58,402 nt of DNA from Octopus bimaculoides (taxonomy: Eukaryota): NCBI RefSeq assembly GCF_001194135.2, contig NC_068982.1, forward strand, positions 12,355,232 through 12,413,633, written 5' to 3'. The notes under the pieces were generated by a model that made no database searches, was not told the origin of the DNA, and worked only from the letters and a program-made list of their open reading frames with translations. Position 1 is the first letter of the stretch. Every line of letters begins with the position of its first letter. The translations under genes and the position numbers were made by a program. Shown here in pieces: positions 1 to 58,402 of this stretch.

Positions 1-57
1 CCCCTCCCCATCCTCCCCTCCCTTATTGTATAAATATATTAGATACTTTCATACATA

Positions 58-448
58 GGAGTGGCTGTGTGGTAAGTAGCTTGCTTACCAACTACATGGT
101 TCCGGGTTCAGTCCCACTGCGTGGCACCTTGGGCAAGTGTCTTCTACTATAGCCTCGGGCCGAGCAGAGCCTTGTGAGTGGATTTGGTAGACGGAAACTG
201 AAAGAAGCCTGTCGTATATATGTATATATATGTATGTATGTGTGTTTGTCCCCCCACCATCGCTTGACAACCATTGCTTGTGTGTTTATGTCCCCGTAAC
301 CTAGCAGTTCGGCAAAAAGAGACTGATAGAATAAGTACTAGGCTTACAAAGAATAAGTCCTGGGGTCGATTTTCTCGACTAAAGGTGGTGCTCCAGCATG
401 GCCGCAGTCAAATGACTGAAACAAGTAAAAGGGTAAAAGAGTAAAGAG
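58..448 (+). mobile_element. tRNA-derived SINE, full length (family A)
   Basis: Head GGAGTGGCTGTGTGGTAAG...GGTTCAGTCCC, internal (TA/TG)n, 3' end ...ACTGAAACAAGTAAAAG. The same family recurs at 5604-6027, 25944-26050 and 55625-55812. Confidence 0.9.
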
Positions 449-540
449 TATACACATACATACAGAGATATACATACATACATACATACATACATACATA
501 CATACATACATACATACATACTTATATACCATACATACAT

Positions 541-985
541 ATCTATGCTGAACTACGGAGAAATCTGCAGTTACTCTATCCAGTTCAGCTTTATACCTGT
601 AATTATTGGAGTCTTGGGATATGCAACACACTGCCTAAATACCAATCTTGAGAAATTAGGCTTCTTAAAACCAGAAAGGAGAAAGCTTATTTGAAGATTA
701 CAAATCCAATCCATCACTGGAACTGTAAAACTCTGTAAAACTTTCCGGAAGTTTATCGTTTAAATATATATGAGCATGTTTAGATATGCAACTATATGCA
801 TGAGAATACATGCATAAAACATACAAATCTGCACTTATTCATACATACATAGAAACAACATACACTCATCTGACCCATGCAAGCATGGAAAAGTAGATGT
901 TGAAATTCCAATGAAGGAGCCTTGAATCTAGGTTAGAAACTGGCTCTTCCTCTATTGGCAAGAAATTTTTAAAAGAATTTTTTAA
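541..985 (+). mobile_element. R4/Dong-like non-LTR retrotransposon 3' fragment (RLE end plus 3'UTR)
   Basis: Translates YAELRRNLQLLYP...PVIIGVLG...GTVKLCKTF. Homologous to 12395-13510 and 9976-10388; shares the 3'UTR motif GGAGCCTTGAATCTAGGTTAGAAAC. Confidence 0.8.
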
Positions 986-1099
986 ATGATGGTTAAATCC
1001 TGTTACTTTTTTCAGAATCTTTCTACCAAGTCAGTGGTTGATCAAAATTTGCTCTAAATTAAAAAGAGAAAGAGAAAAGACATACTTAGGAATGTGTAC

Positions 1100-1200
1100 A
1101 TCTACCTACCTACTTATCTACCTACCTACCTACCTACCTACCTACCTGTCTGCCTGCCTGCCTTTCTTTCTGTCTGTCTTTCTGTCTGACTGGTTATCTA

Positions 1201-1251
<51 letters not shown>

Positions 1252-1257
1252 ATCTGT

Positions 1258-1294
<37 letters not shown>

Positions 1295-1315
1295 TGTCCG
1301 TCCGTCCGTCCGTCC

Positions 1316-1353
<38 letters not shown>

Positions 1354-1382
1354 GTATCTGTGTCTGTTTGTCTATCCACCTT

Positions 1383-1422
<40 letters not shown>

Positions 1423-1427
1423 CCTAC

Positions 1428-1485
<58 letters not shown>

Positions 1486-1570
1486 GTCTATCTATCTGTC
1501 TATCAGTCTGTCTGTGTGTCTGTCTATATGTATGTATGTATGTATGTATGTGTGTATGTATTTATGTGTG
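1100..1570. repeat. Compound tetranucleotide microsatellite (CCTA/CCTG/TCTG/TCCG/TCTA/TATG)
   Basis: Directly visible tandem blocks; explains ORFs 1038..1620. Confidence 0.95.
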
Positions 1571-1639
1571 TAAGGTTGCATCAGAGACTTTACAGAGCAG
1601 GCCAATGTTCAAGTGAGTAATACATTTCATACATTTATA

Positions 1640-2100
1640 TTTGGGCCCCGTTCCTTTGAAATAGTCCCCTTGATGATATAAATAATGGAAGTGGTTTGTC
1701 TTTTGTTTTTCAGAAACATCATGCAGGTCATCTTACTGAATGTCATCCAGTATCACCTGTGATTCCTTTTGATTTTTACTTACCATTTTGGAATGGTGCC
1801 ACATAAGCTGGAAAACATGGCAAAATGCAGGCTACACTTTGAGATCCTGCTGATTCTGATCAAGTGAAGAAGACTTCAAACCATCATTACACATGTTCAA
1901 TTAATTCCAGTCATGTGAAAGAGTTGATTTGGCATGGATTTTCATGGCTGATTTCACCAATTTCTTTTCAATATCTTAGGTATTTTTTGATGTTTGATCA
2001 ACCTAAATGCTCATCATCTTGAACCAATGCTTGGCAGGCCTTGAAAGAAATGCCAAATCAAAAACTGATGTTTCGTCCAAAATAAATAAATAAAATATTT
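1640..2100 (-). mobile_element. Internally deleted mariner/Tc1 remnant
   Basis: Minus strand gives EDDEHLG (EDDxRSGRP-like HTH motif) and a terminal QGDYFKG (mariner C-terminal GDYFEG); multiple stops. Confidence 0.65.
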
Positions 2101-2229
2101 GGCAAAACCCTGACAAAGCATTTTTAAAAACTCTTCAGTTATAGGTCTACCAAGCTTAATACAAAATTTGATGCAGAGATGTTGCCTGATTTTTGTCAGC
2201 TATTGTATCAATCAATGAGTGTTACTAAA

Positions 2230-2612
2230 GGCAATTACAAGAGAAATTATATCATTACCAGAAGCCTTTCCATTTATCAAGAAGTCAATGGTTTTTCCTA
2301 ATTCCTTCACAAGTGGCGGTTCATATAGCTTTTGAAGATTAGTTGAAGTTTAATTGAATCAAAAGCAGGATTTGGACAATATTCTTTCTGCAGTACACAT
2401 CAATATAGTGTTCTAGGAAACATTCCACTCTGATATTTCCTTCTGATTTAGACTTGATAATATCATCTTTAATTTGTTTCTCATTCTTTATGTTCTTATT
2501 GATTCCTTTAATTTTGTCAGTATCTGCAGCCACTTAGATGTTGCTACACTGTTGCTGCAAGCTGTCATGTGCACTTTGTCTAACTGATCTTTGTTCTGTA
2601 ATTCTTCCAATC
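2230..2612 (-). mobile_element. Degraded RTE-clade LINE ORF2 fragment
   Basis: CSNI*VAADTDKIKG...ECFLEHYIDVYCRKNIV...YEPPLVKELGKTIDFLINGKASGND resembles the RTE pre-RT region (WVEHYSELYSREN...KAIDSL...GKAPG). Confidence 0.7.
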
Positions 2613-3439
2613 TTAAAAGCATACAGTGTTATTTTATAGGGACAAAGAATGTCATCTATAGTAAACATGATACCTGTCTTACATTGAATGACATTTACAA
2701 AACATTGCACCTACACCTAGAGGTATGATTGTACAATATTCCAAATGCACAATATCCTAATGAAAGATATGGTTAAAAAAACAATTGAGATAACATAATC
2801 ACAGATTGGTATTTTTCTAATAAACCTTACATTATTAAAAAAAATGTCTTTATGATTTGACAAGGAACAACATACTTGTTCTATAGATATATGGTATCTA
2901 TAGATATTTTAGCAAAAGCAATTTTGTCATTTACTATTCACAGAATTTGTTTGTGAAATGATTCTACCAATCAGATTATACATCATGATTATTTCATACA
3001 ATCTATGTCAGGTATTTGGCAACCCTGTAGTCATGTTAAACCCATACTTATTCAACTGGGTTGAGCAGAAGACATGTCTTGTCAAACATCCTCATGATTG
3101 TCTAAAAAAAAATAATGTGTCTTTATCAATCAAATGTTTTAACATGCACTTTATTTTAACATTTTGATGACAAGTTAATTCAGTTTCAGCCCTTTGTGGT
3201 CATTCAACCTGGTAGAAATAGCAGACAAATTCCCTTCAACAAGTATCTTCCAATCTTAAAAACAAAGGACATTTGTTCAGGATATTTTCTGTCTGACAAT
3301 GAAATGGAATGGTCACAGCTGGAATGCTTTTAGCTCGACCAGAACTGGGACTAAACAACACAGCTCACCTTTGGGATTTTCTGTTATTGTCTCTATTCTT
3401 TTTCAGCAGAACAACTTATCTGTAACATCTTCACAACAT

Positions 3440-3728
3440 TCATGAGTTGACTGCTTGGCTGCTCTCACAAACAAGAATACTAAAAATGAACCCAACCACT
3501 CTCAAAAATTAAGTAAAAAAACTGGAAAAATAATCCAGAATCCTTGTCCAGTACTGGATCAATCCCAAAATCTAATCGGTTCTTGCCAGTCACGAGGCGA
3601 AACATCCCTGAAAGTTTCATCTGAATCCATTCAGCAGTTCTTGAGATATCTTGTCCATGGACAAACAAACAAACAAACAAACATGACTGAAAATAATATC
3701 TCTGCCTTCGCTAAGGCGGAGTTAATAA
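3440..3728 (-). mobile_element. Helentron-associated non-autonomous element (HINE/DINE-like)
   Basis: 5' TTATTAACTCCGCCTTAGCGAAGGCAGAG hairpin, (TTTG)n, then GATATCTCAAGAACTGCTG...GAAACTTTCAGGGATG. Homologous to 40748-41040. Confidence 0.7.
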
Positions 3729-4217
3729 TAGAACTTCTTATCTGGCAGACACTGTGAAAATCCTTACCCTGACATCTTCAAGAATGATGAGGTGGAAAAA
3801 TTGTATCTTTCCCTAGAAACTGATAATTCGAGGGGACTAGCAAAAATATAATTTTGCATGGGGCAATGGACTTGTGTATGTGCATATGCGTGTGTGTGTG
3901 TGCATGTAATTGTATGTGTGTGTGTGTGTGATTGCATGAATGAGCTTATGTTTGATGATGGAAAAGAGGAAAGAGGAAGTGTTCTAATGTAAAGCTTCTA
4001 AATAAAGAGTATAAATGAGATAAATAGAATTGATATAGATATCCAATTTCATGGATTTAATATAGTATGAATTAGCAGCAGCAGCTTTGAAACACATCCA
4101 GTGAAGAATTAAAGCCATCCAGGGTCTGTGTTGAAACTGTTTTTGATTTGCATAAAGGAATTAAAAAGTAAAAGCCGGAAGATAGCTATTTAATCTCAGG
4201 TTCATAGATCAGGTAGT

Positions 4218-4218
<1 letters not shown>

Positions 4219-4255
<37 letters not shown>

Positions 4256-4903
4256 GGAGAGTGAGAGTAGGAGAAAAAGAGAGAGAGGGGAAGAGAGAAA
4301 GGAGGAGTAAGTGATAGGGAGAGGGGAAGTGAGAGTAGGAGAGAAAGAGAGAAAGGGGATGAGAGAAAGGGGAGAAAGAGGAGAGGGGAAGTGGGAGTAG
4401 GAGAGAAAGAGAGAAAGGGGACGAGAGAAAGGGGACGAGAGAAAGGGGACGAGAGAAAGGGGACGAGAGAAAGGGGNNNNNNNNNNNNNNNNNNNNNNNN
4501 NNNNNNNNNNNNNNNNNNNNNNNNNNNNNNNNNNNNNNNNNNNNNNNNNNNNNNNNNNNNNNNNNNNNNNNNNNNNNNNNNNNNNNNNNNNNNNNNNNNN
4601 NNNNNNNNNNNNNNNNNNNNNNNNNNNNNNNNNNNNNNNNNNNNNNNNNNNNNNNNNNNNNNNNNNNNNNNNNNNNNNNNNNNNNNNNNNNNNNNNNNNN
4701 NNNNNNNNNNNNNNNNNNNNNNNNNNNNNNNNNNNNNNNNNNNNNNNNNNNNNNNNNNNNNNNNNNNNNNNNNNNNNNNNNNNNNNNNNNNNNNNNNNNN
4801 NNNNNNNNNNNNNNNNNNNNNNNNNNNNNNNNNNNNNNNNNNNNNNNNNNNNNNNNNNNNNNNNNNNNNNNNNNNNNNNNNNNNNNNGTAAAAGAGAAAA
4901 GGC

Positions 4904-4939
<36 letters not shown>
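4219..4939. repeat. GA-rich simple repeat with an assembly gap
   Basis: (GA)n and GAGAAAGGGGAC units flanking N-run 4477-4887. Confidence 0.9.
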
Positions 4940-4942
<3 letters not shown>

Positions 4943-5603
4943 AAGGTATAAGAAATTTAATATTTATTACCTGTAGTTTAGTTTTTCACCTGAATGAAAT
5001 ATCTAAACAGTTAAGCAGTAATACTTTGCTTTGCTATTTTTTTAAAAATTTTTATTTCACAGTTAGTTTGTTATGGAGATGCAAGTCTAATTAATCATTA
5101 GACATTTTAACAGGTTGTTATTGAATGTGTCATAAATCTGTTTAGTAATAAAGTGATTATGCTGTGATAAGTGGCATTTAAAAGCTATATAATTCAAATA
5201 TGATAGAGTTATGGATACAATCTGGATTAATAATAATTCTTTTCATAAGATAGATTGAGCTTTCTTTCCAGTTTTTTAAAATTTTTATCTGGGGGAAGGT
5301 TAGCTGTACCCGCAAACCATTTGTAGTTTTCTTAAAATCAGTAACTAGGATTACAGACCGAGGCTAATGCAGCTGATACTAACACGAGCATTAGCATATG
5401 TGATGTAATAAGCTGACGAATTTTAGTTGATTAAAATTATGCCTTAGTTATTATGACAGCCATTATTTTCTAAACGACCTTGATAAAAGCTAGTCAAGGG
5501 AAGACAACTCCAAAATTTTAATTAAAACTGATTAAAAATGGAATTTAATGAGGATGTGAGATGAAGGTGAAGCAGATCTTCAGGGTCTCTGAGAAAATCT
5601 TGT

Positions 5604-5808
5604 ATACTCTCTCTCTCTTTACTCTTTTACTTGTTTCAGTCATTTGGAGCACCGCCTTTAGTTGAGCTAATCAACCCCAGGACTTATTCTTTGTAAGCCT
5701 AGTACTTATTCTTTTGGTCTCTTTTGCAGAGCCGCTAAGTTATGGGGACCTAAACACACCAGCATCAGTTGTCAAGCAATGTTGGGGAGACAAACATAGA
5801 CACACACA

Positions 5809-5856
<48 letters not shown>

Positions 5857-6027
5857 TACACATATATATATACGACAGGCTTCTTTCAGTTTCCGTCTAC
5901 CAAATCCACTCACAAGGCTTTGGTCAGCCTGAGGCTATAGTTGAAGACACTTGCCCAAGGTGTCACGCAGTGGAACTGAATCCAGAATCATGTGGTTGGG
6001 AAGCAAACTTCTTACCACACAGCCACT
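5604..6027 (-). mobile_element. tRNA-derived SINE (family A)
   Basis: Reverse-complement homolog of 58-448 with an internal (CA)n. Confidence 0.9.
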
Positions 6028-6340
6028 TATTATTTATTTTTATGTATTTTTTCCTTTTATCTATATCTCCATCTATATTTATCACCTGTTTATTTGGAGT
6101 CTCAACTCTCTGACTCGATTGCAGGACTCTAAATGCAAATATGTTGTTTTTTTTTTTTCCTGTGTCCTATAACAATTATTGAAACCTCATAAACCAGTAA
6201 CCATAACACAAACAAACAAAAGTTTGAATGCCTAACTGTTCAGATATTTCATTCCGGTGAAAGAATAAACATCAGGTAATAAATATTAAATTTCTCATAC
6301 ATTTATATGGTGCTTTCCTGCCTTCCTTTCTTTCTTTTTT

Positions 6341-6393
<53 letters not shown>

Positions 6394-6570
6394 TACTCGC
6401 TCTATGAAACTGAGATTAATGATTGAATGCCTGCAACATTTGTAGTGTCTGCTAAAGGCATCTGATAATGAGAAGGTAGCATCTTCGAACCATGATGATG
6501 ATCATCATCATTATCATTGTTGGCATCGGCGTCATCACCATCATCATTATCATCATTGTTGTCATCGTTG

Positions 6571-6720
6571 TCTCTGAGTGGTTGGCGTTAGGAAGGGCAT
6601 CCAGCTGTAGAAACTCTGCCAAATTAGATTGGAGCCTGGTGTTGCCATCCGGTTTCACCAGTCCTCAGTCAAATCGTCCAACCCATGCTAGCATGGAAAG
6701 CGGACGTTAAACGATGATGA
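6571..6720 (+). mobile_element. RTE-type 3' tail repeat (SINE/LINE 3' end) ending in (GAT)n
   Basis: AGGAAGGGCATCCAGCTGTAGAAAC...GGACGTTAAACGATGATG. About 2 mismatches versus the reverse complement of 58204-58350. Confidence 0.8.
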
Positions 6721-7084
6721 TGATGATGATGATGATTATCGTCATCATTGCCGTCATCATCATCATCATCATCGTCATCATCATCATCTTATGTTTGTAT
6801 TCCTTCAAAAGGTCACACATTTTGCTGGAAATAATAGTCGAATCTTTCTCCTCAAACTTGCATTGTGTGTTTGGTTGTAGCTGTAGAGTTGACTGTTGCT
6901 TTTGAAATTCTATCCAAAACAATCAGGCCAGCAACATGTGGATGACTTGATACACAAGGCATATTCAGAAATATTTGAAGCCTTCAGCAGCATATATGTT
7001 CAATTGAACATGTGCAATTGTTAATCCAAACACTTTCTGTCTCTCTCCTTTTCTTCCTCTCTCCATCAGTTTTTCTTCTCAATC

Positions 7085-7120
7085 CTTTCTGTAGAAGAGC
7101 ATAGACTCAAAACGTCAAAG
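7085..7120 (+). ncRNA. Degenerate hammerhead-like motif (second family)
   Basis: CTTT-CTGTAGA-A-GAGC(atag)ACTC-AAAA-CGTC-AAAG: stem I CTTT/AAAG, stem II partly paired, GUC site, but two core deviations. Confidence 0.4.
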
Positions 7121-7738
7121 ACTCTTCCATTTTCCCTGCATGTCAAACTGATACACCTGTCTGTTGTTCCCTCACCTGCCTCTGTCTTTTGTCTTTTGTA
7201 TAATTTTGAATCGCACACAAAAGTATTTCATCTCGAACAAGAAAATAATTTCAGAATTATGAAAATGTTAATTCTGTAAGGCCATGGTTTTTAAAGTTGA
7301 GTGTTAGTAAGTAAACTTGATTTTCTAGTTCTGTTTCGATAAGGACATTGTTATAGGGCACTTAAATACTTCAACGAAGTCTTCTGTCCTCTCGTGCATC
7401 ATTATCTGTGGGCTTTTATTCAAAATTAGCATATGCATTAATATTTTTCACAATAACATTTCAAAATAACAAACTGCTTAATGACTACAATTTGAGAATC
7501 TTCTGTTGATTACATTTAAAAATCTAAATGAATTCTCATCTGATTTTCATACACTTCAAGTAATTTTCTTTCTATATCTTCATTTACAAATTTCCATTTG
7601 CAAAATTAATTAGATGGCATTCATTAGCAGGTTTTACACAGAAGTATATGCTTAAGGTTTGACTGCAGAAGGAATCAGTAAAGCAATTTGAAATAATAAT
7701 TTGTGGAATAACTTTAACAATACTTCTTAATTCTTTAA

Positions 7739-8114
7739 CCCTTTAGCATTTAAACAGGCCATATTCAGCCCAAATAGCCTACCTGGTTAATGTTCAAACC
7801 AGTCAGATCAAGCCTCTCACACCTTTCTTACAATATCATTCTAATAATAAACGATAACATCATCAAAATCTCATTATTATTTTACTATGTCTGGGTTCCA
7901 ACCCAGGCCACAGCAACACAGTCTACCTGCCACACTTCTTGGTCCATCCATCACTGCCTCAACATCCTGGATGCATTCCAGGCCTGTGTCTGCAGTCATG
8001 TTGTTGATGTAAGTGTGACGATGTTTTCCTGTCCTTGACATAATGCACAATTGATTCGAAACAATGTCAATAGATAAGAGTTACATTTGACAGCGTAATC
8101 CAAATGCTGAAGAG
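7739..8114. mobile_element. piggyBac-like MITE (TTAA, CCCTTTAGCATT end) with an internal insertion
   Basis: TTAA|CCCTTTAGCATT left end and a degenerate AATGCTGAAGAG right end. Homologous to 23697-23914. Confidence 0.6.
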
Positions 8115-8349
8115 TGTAAAATGTTTGTAGGAGCAATATGAATTAGTGTAAAATTATGCAGGAAACAATACTAAATATATCCCTTTTATATGGCCCATAA
8201 CTGCATCATTAAGGCAGGTATTTTGTACCATTACCAAAATGTGTTTCTGTTCATTAAAATAGCATATGTCTCTATTCTACATTTTTGAGATGAGAAATTA
8301 CGTATATTATTTATAATGGATGGATAGGTGTGCCCATCACAACGTTTCG

Positions 8350-8472
8350 AGTATTTGGTAACCCTGTCAGTGCAGGTGCCACTTAAAAGCACCCAGTCCA
8401 CATTGTAAAGTGGTTGGCATTTGGAAGGGCATCCAGCTGTAAAAACCTTGTCAAAACTGTCCTCACATGTGC
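8350..8472 (+). mobile_element. Truncated RTE-tail repeat inserted with a 34-bp flanking duplication
   Basis: Contains GGAAGGGCATCCAGCTGTAAAAAC; flanked by direct repeats 8316-8349 and 8473-8506 (1 mismatch). Confidence 0.75.
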
Positions 8473-8492
8473 ATGGATGGATAGGTGTCCCC

Positions 8493-8538
8493 ATCACAAC
8501 GTTTCGGCTGATGTACTTTCCAGTTGTCATCAGGTGTT
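8493..8538 (-). ncRNA. Minimal type I hammerhead ribozyme motif (stem II partly decayed)
   Basis: AACAC-CTGATGA-C-AACTG(gaaagtacat)CAGCC-GAAA-CGTT-GTGAT. Confidence 0.7.
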
Positions 8539-8659
8539 CTGGTGGAATTTCGAACCCACCCTTAATATCAACAGAAAAATAGCATCAACAACATACCTTA
8601 CAAATGAGAACAGAGTACCCCATTAGTCAAATAAAGAGTTGAGTTCAAAATTCCACCAG

Positions 8660-8705
8660 AACACCTGATGAAAGCTGGAGAGTACATCAGCCAAAACGTT
8701 GTGAT
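8660..8705 (+). ncRNA. Minimal type I hammerhead ribozyme motif (GAAA to AAAA, probably inactive)
   Basis: AACAC-CTGATGA-A-AGCTG(gagagtacat)CAGCC-AAAA-CGTT-GTGAT. Confidence 0.7.
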
Positions 8706-9889
8706 AGCAACAAACAAGATGAGGACACCTATCCATCCATTGTAAATAATGAACATGGCTCTTCACAAAGCAAGAATTATTTAATCCTAATACATCTTGT
8801 AACATACAAATTGTGTATAAAATTTATATAGATTGAATAATTAGTGTTATTATTAAGTCAGAAAGAAAGCTTTTTAAAAATGAGTATCTGTTCAAAAAAT
8901 ATTAACTAGACTGCCTGGTCTTGATGTTGTCGATGTGCATTTGCTGTTTAACCCCAGGTCAACCACGATAAAGTAGACATGTGATCAAAGACATTCCAGC
9001 TATGATTATCCTATATTTTCCCTATGTACAGAAAACCCAGAAGTATATATATCCCTTTTAGGTTTGGTAGCTGTATAGGAAAGTATCTTCTGTCTATTCT
9101 AGTGAGAAGCAGTAAAGAAAATAGTGACAAAAAAAAAAACTTATTGTAACACTGTTTATGTGTTATGAGAAACTATCAACCAATGTAGTCGATAAAAACA
9201 ACTCTATTCATTTTGATGTTTATTTTCCATTTACTATTGTCTCTTGTGTTTGGAAATGCTGAAATGAAAGGTCCCCATACGTATACTGACTTAACTTTAT
9301 ATTACCATGCAGCAATACCATGCACACACACACATTGAAAGATTATACTGTGTGTGTAACCAGATATCGGTATAAGCTTCTTTGCATTCAACAAGTTCGT
9401 GCTAAGAACAATGAAAGTTGCACAGTCAATGGTAACTGTTTAAGCATGCATGTATAAATGGTAACTTCCCAGTCAGACGAGTTGATATAGATTATAAGCA
9501 TTTTATACATCTTGGCTGATTTATAATAAAAAATATTATTTCTTTGAATACCTCTTCAGGAACATGATCAACTAACGAAAGCCTCTTGCGAGGTGCCAAC
9601 TCAAAGCTAAAAAATTAATATCCAAGTTATTTCATAAACAATGTGCTTATTGCACCTGCTATAATTTCTAATTGTAGAAAATATCTTGTATGAAGTGTAA
9701 ATAACCTTAGATTTAAATGATTAATGTGTTCAGGAGGAGTTTTGTAAACCTATTAATAGAGTAGTTTTATTCACCTTTCACTTATCTTTATCAGAAGAAG
9801 TTTTAAGTCTTCTAGTCAGTATGTTGCTTTTGCAAATGATTAAATACTTGTTTTCATACATCTATTTTTATAAATAATTTGTATTTACT

Positions 9890-9930
9890 TCATTCCTATG
9901 TATGTATGTATGTATGTATGCATGTATGTA

Positions 9931-9975
<45 letters not shown>
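9890..9975. repeat. (TATG)n(TG)n microsatellite
   Basis: Directly visible. Confidence 0.95.
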
Positions 9976-9978
<3 letters not shown>

Positions 9979-10388
9979 CTATTTTATTTCTTAATTATTA
10001 TAAATCTTCCACTGAGGAAGAAGCCGGCTTCCAACAAACAGACAAGGCTCCGTCTTTCGGATGTACTTAACACAGACAAAATAACATTTGGAACTTGAGA
10101 AAAGTCTTGCATATTTTTACTGTTCCACTCACAGATTGCACTTGTAATATACAAATTAGTTGGTCAATCTCTCTTTCTGAAAATCCCAGTTTATCCAGAT
10201 TCTCCTTTAAGCATTTACTAACAAAACCTAGTGCCCCAATTATTATTGGTATGAATATGAATCCATAGTCTGGATATAGAAGCTGGAGGTTTTGGAGCAG
10301 TTGTCCATAGATGTCCTCTTTTTCTTTGATTTTGAAAGAGATATTTATATCTGCAGGACAGGTGACCTCTATGATGGTACATACTCTT
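9976..10388 (-). mobile_element. R4/Dong-like LINE 3' fragment (restriction-like endonuclease)
   Basis: ORF 10067..10393 CTIIEVTCPADINI..KIKEKEDIY...FIPIIIGALG is the C-terminal half of a PD-(D/E)xK RLE domain. Confidence 0.85.
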
Positions 10389-10617
10389 GCCATGCATACC
10401 AGCCTCCCTTCTCCATGCCACTGATGCTATCCAAGGGAAACCCAAAGTCCAATACAGATTGGAACCAGTGACGTTGCAACTCATTTCTACAGCTGAGCGA
10501 ACTGGAGCAACGTGGAATAAAATCTTTTGCTCAAGAACACTACACACAGCCCAGTCCAGGAATCGATCTCACTACCTGATGATTGTGAGCCTGACACTCT
10601 AGCCACTGAGCCATGTG
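10389..10617 (-). mobile_element. tRNA-derived SINE (family B head plus central domain), 3' truncated
   Basis: GCACATGGCTCAGTGGCTAGAG (A box)...AGATCGATTCC (B-box-like), then TTGAGCAAAAGATTTTATTCCACGTTGCTCCAG shared with 19985-20303 and 57590-57812. Confidence 0.75.
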
Positions 10618-11023
10618 CTTTCATTGTAGCGAGATTTATTTTAAAAAGGTAGAAATGTGGTCCTTGTTTTCTTTCATTTGTTTTTTTTACCTTTTCTTGT
10701 TTTAGTCATTGGACTACGGCCATGTTGGGGCACTGCCTTTAAGGTTTTAGTTTAATAATCTGCCCTCTCTTATTATTATTTTCTTAAAGTCCGGTGTGTA
10801 TTCTATTAGTCTTTTTTTTTTTTTGCCAAATGATAAACTAGAGGGACATAAACAAACCAACATCAGTTGTGTAGCAGTGGGGAAACAGGTACACACCTAC
10901 ATGCATACACTAACAGAAGACAGAAATACACAGGTATGTACCTTTATATATCATCATCATCATCATCATCATTTAACACTGGCATGAATTAGACAGTTTA
11001 ATAAACACACATGCACACAGATG

Positions 11024-11064
<41 letters not shown>

Positions 11065-11069
11065 GCACA

Positions 11070-11109
<40 letters not shown>

Positions 11110-11111
<2 letters not shown>

Positions 11112-11645
11112 CACACATGATGAGCTTTCAGTTTCTGTTGACCAGATTCACTCGGCTTTTGTTGACCTGAAACCATGTGGTTGGGAAACAAACTTCTTAC
11201 CGTACTAACATATGCGTGTGTATGTATGTATGTTAGTATTTAAGGATTTCATTAAGCTTCCAGTCAAGTAGCCCAAATGTATCTATGTGTATGTATGTAC
11301 TTATTTATGTATGTACATGTGTATGTATTTATTGGTGTATGTATGTACGTACATACATACATATGTATGTATGTATGCATGCATGTACGTACATATGTAC
11401 ATATGTATGTATGCATGTATATAGAAATAGCTCTGCTAAATTATTAGCATAGATGCGCACACATAACTAAATACTATTCATTAATTTTTGAGATCATCAT
11501 CATCACCATCATCCCTCCCCCCATCATCATCATCATTAGTTGGTCCGGGGATATAGTAGAAGACATTTGCCCAAGGTGCTGTTCAATGAGACAAAACCAA
11601 AAACCAATTGGTCACAAAGCAAGCTTCTTAACCACACAGCCATAC
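11110..11645 (-). mobile_element. Two decayed family A SINE 5' fragments separated by simple repeats
   Basis: CTTTCAGTTTCTGTTGACCAGATTCACTC...CTTCTTACC (11120-11205) and GAAGACATTTGCCCAAGGTG...CTTCTTAACCACACAGCC (11555-11642). Confidence 0.65.
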
Positions 11646-12183
11646 CTGCACCTGTATATAACATTTAGGCCATGGAACAGCACCAGGTGTAATATTTTGT
11701 CTTAGAGAAACAATTCAAATAGACATCTGTGCAAAAACTTTATTTTTGTACACACCTGGTGATCCACCAGCATTCTGAACAAAGGCCTGTATTTTTAGCA
11801 TGTTAGAGACTCTTTGAGAGACTAAATCTTACCATTTATTGCTGTTCCATAATTATATTCCCATTACGAATATTATACACACCAATATTCTAATCTAAGG
11901 TTGTTTCAAGTGCACATATTATTCAACAAAACAGTGAAAAGTATTTTGTCCAGCGCTCTACTGACTCTGATATTTACTTCCTTTGTGAACTTCAGTCTTG
12001 TAAGATAAGATGAAAAAATTAACAGACATGAGGCAGATAACATCGTGAGACTTGGAAAGTAACTCCTTGTCTGATAACCTTAAATACATACTCTAAGAAG
12101 TTGCCTGACTCTACCGCATTATATCATCAGATGAAAGCATGAGCATATATCACTAGAAGACCATGCATGGCTATGTTAGCAGT

Positions 12184-12362
12184 ACTAGTGTAGCTTAAGG
12201 GGTGGGGAGAGGTAGAGGCTGTCCACCCTGGGTTGCACTTTTAAAGGGGCAGCACTTTTGGGTCTGCTGTAGGCAATATGTGTTTTTTTTGTGGGGTTTG
12301 GAGGGGGGTGTGGCAAGCGGAAGGGCCACTCCGGACAGCACACACTCAAGCTACACTAGCGG
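12184..12362. mobile_element. Short TIR element (hAT-like MITE, decayed)
   Basis: CTAGTGTAGCTT at left and AAGCTACACTAG at right, GC-rich interior. Confidence 0.45.
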
Positions 12363-12394
12363 TAAGCAGGAAGCTCCAGGAGGAAAGTACCATT

Positions 12395-13510
12395 AATAAT
12401 CAAAGTAGTTTATTATGGACCAACAACTGGATTACTGACTCCCACTTGGAAGGGTATGCATTTGCAATCCAGGAACACAAAAGGGTCAGAATCATAAGAA
12501 ACACACCAAAATGTAGTAACCGATGCAGACTTTGTGGAGTTAACGCTGAAAATATCACCCACCATAAGCAGTTGTCCAAAAATGTTATCATGGTATTATC
12601 TTCCAGTGAGACATGATGCTGTAGCTAAGGCACTGTATAATTTGATCTGTTATAAGAATAACCCTGAAGAAATAAGAACCCACAGTTTGATAGAGGCCAT
12701 AACCACTCAAAATAAGAAGACGTACCTGTGAAGTGTCCCCGTGAAAACCTTAGTAAAATGTAAACATAATACACCTGACATAGTAATTTGGAAAAGAGAA
12801 GAGAAACTGTGTACTGTAGTGGAAATTAACTGCCCAGCAGATGTCAACATAAAGCTGAAGATCAGTGAAAAAGAGAATATCTATGCTGAACTATTGAGAA
12901 ATCTGTAGCTATCTACCCAGATTACAAGTTCAGGTTTATACCTGCAATTACTGGGGCACTGGGATATGTAATACACTGCCTAAGTACCAATCTTGAGAAA
13001 TTAGGCTTCTCAAAACCAGAAAGGACAAAGCTGATTCAAAGACCATGAATTCAATCCATCACTGGAACTGTACAATTCTGTAAAACTTTCTTAAGTTTGC
13101 AGTGTGGAAGGTGTTTATAAGCCATTTAAGAAACACACAAAAACTGTTAGATTCACTTCAATATTTAAATTTAATTTGCCAAAATATTTTTGTCGCTTTG
13201 AGACTGCAACCTGTTCACTGACAAAATTCCGTGCTGCTCCAGCACATGATCTCAGATCAGGTCGCTTGCTATGCAAGTATATCTCCATAATTTCTGAAGT
13301 TTATTATTTAAGTATATATGAGCATGCGAATGCATACATAAAACAAAACCTACGAACCTACACATACATTGACTTTGAATATGGCTCATATACACATACA
13401 TACATACAAAATTACACTGTTGTTGATGTTAAGATGCCAGTGAATCTAGCCTTGGATCTAGGTTAGAAACCAACTCTTTCTCTATTTGCAAGAAATCTTG
13501 AAATAAAACT
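12395..13510 (+). mobile_element. R4/Dong-like LINE 3' region: CCHC knuckle, RLE and 3'UTR, frameshifted
   Basis: SHLEGYAFAIQE, CRLCG...ENITH/ISSCPKM...RHDAVAKALY, PDIVIW...CTVVEINCPAD...EKENIY. Confidence 0.85.
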
Positions 13511-15907
13511 GAATAATGACACATATACACACATACATACACACCTATGTACATATATACACGCATACATACTAACATACATACACACACAAACATATAT
13601 ACACATGTACATATATAGATAATATATATATACATATTTACATACATATGTACATACATGCACAAACACACAGAGAACACACTCACCCCCCATGTATATA
13701 TATATTTGGTGGTGGAGGGTTCTATAACATTCTATAACTCTGCAAACTTTTAGAGAGATTGATAAATCGTTAGAAATTATATTTGTTTCACTTCAAGTGC
13801 TCTCATCTGTAAAAGTACCAAATTTTAAGTCTGGAACTTTAAAATACTCTTCCACTGTTTTAAAATTGCTAAATCATTCCATTTAAAGAGATAAAAAATA
13901 AGCATATATGAAAAGAAACTAAATAACACAGAGAAATGACCACACACAGAAAACTATTTATTTATTATTTTTATACCGGAATAAAATATCAACTTTCAAA
14001 TATCAAAAATCTGTATTTTCACGAACAGGCTGAGATTACTAGATTAATAATGTATTTTATGCTCAATTTTAAGTGCATGTTTTCACTTACTTTTGAACCA
14101 ATCCAACACAACTTCCCAATTTTTAGCATACGTTGTTTTTGCTTAGACTGTATTTAAACCAAAGAACTCTATAGAATTTAAAATATTTTAATAGTATGCT
14201 TCATGGGAATCTTTATTCTTTTGTGGGCATGGCCTTGTGTTTTAGAAATTTATTTCACAAGCATGTAGTTATGGGTTCAAAGCCACTGCATGGCACCTTC
14301 GGCTAATGCCTTCTGCTATAGCCTCAAATTGACCAATTCTTCATAAGTGAAAATGGTTGACAGTAACAGTGTGGAGCTTATATATATATATATATATATA
14401 TATATNNNNNNNNNNNNNNNNNNNNNNNNNNNNNNNNNNNNNNNNNNNNNNNNNNNNNNNNNNNNNNNNNNNNNNNNNNNNNNNNNNNNNNNNNNNNNNN
14501 NNNNNNNNNNNNNNNNNNNNNNNNNNNNNNNNNNNNNNNNNNNNNNNNNNNNNNNNNNNNNNNNNNNNNNNNNNNNNNNNNNNNNNNNNNNNNNNNNNNN
14601 NNNNNNNNNNNNNNNNNNNNNNNNNNNNNNNNNNNNNNATATATATATATATATATATATATAATAACTCCATGTTTGAAGAGAGGTGTGGTTTGGTGGT
14701 AGAAATAGAATCTGACCAAAGAAAATTTGCTTCTGTGAATTTTGTTTGACCCATGAAAGCATGGAATATTGATTATCAAAACAATGATGATGATGTGTGT
14801 GTGTGCAACATGTAAAAACTGGATATAAAAAATGATAATTAAGATTTGCTGAATCTTACAAGGGTCAATTGGCCTTAGTTTTTACAACATAGTCAGAAGA
14901 GGAAGAATAGTGTCCATTATCTTTTTTGCAAAATCTTCAAGACTGTCAGATGTGAAACAGAAACTGAGGACTTAGTTTTGATGTTTGCAACATAGAGGGC
15001 ACCACTAAAGGTGCTCAGGGACCAGGTGGCAGCATTAAACCAGATGATGCAAGTATGTCTAAAATAAGAGTTACAAGGTTTATATCTTTCAAGCCACACA
15101 AATAAAAGGAAATACTTTGTCTACAGTCGGAAATTGAAGAAGCAACAGTCTTCAACACATACCAGCATTTTTAATTCTATTTAAATGATACTGACTTTTA
15201 TATAGTTGTGGGTCTTCACCCATCCGTTCAGGTCAGGCAACTTGGCTGGATCAATGTAATTGTTCTACTCTAGACATCCCAATCGAGTGATGTGGCACGA
15301 ATGTCTGGCTTGGATTTTAGTGACGTTGGTCTTTCTCAAGCTGAAATATCTCATCTGTGACTACCAGGACCACAGATGTTAGCAACAATTCAATAACTAA
15401 ACTGGTCACCCCTGGCCTTTGGCAGCTTTTTATCTGTTCATCTACTCAGCATTTAGTCATTATTTGCCATTAAGTTCATCTGCCAAAATAGTTTACAACC
15501 ACCATGCTGTATCCCATGATTTTAAATTACTTTGGCTTTGGTGTTTAGATGCTATTTAATCCAAGGCTGGGACCTCGACAGGAACTACTACTCCAGGTCA
15601 GAGTAGACCTTGGAACAATAATAGATCAGAGGTGGTTCTCCATTCCTCAAAACCTGGGAACTCCTAAACCAGGACTCCAATACAAGATGCAGTCCAAAGC
15701 CATACCCAGAACTTAAGGAATAAATATTTTCCTTTGTGATGTTTCTGTAATATAAGTGAGTGTAACACAAAATAAATATCCAATAAAAAAAAAATGATTG
15801 CTGCCATAGAATATTGGTACTGAAGTTTTATTAACAGCTTGAAACGTATCTTTTACTGTTATACTGGATTAATATTTTTTGTTACTTTTAGGAATATTAT
15901 AAATATT

Positions 15908-16245
15908 CTTCTTCTTCCTGTTCCATGCCTATGATCATGAACCCTTGCCCTTCTCTCCTATGCACAGCTAAACACATTATTGGGTTAGTCTTCAGTTAAC
16001 ATCTGGTGTGGTCGTTTCAGTTTCTTTCTTTTTCTTGGCTTCTTTTTCCTGTCAGTTTTCCAGTGGTCACCAAGCATTCAATGCTTTGTCTTCCCAAATA
16101 CTGTCTCCCTATCTTATTAGGTTTGCTAGCAGTTTTTGCTCATCTGAGGATTTCAACGATTGTTAACTTTGTAAAATATCATCTGTATTTGTCTAAGGAG
16201 CCACATCTTAACCATCAGATAGAGATATTAACAATTCTAGTATGA
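15908..16245 (-). mobile_element. RTE LINE 3' end with a (GAA)n tail
   Basis: IECLVTTGKLTGKRSQ matches the RTE C-terminal LEHLVTTGKIEGKRSRGR motif; ends GAAGAAGAA. Confidence 0.7.
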
Positions 16246-16589
16246 TGAAGCATAAGTCTTTATTTTATTTTATTTTATTTTGAGGATGAATAAATTTGTA
16301 TTACATTTTCTTTGTATATCTTAAATGTTTTTATAAATCTTGACAAATATTTTTGTTAACAACTAAAATAAAATTGTATATTGCATAAAAACAAAATATA
16401 TTTAGTTTAGATAAAATTTGTTATCAAAACCAATTTCTTTCTAAACCAATTCGTTTCCTTCTGTAGAACTGTGTATAATACTAAAAGCAATGCAAAAGTA
16501 GACATAATGTTTTTTTATTTACTGACATAATTCGTTCACGTGGCAAATAGTAGCAGAGTAACTTTTCCTCTATACAAAGATGCTACAAA

Positions 16590-17570
16590 ACAGAGCCACC
16601 ATCATAAGTGTTGCATTTGCATCACCAATGAACTCAGCTTTCGAATCCTCTTTTGTAAAATTCCAACTGGTACACTGTTATGCTTTCATTTCTCCAGTGT
16701 CATCAAATCATTATCCTCAAAGACTGTCCTTCATTAGATCCCGTGTGTGAAAATCTGAGGACATCAAATCTGAGCTGAATGATGGATGGAGACAACTGAC
16801 CAGCCCAATTTGCCAATTTGCTAATTGGTTGATTTGAAAAGTCATTTATTGTCATAATGAATGTTGATTGTTTTCAGTTTTTTTCTGTCTCTTCCTCCAA
16901 ATGGTTTTTCTAAGCTTTTTCTGTATCTCTGTGCAGTGCTCATTGCTCATACTATAGCCATGCTTCAGAAAATCAAAGAGAATAATGCACTTGTAACCCT
17001 CCAAAACATTTACCATGACTTTCTGTGCCAATTGATAACTCTTGAACTTCTTGGAATTTTGCAGAATAGTTGTGATGCAGTTCCATATATTGAACCTTTA
17101 ATTTCAGATTATAAAGATATGTCTATATTTCACCCCCACCCTGTCACCAGATTGAAAAGAAATTTGTCTTTATTAGCTTCAAGCACTAACAGCAGATCAG
17201 ATCAAACTTCCACCTTTCTCACCTCCTCCAGACTGAGTACCAGTTGCTGAGGTATCTCACAGTATGCAGTTCCTGATGCCCAAAGACTTCTCCAATGCAT
17301 TGTGAGTTTAATTGTGCAGCAAGCTCATGGTTTATGATTCATCTGACTGCACAAATTGATTCATCCACTCACTGGCAATTTAAGTCAGTGATCACAGTCG
17401 ATGGACTCTCACTGCATGGTGTGTCTTTGATGCTGGTTTACTCTTCTTTAAACTTCTTCATCTGTGCACATAGCTCTTGTCAGTGGTGTCATCTCTAGAA
17501 ACAAACTGTAGTCTTTTCTGAATGTCAGACAGTCTGCATTCTCCTTCAATGATGGCGTGTTGTCTGCAAT
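16590..17570 (-). mobile_element. Degraded mariner transposase, near full length
   Basis: RQHAIIE...IQKRL, LVTG, SKKFKSYQLAQKVMV...IILFDFLKHG...KLRKTIWRKR, and HPSFSSDLMSSDFH (HPPYSPDLAPSDF motif); many stops. Confidence 0.85.
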
Positions 17571-17899
17571 TAGAAAACATTATTTGCCTGCAATAAAGAA
17601 CAAGAAGAGTTACTTTACTAACATGTACAATTTAGATGATTTACATCATATAATAATAGAACTTTATTCACTTTTGCATTTCTTTTGATAGTAAAACCCT
17701 TGTAGCTGAGCTACTCTTATCAACTCATATTCCCTAACATTGTGTCCTTTAGACTATTTTCTTCATGTTTCAGAATATTGCTCAAGCCTTGAGTCAAAAG
17801 GCCCTTTTAAATAATATGCATGGAATATTGAAAACTTGGATTATTTTTATAAAGTAGTTTTACAGATTTAGTAGCAATAGAAAATGTTGAGGGATTTTG

Positions 17900-19680
17900 G
17901 AACTCGAAATAAAGTATTTTATGTTGCATTCATAATTAATTACTAGAGAGACCAAACAATATGAGTGAAGCATGCTTTAACAAACGAAAGTTCAATAGAA
18001 TCCCTGACGGGTTATTGTAATTCATTTTATTCTGATAATGATTACAGTCAATGAGAAACTTATGATTGCTTTTTTTCTTTGCCAATCCTTGCATACAAAG
18101 ATGTGTGCTTGAAAGAACATAATGTGGGTCGTTTTCAACTTCCAATCAATCTACTTCATTACTTCATTTTCAGTTTCCAGAGAGTCGGAAAGCTTGACTC
18201 ACAAAGTTACTTTGACACAAACAGAAACAATATATGTATAGTTCTTTCTGCTACATTTGTTTAGAAACAACACATCAAAGGCCAAAATTCTTATTGATTT
18301 CTCATCATACCTATCTCTTGCTCCTGAATCATTCTTCAGCTCCAGAAATTTATCTTAATAATCTTCAGGAACTTTTCAACTGACAATTTAGATGGATTTT
18401 GCACTATATTAAACTCTTTATCTCTGAATTCAGGAAAATATCAGCTGAATTCATTTTCCAATGCTGTCAGATGATGAAAAATTTCATCTTTCACAAATTC
18501 TGGAAACACTTGGTCTTTGCCACTAACAATAAGAATTGATGACAGTTTCTTAAACTGTTCATACGCTCTTTTCCAATTTTTCAGTTTGCTCATGAAAGCT
18601 TCCAAAGAATCATTGCATTTTATGATGTTTTTATTATTTCTTTGCATTTGAAGATAGCTTATTCTGCTGCTCAATGATATCAACCAAGCAGGCTAGGTTT
18701 GTGATTCTCTCTTCATCTTTTAGCCAGACAAAAAATTCCATCTTTCTCTGAATTAAAAAGAAAAAAGAAAAAAAAAAACAAACCCCAAACAAACTGAGAT
18801 CCTCTCCAAGTTCAAATATTTCCTTCAATTACATTTCCACTTGAAATCCATTGGACATTTGTATGGTAAGGACGTAAATGATCTTTGCATCACTGTCAAT
18901 ATTTAACTGATTAAAGATTTGAAAGTTTCCAATTTGACTAACTTCACAATTTGCATTGTTTTGACAGAAAACGTTTCCTAGAAGAGATGGAAATGTTTTT
19001 GAAGCTGGCGCCTGATCGTGCAGTAAATATCTTTCCCTTTTGAAGGTTTCTTTTTTTAAGCAAACTTGACTTCTAGATTTTGTTCCAAGCAAAGCAGCTG
19101 CACCATCCCACAGATGATTTTTCTGATTCCATAAAGCCTTTTCCAAAACACCTGAGAGTTTGGTAGTTGTTTCGGGAAGAACACAAAAGTGAAACTTCTC
19201 TTTAAATAAATCTAAGCAAACATATCTTACAAATGCTAGAACCTGGGAGTATGAAGATACATTAATTGCATCAAGTTAAATTTTGGTCTCTAGCACAAAT
19301 TAATCCTAAGGTCAAAGACTCTGTAACTACTTTTCCTTTGAACAATACTGTTTGATAGCGAAACTGTTACAAGGTTTTTTCCAACCATTCCCAATACAAG
19401 TTCCACCATTCTGAGGACCCAAGGTTTAATCCAAATGACCTCAATTGCATGTTGCTGCTTTTTTTTTCTGCTTTGAAATCTCCTCTGCTACAACATTAGA
19501 AACTTCAACAGAACTTTTACTTTATTCCATAGCATTTCCCTGTTGAATCCAGTTTCATCTTTTCAAGAACAACATGTTCAAAAAGTCTATTGTACTTGTC
19601 CATTTGTTAAGGACGAACATTCTGCTAATGTTGCCCTTAAATTGATTGGTTTCATGGAATCATTTGACAAAGTTTTGTTA
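17900..19680 (-). mobile_element. Degraded hAT (Buster/Charlie, GTF2IRD2-like) transposase
   Basis: LSNDSMKP, MKLDSTG, DGAAALLG, HDQAPASKT, LACLVDI, HLTALENEF, SSTHLC (hATC domain), spread across frameshifts. Confidence 0.85.
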
Positions 19681-19984
19681 CCAACAACACATTGTGGTTT
19701 TTCTGATCCTTGAATGATGGCAAATGTCAATCCACATTGCATACATATGAATCATCACACCCCACCACCTCCATTTATTTACTCTCATGATGATGGCTTC
19801 AGAATACAGCGAACAGAAAAGCTTGAACTCTTTCTGCACATAAAAAAGAAATGAATTATTTATCTTTATTTTTAATTCAGTTTGTGTTAAATTAAAAATA
19901 AACTTGAAACTAAAATTCTCCCCAAGAGTGAAGTATTCTCTCCACTTATTGACTAAAATCATATCACATATCAGTGTGAAAGCA

Positions 19985-20303
19985 TGCTGATTTATGATTT
20001 GGGTATTTAGCTCACAGACGTAAGGTTGTGAGTTCGATTCCCAGTGGCACATTGCATCCTTGAGCAAGACACTTTATTTCACGTTACTCCAGTCCATACA
20101 GCTAGCAAAAATGAGTTGTGCCTGTATTTCAAGGAGCCAGTCCTTTTGTCACATTCTGTATCATGCTGAATGTCCCTGAGAACTATGTTTAGGGTATGTG
20201 TATCTGTGGTGTACTCAACCACATGCACATTAATTTCATGAACAGGATGTTTCATTCACTGAATCAACTGGAAACCCTCATCAATGTCACTAATGAAGTG
20301 CCA
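19985..20303 (+). mobile_element. tRNA-derived SINE (family B central domain plus tail T)
   Basis: GAGTTCGATTCC B box, CCTTGAGCAAGACACTTTATTTCACG, tail shared with 31303-31674 and 57590-57812. Confidence 0.8.
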
Positions 20304-20541
20304 GTTCAGTTATCACATATTAATGGGTAGAAGAGTTATATTTCATAAGCAGCTTTTATGTATTTGGTGTCCTAAAATATGAATGATAGGGAATATCAAT
20401 GAAGTTGATAATATAATTAGTATTGTTCTGCATGGTCAAGTTATAGATACATTCTACTTCAATTATTTTCTACATTAGTTACAAAAAATGAAAAAAGGAA
20501 GAGCAGAAAATGCAGTCATGCTCTGCAACTTCAAAATGATA

Positions 20542-20747
20542 GTAAAGATTGTTTGCCAACATCACATGGCATCCTGGTTTAGGATGAATGTTGCTGTAAT
20601 TCAGCCTCAAGAGACAACGTCTCCAGCTGGCTATACAACACGATCTGTGTCTTATAGCCAGCTGGAGACAATACCTCCTGGGGCTAAATTACAGCAACAT
20701 TCATTCTAAACCAGGACTGTCATGTTATGTTGGCAAACAATCTTTAC
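20542..20747. mobile_element. 206-bp palindromic MITE with TA target duplication
   Basis: TA|GTAAAGATTGTTTGCCAAC...GTTGGCAAACAATCTTTAC|TA; arms about 95 bp, roughly 87% complementary, 17-nt loop. Confidence 0.85.
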
Positions 20748-22296
20748 TACAAAGTACTGTTACAGAATATCTCACGTTGTGAGATTTAAAAATAGTAATT
20801 TTCTTCAGAATGATAGTTTTAATGTTTCCTTGATCCTTGTTGTCAAAAAGATGGACTATACTGCTGTATATCCTTTAGAAACAACATATTGACTGTTTCT
20901 TACATTCAAAACAAAGCCAAAGAATCGTCGTTTTCTCTAATTTAGAATATCACTTTTCTAGATATTTGTTTCCTTCTGCTCGAAGGGTTGACAATATCAT
21001 TGACCATATTTGTGTAATGTATGAAAAAACATGACGTAGAGGTTTTCAAACTTCCTGTTCTATCATCAACAGTTCTCTTGACTAAATGTTAAGAACATAT
21101 TTCGAAGGGGAAAACATTAGTATTGCTATAAGCTTTTTGATTTTGCTTTTTGTTCATAAAAATATCAAAGTTCCATATTCCAGCTTAATTAGTAGCATTT
21201 TCCAATTTAACTCAGAACAATATCAAAAGGGAATATTTTTATCATAGCTTACGATATTTTCTTGTTTTATATAGACAGACATCAAAAAGGAATATTGTAA
21301 AATTACTAATTGTATTTTATTGTTTAGTTCCAAAGAAAGCAGAAAAAGATTTATGTATCTAACTAATTACATTTTCAGTATATTATTTCCCTAAGCATAA
21401 TCATCTTTACCTTTGAAATCTTCTTTAAGATAATTTAACTGCTGTAAGCAAATGCAACAAAAATACCTTAATTTATTATATTACCACTCTGATATTCTCT
21501 TAAAATATTGTTACTTTTATATTATAAATTGATCTGGATCACAGATAGTTCTGTAACCATTATTTATGCTGCCATTACTATCCTATTAATATCACTTACA
21601 TTTTGATTCTAAATAACTTAGTGAGCTATCTAGAAAGGAAACGTCTCTGCAGTGTAATCATATCTGCTTTGTTTAGTTCTGCTTTAAATCATGTTCTGGT
21701 CTTTGGAAATACTTTCAAGGCATCAAGTGAATTGCTTGGAGAATTCTGAAATAAAAACTATATTGAAAAATACTGTCACTGCAGAAGATAAATATGATCA
21801 AATTAAAAAAAATATATAAATAAATAAGGAATAGTATTAGTTGTATTGCAATGAAAGAGGCTTATAGCTATTTATATTAACTGGTAATACTGATCATGTG
21901 ATAATGTCGTAAGAATAGAAACCTAGAAATGATATTGTTGCAGTATTGCAGGAAGTAAAGTTTATTGTTGTATTTCAAGATATTGAAACAAAATGATATT
22001 ATCGGTCATAATAAAGATAAAAATACCTGAGGCAATTTATAGTAAGTCTATAAATATCATATCAAATATGTAGATACTAGAAGGATAATCAATGATATGG
22101 CTATAAATTTGACAAACAACTTTGTAGTATCATTAATTTAGTGTTCAGCATGTTTTATATTGATGATATGTGACAGAAAAGCAATGATATGTGACAGACC
22201 AGAGTATTGTACGAAGCAATGTTATTAAATAAAGAAAATGATAAAGAGAAAACAAAACAAGATAATAAGAAAGCCAAGCTGTGTGGAATACATACA

Positions 22297-22395
<99 letters not shown>

Positions 22396-23029
22396 ATGTA
22401 TGTATATATGATTTATCTAGGAATCCTAATACTGAGTAGGTGCTGCCAAACTTAGATGGAGAGAAACTTTATGTTATTGTTGTTTGAAAAGGCAAATGGA
22501 ATTTTATACTGGGAGACTGAGCAATAAGAAATAAATCAATGAACATGTAGGGATAAATGGAGAAGTTGCTGATTGCATAGCTTACAGTGCTAAATAGCTA
22601 CTGAATATAATTCTACCACAAAGCAAGTAGTTTCAATTCTATCTTCAATACAGATTTTCTGTTGGTGAGTTGAAGATGTACTTTCTAAAAGTGCTTATGT
22701 ATCACAGTGAAATATATTGAATAGGGTGTTTTTTGAAAGAAATATTTCATTGAAAAGAAAAATTTATCTTAGTATGATAATGTAAATAGCAGTATTTTTG
22801 TAAATATAAAAACACCATAAAAAAAGAAAAAAAAAAGAAGAAAAATGCAGAAAATTCCTAATAAATTGAAAGGAGAAACATACTGAAGAGAGATGTTAAA
22901 TAAGATAAATACTGAATATTTTCCTTTGATTTTGAACATAATTTTTCTTTTAGATTTGGTTTCTAATATTAGTTTCTGTTTGATTTTTAGTGAAAACCTA
23001 AAAATATTCATTATAGATGAACTACTTAC

Positions 23030-23044
23030 TTGAAACTACACTTC
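23030..23044 (-). CDS. Candidate 15-nt microexon (GSVVS if phase 1)
   Basis: tttttttttcag|GAAGTGTAGTTTCAA|gtaagt: strong splice sites and frame-preserving length; no transcript evidence. Confidence 0.3.
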
Positions 23045-23189
23045 CTGAAAAAAAAATTATATTTAAAAACTACTCTTAGACACATTCTTCACTGCATGGC
23101 TCCATTCAACTTTTAATCAATTTAGATTTTGGATTGCTTTCCTTAATAAGTATCATCATTAAAACTAATTACTTTTCTTTTTCTCAAAG

Positions 23190-23680
23190 ACCTACAGTAG
23201 AGTGAATATCTGGTTTCATGTGTTGCATCCACACTGTTCTTCAGAGAATTTGGGCTCAACAGTCTCCCTGCATCTCTTTTTACAGATACCTAGCATAGAT
23301 TTTACTGGGGAAGCTCAGCAAGGATACACCTCTCTAATTAGAGTATTCTCTTGTCTCCCTATTTTAAAAATTGGTTCTATCACCCTGGGTTGCCATTTCA
23401 TTGGTACTTTCCAGAGGTTCGAACCATCTGGCATGATAAGAATGTTGCAGGAAGGAATTGCAAGATGGCTTCTTCAAGTGAACTACTCAGCAGATAACTG
23501 AGGGTTAGACCAAGAATGAGATGGCTGGGTATCACTCATTAATCTCAGCTTGTCATGCTTGGGAATCTAGCCAGTGAGTGAAATGGCAGCTGATTCTTGT
23601 AGGGCCCCATGGAGGAGGTCCCTGGTGATTCTACCCTCATGAATCTCCCAGAAATGGTGAGTGGAGTAAATGGATGGAAG
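23190..23680. mobile_element. RTE LINE with an inverted 5' segment
   Basis: 23190-23440 minus: WKVP..WQ.RVIEPIFK...CRETVEPKFSEEQCG..QIFTL (RT N-terminal part). 23440-23680 plus: RPRMRWL and the 3' end. Confidence 0.7.
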
Positions 23681-23696
23681 AACTTTTCCTCTGACA

Positions 23697-23914
23697 CTTT
23701 AATATTCAAACCAGTTATATCAAGCCCAAATATTCTATCTTACTTGCATTCAAAGTGGCCAGGTCAGGCCTCACACACTTACCATACGATGTCATTCTAA
23801 AAATAAATGATCACATCATTGAAATCTCAAAGCTACGAGATAATGTATGATAAATTCAAAACAATGTGAATAAATAAGCATTACATTTGACAGAGTAATC
23901 TGAATGCTAAGGAG
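23697..23914. mobile_element. piggyBac-like MITE, left end decayed
   Basis: Right end GTAATCTGAATGCTAAGGAG|TTAA; interior homologous to 7739-8114. Confidence 0.6.
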
Positions 23915-25943
23915 TTAATTATGGTTGTAATTTTAATTAGTTGAAATTTATCTTTGGCTCCTCACTCCATTAAGTAATGTTAGTCTCTCTGTCCAGTAAA
24001 AAATATCTTCATGCAGAAGCCATCCATGAAAACTTTCTTCATGTTATTATGTTACTTAAACACTGAATATTTTCCACTCAAATTTCTATGTATTCTTTCT
24101 GTCATTCCAAAGTACAGTAAGCACGAATAAGACTATGTCTTATAGAGGAGGATTAATAATGCTAAAACATGTCTAGAGCTGTCATTTTGCTTATCAAAGC
24201 CAAGATTCATCTATGAATGTATGCTCCATTCAATTTTTAATCTATTTGGATTTCAGAGTTATCTCCCTTTCCTTTCTTGGCAAGATTTATCATTAAAGCT
24301 AATTATTTTCCTCTTCATGACATGTATAATTTTAATCGGTAACAACATATTTTGTATTCTCCATTAGCACCTCCTCCATCTACTTTAGTTGTAGTTGTAT
24401 TTTGTATAGAACTAGACATCCAGTAGTTGTATATTATTGAGAGCTTATATGGTGGCTCTCTTGAGAAGTCTATAGCCAAAATGGATAGATCATAGTGATG
24501 GCTCACTTGAATTAACAAGCACAGCTTCCTCCTGATTAACTATATGTTTCTATTTGTTTAAATAATATGCATTAATAAACCATTTACATTTGTTATTATT
24601 GTCCTTCCTAAATATTATTTCTTACAATCAGCAACTCCCTTAAAAGCTTCTTTTATGGTCCTGACTGTCACCCTTTGCAGAGACTAGTTAAAGCAATTAA
24701 TATTAAGCCTCATTCACATTCCAGGCATGTTAGCACCAACTAATTATCTTCTTTTACTCTTAGAAATTAAATATTTTCAGCATAAAAATATTTACTTTAG
24801 ACTCAAAATTTTATCTTTAGAGATTTCTAGTCTTTAATAAATAACTTCAAAGCTATACAATGAAATTGTTTTCATATATAGGTGCAATTATTTAATCATT
24901 CCAGTTTGTTTTTGTATGTATGTAGGAATCTTAATTAAATATATATTTCGTTTTGTTAGTTTTGGTAAGAAATTGTAAATATATTTGTTCTAACATCTAA
25001 CATTCTTCATTTAAAACCTACAAGGTCACTTACAGAAATATCTAAATGTTTTGGCTACATTGTATTACTTCATATCTATTAAATATTTTTACATCAACAA
25101 ACAAGTGTTTCTGTTGTGTTGTTCCACTACTGTACTTTTACAATTTACTGTATTCTGATTAGGATGCCTCTATTTTTAGTTATTCCCATCCATTCACAGC
25201 TGCAGTTGAGTAGCTATTGCATTAACTTCCACATTCCTGTCAGTTGATGGGAAATCCACTAGACAAAAATATCAGACTACAGAAAAATAAAATCAAGAAA
25301 AATGTTTCATATCTTCTTATAGAATGCATTGTATAGTATCTGAATACATTTGAAGAATTATCAGATGTTTTGATGTCATATTCATTTGCTAGATTTTTTC
25401 CCAGGCACTCATAAGAATTGGTAGACATTTTGGTGTAATATCCTTTTTGTTAAAATTCAAAAATCTCTGTGTTGCTTATTTTGTTAAAATTACTAACTCA
25501 TTTTATTTATTTATAAACAGATGTATGATTGGATAACCTTTTATTTTAATCGAAATGCAGTTATTAAGTATCAGAGAATAAAACAGCTAAATCAGGTCTC
25601 ATTTGATTCACTTAAATATTTTTTCAGCTTTGCAATACTTAATTTTAGAATTTCATTAGAAAAAAAATTTAATTAAAAAAAAATAAACACGAAAATAATT
25701 GTTTTTGTTTCTTTTGTTTCCAATGTCTGTTATTTTATAAATCTGTAAAGTTTCCTTTCTTTTCAGTGTGATTCTTCATTTTTGATACAGTATTTAAAGA
25801 TAAAAACCATTGTAATCATCAAATATATGATAGAAAAATCATTGTTTTTGTACAAAAAACTTGCTTGATGTTGCTAACAAACATACTAATATATGCGTGT
25901 GTGTATCTACGTATGTGTGTGCATGATGATATTATATTTATAT

Positions 25944-26050
25944 AGGAGTGGCTGTGTGGTAAGTAGCTCGCTTACCAATCACATGGTTCCAGGTTCAGTA
26001 TCACTGCGTGGCACCTTGGGCAAGTGTCTTCTGCTATAGCCTCGGGCTAA
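25944..26050 (+). mobile_element. Family A SINE 5' part running into a gap
   Basis: GGAGTGGCTGTGTGGTAAGTAGC...GCCTCGGGC. Confidence 0.85.
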
Positions 26051-26150
26051 NNNNNNNNNNNNNNNNNNNNNNNNNNNNNNNNNNNNNNNNNNNNNNNNNN
26101 NNNNNNNNNNNNNNNNNNNNNNNNNNNNNNNNNNNNNNNNNNNNNNNNNN

Positions 26151-29100
26151 CACCCGTTCACCATCCAGGTAGAGCCAAAGATGCCTCAACCTCAGCGCAT
26201 ATTTGCGCATCAACAGCCAAGGCATCCCCAGCCCACCCTTTAAAGGTTGTTGGCAGCAAATAGAGCGTCTTACAAGTGGATTCGAGCCCTTCCACAAAAC
26301 GTGGAAGAGCTGTCTTTCCAACTTGATCAACCACGAATCAAGGCAAGGAACGACGAATAGGCGGTAGGTTATGACCGATGCAATGACCACATTGGCTACC
26401 TCCGCCCTCCCTTTCAGGGATAGCCACCGCCAAGACCAGGTCTTGACTATGTGGGTCACCTTGCTCGATACCTCAGCTCAGTTCTTCTCTATTTCGAGGT
26501 CTGGTCCAAACCAAACTCCGAACTACCGAGTCGATGTTATTGTAAATTTCAATGATCCATCTAAGGAAGCCAAGACCCAGGCCGAACTGTGCCAGAACGG
26601 ACACCAGGTAGCGATGGTCAACCTTATCGAACGCCTTAGATTGGTCTAAATGGACCAGTGCCCCACCCTTGCCAGAATCGCTATTAGACCCCTCTTAAGT
26701 GTACCGTATAAGATGGAGATTATCCTGGATGGTTCTGCCGGGAACGGCACATGTCTGTGCTTCCTCGATTAGACCATCCGCGACACGCGCCAATCTTTTC
26801 GATAACACTTTGGCTAAAATCTTCAACTCTGTGTTTAAGCAGAGTGATGGGCCGAAAATTATCAACGGAATCCCCCTTGTTCGAGTCCTTTCTGACAAGC
26901 GTCACCACTCCCCGGCGTACAGATCTAAGAAGTAACCCATTCTGCTGCCACTTTGCGTAGACATTCGCCAGCAGGTGCCCGAACAAGTCTGGCATACTCT
27001 TATACAACTCGTAGGGTAAACCATCGTGTCCCGGCGCCTTACCCGCGCCGCAGTCTGCTATAGCCTCAATTACCTCCTCAGGTGTGATTGGCCCTTCACA
27101 GCACTCCGCGTCCCGCCCCAATAGGCGCGGCAGCCCGGCGAGGAAGTCCGTTAGGTCCTCCCTGCTATCCGGTCCGCCTCCCCCACCGAAAAGCTGGGCG
27201 AAGTGCTCCTGAAAAGCCTCACACATCTCCTCGGGCTCGTCTATCAACTTACCTTGTTGGTTCGTCAAAGATCGGATTGTAGCATCATTGCCACGTTGGG
27301 CTTCCACCTTGATTCCCTCACAACCCATAGCATGAAGTCTAGCCCTGACAATGCAACCCTTGTGTTTGGCTTCGAGGTGCTGGTTTAACGCCAGTCTCTT
27401 GGCCTTCACCTGAATCGCAGAGCTAGTTCTCATTGCTTCCTCTAACTCCTTAACTAAAACTGATTCCCTCCTAGTCTCACTAGCCACTAAACCTATACTA
27501 TATCTAATAGACTCAAATTTTATGGCTCGTTTGAGGGCATACCACCATTTATTATTAATAATGGAACCAGTTAATGCCCTCTGAATCAACAACCTAATCC
27601 GATCACTGTACTCCTTAATCGCCAAAAGGGACGTATTAAGTTTCCAGTAGCCGGAGCCTCTATTATATAGCTTATCTATGTCAAGCCTACAGGTGATCAT
27701 TTCATGATCACTGTAGCTGACTGGGTAAAACTGTGGACACTTAGCTATATTTCTATCTATTTTTCTAATTAACACTCTATCTATGTATGACCTGGAAGAT
27801 CCGTCGCTATTTGACCAAGTCCACATTGGAGCGTTCGGAAATTCCAACCTATAAGGGTCTGCTAGCTCAAAGCGACTTAGCAGTTCCAGGAAGCAAGATT
27901 TACCTTTTCTAGTAGTTCTCGAGCCAACATAATCTATGCGTGCCTCGCAGATTGTGTTAAAGTCACCTAGCACAACTAAAGAATGTGATGTACCGAGAAA
28001 CTTCTCCAGATTCCGAAAATAATCACTTTGCCCGGATGGCTAAGGTGCATAAATTGCAACCAGTTTGAAAACTTTACCATGGCTGAACGTCAAGTCTATG
28101 ATGACCAGCCTACCTTCTAGATCTGAAAAAATTAACTTTTTCTCAGAAACCCGGTTTCTTTTTAATAGGACCAACACCCGCCCTCCCCCTAGAAGGACAG
28201 CCTGGAGAGAAAAAATTCTCGTAGTCATTCAACAGGGGGAGAAGATCTCTTGGCCTCCTTAACCGGGTCTCTGTAGTAACAATAACATCCAAATTCCGCA
28301 ACATACATGAATGTTTGACGTTGCTTACCTCTGCATCAGTGGTTCGAGGTTCCTTCGTTCGCGTTTTCTTTCTCCTTTTTCTGGGCTCGTGGCGTATTTG
28401 GACTAAGGTCCTCGTAAATATATGGAGAAAAATCCATTCTGAGAGTCCTACGTCGTGAATGAATTCGGACTTAATCCGTCCGTTATCCTTCCGGCCTATC
28501 CTGTAGATGAGAAAGTCTTTTGATGATGTTCTTTCTACCTGTTTGGCAGATGAAATAGCTGCCAAACGGTTAATCAGTCTATTATTTGATGCCTTGATGG
28601 CCATGTAGGTATTTTCTTTTTCTTTCTCGTTCTTCTTTTTTAAGTTCAGTTTAGTAGGGGTGGTCTGTGTTTTTTTTCTTCTTTTTTCTTTTGGAAACAG
28701 TCGATCATTCCTCCTCTCAATCTTTCTCTTTGGTGTTGGTACTGGCTTTCATTTGTTGTTTCTTCTAATTCTTCTTCTTCTTCTTTTTCTTTCGGTATAC
28801 ATTCCAACCTGATGTGGCCCTTCAACCCGCAGTTAAAACACCTTGGTTTTCTTCCTTCAACAAATATTATCAATCTTTCTTCTCCGCCTACATTTATGAT
28901 TTCCGCAATCTCTTCAAGGGTTGCGACTTCTGCTTGAATTAGCATTGTCCCTTCCAATTCTCCTCCTTTTCCACAGAGGCCTGGAGTATAGTTATTTTGT
29001 CCTCTAGGCCCATCGTGATAGCTGCCACTAAACAGGTGGCGTCAACTTCTGGAGGGATGTTGTCGACTTTCACCTTTGACGTTCTTCTTCCCATATATAC

Positions 29101-29797
29101 GGGAAGAAGAACCACCTCCTCCCTTCTGAGGGTCTCCGAGGAGTACTTCTTGGCTGCTTCCTCTGACCTAAACCTCACTTCGACCGTTCCAAATCTTTTG
29201 CCACGGTTAATATACGTATTATCAGGCCAAATAGGTTTGAGGCATTTTTCCACAATTTTATCCTCTATTTTATATATCCTTTTTTTTTCCAATGTTGTAG
29301 GTTTTATACAATATTCTCCTCCTGTTAACTATGTTAGTTGTTTCTTCCGGAGTAGCCACTTGAATTTCAGACCCCTCTTTTTTAGTATTGACATGTATCT
29401 TTGCAGATTGCTTCTCTCCGTGTTTAACTGGGTTTCTTTTCTTCCCGCTGCCTCAGCGAACTTTTTGGGTGACACTGCCGGTGATTTCTTCTCTTCAAAA
29501 AAGTCTGATTCTCTTGGTGTCACTGCCGGTGAAATTCTTTCTTCACCTGCTTCAGACACAGGTGAGCATGAAAATGGTGCAAGCAAAGAAGTTTCCATTT
29601 TTTTTTTCACAAAATTGACTTAAAAGGCCACAAGATATAATAACAATAATTCTTCCGCAGGGGGGAATTTCAACAAGCAGCTTCCAAAAAAACAATCAAC
29701 AGTTCTTTTCAACAAAACAGTAACAACTCACCACAGTACTTCAACCAAACAAAACACAGAGAAAAAGTAAAACGTACCAACAACAGGAGACTTGCAC
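26151..29797 (-). mobile_element. L1/Tx1-clade LINE, 5'-complete and inactivated
   Basis: ORF1 pieces 29610-28646 with the CCHC knuckle CFNCGLKGHIRLEC. ORF2 has APE motifs (NLDVIVTTETRL, LGDFN, SYIDRVL, SDH, WKLN) and RT motifs (GKAPGHDGLP, FRPITLLN, QTCAVPGRTIQDNL, AFDKVDH). Several frameshifts and an RT core deletion. Confidence 0.95.
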
Positions 29798-29802
29798 TAA
29801 GA

Positions 29803-32484
29803 AATTATTTGTGAGGTTATAAAATTATAAATTGGTCAAAGTATTTCTTTATATTTTTGTTTTTATAATTGGAAGATGTCAATTAAAATTTTTAGATTTT
29901 TAAATTTAATGCAATTATAACTGTCCATTTGTTATAGATTAAATATGCACGGGTTCTAATTCCAAGAGTATCTGTTCAATCTTTATTTAATGTATAATTT
30001 ATGTCATGTAAATGTGCGTATAGTCAAATAATTCTAATTAATTTATCTATTAATCTATTTGTAAGTATCACCTTATATTTTGATATCACAAAAAAAGAGA
30101 GAGAGAAAAAAAGAAAGAAACCCATATATGTAGTCACTAATCTAAATCTTTATTAGATCTCCTATAATATTTAAAGGTTTTATAAAACCTATGTCTACAT
30201 GTTGAAAATGCTTCTGATTGACAATTTATTAAATTCTTGTGTTTATATAATAATATATACAGTGATTCCTTCATACAGAGACGGCAACTATTAGACTTAT
30301 GCGTGTATGGTGTGGCTGAATCCATTATTGACCAATCTAATTTATAGTTAACTTTGTTTTTCTGAAGTTTATGTATATATGTAGCTAATGATGTCGTATT
30401 GGTAGCTATGTTTGGTTTAAAGGAGTGTATATGTGTTAAAAATCTTTGTTTAAAATTAACGGAACTACTATATATACCATACTATGTGTATTATTAATTA
30501 ATGTAACTATGCATTTGTATATTATGTTAAATCTTCTACAATTGCCTTTTAAAGGGCATAATTTTTTATTTTTACATGAGCAGTTTTTATTTTTACTTTT
30601 ATATTTCTGTTCAGATGAATATTGCCTACTATTGTTATGATTATTTGTGGTGTCTGGTATTATTGAATTTATTGTAGTATTATTTATCGCAGAGTTACAT
30701 ACATTTATTGTTTGTGAATTACTGTTTTTATTTTTATTAGCTTGTGGTATTGTGTTATCTAAGGCATTTTGTATATTTTCGAATGTATGGTAGTTAGAAT
30801 TTTGCTGGGGTTTTGTTATATCAATATCATTGTTAGTCGTTCCAGTATTTTGCGTATTACATATAGTCCTATTGCTACTTATTATCTTATTATTATTATT
30901 GCTATTCTTATTACAGCTGTTTTTATATTTGTTGATTTTTCTTTTATTAGAACAGGCAATAATAGATCCTATGTTTGGTGTTGTAGAGAAGGATATTTTA
31001 AATATGTGGTGATACTTGTGATTCTTAGGAAAATTATTTTTAACTATATTTAAAAACTTTTTGCTAAACCTTTAACATTTAATGAAAATGGAGGTGTGTA
31101 CCAAATAATTTCTCTCTCTCCGCTCCTATTAGGTAGTTTATTACGTTTATATATTGGTTTTGGGATTTGTATATTTTTCACTGAGTATTTATTGTTATTA
31201 TTATATTTAGTTCTTTGCCTATCATTATTTTTTCTAGGTTTTTTATTGTAGTGTGTAGAAGTTTCGTCACTTTGTATTAGTTGCGTATCATTGTTATTGT
31301 GTGGAGGCGCAATGGCCCAATGGTTAGGGCAGCGGACTCGCGGCCGTAGGATCGCGGTTTCGATTGTGAGTGTTTATTGAGCGAAAACACCTAAAGCTCC
31401 ACGAGGCTCCGGCAGGGGATGGTGGCGAACCCTGCTGTACTCTTTCACCACAACTTTCTCTCACTCTTACTTCCTCTTTCTGTTGTGCCTGTAATTCAAA
31501 GGGCCAGCCTTGTCACACTGTGTCACGCTGAATATCCTCGAGAACTACGTTAAGGGTACACGTGTCTGTGGAGTGCTCAGCCACTTGCATGTTAATTTCA
31601 CGAGCAGGCTGTTCCGTTGATCGGATCAACTGGAACCCTCGACATCGTTAGCGACGGAGTGCCAACAACAACAATTGTTATAGTTAAGGTTATCGTTATT
31701 TCTTATTGTAGTATCGCATGTAGTTTTATTTAATTCCATTTGTGCTATGTAAATTTTTAGTTTAGTATCCTTTATGTATTTAATAGTTTGTTCAAATCCA
31801 CTAGCAGCTAAAGCCTGATTATAATAATTGGCATGATTATTAAAAATTTCTTCATTATAAGATAGGTCAGATATTCTAGTAGATATATTATTTACGGTAC
31901 TTTTAAGCAATGATATATGATGATTTCAATTAATATTTATATATTTGAGATATTCATTAGGTTTATGAAATGAAGAGTAGGTTGAATTATTAAGGTCTAA
32001 GGTTACGTCTAAAAAATTTGCTTTACAATAACTTTCCTCAAATGTGATAGATAAACCAAAATTTTTATAAAATCTTTGTAGTTCCTCTCTCATTTTCCCT
32101 ATTTTTCTTTTAGATCTACCGTTATAGACTAGGAGTGCGTCATCTCTATAAATCCTCCCTTCAAATATGGGAAGTAGTGTTTAGTCTCATATAATAAATA
32201 TAATCCTACTAGATCTGTGATTTGTGCAGAATCGGACGATCCCATTGTAATATCAAATAAATTAAATAAACTATTATTACCAGATCGGCACCATAATTTG
32301 TCATTGAATTTAATGAGTGTTTTTCTAGCTAACAGAATAATATCGATTTCCAATGGTGTAATGTCAGTATGATTTTTGGCTAAAATTATAGCTTTATTTA
32401 ATATAATTGGTAATATGGATGCGTAATAATATAAAAGAAATACTTTGACCAATTTATAATTTTATAACCTCACATATAATTTCA
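29803..32484 (-). mobile_element. Penelope-like element, 5'-truncated, RT plus GIY-YIG endonuclease
   Basis: FDITMGSSDSAQITDLVGLY, NEEIFNNHANYYNQAL, IIWYTPPFS, CSCKNKKLCPLKGNC...NIIYKC, PYTHKSNSCRLCMKE...STCRH. Confidence 0.9.
31303..31674 (+). mobile_element. Young tRNA-derived SINE (family C) inserted into the Penelope-like ORF
   Basis: GGAGGCGCAATGGCCCAATGG head, (CAA)n tail, probable TSD TTGTTATTGT (31291-31300) / TTGTTATAGT (31675-31684). Confidence 0.85.
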
Positions 32485-34388
32485 CATTATATTATCTAAG
32501 TCTATGAACTATATTTGAAATACAGGACAATGCAATGGATTTTATACATAATTATTATGGATTACTACAAAAGAATTACCAAAGAGGCATATTTGAATTT
32601 CAAGATTCTCATACTAAAGTCTACTTACCAAAATCAAAAGCAGTAAATTTTAATTTATATTTAAAAAAAACAATATTTTCCCATATTACTTCATAAACTT
32701 TTTTAAAAACTACCATTCATTAAATTATACAAATTTCACATTTGATATTTCTGAGGAGCAGAAGAGTTATCTATAAATGCTTATCAATATAGGATTCCAT
32801 TATTCTATATTATCTAAGTCTATGAACTATATTTGGAATACAGGATAATATAATGGATTTTACACATAACTATTATGGATTATTACAGAAGACCAACCAA
32901 GGAAGAATATATGGATTAAAGTCTCATACTAAAGTGTACTGACCAAAATCAAAAGCAGTAATTTCTAATCTTTAGTTTATATTTCAAACAAACACCTTTT
33001 TATCATAGTACTAAGTCCGATATTAGTCGACTTAGCAAATCTATTCTGGATACTGTACTACCCCTAATAATTCCTAATCTATCTCTGAAATTATGGTTTG
33101 ATACGGATGAAGTAATACATTGGTTTAAATCCATTGAAAACATACGTAATCATTCATTTATTCAATATGACATTAACAGTTATTCTTCCAGTATATCTCC
33201 TATTCTTCTTAACAAATCTCCAATTTTCGCAAAATCCTCTCTCTTATAACTAGAGATAAAATTGACGTTATTCTTTTAGCCAGGAGGACTATCAGAATTT
33301 GATGGTAAGCTTTGGACGAGATCTGATGTCCCTGATAATTTCGATGTAGCTATGGGCTTGAGTGATTCGGCTGAAATCACTAATTTAGTTGGTGCGTATC
33401 TTTTAAGGTGCTTCAACAGAGAAATCCCTGAATTGCAGAGAGGTTTATATAGAGATGATGCTCTTTTTATCATCACTAGCGACAACAAATCAGTCATAGA
33501 AAGAATGAGAAAAACAATTTGAAAATTTTTTAATAGCTTCAACTTAGGTATTACGTATGAATATGGTGCAAAGGTAGCAAATTTCTTAGATACTATTTTA
33601 GATATTAACTCAGGATAATACCACCCTATATGAGACCAGGTGAAGTTACGAGATACGTGTGCAAATTATGAAATCACCCCACTAATGTGTTAAAATCGGT
33701 AATTAAAAGTATTTCTAGGAGAATTTAAAAATTAACAGCAAATAAGGATATTTTTAATACCCATTTCCACCACTACAACTTTGCTTTGTCTAAGGTAGGA
33801 TATGACCAGGAAATTACTTTTCTTAATTCTGAAAGTATAGCACCTATTAATAGTGGAAATGATGAGAGTCTGAGTGATAGGGGGATTACTAACTTACTTA
33901 GTAGTGAAAACATACCAAATAGAAAAGCATCCTACAAACCCAACAGTTTAAATGATAATAAAATAAGCAACAACAGGAAATTAGATGCTAAAACTGGTGG
34001 GAAGCTTAGGTTAGATAATAAAGGTAGTGAAAAGAATGAGCTGGTTACTCCACCCTACATAGATATGAAAAATATTGGTAACGGTGACACACCTAATAAT
34101 CATGTCACGATTCTGGGGAGCAGTGAAAGGGCAGGTAGATCCCGCCCTGACTTACGCCGTACGTTTGAAAGTAAGGACTTCGTCTGCTTCAACGTTCCTT
34201 ACAACTGTGCCATATCCACAAACATACATTGGAAATTTATGGCTATTTAAAAAAAAAGCTTTCCTGCTTCACATAGATATAAAAGAATTTTCCCCTTAAG
34301 ACAGAATCTCGTATTCTACTTTATCCCCATATGGGTACCATCATAGCTAAGTTAAATAAGAAGAACATAAAATTAGCAAGAGTTGATG

Positions 34389-34483
<95 letters not shown>

Positions 34484-34997
34484 GTCAACAATAACATAAA
34501 CCCCTACAATGAGAATAGTAATATTAATACTGATATTGTTAGTNNNNNNNNNNNNNNNNNNNNNNNNNNNNNNNNNNNNNNNNNNNNNNNNNNNNNNNNN
34601 NNNNNNNNNNNNNNNNNNNNNNNNNNNNNNNNNNNNNNNNNNNNNNNNNNNNNNNNNNNNNNNNNNNNNNNNNNNNNNNNNNNNNNNNNNNNNNNNNNNN
34701 NNNNNNNNNNNNNNNNNNNNNNNNNNNNNNNNNNNNNNNNNNNNNNNNNNNNNNNNNNNNNNNNNNNNNNNNNNNNNNNNNNNNNNNNNNNNNNNNNNNN
34801 NNNNNNNNNNNNNNNNNNNNNNNNNNNNNNNNNNNNNNNNNGAGAGAGAGAGAGAGAGAGAGAGAGAGCAGTGCTCTATGGAAACATATGAGATTTTTAA
34901 GCATAAGAACAAGAGCAACCTGATTAACAATACATTAGACCTAAGGGTATCATGTGTACATAGTGTCACCCGTACATTTAAATATTTTCGAAATTAG
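32482..34997 (+). mobile_element. Second Penelope-like element, divergent orientation, decayed, spans a gap
   Basis: LSKSILD, FIQYDI, FDVAMGLSDSAEITNLVG, GLYRDD, FNVPYNCAISTNI, MGTIIAKLNKK, C-terminal CSMETYEIFKH...SCVH. Confidence 0.88.
34386..34480. repeat. (AAT)n microsatellite in frame within the Penelope-like ORF remnant
   Basis: About 30 AAT units reading as poly-Asn in ORF 34331..34891. Confidence 0.95.
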
Positions 34998-37050
34998 CGT
35001 TTTATAGGTGCTATGCTTGAACTGGATTGATGGAAACTAATAAAATTTTAGTGTTGTATCTGATTATACTTACCCTCTCTCTATATATATCATGTGATAT
35101 TGAGTTATATGAGGAATTAAAGTACATTGCATATAATATAAGCTATTTAGTATAGTAAATTGGTGTGCTGCATGGAGTTACTATCCTATGAATATTCCTG
35201 CCTAGTTAGTCTAACTTCATCATGGTTTTAGTAATTAAACTATTTATTCCTTTCTATAGTGTTCCACCCTACTGATCATATTATTATTTTTATAAAAGCA
35301 TTTATGTAAGTAGACCTCCTAATTATGTACCCCCCCCCCATAGGAAACTATATTATCATGTATGTATTAGCACTGGTAACTTTACAACTTATACCTCTTA
35401 ACTCATAATCAATATATAGTTAGCATATTTTATTGCCCCAGTATTCCATTAGTAAATACTTAGATCAGTCTTTATAGATACCACCCAATAAGTAAATAAT
35501 TAAGTATATGAACAAATATTAAACTAATTCTGTAATTTTCTCTCTCTTTTGTAGAAAAGTTTGGTATATGTACAAAATTTATCTTTTTGGTTATATCTTT
35601 CTTGATAATCCTAAATTTTATCTTTATACAACATAACAATATTGTTTAAAATCAATCACCTATAGTACCCCTTGATAAAATTTCCTCTGTATTATCATCA
35701 TTGGTTTTATTAGTGTCTTGCCCCTTTAATTGGTAATTAACATCTTGATTTGAGGTCTTCCACTTCCCAGCCTCCTTATAGTCAGTTACTTTAACTACTT
35801 CAAAATAATCTTGACAAGTTTTATGACCCTACCCACTATGTTCTGTTAACTCTCTCCTGCCCTTTCCTAAGAGACACAATCCTCTAGTCTTAGATTTGGC
35901 AATTGATAAATAAGACTAATAAATTAAAACTGAACCAAAATCCGTTACAAGCTATGACACCCAACAAACTTTTTTCTTGATGTCTAGTAAATGCTAAGCT
36001 GAAGTGGTGGCAGCATGCACTTTGTCTGTCTTCTTACTCTATTAGAGTATTTAAGTAAAATTATATTAATGTGTCCGACTGATTAAAAAATTCTATTTAT
36101 TTATTTATGCAGCTGAGGATAGCCTTGCATTTAAATTGATATAATGATTGCATTGTTCAATTAAATGAAGCCGCTTGAATCGGTCGTACTGTATTATCAT
36201 CTCTGGATATCCTGTTGCTTATTTTGATTTTATTCACCTTATTTTGAGTTGTACAGGTAATAGCGCAATAATTTTTGATGCTTCAACTTAAGTACCTAAC
36301 TCAACTGAAACTCAATCTATATGTATATATATATATACGTGTATATATATTTCTCTCTATATATGTATATATACGTATATATATATATATATATATATAT
36401 GTACATATATATGTATATAAACGTGTATATGTATATATATTTATATACATATATATACGTATATGTGTGTGTGTATATATATATATATATATANNNNNNN
36501 NNNNNNNNNNNNNNNNNNNNNNNNNNNNNNNNNNNNNNNNNNNNNNNNNNNNNNNNNNNNNNNNNNNNNNNNNNNNNNNNNNNNNNNNNNNNNNNNNNNN
36601 NNNNNNNNNNNNNNNNNNNNNNNNNNNNNNNNNNNNNNNNNNNNNNNNNNNNNNNNNNNNNNNNNNNNNNNNNNNNNNNNNNNNNNNNNNNNNNNNNNNN
36701 NNNNNNNNNNNNNNNNNNNNNNNNNNNNNNNNNNNNNNNNNNNNNNNNNNNNNNNNNNNNNNNNNNNNNNNNNNNNNNNNNNNNNNNNNNNNNNNNNNNN
36801 NNNNNNNNNNNNNNNNNNNNNNNNNNNNNNNNNNNNNNNNNNNNNNNNNNNNNNNNNNNNNNNNNNNNNNNNNNNNNNNNNNNNNNNNNNNNNNNNNNNN
36901 NNNNNNNNNNNNNNNNNNNNNNNNNNNNNNNNNNNNNNNNNNNNNNNNNNNNNNNNNNNNNNNNNNNNNNNNNNNNNNNNNNNNNNNNNNNNNNNNNNNN
37001 NNNNNNNNNNNNNNNNNNNNNNNNNNNNNNNNNNNNNNNNNNNNTATATA

Positions 37051-37086
<36 letters not shown>

Positions 37087-38974
37087 TACACGCACATTAT
37101 ACATGTATATATATTCATATATATGTGTATATATGTATATTCATGTATATGTGTGTGTATATATTATATGAAAGTGTGTGTATGTATATTACGTGTTAAA
37201 AAGAATGCTACAAAGCTGAAGTACTTCATCTAAGGGAGATCTCTTTAAAGATTGCGTTAAAAAACACAGCATACTTCAAGGCAGACAAAACAAAATTGAC
37301 CTGAAATTGAATGAAAGCAGTAGATATCAATATTTTGCGGTTATTTCTACTTCTCAGTGTTACGTACTCCTCCACTTCCGAAACTATTCACCTTAGCCAG
37401 ATAGAGGTGTATATACAAATAGTGTAATATCTATTTGCTGATATGTTTATTTAATAGAAGTATTTTTGAAAGCAGTATTTGAAATGCTTTTGCGCCTGAT
37501 ATGCATGGTGTATGTGAAATTTTTATTCACCTTAACCTAATTAATTTACTTCCATCCATTTTATATAGAAATTAATATGTATGCTCTTGTGTTTTCATAT
37601 CTATGCTGACAAAATCATTTCATTACATTTATGCGCATGAAAGGAATGAATATGGTGCGCAAACTGTTTCTTGGATGGGTTTTTGTCAGTTCAATATATG
37701 TTTTCAACACACTGTTATCTCTCCTTAATGTTAGAAATATTGCAATGGTCATTCAACCTTGGTTATGCAATTAAAAGATATATTATGGTTAGAATTATGG
37801 ATGCATAATTTAGTTCTATATGTTTTCACAAAAGATTTTTCTTACATTAGGTGTGGTAGAATATGAAATTTATGAAGTTTTTGTTAATAAATTTATAGTT
37901 TAACAAGGAGGAAAAGGTTTGTTTAACAGATTAAACATTATACAACAGTAAGACATTATTGCTCAACTGCTTGAGCTAATAAGGTAACCTCTACTGGTAG
38001 CTTGACTTGTTAAAATTTTCAGCCAAACCTCATTTTTATGCTCTAACATTTTAAAAACGGGAAGGATACATTAAATAATTGTGTAAAACAATGTCTGAGA
38101 AAAGCTCTTCTCTCTCACAGCTAACTAGACAGTAAGACCTAAATATATTTATTTCTAGAAAAACCTCAGCAAAAAACAAAACGGAGCTAACAAAGTATTC
38201 ATCAAACACAACAGTGATCTTCTTCTCTTACAATTTAATGTATCCCAGGGAATTCTATTTAGAGCTAAGCAAACAGGTAATGACTTTACACGTTCATACT
38301 CTGAAGAGATATGGACATTAACTGCTCTGCCGGTAGTTCTTCAATGAATGTGATTTAAAGAGAAAATCTACTAATTCGGCTTTCAGTATTTTAATTCATT
38401 TTTCTTCTTAATGGACTATCAGAAGAGGAAGAACAATGTCCATTATTCTTCAGATTGACAAGGAGCAAGGAGTATATTTTTGTACCGGCGACCTAGTTCT
38501 GAATACTAGCGAACGGGTGTACACTGCTAAAGGCACTCAAGGGCTAGATGTTAAACTGAGCAATAATTTGTGTCTGCCATCCACTAGCTCTGACGAGCTT
38601 CCACACAGTTTCCAACCACCAAATTTCACTCACAGGGCGTTGGTTAATCTGAGTTTACAACAGAAGACATCTTCCTAAAGAATCAAACACTTAAAATTAC
38701 ATAACTACAAAGAGAACTTCATGAGGAAAGAGCCATATCTGCATTCAAAAAAACATATCAGTACAAACACTTACCATATCCTCAATATAGTTTCATTAAT
38801 GATGTGGGCATTGCTTTCATCTACGACTTAATATGCATTTCACACATACTGAAATATATAAACATCATAATTTTTGTATTTAAGTGGAGTCTTTGTAATT
38901 GAATACTTAACAAATGTTTCAAATTTTGGTACAAAGCTAGCAAGTTTGGGGGAGGGGTAAGTCGATTACATTGT

Positions 38975-39365
38975 CTTCAGTCCATTCAGTCGTGCCCGCC
39001 ACACAACCTTTTTTGTCATATGCAGCAGACAAAGGAAAACTGCTTGACTTTTCCAGTCAAAGGAAGACGGCGGGGCGATCTTCACAATGAAGACGGCTGA
39101 TAGCCGGATCCGTCCTACACAGGACAACAACTGTTCAACATGCTTCCACAAGTCAGCAATGCTTGAGCACAGTACAAGTGCATGCAGAATGGTTTCGTGG
39201 CTCTGTGTACATCTTGGGCCGGCGCAGCTGACGACACTACCATGCCTGTATAGATTATCCAAACCGACAATACCCCTTATTGCACTGCAAGGTCAGAAAT
39301 TTCTGGAAATTAGCCATGGGCTCCGGCCCGAAAAGACTTGCCAATTGATTTTCATTGGCGCCTAA
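38975..39365 (-). mobile_element. Tx1-family ORF2 C-terminal (zf-RVT) fragment
   Basis: CAGPRCTQSHETILHALVLC...LWKHVEQLL, i.e. the C-C-H-C knuckle region of L1/Tx1. Confidence 0.75.
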
Positions 39366-39433
39366 ATTTTCCCGAATACGTTGTCGCTCTTACCCACCAC
39401 TAATCTATAGAACGCTGTAGTGGAACATCTGCC

Positions 39434-40469
39434 GATCGTATTTCCTTTTCATGAGCAGCTTGATTAATTAATTTTCTTTAACTAAACACTTTGAAACTTC
39501 GTATACTGGTAGAATGTGTCCTATAGAACATCTTTTACTGATAGCGTTGTTGAGAAAAGTTTCTATTTTTGAAGTTATTTCGTGTTAAAGTTGTCGTATT
39601 TCGGTAATTTCAACCAATCAATGACGTGTATTCAGCTGAATAAAATTACTGCTGTTGTTTGTCAACAACAACTATCGGAGGTGTATATTTCGTTTGTTAC
39701 TGTTATTTATGACATCGTTCGTGCGTTCGTACTGGTTTTAGCTTTAAAAAAATTTACAATTTTTCTACTTAGGGTTGGGGTTTTAGAGTTAGGGTTTAGG
39801 TTAGAGTTAGGGTTAGGGCTAGGGTTTTAGGGTTAGGGTAAGGGTTAGGGTTTTAAGGTTACGGAAAAAAGTGAAAAATGAAGAAATTGGAGTGGGGAGG
39901 ACTAACGGGGACCAAAAAATTTCAAAATTCCGATTTTTGGCAATTTTCCGGAATCTCCGTATCCGAAAAACTGGGTTTCTGACAAAAAAAAAAAACAGAA
40001 AAATTTTTAAAAAAACAATAATTTGGAAGAAAATGGTGGGGGTGTGAGAAAGTCTTTCCGAAAATAGTAGCTTAAAAACAGGAAAAAAAAACCCCTACAA
40101 GCAGTAGAAATGCACAAACGATTATGGTGGTGTCATGAAGTAAACGTACTTCAGATACACTCGTTTATTCATACGAACGTAACAGAGATGAAATATGTCA
40201 TAAATAACAGTGACAAACGAAATATACACCACCGGAAGTTGTTCACAAACAACAGCAGTAATTTTATTCAGCTGAATACACATCATTGATTAAAATTACC
40301 GAAATACGATAACTTTAACACGAAATAACTTCGAAAATAGAAACTTTTCTCAACAACGCTAAGAGTAAAAGATGTTCTATATGAAACATTCTACTAGTAT
40401 ACGAAGTTTCAAAGTGTTTAGTTAAAGAAAATTAATTAATCGAGCTGCCCATGAAAAGGAAAAGATCCC
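39434..40469. mobile_element. Foldback-like non-autonomous DNA element with ~270-bp TIRs and internal TTAGGG-like repeats
   Basis: 39434-39715 is inversely complementary to about 40195-40467; degenerate (TTAGGG)n at 39769-39860. Confidence 0.85.
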
Positions 40470-40747
40470 TAGGGTCGATGTAATGGACTTCTTCCTCCTC
40501 TCAAAATTGTTGGCCTTGTGTCAAAATTAGGAAGAATTGTTAATATTATTGATTGGTTGATTGATTGATTGATTACCTGTTCAACCCAGTTTTCAAATTA
40601 TTCTCCTAAAGGCTGAATTCTAACAGGTTTAACCTGAATGAAGAATAATTTTTTACTTTACTTTCATACAGGGAATATTTGAACCTTTGTTAGTCTGTTT
40701 ATAAGGGACTCAGACGAAAATAGGTCCGTTATAGAATAATTTTTATA

Positions 40748-41040
40748 TTATTACCTCCGCCTAAGCGAAGGCGGAGGTATTGTTTTCAATTGTGCTTGTT
40801 TGTTTGTCCGTGAACGAGATATCTCAAAAACTGCTGGATGAATTCGAATGAAACTTTAAGGGATGTTTGGCCTTGTGACTGGCACGGTCTCATTAGATTT
40901 TGGGATCGATCCGGTACCGAACAAGGATTCTGGATTATTTTTTTAATAATTTCTTTACATGTATGTGTAAAGTTTCATATAGTTCTCTTGTACACGCACC
41001 CACATACACACATATACTCATATTTTCAGCGTTGAACATT
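40748..41040 (+). mobile_element. HINE/DINE-like element
   Basis: TTATT-ACCTCCGCC(taagcgaa)GGCGGAGGT perfect 9-bp hairpin, then (TTTG)n; homolog of 3440-3728. Confidence 0.75.
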
Positions 41041-41591
41041 ACCATCCCATTTCTATTGTACACACACACACACACACATACACAAAAATACCTCTCTTTT
41101 ACATACACACACACACACACACTCACACTTCAAACGCCGTTTATCGGCTTTTTCACTCCTTCTTCGTTATTCATATATCACCCCTTCCTTTCTCATTCAT
41201 ACGACGCTCTCTTTGTCACTTCGTTTCGTGTTTCTCATTGTCATTACTTTCTCTCACTCCCTCTCAGTCATGGCTATTACTCTCACTACTTCCTTCACTG
41301 TATTAGTAGAAACTGATGGAGAAAGAAATCAAACTACATAAACAAATAGCAGCAAAACCGTTCAAAAATTAAATAACACTAACATTTTTATAATATCAAT
41401 GGAATTTTCTCGATGTGAACTTTCCAGTGCAGTAATTAGATTTTTAAAATTCCGTTTACTTTGTGTGATTTAAGGGAGATTTGGCTGTTGTTTCTAGCAA
41501 CTTTTATATTTCTTCCCTTCTATCTGTATCAGCGTTCTTACACATCGATCACGCGCTCAACATATAATATACACATTAAGAGTAAAAGAGG

Positions 41592-41635
<44 letters not shown>

Positions 41636-42309
41636 NNNNNNNNNNNNNNNNNNNNNNNNNNNNNNNNNNNNNNNNNNNNNNNNNNNNNNNNNNNNNNNNN
41701 NNNNNNNNNNNNNNNNNNNNNNNNNNNNNNNNNNNNNNNNNNNNNNNNNNNNNNNNNNNNNNNNNNNNNNNNNNNNNNNNNNNNNNNNNNNNNNNNNNNN
41801 NNNNNNNNNNNNNNNNNNNNNNNNNNNNNNNNNNNNNNNNNNNNNNNNNNNNNNNNNNNNNNNNNNNNNNNNNNNNNNNNNNNNNNNNNNNNNNNNNNNN
41901 NNNNNNNNNNNNNNNNNNNNNNNNNNNNNNNNNNNNNNNNNNNNNNNNNNNNNNNNNNNNNNNNNNNNNNNNNNNNNNNNNNNACATACACACATCAACA
42001 TTATAGATATAAGATTTAGTTTCTGTGTTTCTTATATAAACATGCGCACGCATTGCTATTTTATAACTGTCTTCCGTTCTCCCTTCCTCTCTTTCTCTCT
42101 CTTCATTGCTCCCGTTCTCTATTCCTTTCTCCCCCCCTCTCTCTTTTCCTCTCTCCCTCTTCTCTCTCGCTCTCTCAAGCGCATACACGCGTACGTACAC
42201 ACAAGCATTCACTTCAAGATAACTCATGTTCGTCAATGTTTTGTAAATATACAAACTACGGAGCTTATGGACAACACATTGCAAATCAGTGAACTTCATT
42301 ACAAATGTG

Positions 42310-42452
42310 GGTAATTTTTCAGATTAACACCCGCACGATTTTCACCAGGGTGTTAGGGTTACGGTTTTGGGGTCAGGGTTTAGGGTTAGGGTTACATAAT
42401 CGTGCGGGTGTTAATCTGAAAAATTACCGAAATGTGAAAACTACCGACCCTA
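42310..42452. mobile_element. Small MITE with a perfect 31-bp inverted repeat around TTAGGG-like repeats
   Basis: 42310-42340 is the exact reverse complement of 42398-42428; interior GTTAGGGTT...TTTAGGGTTAGGGTT. Confidence 0.8.
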
Positions 42453-42489
42453 CCATTTGTTATAACTTTTGTTGTTCTGTATAATATGT

Positions 42490-43004
42490 ACATAGATTAT
42501 GCCTCCAAAGAAGAGAGCTTGCTGGGGAAAGAAAGCAACCGGTTTAAAAAGATAGCAACTAACTGCAGCAATTCACCACATTCCAGAAGCTACTTTGAAC
42601 ATAATGCAAAATGGTGCATCAACATCTACTGCCTAATCTGATAGAATGGCAGAACTGTGTAGCAACAGATCTCCAGAAATTGCTTCATCAAAAATTGCCG
42701 TCCTACCTCCTGCGAAAAGGAATTACCCTGCTATGTATAATCAAGGCAGCGCAAAAAGTTGTTTTGCACAAGCATTTCTATAGCTAATTAGACGGATGAA
42801 ATTTACATACACTTAATAATGTTACGCAAAACAGCCTTCAGACTTTCTCTATTAATTTCATCGTCTTTTCATTTATGAACATATTTACATCATAAGGGTT
42901 TTATTCGTTGTAAGGCTTTCTTTTTTCGTTGATTTTCACCTAGCAAGACTTATCGTAGATGGCGTAATAAGTCACACCCGGACAACGTCGGGTTATACTG
43001 CTAG
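42490..43004 (+). mobile_element. Non-autonomous Helitron (3' end certain, 5' boundary uncertain)
   Basis: Hairpin ACCCGGACAACGTCGGGT (42976-42993) 7 nt before CTAG|T (43001-43004). Confidence 0.7.
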
Positions 43005-43045
43005 TTTATAATAAAATAAATATATACAAATTATAAAAATAATAT

Positions 43046-43135
43046 ACAGTACAGTACTGTTTCTACTTCGCGGATTTTCACCTATCGCGGGTTTTTTTGG
43101 AATGAAACATCCGCGATAGTCGAGGGATTACTGTA
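43046..43135. mobile_element. Tigger/pogo-like MITE remnant
   Basis: TACAGTA...CGCGG at left and CCGCGATAGTCGAGGGATTACTGTA at right. Confidence 0.5.
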
Positions 43136-43249
43136 CTATATAAATGGCTACTTACGATTTTGTCTGTAATTACAAGCATCGTTTTTACATTCTGCAATGG
43201 AAAAAATAGATAAATTTTCAAGTCTTGCGTGCTTCAATAATCGGAATAT

Positions 43250-43427
43250 ATAATACAGTTCTATATTTAAGAGATGAGGAATTATGTACATTATTTACAT
43301 TTGACAGACATTTGTCCTCATCTTGTTTGTTGTTAACACAACGTTTCGGCTGATATACGCTCCAGCCTTCATCAGGTGTCTTGGGGAAATTTCGAACCTG
43401 GTTTCTCATTCCTAAGGTATTTTTCGA

Positions 43428-43460
<33 letters not shown>

Positions 43461-43523
43461 TATTATTCAGGAATCGAACTCGGAATCTAGGGTTTAGTAG
43501 CCCACGCTCTTAACCACTACGCC
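43250..43523 (-). mobile_element. SINE-like element: tRNA head, (AAT)n, linker, hammerhead, AT-rich tail
   Basis: Head GGCGTAGTGGTTAAGAGC...GAGTTCGATTCC at 43523-43468; (AAT)n at about 43430-43467; ribozyme at 43335-43380. Confidence 0.75.
43335..43380 (-). ncRNA. Intact minimal type I hammerhead ribozyme
   Basis: GACAC-CTGATGA-A-GGCTG(gagcgtatat)CAGCC-GAAA-CGTT-GTGTT: full core, 5-bp stems I and II, palindromic AACGTT stem III, GUU cleavage site. Confidence 0.85.
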
Positions 43524-43534
43524 CACGGGCATAT

Positions 43535-43681
43535 GGCGTAGTAGTTAAGAGCACGGGCTACTAACCCCAATTCTCCAAGGCACCTGATGAAGGCTAGAGG
43601 GTATATCAGCCGAAACGTTGTTTTAACAACAAACAAGATGAGGACAAATATCCGTCAAATATAAATAATGTAAATAATGTA
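43535..43681 (+). mobile_element. Inverted, internally deleted copy of the same hammerhead element
   Basis: GGCGTAGTAGTTAAGAGC head lacking the B box; hammerhead at 43579-43624 (GGCAC-CTGATGA-A-GGCTA..CAGCC-GAAA-CGTT-GTTTT); same tail. Confidence 0.75.
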
Positions 43682-44476
43682 TCGGAATATATANNNNNNN
43701 NNNNNNNNNNNNNNNNNNNNNNNNNNNNNNNNNNNNNNNNNNNNNNNNNNNNNNNNNNNNNNNNNNNNNNNNNNNNNNNNNNNNNNNNNNNNNNNNNNNN
43801 NNNNNNNNNNNNNNNNNNNNNNNNNNNNNNNNNNNNNNNNNNNNNNNNNNNNNNNNNNNNNNNNNNNNNNNNNNNNNNNNNNNNNNNNNNNNNNNNNNNN
43901 NNNNNNNNNNNNNNNNNNNNNNNNNNNNNNNNNNNNNNNNNNNNNNNNNNNNNNNNNNNNNNNNNNNNNNNNNNNNNNNNNNNNNNNNNNNNNNNNNNNN
44001 NNNNNNNNNNNNNNNNNNNNNNNNNNNNNNNNNNNNNNNNNNNNNNNNNNNNNNNNNNNNNNNNNNNNNNNNNNNNNNNNNNNNNNNNNNNNNNNNNNNN
44101 NNNNNNNNNNNNNNNNNNNNNNNNNNNNNNNNNNNNNNNNNNNNNNNNNNNNNNNNNNNNNNNNNNNNNNNNNNNNNNNNNNNNNNNNNNNNNNNNNNNN
44201 NNNNNNNNNNNNNNNNNNNNNNNNNNNNNNNNNNNNNNNNNNNNNNNNNNNNNNNNNNNNNNNNNNNNNNNNNNNNNNNNNNNNNNNNNNNNNNNNNNNN
44301 NNNNNNNNNNNNNNNNNNNNNNNNNNNNNNNNNNNNNNNNNNNNNNNNNNNNNNNNNNNNNNNNNNNNNNNNNNNNNNNNNNNNNNNNNNNNNNNNNNNN
44401 NNNNNNNNNNNNNNNNNNNNNNNNNNNNNNNNNNNNNNNNNNNNNNNNNNNNNNNNNNNNNNNNNNNNNNNNNNNC

Positions 44477-44745
44477 CCCTATTTCCTTCAGTTTCCGCAG
44501 CAAAAGCTCAAGCCAACACATATAGAAGCGGGGAGAAGGGACACCCTTGACGTACTGAGCGCTTGGTTGAGAACGGCTTCGATAAGAAACCGTTCACCCG
44601 AACGATCGAATCGATGTTGCTATAAAGAGCAATAATCGAACTGAGAAAACCGACCGTCGCGAGGACCGACACCAGATACCGATGGTCAACCCTATTGTAA
44701 GCCTTAGATTGGTCTAAATGGACCAAAGCCCCATCCTTGCAAGGA
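44477..44745 (-). mobile_element. Tx1-family RT fragment
   Basis: HLDQSKAYNRVDHRYL...VRVNGFLS...VRQGCPFSPLLYVLA; nucleotide homolog of 26520-26680. Confidence 0.9.
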
Positions 44746-47700
44746 ATCCTGAGAACCAGCTATGTTGGTCGAATTGGGCATACTGCCCTAGCAATTAACA
44801 ATTCCCTCTTGAAACAAGGGGAACACATAACAATTACTTCCAAAAAGCAATAATAGAGTTCAACGAACTACAAATGTAACAAGAAAAATCCAACAGATTG
44901 ACAACAGTAGAGGTAAACTCACGATAAAGCAGCAAAATAACCAAAAAACTTATTCACAGTTTAACTTGTAGCAAGTGTGATTTTTAATTACCCACTAGGG
45001 GCGAACATAGCGGGGACAATACATGACACATGGGGACATGAAACAAGAAAATAAAAAGAAAAAAAAACAAAAGAAATCACACAAACGTATGAGGATATGA
45101 ACAACACGTGACAGACCAGCCGAGAGCGAGAAATGTATGCCTATCCGCTGGAAGCCTACCGTCAGCTACATAAGGAAACTTTTCTCGCTATTTCCTCAGT
45201 GAGTTGGGATGTACGGTCGACTTCAGATCTGCGGCAGAGAGGAGTTTATTTCGCAGGCAGCCTCAGCTATCCTTTGACGGGTACGTTTGTTCCTGTCCTT
45301 CAGCAGAAGTCGTTACATATTTGTTTTCCTATTTTACACCGCATACCTTATGTACCAACTGCATGTGAAAATATTGTGTATATATTCTGACCATTCTTTC
45401 AAGATGTATTCCACCAGCTTTGCCGTGTTAATGCTCTTTAACGGGTTGAATAAATCGTCACATTTTAAGCTTCTGATTTTCTCATTTCTTCCTTTATCTA
45501 CACGCACACGTATACTGGAACTCAAACTAGCTTTATCCATCAACGCAACTACCCCCGTTAAAAACTACTGAAAATGACGTGTTATTTGGGTTAAAGCATT
45601 TAATGGAATTGCAAGAACCCACAGAACCAGTACTCGATAGTGATTCCAATTGCATTGAAGTAAGCGGCTACAATACCTCGAGGAATTAATCGCAGGTTAA
45701 TATCACCAATCGGTACATGTACACAGCAGGTAGAAATTACTTGTAAGGAAATATGAACTCACAATTCGTGAACTGCAAACCGGAAAAATTACCCACCATC
45801 ACAACTATTATCATTACCACCACCATCTCTACCATAACTATGTATTTTTCTCTTTATGAGGAAAATTGGTTTCGACAGTGAACATTTAGTAATTCAATCA
45901 CAGGAATCTATACTCATCAAATCACTGTGAGCAGTATTTTTTTTTTCATAAACACATGTGCTCATAAGAGCACATTATGTTTTGTTTATTCAGTTTGGTG
46001 GTTATAAATGTCACATAATGTGACAAGGCTGAAGGTTTGAATTACTGATACAATTGAGAAAGAGAGAGAGAGAGAACTGGAAAGACACGGCCCTAGTACT
46101 CAACTATTAATATATCTATTGACTTCTAAAGGAAAGGCAAAGTTGTCTTCGACATGATTTGAACTCGAATCGCAAAGAGCCGAGAAAAATATCGCATTCC
46201 AACATACTAGCTCAGCTGTTCTCAAACGCTGTGCTGTGAGTTTCCCAAAGTATTACTTAAAACTTCAAGAAATCTATAATTCTTGAGCACCTTGAAAAAT
46301 GTGTTATTCATAATTTTATGACACACACGAAGGATTAATAAAACAAGGAAATTCATAGCTTTTTTTACGATTTTCTAAATTTCTAACATTAAAACGGCGT
46401 TCATTTTCTACCTTTCATTGTGTGACACGAAGTCAGGAAGATTGTTAAACGATAGTTTAACGACTCCAGAGATGGTATGTGACAGTAACAGAAATTGAGC
46501 AACTGATTAAATGACTTGCGATATTCCTTAAGTTTCAGTCTTAATTTATGCCTATGTCAACCTTGTTTTTCACTCTTCCTGCTGTTGATAAAATAAGTAC
46601 TGGTTATATGTTGGTATGTTTGAGACTGTATCCGTTTTTTTTTTTAATTCGTAGCCTTATGCCTAAATTAGAAATCAATATACAGAATTTCGGAGGTTGT
46701 ACTTGTCTAACAATTCATTTAATTTGAGACCGTGTGTTGAAACTAAAGGAATTGAAGCGTGGTAAACTCATTTTAGTCATTCAAAAACGCACAGAAACTG
46801 TGATGTGAATGTGCAAGTGACCAGATCATTGACAATGCGACGAAAATTTTGACGCTAGGTAATAAAAGATTGGGTTACTGGGTGTTTTTGAATGGCAAAA
46901 ATTAGTCTTCCTTGTTGCAGTTGCTAAGATACTGAAGGTTTTAAAACATGAGTTATGAAAAATAATTGAATTACTTTTTCGCGTGACGTTACAATCTTCA
47001 TAACAATCGGCTGTAAATAGAAATGAAACCAGTATGAAAATGAGAAAGGGTCAAACAGGAGATACAAGGAGGGGGAGTTATTATTAGCTACAGATCTTAT
47101 TCTTAGATGGGAAAAAAAGCTAAATTTATAAAACTGAGATTAAAAGAAAATACTGTTTGGTACATAACAATAGTCTTAACGCCACAAACACTCCAAGTTA
47201 GCTTAGCTATTGATATTTTTGTAGATAGAAGAGAATTTTCTTTGTTTTTTTTATCCTTAGACACAAGGCTAAACCATTAATCTTTAACCTTTGATTAGAA
47301 ATAAGTGTCTTTACAATGTATTATCATTTCTCCTCTGTTTTCATTTACCAGTTTTTAAAAGTACACGTTACCTCGTCCGATCGGAAACTTTTTGTCCCAA
47401 ACTCCATGTTCCATAAAGTTATACCGATCAAAATTTTGTAATTGGAAACACTAATGTGAGGGTAATTGTTGCTATTGCCCTCTCTCCTATTGTTGTTCAT
47501 AAATGATGACGAGACCACCGACGGAATAACATATTGGACGTCCTAATTTTAGCTCAATAATTCGCATCCACTGATGGCATTTTTACACATACAATGTGTG
47601 TGTGTGTGTGTGTGTATCTCTATAATATTCAAAATGATTTTTAAAAAAACATGTTTATTATGAACTTCCGGTAACGCATGCCCATCGATAAACAGTAACC

Positions 47701-49724
47701 GGCCAGTGTGAAGTATTCATGACCGTACTGCAGGTTAATGCATGGTATAGATTCCTATATTATAAGAATTTGTTGTGAAAATATTTTTGGGAAGGTAAAA
47801 AAAAAAATAGTGTACAAGCAAAGATACATTCTGACACGCATCACAATTTCTTTCAAAATTTTAAATTTCATTTTGTAGATATGTGATGTATGTCAGTATG
47901 TATGTGTGTTATCAAAATAAATATTTTTCCGTATTAAATTTCAATATAATTATAATCTTCACACTTTGAAAGATATTTGTAAAAAATTTCATTTAAAAAT
48001 ACCCATTTTTCCGAAAGTTATGAGGAAACAAACCCGACTCATGTGAATTTTCTGAAACTCTTCTCCCCACAGCCTCGAATATTTTTATTCACAACAAATT
48101 CCAATATAATCGGAATCTACACTACATGAAGCCTATTTGTAGCAAATCTCATTTTTTTAAATCCATTTTTCTGGAAGTTATGAGGAAACATTCACTTTTG
48201 TGAACGTATGCATATTGCATACATAAGTAATACGAAAATTATATAAGTAATACTTACTAACATAAGTAATACGAAAATTATATTGTTTATCGGCTTGTTT
48301 TGCGTCACTTTCATTTTGTATATAATAATATTTAATTATATAGCTGCATGTTATATATAATCAAACAATATACTTTCTTCGGCCGGTTTGTTTCAAAAGG
48401 GAGACAACAATGTGAATGAGATGGGCTCAGTTTTTCACTACACATAAACATAGATAGGACAGCAGTATTTATGATGATATTGTGCTTAATGTTTAGTAAC
48501 GAATAGTAACTGCATTTAAAATGCATCGAATTGTGTGTGTATAATACATTCAAAATTTGTATAGAAGTACAAACAAACGGAACGACCGGAAAATACACAC
48601 ATAGAATGTCGCTAAATCCCCATCGGTTATCGTCCAAAGGATCATAATTTTACACCTTTAATAGCATCGTTCCCATTTGGTGGCGTCAGCGACGAGAAGC
48701 TGCAGGGAAATAGCGAGTAAACAAAGGACCAAACAGGACAGAATGTGAACATAGAAATAAATATACATTATGCAAACAAAGTAATATAAAATAAGGCCTT
48801 GCAGCGCAAGACAAGACGAATAGTGGACAGAGACGAAAACACTAGCCTTTTATTCTTCTTCGCAGAATAATTATTAATTATTTCGTATGTGTATTTGGTG
48901 TGCAAGATTCTTGTTGTGAATATGTGTGTTGAAAGAAATACTATTAAACCTTGAGACCGAACCAGTGCGTGTGTTTATTACCGGCATAATGCCTCTCCCA
49001 AGGTTTAATAGTAATTATTAATTAATCCCCCTTTTTAAATCTATGCAAGCTAACAAGTGAGAATCTACGTAGTTGCTCTAATTGCTGATACTAGCAGTCA
49101 AAATCTCTCTCATAGTATACCCTATAATCTTTAAAAATGAACATATTGGATAATGTACTCAGGGTACGCTATGCTGAAAAAAGAGAGGGTGGCCGTTGCT
49201 GGAATGTCATTGATCACACGCAATGTAATGTTAATCAACAAACCCACTTGTCTCACTTTTCTCAAGAATACAAGAAAATCCTAACACAATTCCTTTCGTA
49301 TCTACCAGTGTTTTTGCAGTTCACTTACAATAACAACAACGAGATTATACGTGAGTTTCTATATGGTCACTCTAGCTGCTAGAAATAACAGCAAAATTCC
49401 CCTCTTATTACATTTTGTTTTAAAAATAAGACTAAAATAATGTGATCTTCGGTTTCCTGCACATATGAAATTACATGAGTGGTCATGCAGGAAAGTCTTT
49501 GATCATAGGCTTTTTTTTTATCAACAACAACACCATAAAAATGTAGACAAGAACAATGAGAAGTTCAAGTCATCATCATTATCAATAGCAGCAACAATAA
49601 GAAAGACGAAGAGCATGAAAAGAGGATATATTTATAGCCATTAGACTTACGAGGAATATTTTTAGTCAAATACGTCATTAGTACGGTTTTCTTCAATTCT
49701 GTAACAATAAAAAAAGACACAGAT

Positions 49725-49948
49725 ATTAAGATTGGTTTCAAATTTTGGCACATGGCCAGCAAGTTCGGGGGAAGGAAAAAGTCACTTACATCGACCCTAG
49801 TGTTCAACTGGTACTTATTTTATCGACCCCGAGAGTATGAAAGGCAAAGTCAACCTTGACGGAATTTGAATTCATAACGTAAAGACGGACGAAATGCCTC
49901 AAAGCATTTTTGCCCAGCGTGCTTACGATTTTGCCAGCTCGCCGCCCG
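49725..49948 (-). mobile_element. tRNA-derived SINE (family D)
   Basis: GGCGGCGAGCTGGC head, central GTTGACTTTGCCTTTCAT...GGGGTCGATAAAATAAGTACC; fragments also near 38900, 40470, 46100, 46560 and 52310. Confidence 0.75.
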
Positions 49949-50014
49949 GACAGACATTAATATTAATAGTTGAAGATGACGATGGTGTAGTAGCTATGTG
50001 TTGACTGTACATTA

Positions 50015-50515
50015 GGAACACCATTGAAAGAACAGTGTCAATGTAGTATCACTGATGAAATATAACAGAAGGAACATCATTGCTAGAGCACTATTAATGT
50101 AACGTTACCTATGTTACATCAATTATGCAACTCTATTGGTGTGACACTACATATGGAACATCAGTGATGGGACACCACTGATGGAACACTTTTCATGGAA
50201 AACCATTCATGGAACAGCTTTGACATAACATCATAGGAATACCATTGATGTAACGCCATTCATGTAACATCACTAACGCCATTCAAGTAATATCACCATT
50301 GATGTTACATCACGGATGTAACACCTTTAACGAAAAAACCATTGACGTAATGCCATTCATGTAACACCTTTGATGTAACACTATTGATATCACTTCACTG
50401 ATATAAAATCACTCATCTAAAACCTTTGATGTAATACTGTTGATGTAACAGCATCGATGTAGCATCATTGATGTAACACTATTGATATAACACCACTAAT
50501 ATAACATTACACATT
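50015..50515. repeat. Degenerate 14-bp minisatellite, consensus GATGTAACACCATT
   Basis: For example GATGTAACAGCATC GATGTAGCATCATT GATGTAACACTATT GATATAACACCACT; roughly 35 units. Confidence 0.85.
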
Positions 50516-50620
50516 ATATTAACTTAATACTTTTGTAAATTTAGTGCACTTAGTTCATGAATTTATCAAAATTCTCATCGAAAATAATGAGTCCACAATC
50601 AGGACTAGATTAAAGTATGT

Positions 50621-51500
50621 GGATCTTTCTGGTTTGGCGGGTGCCACTTGTTTTCTTAACGAAACACTTTCAAACTTGGGACACTGGTAGAATGTGTCAT
50701 ATAAAACATCTTTTACTCTTAGTGTTATTGAGAAAATTTTATCTTTTTAAAGTTATTTCGTGTTAAAATTGTCGTATTTCGGTAATTTCAACCAATCGCT
50801 GACGTCTATTGAGGTGAAAACAATTACTGCTGTGAATTGTCAACAAAACGTTGTGCGGTGTAATGGAATCTTTTCCCTTGAATAAAATTAGTGCCGTTGT
50901 TTGTCGACAACTATCGGCGGTACTGTTATCTATNNNNNNNNNNNNNNNNNNNNNNNNNNNNNNNNNNNNNNNNNNNNNNNNNNNNNNNNNNNNNNNNNNN
51001 NNNNNNNNNNNNNNNNNNNNNNNNNNNNNNNNNNNNNNNNNNNNNNNNNNNNNNNNNNNNNNNNNNNNNNNNNNNNNNNNNNNNNNNNNNNNNNNNNNNN
51101 NNNNNNNNNNNNNNNNNNNNNNNNNNNNNNNNNNNNNNAAAGCTAAAACCAGTACAAACGCACGAACGATGTCATAAATAACAGTACCGCCGATAGTTGT
51201 TGTTGATAAACAACGGCAGTAATTTTATTCAAGGGAAAAGATCCCATTACACCGCACAACGTTTTGTTGACAATCCATAGCAGTAATTGTTTTCACCTCA
51301 ATAGACATCAGTGATTGGTTGAAATTACCGAAATACAACTTTTAACATGAAATAACTTCGAATATAAATTTTTTTTCTCTGTTCTTTAAGACAAAATATA
51401 CAAGTAAACGAAGTTTTAAAGTGTTTCGGTAGAAAACACACTAAATAAAACATAAATAAAACATAAATAAAAAATGGTGCCCGCCAAATCAGAAAGATCC
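50621..51500. mobile_element. Long-TIR foldback element related to 39434-40469
   Basis: Ends GGATCTTTCTGGTTTGGCGGG...CCCGCCAAATCAGAAAGATCC; shares GTTAAAATTGTCGTATTTCGGTAATTTCAACCAATC with the 39.4-kb element; central gap. Confidence 0.8.
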
Positions 51501-51621
51501 AAGTATGCATTCGTCACTGGATGAATGACTATTGTGCTAGAAATATCTCTGTTTCTACATGTTAATTAATGTAATGCGAAAAATATTTCACAGGTAAAGT
51601 AAATATCCATATCAAACTTAC

Positions 51622-51675
51622 TGTCTGGTGCTTTAATTGAGAAAATTGTCCCGATCGGGGTGTTGATAATTGGAC
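51622..51675 (-). CDS. 54-nt phase 1-1 exon candidate C (GPIINTPIGTIFSIKAPD)
   Basis: ctatattttgcag|...|gtaagt; open frame; paralog of 54098-54151. Confidence 0.6.
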
Positions 51676-52739
51676 CTGCAAAATATAGCTTCCGTATAAC
51701 GTAGGCGTTTCAATGATTAAGTGTTTCTTATATAAATATAAAACCTGGGTCATTCATGAATGGTAAAGCAGGAAATTAAACGCTTAAAATTTTCTTCAAA
51801 TTATAAGGAACGTCTATTTTTGATAGATTTTTTTTTTTGTTATAAATTGTCACATATTTGCCGTAAAATCTAAAGTTTGTATCATATCTTCTCAAAACGA
51901 ACAATGAATATAATTAGAGATGATTTAGAACAGCTACAAGATATGAATGAGTTTAGTGCCGCCTGAATCCAGCTATATTTGCCCTTCATTCCGCTTTCAT
52001 CAAACGATTTACAAGTAATGTACTATCTCTTTATTAGGTACTACGGCCCGAACACAGAGGGGGACACTACAAGGACAGACACTACGTGGGGTAGATAGAA
52101 CGAATGATGAATGGAGCGAATTACTTACAATGAATTGATGAAATGGCTTACGAGCCCCACAAGACTCGCAGCTTCATTTGACTGTTCTTTTCATACAGTT
52201 CTTATACAGTTTTAAGATCTTTTTATTCTGTAATCGTTATATATGGCAATAACTCTTCTGGCGTTATAACTTTCGGCAGATTATTGTATCGCACATATAG
52301 CCCACTCTAATCGACTGGACCCCTCCCCAAAAGTTTCGGGCCTTGTGCCTAGAGTAGAAAGGTATATTATAAGTCTGCTTTCTAACAACATGAATCTGGG
52401 TTCAGTCCCACTGCGTTGTGCCTTGAGCAGGTGATTTCTACTGTAGCCTCAGATCGACAAAAACATTGTGAGTAGATTTGGTAGACAGGAACTGAAATAA
52501 GCTTGGTATATATGTGTGTGTGCGTGTGTTTGTGTGTGTGTGTGTGTTAGCAAAATGTGCTAATAAAGCATCCAAGATGCTAAATTCGTAAAACAGAAGA
52601 AACTATTATTTCTTCGTTTCAACAATAAACTGCAATGTGACGTATACTTCCTTAACATAATACTTTTGCATTCAATTCATGAATTTTGACATGAATAGGT
52701 CCACATGATTCCAATTCATGATTGTGGACATGAATAGGC

Positions 52740-53085
52740 CGCGAGGACGCGTTAGTGGCAGGTCAGCAAAGAATGACCTGAGTCGCGTGACGTAAGATGT
52801 GGGGTCCGCATTCGGTAAGTCGACAGGAGCCAACATCTGTCCAGAAAGTGCTAAAGTGGTGCCATACAGGAGCTCAGTGGAGGAGAAACCCAAATCCTCC
52901 TTGACAGCTGAGCGGCACCCCAGCAGAACAAAGGTGAAGAACTCGGACCAATTATGAGGATCAGGAGCAGCATGAATAGTTTTAAGTTGGCGGTGGAATT
53001 GTTCCACCACTCTGTTCGCGGCGGGATGGTAACTTGCGGTGTGGATGTGCTGAACTCCGAGCAATCTCGAAAGCTCACGAAACAG
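52740..53085 (-). mobile_element. Gypsy LTR retrotransposon integrase fragment
   Basis: TASYHPAANRVVEQFHRQLK...VLLGCRSAVKEDLGFSSTELLYGTTLAL (rve C-terminal half). Confidence 0.9.
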
Positions 53086-54097
53086 ACAAACTTCAAATTG
53101 GGGTTAGTCAGTGTATGACAATGAAGGAAATTTAACATTCATGATTTATCTCAACATTATGAGAATCGTATATTTATGAAAATTTTATTATTGTAAATTG
53201 TTACATGGTTGTAAAAACGAAAGTGTTTATCTTGTTTTGACGAAACCAATTATGATTATGATGGTTTTTAGCGTCACCGTTGAATTGGCCTTTTAATTAT
53301 GTATCTGTTCATATGTGATACAAATTGCTATTTCAAATTAATACTGCTTCTGTTGCATATAACGAATTGTATATTTAAGTTGTCCGTCAACTGCGACATC
53401 AGTCATTTTTCAATCATTTGTTTACTCTATCAGTAACGGTAGATTTTGTTTTAGCATGCGATTATCGGTGGACACTTCTACTAACCAAAGTGGGACTGAT
53501 GTGTCGTCTGGTACGGATACATTTTTGCAATTTTTAACACTGTACGTCTACAAGAGATACTCTCTCAAGACGCAATTGCACGTATCCATTTTCATAAAAA
53601 AAGCTTACTCAACTGCCTCTATGGTAGATTACAGTTTTGCATCAATACATCGTGAATCACACGTATTAATTCAATTGAACTTTTGTGGGATTTTTATTCT
53701 CGATCACGTTTGACAAATATTCCCACAAGACTAATGGGAAAAAGTCAAAGTCTACATCAGAGTTTCTCAAACTTTCGGGGCCACTGCCACCCTTATGGAC
53801 ACATTATATCCCCAGCACCCCTACCCCTATTTTTATGTATAAATAAATATTTTATATTTTACTAATTTATATATACTATGAATCATTTGATTTTTAATAT
53901 AATATTATATATTTTGTATACAATATTATAATAATAATATAATAAATTCATAGCGTCCCCAATTCACTGCCGTCTTCCCAACGCCTCCTTTTTGCGCTAG
54001 AAATATTTCTGTCCTAGTTGAAACAATTTTCAACATGTTATTCAATGTAATGCGAAAGATATCTGAAGGATAACGTAAATATCTATATCGAACTTAC

Positions 54098-54151
54098 CGT
54101 CTGGTGTTTCACTTGCGACAATTTTATCGATGGTGTCGTCGATAACTGGAG
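54098..54151 (-). CDS. 54-nt phase 1-1 exon candidate B (APVIDDTIDKIVASETPD)
   Basis: ctatattttgcag|...|gtaagt; open frame. Confidence 0.6.
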
Positions 54152-54621
54152 CTGCAAAATATAGCTTTCGTATAATGACAGACATTTCAATGATTAAATG
54201 TTTTTGGATTAAGTTTTTCAGGAGAGGCAAAGCAGGAAATTAAACTCTTAAAGTTTTCTCCAAATTGAAAGGATTGTTTATTTATTGATAGATTTCTCAC
54301 ATATTTGCCGTAAAATCTAAACTTTGTATCGTATCTTCTCAAAACGAAAAATGATTATTATTAGAGTGATAATTTAGAACAGCTACAAGATCTGGATGTA
54401 TTTAGTGTCGCCTGAACCCAGGTATATTTGCTTTTCATTCCGCTTTCAGCAAACGATTTACATGTTATGTACTGCAGTTGATTCAATTTTCTCAATGAAC
54501 TTTCCTCGTGCAACATGATAATCACTAGCTATGTCGGTTACAACTTTGCGATAGAGCAAATTAAACTGTGAAGAGTTGCTGTCTGAGTAATTGCTTACCC
54601 ACAGAGAGCATATCAACTTAC

Positions 54622-54675
54622 CTGATGCAGCTTCAGTGGTAGAAGGAGTATTAACATCACTGGAGGAAGACAGAG
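54622..54675 (-). CDS. 54-nt phase 1-1 exon candidate A (ALSSSSDVNTPSTTEAAS)
   Basis: ctatctttgttttcag|...|gtaagttgatat; same length, phase and donor context as B and C; S/T-rich. Confidence 0.6.
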
Positions 54676-55260
54676 CTGAAAACAAAGATAGCTTATAGGT
54701 TTTGATATGAAACATACTTTCGTGGATAGTGGGTGTTACAACCAACCGAGTGCTGGATTAAATGTTATCTGGTATATTACAAACACAAAATAAAATTTTG
54801 CCTTTCATTGTTCCGGATGTAGATAAAAGAATTATCAAAGAAGAAATGGCGTGAAATAGTTTGTGCTAGGGTCACTGTCAGTAGGAATAATCGTTCTGCT
54901 ATGTATCTCGTTGCCTACAATACAGAGTAGGAAAGCTCTTTGTCTCAGTATCATAATTAAGGCGAAGGAACATTAACGTGTGTACATACATACATTAATA
55001 CACATATACATATATATTTTACACAATTTATACATATGTTCCAGACAGGCGATTCGATTCCTTTCGAGGTGAATCGAATAAGTTGCAGTGAGTGACTATA
55101 ACAATAGCAATATATTGATATGAATCATTCTCGAGCAACTCGGGCAAGTTGTCTCGTCTCTCTCTGACATTCAATGTTCTTTAACACTCGGCATCGTACA
55201 GGGTGCTTTACTTGGAAGCCATCGGGCAGTAAATTGGCATATGTACAAAGTCACATATAC

Positions 55261-55302
55261 CATGCATGTGTGAGTAATACGCCGGTGTTAAAATGGGGGT
55301 AG
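55261..55302 (-). CDS. 42-nt phase 1-1 exon candidate (ATPILTPAYYSHMH)
   Basis: cattttccttcatcag|...|gtatat; frame-compatible with exons A-C. Confidence 0.35.
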
Positions 55303-55624
55303 CTGATGAAGGAAAATGTTCTCTATGTGACTTGTGTGTTTTCTGTACTCTGGTTATTATTATTTTCTTGTCTACGTTTTGTTTGCAATGTCTTGTACCC
55401 AGATATGTACCTATATATANNNNNNNNNNTGTACTCTGGTTATTATTATTTTCTTGTCTACGTTTCGCTGGCAATGTCCTGTACCCAGATATGCACCTAT
55501 ATATACAGGTAGACATAGGTATGCACATACCTGTACGTATATATGCATATACTCATTTATTATTTGTTTTTTTATATATATATATATCTACACATACATG
55601 TATATGTATATGTTTGTGTGTCTG

Positions 55625-55812
55625 TGTTTGTTATCCCACCATCACTTGACAACCGATGTTGTTGTGTTTATGTCCCTGTGACTTAGTGGGTCGGCAAAGG
55701 AGACCAATAGAATAAGTGCTAGGCTCACAAAGAATAAGTCCTGGGGTAGGTTTGTTCGACTAAAGGCGATGCACCAACATGGCCACAGTCAAATGATTGA
55801 AATAAATAAAAA
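55625..55812 (+). mobile_element. Family A SINE 3' half
   Basis: Homolog of 250-448. Confidence 0.85.
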
Positions 55813-55815
55813 GAA

Positions 55816-55867
<52 letters not shown>

Positions 55868-55883
55868 AGTGTGTGTATTTATA

Positions 55884-55925
<42 letters not shown>

Positions 55926-55970
55926 TATGCACACACACCTGCACATAAATCATAGTATTATTATTATTTC

Positions 55971-56008
<38 letters not shown>

Positions 56009-57351
56009 GTAGTAGTAGTAGTGGTAGTAGTAGTAGTGATGGCTTTATATAGTTAGTGCACCCAATATTCAGTGATAAATTAGGACGAATATATATGTCT
56101 ACAAGTGCATATTTATACGAGGGTGTGATCTGTGTCATGTATTAAGTGTGTCTCTGCTAACGAATGAATAGCTGAGTAAAAAAAAAAAACATCAATGCAT
56201 ACATTTTCATATATATTAATATTACATTAATGTATGTATATGCAAATGAGTGTATGTGTGTACATGTATGCATGCCTGAATGTACGTATGTATTCATGTA
56301 TGTATGAATCTATGTACGTATATACGTATATATTACATATTTAAGAAATGAAAAAATATTAGGTAATTTGGAGCTAGTTTTTTTTTGCTTCAGTAACTAC
56401 TTAAATATTCTGGCATGAAATATTCATTTTTCATTCAATTAATGTGAAGTCTCATTATATTATATTTTTTGTTTATTTTATTGATTCTAAGAAGATTTCT
56501 ACTTTCATAATAGTCTGAGATATTGCTATTATAGAATAAAGCTTGTTCCCTGAAGATACTTCAGAACATCTGCTATGTACAAAAGTAGTCACATAGTTTG
56601 TATTTTATATGAATACGCTGATGAAACCTTACAATGAAAATTTATTCATGGAATTATATCTAAAGCACAAAAGTATAAACTGCTAAGAATTTTCACTGCA
56701 GTTTAGCTAACATTCGAGGAAACAACAAAACTCTAAATCTTGTGTTATTGTTTAAACAAACTGAAGAAGAAAAATAAATGAATTATTAAATAAACAAATA
56801 AACTGGAGTATTTCTGCAGAGAAAAAAAGCCAAAATGATAATAATAATAATAATAATAATAAAAAAATACGATCATATAAATATACCCGATGTACATGAA
56901 ATTTGTATTGATTATTGCTTCAAAACCAAAAATAACTAATATACCAAACTGGAATTTTCTTACTCACTTATCTACACACACATTTTCTCCCCCTTACTCT
57001 CTCTCTCCCCTCAGCTCTCCCTCTCCCTCGCCTTCTTTTTCCCCCCTCTCTCTATTTATTACATACAAACACATTTGATCTCATAATTTTCAAGCCAACA
57101 TGCATAAAATTGCTAAAATCTATACCTTTGCACACATTTGTACACAGGGCCGTCCTTATAAAAGTTAAATATTTTTTTTGTGAGGTTCAGCACTGTAGAG
57201 AACCAGCAGCAGTATATATTTGCTGTTAGATAAATTGATTTATTTAGAATTATTAACTGCAGCATGTTTGAACAATTAAATTATGGTGTCATTAATCAAT
57301 GTCCACCATCCGTTTTATGCATATGTGTGTGTGTGTGTATGTTTGCATGTA

Positions 57352-57383
<32 letters not shown>

Positions 57384-57548
57384 CTCACACACAGGCATGA
57401 GTATGTGTTTAAGAAGTTCACTTTAGAGCCATGCAGTTAGGAGTTTGGTCCTGCTGCTTGGATGTTGTTGGCTTGCCTCCTGTTCTATAGACACTGGTCA
57501 ACCAGCATCTTATGAGTAAAATTGGTAGACGGAAACTGAAGAAGCTGG

Positions 57549-57588
<40 letters not shown>

Positions 57589-57589
57589 A

Positions 57590-57812
57590 TTTCATGTTAC
57601 TCCAGTCCACTCAGCTATCAAAAATGAATGGTACCTGTATTTCAAAGGGCCAGCCTTGTCCCATTCTGTGTCATGCTGAATCTCTCTGAGAACTCTATTA
57701 AAGGCACCTGGGTCTGTGGAGAACTCAGCCACTTGCACGATAATTTCACTAGCAGGCTGTGATTTGTTGATTGAAACAACTGGGACCCTTATCATCATAA
57801 CTGGCAGAGTGC
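57590..57812 (+). mobile_element. Family B/C-tail SINE, 5' truncated
   Basis: TTTCATGTTACTCCAGTCCACTCAGC...AAAGGGCCAGCCTTGTC...GGGACCCT; homolog of 20070-20303 and 31490-31660. Confidence 0.8.
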
Positions 57813-58069
57813 CAGTTTTGTATATATACATATGTGTGTGTGTGTGTGTTTGTGTTTGTGTGTGTGTATGCACATGTATAAGTGTGTGTGAGCTTGTATT
57901 CCCCATCATCTTCATGCATGTTCACTGATAGTAAGCAAAATGCTCATTCAAATGGTGTTTCCAGTTCTTTATGTCACTATGTCTGGGCTTTATATCACTA
58001 TGTCTGTTGTTTGATAGACTGAGGTGAAGGGGGGTGGGGTGGATTATCATCTTGCTTGGCAACAGGTGA

Positions 58070-58402
58070 GAGTCAACATTGGAAAGGGCATCCAGCTGTA
58101 AAAAAACTGCCCCAAAGTAGTTTCATCTGACTCATGTAAGCATGGAAACATTAAAACGATGATGATAATGAAACTGTAATGATTTATCATCATCATCATC
58201 ATCATCGTTTAACGTCCACTTTCCATGCTAGCATGGGTTGGACGATTTGACTGAGGACTGGTGAAACCGGATGGCAACACCAGGCTCCAGTCTAATTTGG
58301 CAGAGTTTCTACAGCTGGATGCCCTTCCTAACGCCAACCACTCAGAGAGTGTAGTGGGTGCTTTTACGTGTCACCCGCACGAAAACGGCCACGCTCGAAA
58401 TG
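58070..58402. mobile_element. Two RTE-tail repeats, tail to tail (58070-58165 plus, decayed; 58204-58402 minus, young)
   Basis: Both carry AAGGGCATCCAGCTGTA and end in (GAT)n. Confidence 0.8.

Follow-up and report, generated by a model that had tools for sequence, protein, structure and literature searches.

The window studied here, 58,402 nucleotides of Octopus bimaculoides DNA, carries on its minus strand three 54-nt segments (A, B and C), which an earlier note had described as an array of homologous exons diverging faster than their introns. This description raises two questions: whether the segments are duplicated exons of a gene, and why coding sequence would change faster than the introns beside it.

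Exon structure and reading frame of LOC128247134

The segments A (54622–54675, encoding LSSSSDVNTPSTTEAAS), B (54098–54151, PVIDDTIDKIVASETPD) and C (51622–51675, PIINTPIGTIFSIKAPD) were recovered exactly as claimed in their coordinates, lengths and splice contexts. Each is an open, phase 1-1 minus-strand candidate of 54 nt, with ttt(t/g)cag on its acceptor side and gtaagtt(x)gatat on its donor side, and both the acceptor and the donor of A are strong. The strict pattern CAG/TAG-54 nt-GTRAG occurs at 7 sites in the window, against 5.3 expected by chance; among these, ttt(t/g)cag and gtaagtt are both complete only at A, B and C, which follow one another on the same strand.

In an exhaustive HMMER search, the spliced A+B+C peptide in frame 2 matched XP_052821915.1 at 100% over 53 residues. 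This RefSeq entry is the 'uncharacterized protein LOC128247134 [Octopus bimaculoides]', with 117 aa in 7 mini-exons. The gene is located on CM046602.1 (GCA_001194135.2), and the window was identical at 29,579/29,579 compared bases. Segments A, B and C correspond to coding exons 1 to 3 of this annotated, uncharacterised gene, and the consecutive coding exons A-B-C proposed from the letters agree with an independent annotation in their exact frame. The other HMMER matches of the peptide were long, internally repetitive proteins matching a short motif many times, and were not regarded as homologues. A faster homologue search with the same peptide in frames 2 and 0 was empty and uninformative, its frame-2 result being false according to the exhaustive search.

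Mapping of XP_052821915.1 onto the window gave the complete exon map, all on the minus strand. Coding exon 1 (94 nt, 54622–54715) contains A as its 3' part, and exons 2 and 3 are B and C. They are followed by exon 4 (48 nt, 49651–49698, LKKTVLMTYLTKNIP), exon 5 (36 nt, 46975–47010, DCYEDCNVTRK), exon 6 (36 nt, 43156–43191, CKNDACNYRQN) and a last coding exon of 32 nt including the stop (38817–38848, CVKCILSRR*). The 6 introns are GT-AG with strong sites, all internal exons are phase 1-1, and the frame is open throughout, with 117 codons across 7 consecutive mini-exons. Scans for splice sites, GC and ORFs alone did not single out further exons, though exons 4 and 6 were listed by two of these scans. 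The recorded gene range runs exactly from ATG to stop and so comprises the CDS only. The region is repeat-rich, and within 36 kb LOC128247134 is the sole annotated gene.

The annotated start is an ATG at 54715, 40 nt upstream of the acceptor of A. In the annotated model this acceptor is read through rather than spliced, and the polypyrimidine tract before A is translated as KLSLFSA. The annotated start codon sits in an apparent acceptor region.

All three segments are open in frame 2 (intron phase 1-1) and also in frame 0, and closed in frame 1. Because frame 0 is open too, an absence of synonymous change between B and C could have been a frame artefact, which was discarded on the basis of RNY periodicity and the RefSeq protein. 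RNY codons in frame 2 number 8/17 in A, 11/17 in B and 8/17 in C, compared with 0/18, 0/18 and 1/18 in frame 0, and 46/118 over the whole CDS in frame. Read in frame 0, B and C differ at 5, 2 and 9 sites by codon position and share 11/18 residues, and a dS of 1.3 would be needed, compared with 0.15 in the intron; this frame was rejected. The GC content of the three exons is 0.43–0.46, compared with 0.28–0.37 in their flanks (0.46 and 0.34–0.37 for A), and that of exons 4, 6 and 7 is at background level.

Duplication of the B and C cassettes

Exons B and C lie in two paralogous cassettes on the minus strand. In cassette B (53993–54473), exon B has about 320 nt of intron on its upstream side and about 105 nt on its downstream side. 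Cassette C (51533–52024) aligns to cassette B by MAFFT over some 480 bp with 83% identity excluding gaps (E = 3e-111 in blastn). The duplicated cassettes of about 490 bp reported in the earlier note were thus found again by blastn, by a repeat search and by MAFFT alignment, and cassette B also by nhmmer. Six indel events separate the two copies in the introns, and 0 in the exon. In the annotated orphan gene, B and C thus represent a genuine tandem duplication of one exon.

A search by nhmmer with a B/C profile detected an older partial copy of the upstream-intron part of the cassette at 53094–53262 on the same strand (E = 5e-10, profile positions 120–295, about 60% identical). No exon follows this copy, and it ends about 10 nt before an integrase-like open frame. 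In total, the 64.7 kb examined (the window plus extra upstream sequence, which is mostly assembly gaps) contain the cassette twice in full and once in part, all on the same strand and within 3 kb. Further cassette copies or paralogous exons were not detected in these 64.7 kb by nhmmer and tblastn, and within that range there is no sign of a dispersed repeat, which the earlier note had named as a refuting outcome. No homology was detectable between the sequences flanking exon 5 and those flanking exon 6.

The neighbouring exons A, B and C share their length (54 nt) and phase (1-1). The identity of A to B and C is 21/54 and 20/54, and its flanks resemble theirs on the acceptor side (p = 0.024) and not significantly on the donor side (p = 0.23). 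The claim of an array of homologous 54-nt exons thus stands for B and C, and is not demonstrated for A. A resembles B and C in length, phase and position, and may be a still older member of the cassette series.

Two further elements lie in the B-C intron on the minus strand. An open frame at 53103–52675 contains the motif HPAANRVVEQFHRQLK, which we take to be retroelement integrase-like; its Pfam match to rve_3 is weak (E = 0.04) and below the cut-off. A SINE copy with an adjoining (CA)n tract lies at 52346–52547 (repeat families D9, D14, D15 and I23), with repeats common to 52–249, 5834–6027, 25939–26047 and 57478–57540.

Excess divergence of the exon and its possible causes

B and C are identical at 38/54 exon positions (70.4%), compared with 348/410 positions of all aligned intron (84.9%), 43/49 (88%) in the upstream 50 nt and 41/50 (82%) in the downstream 50 nt. 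In frame 2 the peptides share 6/18 residues, with 0 purely synonymous codon changes. The exon counts of the earlier note were confirmed by this recount, as was its observation that the exon diverges faster than its flanks, which it had placed at 83–87%. Substitutions in the exon are about twice those in the intron, and nearly all of them change the amino acid. In the annotated frame pN is 0.32 and pS 0.125, corresponding to a dN/dS of about 3 for one 17-codon pair, with dS close to the intron divergence of 0.15. The mismatch excess of exon over intron is significant in a one-sided Fisher test (p = 0.009), and 16 mismatches were observed compared with 8.7 expected from intron rates for A/T, G/C and CpG sites (P = 0.009). 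The exon body is richer in GC and CpG than the intron; for non-CpG sites only, the mismatch is 26% in the exon and 14% in the intron (p = 0.04). When the alignment is cut into 7 non-overlapping blocks of 54 sites, the exon has the lowest identity (70%), and the intron blocks range from 74 to 89%. The ratio of transversions to transitions is 9:7 in the exon and 23:39 in the intron. The faster coding change hints at selection for change, in a sample of only 54 bases.

These observations show the exon anatomy, the duplication, the agreement with the annotation, the frame and the extent of divergence, while actual expression of the exons, any function of the protein and the reason for the excess divergence are inferred. 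The explanation to which we give about even chances is that the 5' half of LOC128247134 grew by tandem mini-exon duplication, and that the divergence reflects weak constraint on a spacer, higher mutability and possibly some positive selection. The N-terminal part would have been lengthened as a unit of about 500 bp was copied in tandem, each copy bringing one 54-nt exon between phase-1 introns; such an exon can be gained or lost with the reading frame left intact. B and C would be the youngest pair, with about 15% intron divergence, and the exon-less remnant between them would be older. Later insertions of retroelement and SINE sequence would have taken the intron between B and C from some 450 nt to 2.4 kb. 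The splice sites and the length of exactly 54 nt would have been maintained by selection, as suggested by the 0 exon indels compared with 6 in the introns, and the encoded amino acids would have been constrained little or not at all. One point against this explanation is that pure relaxation predicts a divergence equal to that of the intron, not double; chance or extra mutability would account only partly for the residual excess (p = 0.009, or 0.04 at non-CpG sites).

In a rival reading, B and C, and A earlier, would be under diversifying (positive) selection that favours amino-acid change in this module, as in toxin, immune and reproductive proteins, while the introns drift neutrally. The dN/dS of about 3 at an intron-like dS, the 16 mismatches over the composition-matched expectation, the position of the exon as the most diverged block, and the preponderance of transversions in the exon and not in the intron all point in this direction, and a six-cysteine module at the protein end is compatible with a secreted peptide. 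These figures come from a single pair of 18-codon exons with 16 substitutions, in which the 12 synonymous sites account for only about 1.5 differences, so that dN versus dS alone cannot reach significance; the p-value weakens without CpG sites, one intron block, at 74%, comes near the exon, the p-values overstate the evidence because the feature was chosen after reading 58 kb, and the protein is without a homologue. Diversifying selection on the B/C exon, which the earlier note had named as a process expected to give this pattern, is possible, and as the main cause of the divergence we hold it only tentatively, well below even chances.

The gene model could also be a prediction artefact, a non-coding 500-bp duplication with splice-like motifs in which clustered differences reflect rate heterogeneity or chance. 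The orphan singleton protein, the CDS-only range, the start codon within a polypyrimidine tract, the repeat-rich surroundings with no second annotated gene in 36 kb and the heterogeneous intron divergence (74–89% identity per block) would all fit this. We consider it unlikely in view of 7 consecutive mini-exons with canonical strong sites and an open 117-codon frame, the serial same-strand contexts found only at A, B and C, the RNY periodicity and GC rise in precisely the annotated frame and exons, and the lack of exon indels. To our knowledge, purely ab initio Gnomon models are normally held back by the NCBI pipeline, which also counts against an artefact.

In our judgement it is very improbable that B and C are spliced alternatively, as mutually exclusive or cassette exons (Dscam-like or otherwise derived from tandem duplication), with regulatory or RNA-pairing elements held in the conserved flanking introns. 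The two are equal in length, symmetric, adjacent tandem duplicates with exon-adjoining flanks 82–88% identical, and a 16-nt, 94% complementary pair joins exon C (51633–51648) with intron 1 (54484–54499). By a rough calculation, however, chance alone would yield about one such complementarity in an AT-rich stretch of 3.4 kb, the sole available model has B and C together and so gives no pointer to alternative use, and the frame is kept with both included, so that exclusivity is not forced.

The encoded protein and comparison with known systems

Homologue searches placed XP_052821915.1 in a singleton cluster with a self-match only, and neither Pfam (best E = 0.41) nor the PDB (best E = 0.6) gave a match, in keeping with the remark of the earlier note that it recognised no family. 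No other protein carrying these exons and no independent transcript-derived ORF was found in a collection of 5.8 billion sequences, no contig on record encodes the 95-aa open frame through exon A, and Rfam, two metagenome pattern scans and a literature search on this locus or on exon duplication in octopus returned nothing relevant. Judged by these sequence searches, XP_052821915.1 is encoded by a lineage-restricted (orphan) gene.

The N-terminal part of the protein is S/T/P/D-rich and is modelled with low confidence; AlphaFold on the single sequence gave a mean pLDDT of 51 and no confident fold. The C-terminal 34 residues contain 6 cysteines in the arrangement C-x3-C-x7-C-x4-C-x7-C-x2-C, a framework not encountered in a known family in the Pfam, PDB and homologue searches. 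The N-terminus is weakly signal-peptide-like, with LSLFSAL as its only hydrophobic core (maximum 9-residue Kyte-Doolittle mean 1.4), in a model whose start codon is uncertain. For a secreted, surface or immune role, as suggested in the earlier note, the six-cysteine C-terminal half is the only hint. It is quite unlikely, though conceivable, that LOC128247134 encodes an octopus-specific secreted peptide precursor whose pro-region was extended by duplication of the 54-nt cassette exon, with the copies driven apart by positive selection. If so, it would be an exon-level counterpart of the accelerated evolution of toxin and immune families, at a very early stage with two to three units.

Cephalopods have many novel genes of this sort without known function. 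If the excess amino-acid divergence is real, LOC128247134 would be a compact example of a young, lineage-restricted gene growing and diversifying via frame-neutral mini-exon duplication. The finding neither opens nor settles a larger question, and its present value is mainly a correct reading of gene structure and an evolutionary annotation for one uncharacterised RefSeq locus.

Tandem exon duplication is said to have been described by Kondrashov and Koonin in 2001 and by Letunic, Copley and Bork in 2002. B and C resemble such cases in being adjacent, equal in length and phase and recognisably similar in exon and flanking intron, as symmetric exons that are safe for the frame. Unlike many of them, which are mutually exclusive and encode similar proteins, both are included in one model and share 6/18 residues. 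In crotaline snake PLA2 and conotoxin genes, exon evolution is accelerated relative to introns, and the paralogues B and C, too, differ more in their coding sequence than in the introns beside it, most of the changes being non-synonymous. The venom and toxin cases draw on whole gene families of numerous paralogues in which secretion and expression in the gland are proven, whereas here there is one 54-nt exon pair in an orphan gene, and the diverging part of XP_052821915.1 is its low-complexity N-terminal region, not its cysteine-rich part.

In Dscam-type clusters, where duplicated exons stand in tandem, the variable exons have been examined for positive selection (PMC3236188). B and C are likewise duplicated exons in tandem; the Dscam exons, however, encode Ig half-domains, number dozens and are used singly via docking/selector RNA pairing, none of which was seen for B and C beyond the chance-level 16-nt complementarity. 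In titin PEVK and mucin-like linkers, low-complexity spacers arise from arrays of short symmetric exons. LOC128247134 differs from these in having 3 units only, no sequence similarity to them and a whole protein of 117 residues, and resembles them in its short, tandem-repeated exon, rich in S/T/P and acidic residues, with little apparent sequence constraint.

Exons A, B and C in the gene LOC128247134

Exons A (54675-54622), B (54151-54098) and C (51675-51622) lie on the minus strand and are each exactly 54 nt long, with ttt(t/g)cag directly before and gtaagtt(x)gatat directly after. The phase 1-1 frame proposed in the earlier note (frame 2) and frame 0 are open in all three, and frame 1 is closed. 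The coordinates and motifs on which that note based three open 54-nt exons with related acceptor and donor contexts were verified. A strict search of the window for CAG/TAG + 54 nt + GTRAG returned 7 sites, compared with 5.3 expected from shuffles. Among these, the complete splice contexts occur only at A, B and C, which are arranged serially on one strand. The exons have a GC content of 43-46%, compared with 28-37% for their flanks.

When 1.84 billion representatives were searched exhaustively with HMMER, A+B+C spliced in frame 2 matched at 100% identity within a 117-residue protein, XP_052821915.1 (named "uncharacterized protein LOC128247134 [Octopus bimaculoides]"). The match to a RefSeq protein supports A, B and C as coding exons in the frame first assigned to them. 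The spliced A+B+C peptide gave no match in two word-indexed protein searches. These negatives were false, because HMMER found the 53-residue query at 100% within XP_052821915.1, and a negative word-indexed result with a short query is not to be relied on.

Mapped on the window, the annotated gene model contains seven minus-strand coding exons: exon 1 (54715-54622, 94 nt, containing A), exons 2 and 3 (B and C), exon 4 (49698-49651, 48 nt), exon 5 (47010-46975, 36 nt), exon 6 (43191-43156, 36 nt) and exon 7 (38848-38817, 32 nt including the stop). The introns are GT-AG throughout with strong sites, and the internal exons are all phase 1-1. The locus record (O. bimaculoides GCA_001194135.2, chromosome CM046602.1, 12,384,048-12,419,946) is identical to the window at 29,579 of 29,579 overlapping bases, and its 36 kb contain no other annotated gene.

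The protein sequence is MFHIKTYKLSLFSA-LSSSSDVNTPSTTEAAS-A-PVIDDTIDKIVASETPD-G-PIINTPIGTIFSIKAPD-K-LKKTVLMTYLTKNIP-P-DCYEDCNVTRK-K-CKNDACNYRQN-L-CVKCILSRR. Its first half is rich in S, T, P and D, as had been predicted from the exons, and the tail after it contains six cysteines. The protein forms a singleton cluster, and a whole-protein search returned only the protein itself. Searches of Pfam and PDB revealed no relative, in keeping with the earlier failure to recognise a family. A single-sequence AlphaFold prediction (mean pLDDT 51) was uninformative for the fold. A literature search found no paper mentioning the locus, which is already annotated but uncharacterised. Exons 5 and 6 share a length of 36 nt and phase 1-1, and each encodes a C-x(3-4)-C-N motif (DCYEDCNVTRK and CKNDACNYRQN, respectively). 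They may represent a second, older exon duplication; no similarity between their flanks was detectable.

Divergence of the duplicated exons B and C

Alignment of the window bore out the proposed duplicated cassettes, which were found to span 53993-54473 around B and 51533-52024 around C, both on the minus strand. The two exons are identical at 38/54 positions (70.4%), compared with 88% and 82% for the 50-nt flanks and 348/410 (84.9%) for all aligned intron. The frame 2 peptides have 6/18 residues in common, with no purely synonymous codon difference. The recomputed identities therefore show that the original hand counts were correct, and exon divergence exceeds intron divergence in the full alignment (Fisher test, p = 0.009). 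G+C and CpG are more frequent in the exon than in the intron, and expected exon mismatches were therefore calculated from intron rates at A/T, G/C and CpG sites separately, giving 8.7 expected versus 16 observed (P = 0.009). Leaving out CpG sites altogether gave 26% mismatch in the exon versus 14% in the intron (p = 0.04). In non-overlapping 54-site blocks, the introns are 85, 74, 89, 89, 87 and 83% identical and the exon 70%; the exon is the lowest-identity block, yet no dramatic outlier. Six indel events separate the introns and none the exon. The exon excess is real in the alignment, for 16 substitutions in a feature picked after reading 58 kb.

An absence of synonymous-only changes could also arise from reading the wrong frame. 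Differences at codon positions 1, 2 and 3 number 9, 5 and 2 in frame 2, and 5, 2 and 9 in frame 0, in which 11/18 residues are identical. This explanation was rejected by codon periodicity and by the divergence that frame 0 would need. RNY codons in A, B and C number 8, 11 and 8 (each out of 17) in frame 2, and 0, 0 and 1 (each out of 18) in frame 0. In frame 0, synonymous sites would have to have diverged by 1.3, compared with 0.15 for the intron. In frame 2, dS is 0.14, close to the intron value, and dN is 0.42.

That a frame-neutral mini-exon was duplicated in tandem within an annotated orphan gene is secure, as is the conservation of its splice sites and length while the encoded sequence was free to change. 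Relaxed constraint alone predicts exon divergence equal to that of the intron, and the mutability of CpG and GC sites accounts for part of the roughly twofold excess. Positive selection would fit a dN/dS of ~3 with dS close to intron divergence, a single 17-codon comparison that cannot establish it. The observation in the earlier note is thus confirmed and its interpretation partly supported: the exon excess and the dN/dS are in line with diversifying selection, which this one pair of exons cannot establish. Alternative or mutually exclusive splicing of B and C has no support. A 16-nt, 94% complementary pair between exon C (51633-51648) and the intron that follows exon A (54484-54499) is estimated to be near chance level in AT-rich DNA. 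The locus is a small new instance of known processes, namely the tandem duplication of an exon and, possibly, accelerated divergence of the exon copies.

History of the array and 5' end of the gene model

A and B are spaced 524 nt apart, and the B-C unit measures ~508 nt once inserted material is subtracted from the B-C intron. Within this intron are a SINE copy (52346-52547), an integrase-like retroelement fragment (53103-52675; an open frame with a weak rve_3 match) and a partial cassette copy (53262-53094; nhmmer E = 5e-10, ~60% identical). The partial copy is older and decayed, comprises the upstream-intron part alone with no exon after it, and ends ~10 nt before the integrase-like frame. 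It suggests that the array once had at least one further unit, a lost fourth one that has since decayed.

The identity of exon A with B and C is only 21/54 and 20/54 positions, with acceptor-side similarity at p = 0.024 and donor-side similarity at p = 0.23. Its homology to them is plausible from common length, phase and position, the sequence similarity being weak. Of the proposed array of homologous exons, the B/C pair stands on its cassettes, and A is a candidate member. No additional cassette copy or paralogous exon was found in the 64.7 kb examined, so that a dispersed repeat as the source of the cassettes has no local support.

The recorded range of LOC128247134 runs exactly from ATG to stop. 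The annotated start codon (54715) lies 40 nt upstream of the exon A acceptor, and 54676-54715 is the acceptor and polypyrimidine region. Because the start codon is upstream of the acceptor, the polypyrimidine tract is translated (KLSLFSA) and the acceptor is not spliced into. Splice-signal DNA thus encodes the protein's sole hydrophobic stretch, whose hydrophobicity is too weak for a signal-peptide call. The true 5' end may be an unannotated exon upstream, where the sequence consists mostly of assembly gaps.

Repeats in the surrounding sequence

The window is AT-rich (GC ~33%) draft sequence of a eukaryote, with abundant microsatellites, N-gaps, SINE copies and retroelement open frames. Very long reported "inverted repeats" at 14372-14672 and 36444-37088 coincide with N runs, as seen in six-frame translations, with a TA/TATG microsatellite alongside, and are most likely an artefact of assembly gaps and simple repeats, not hairpins. 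One SINE, whose core contains ...TTCAGTTTCCGTCTACCAAAT..., occurs in several copies (52-249, 5834-6027, 14221-14329, 25939-26047, 52346-52547 and 57478-57540), in both orientations and often adjoining (CA)n tracts. A 14-nt period (CATTGATGTAACAC-like, repeat family D8) characterises a satellite-like array at 50045-50528, within the intron between exon C and exon 4. LINE-like open frames are present at 26034-29300 and 38966-39262. They include a 417-aa ORF with a weak endonuclease/exonuclease/phosphatase match (E = 0.002), and cysteine-rich ORFs that may represent the C-terminal regions of reverse transcriptases. Exon 7 of LOC128247134 (38848-38817) is ~120 nt downstream of one LINE-like ORF.
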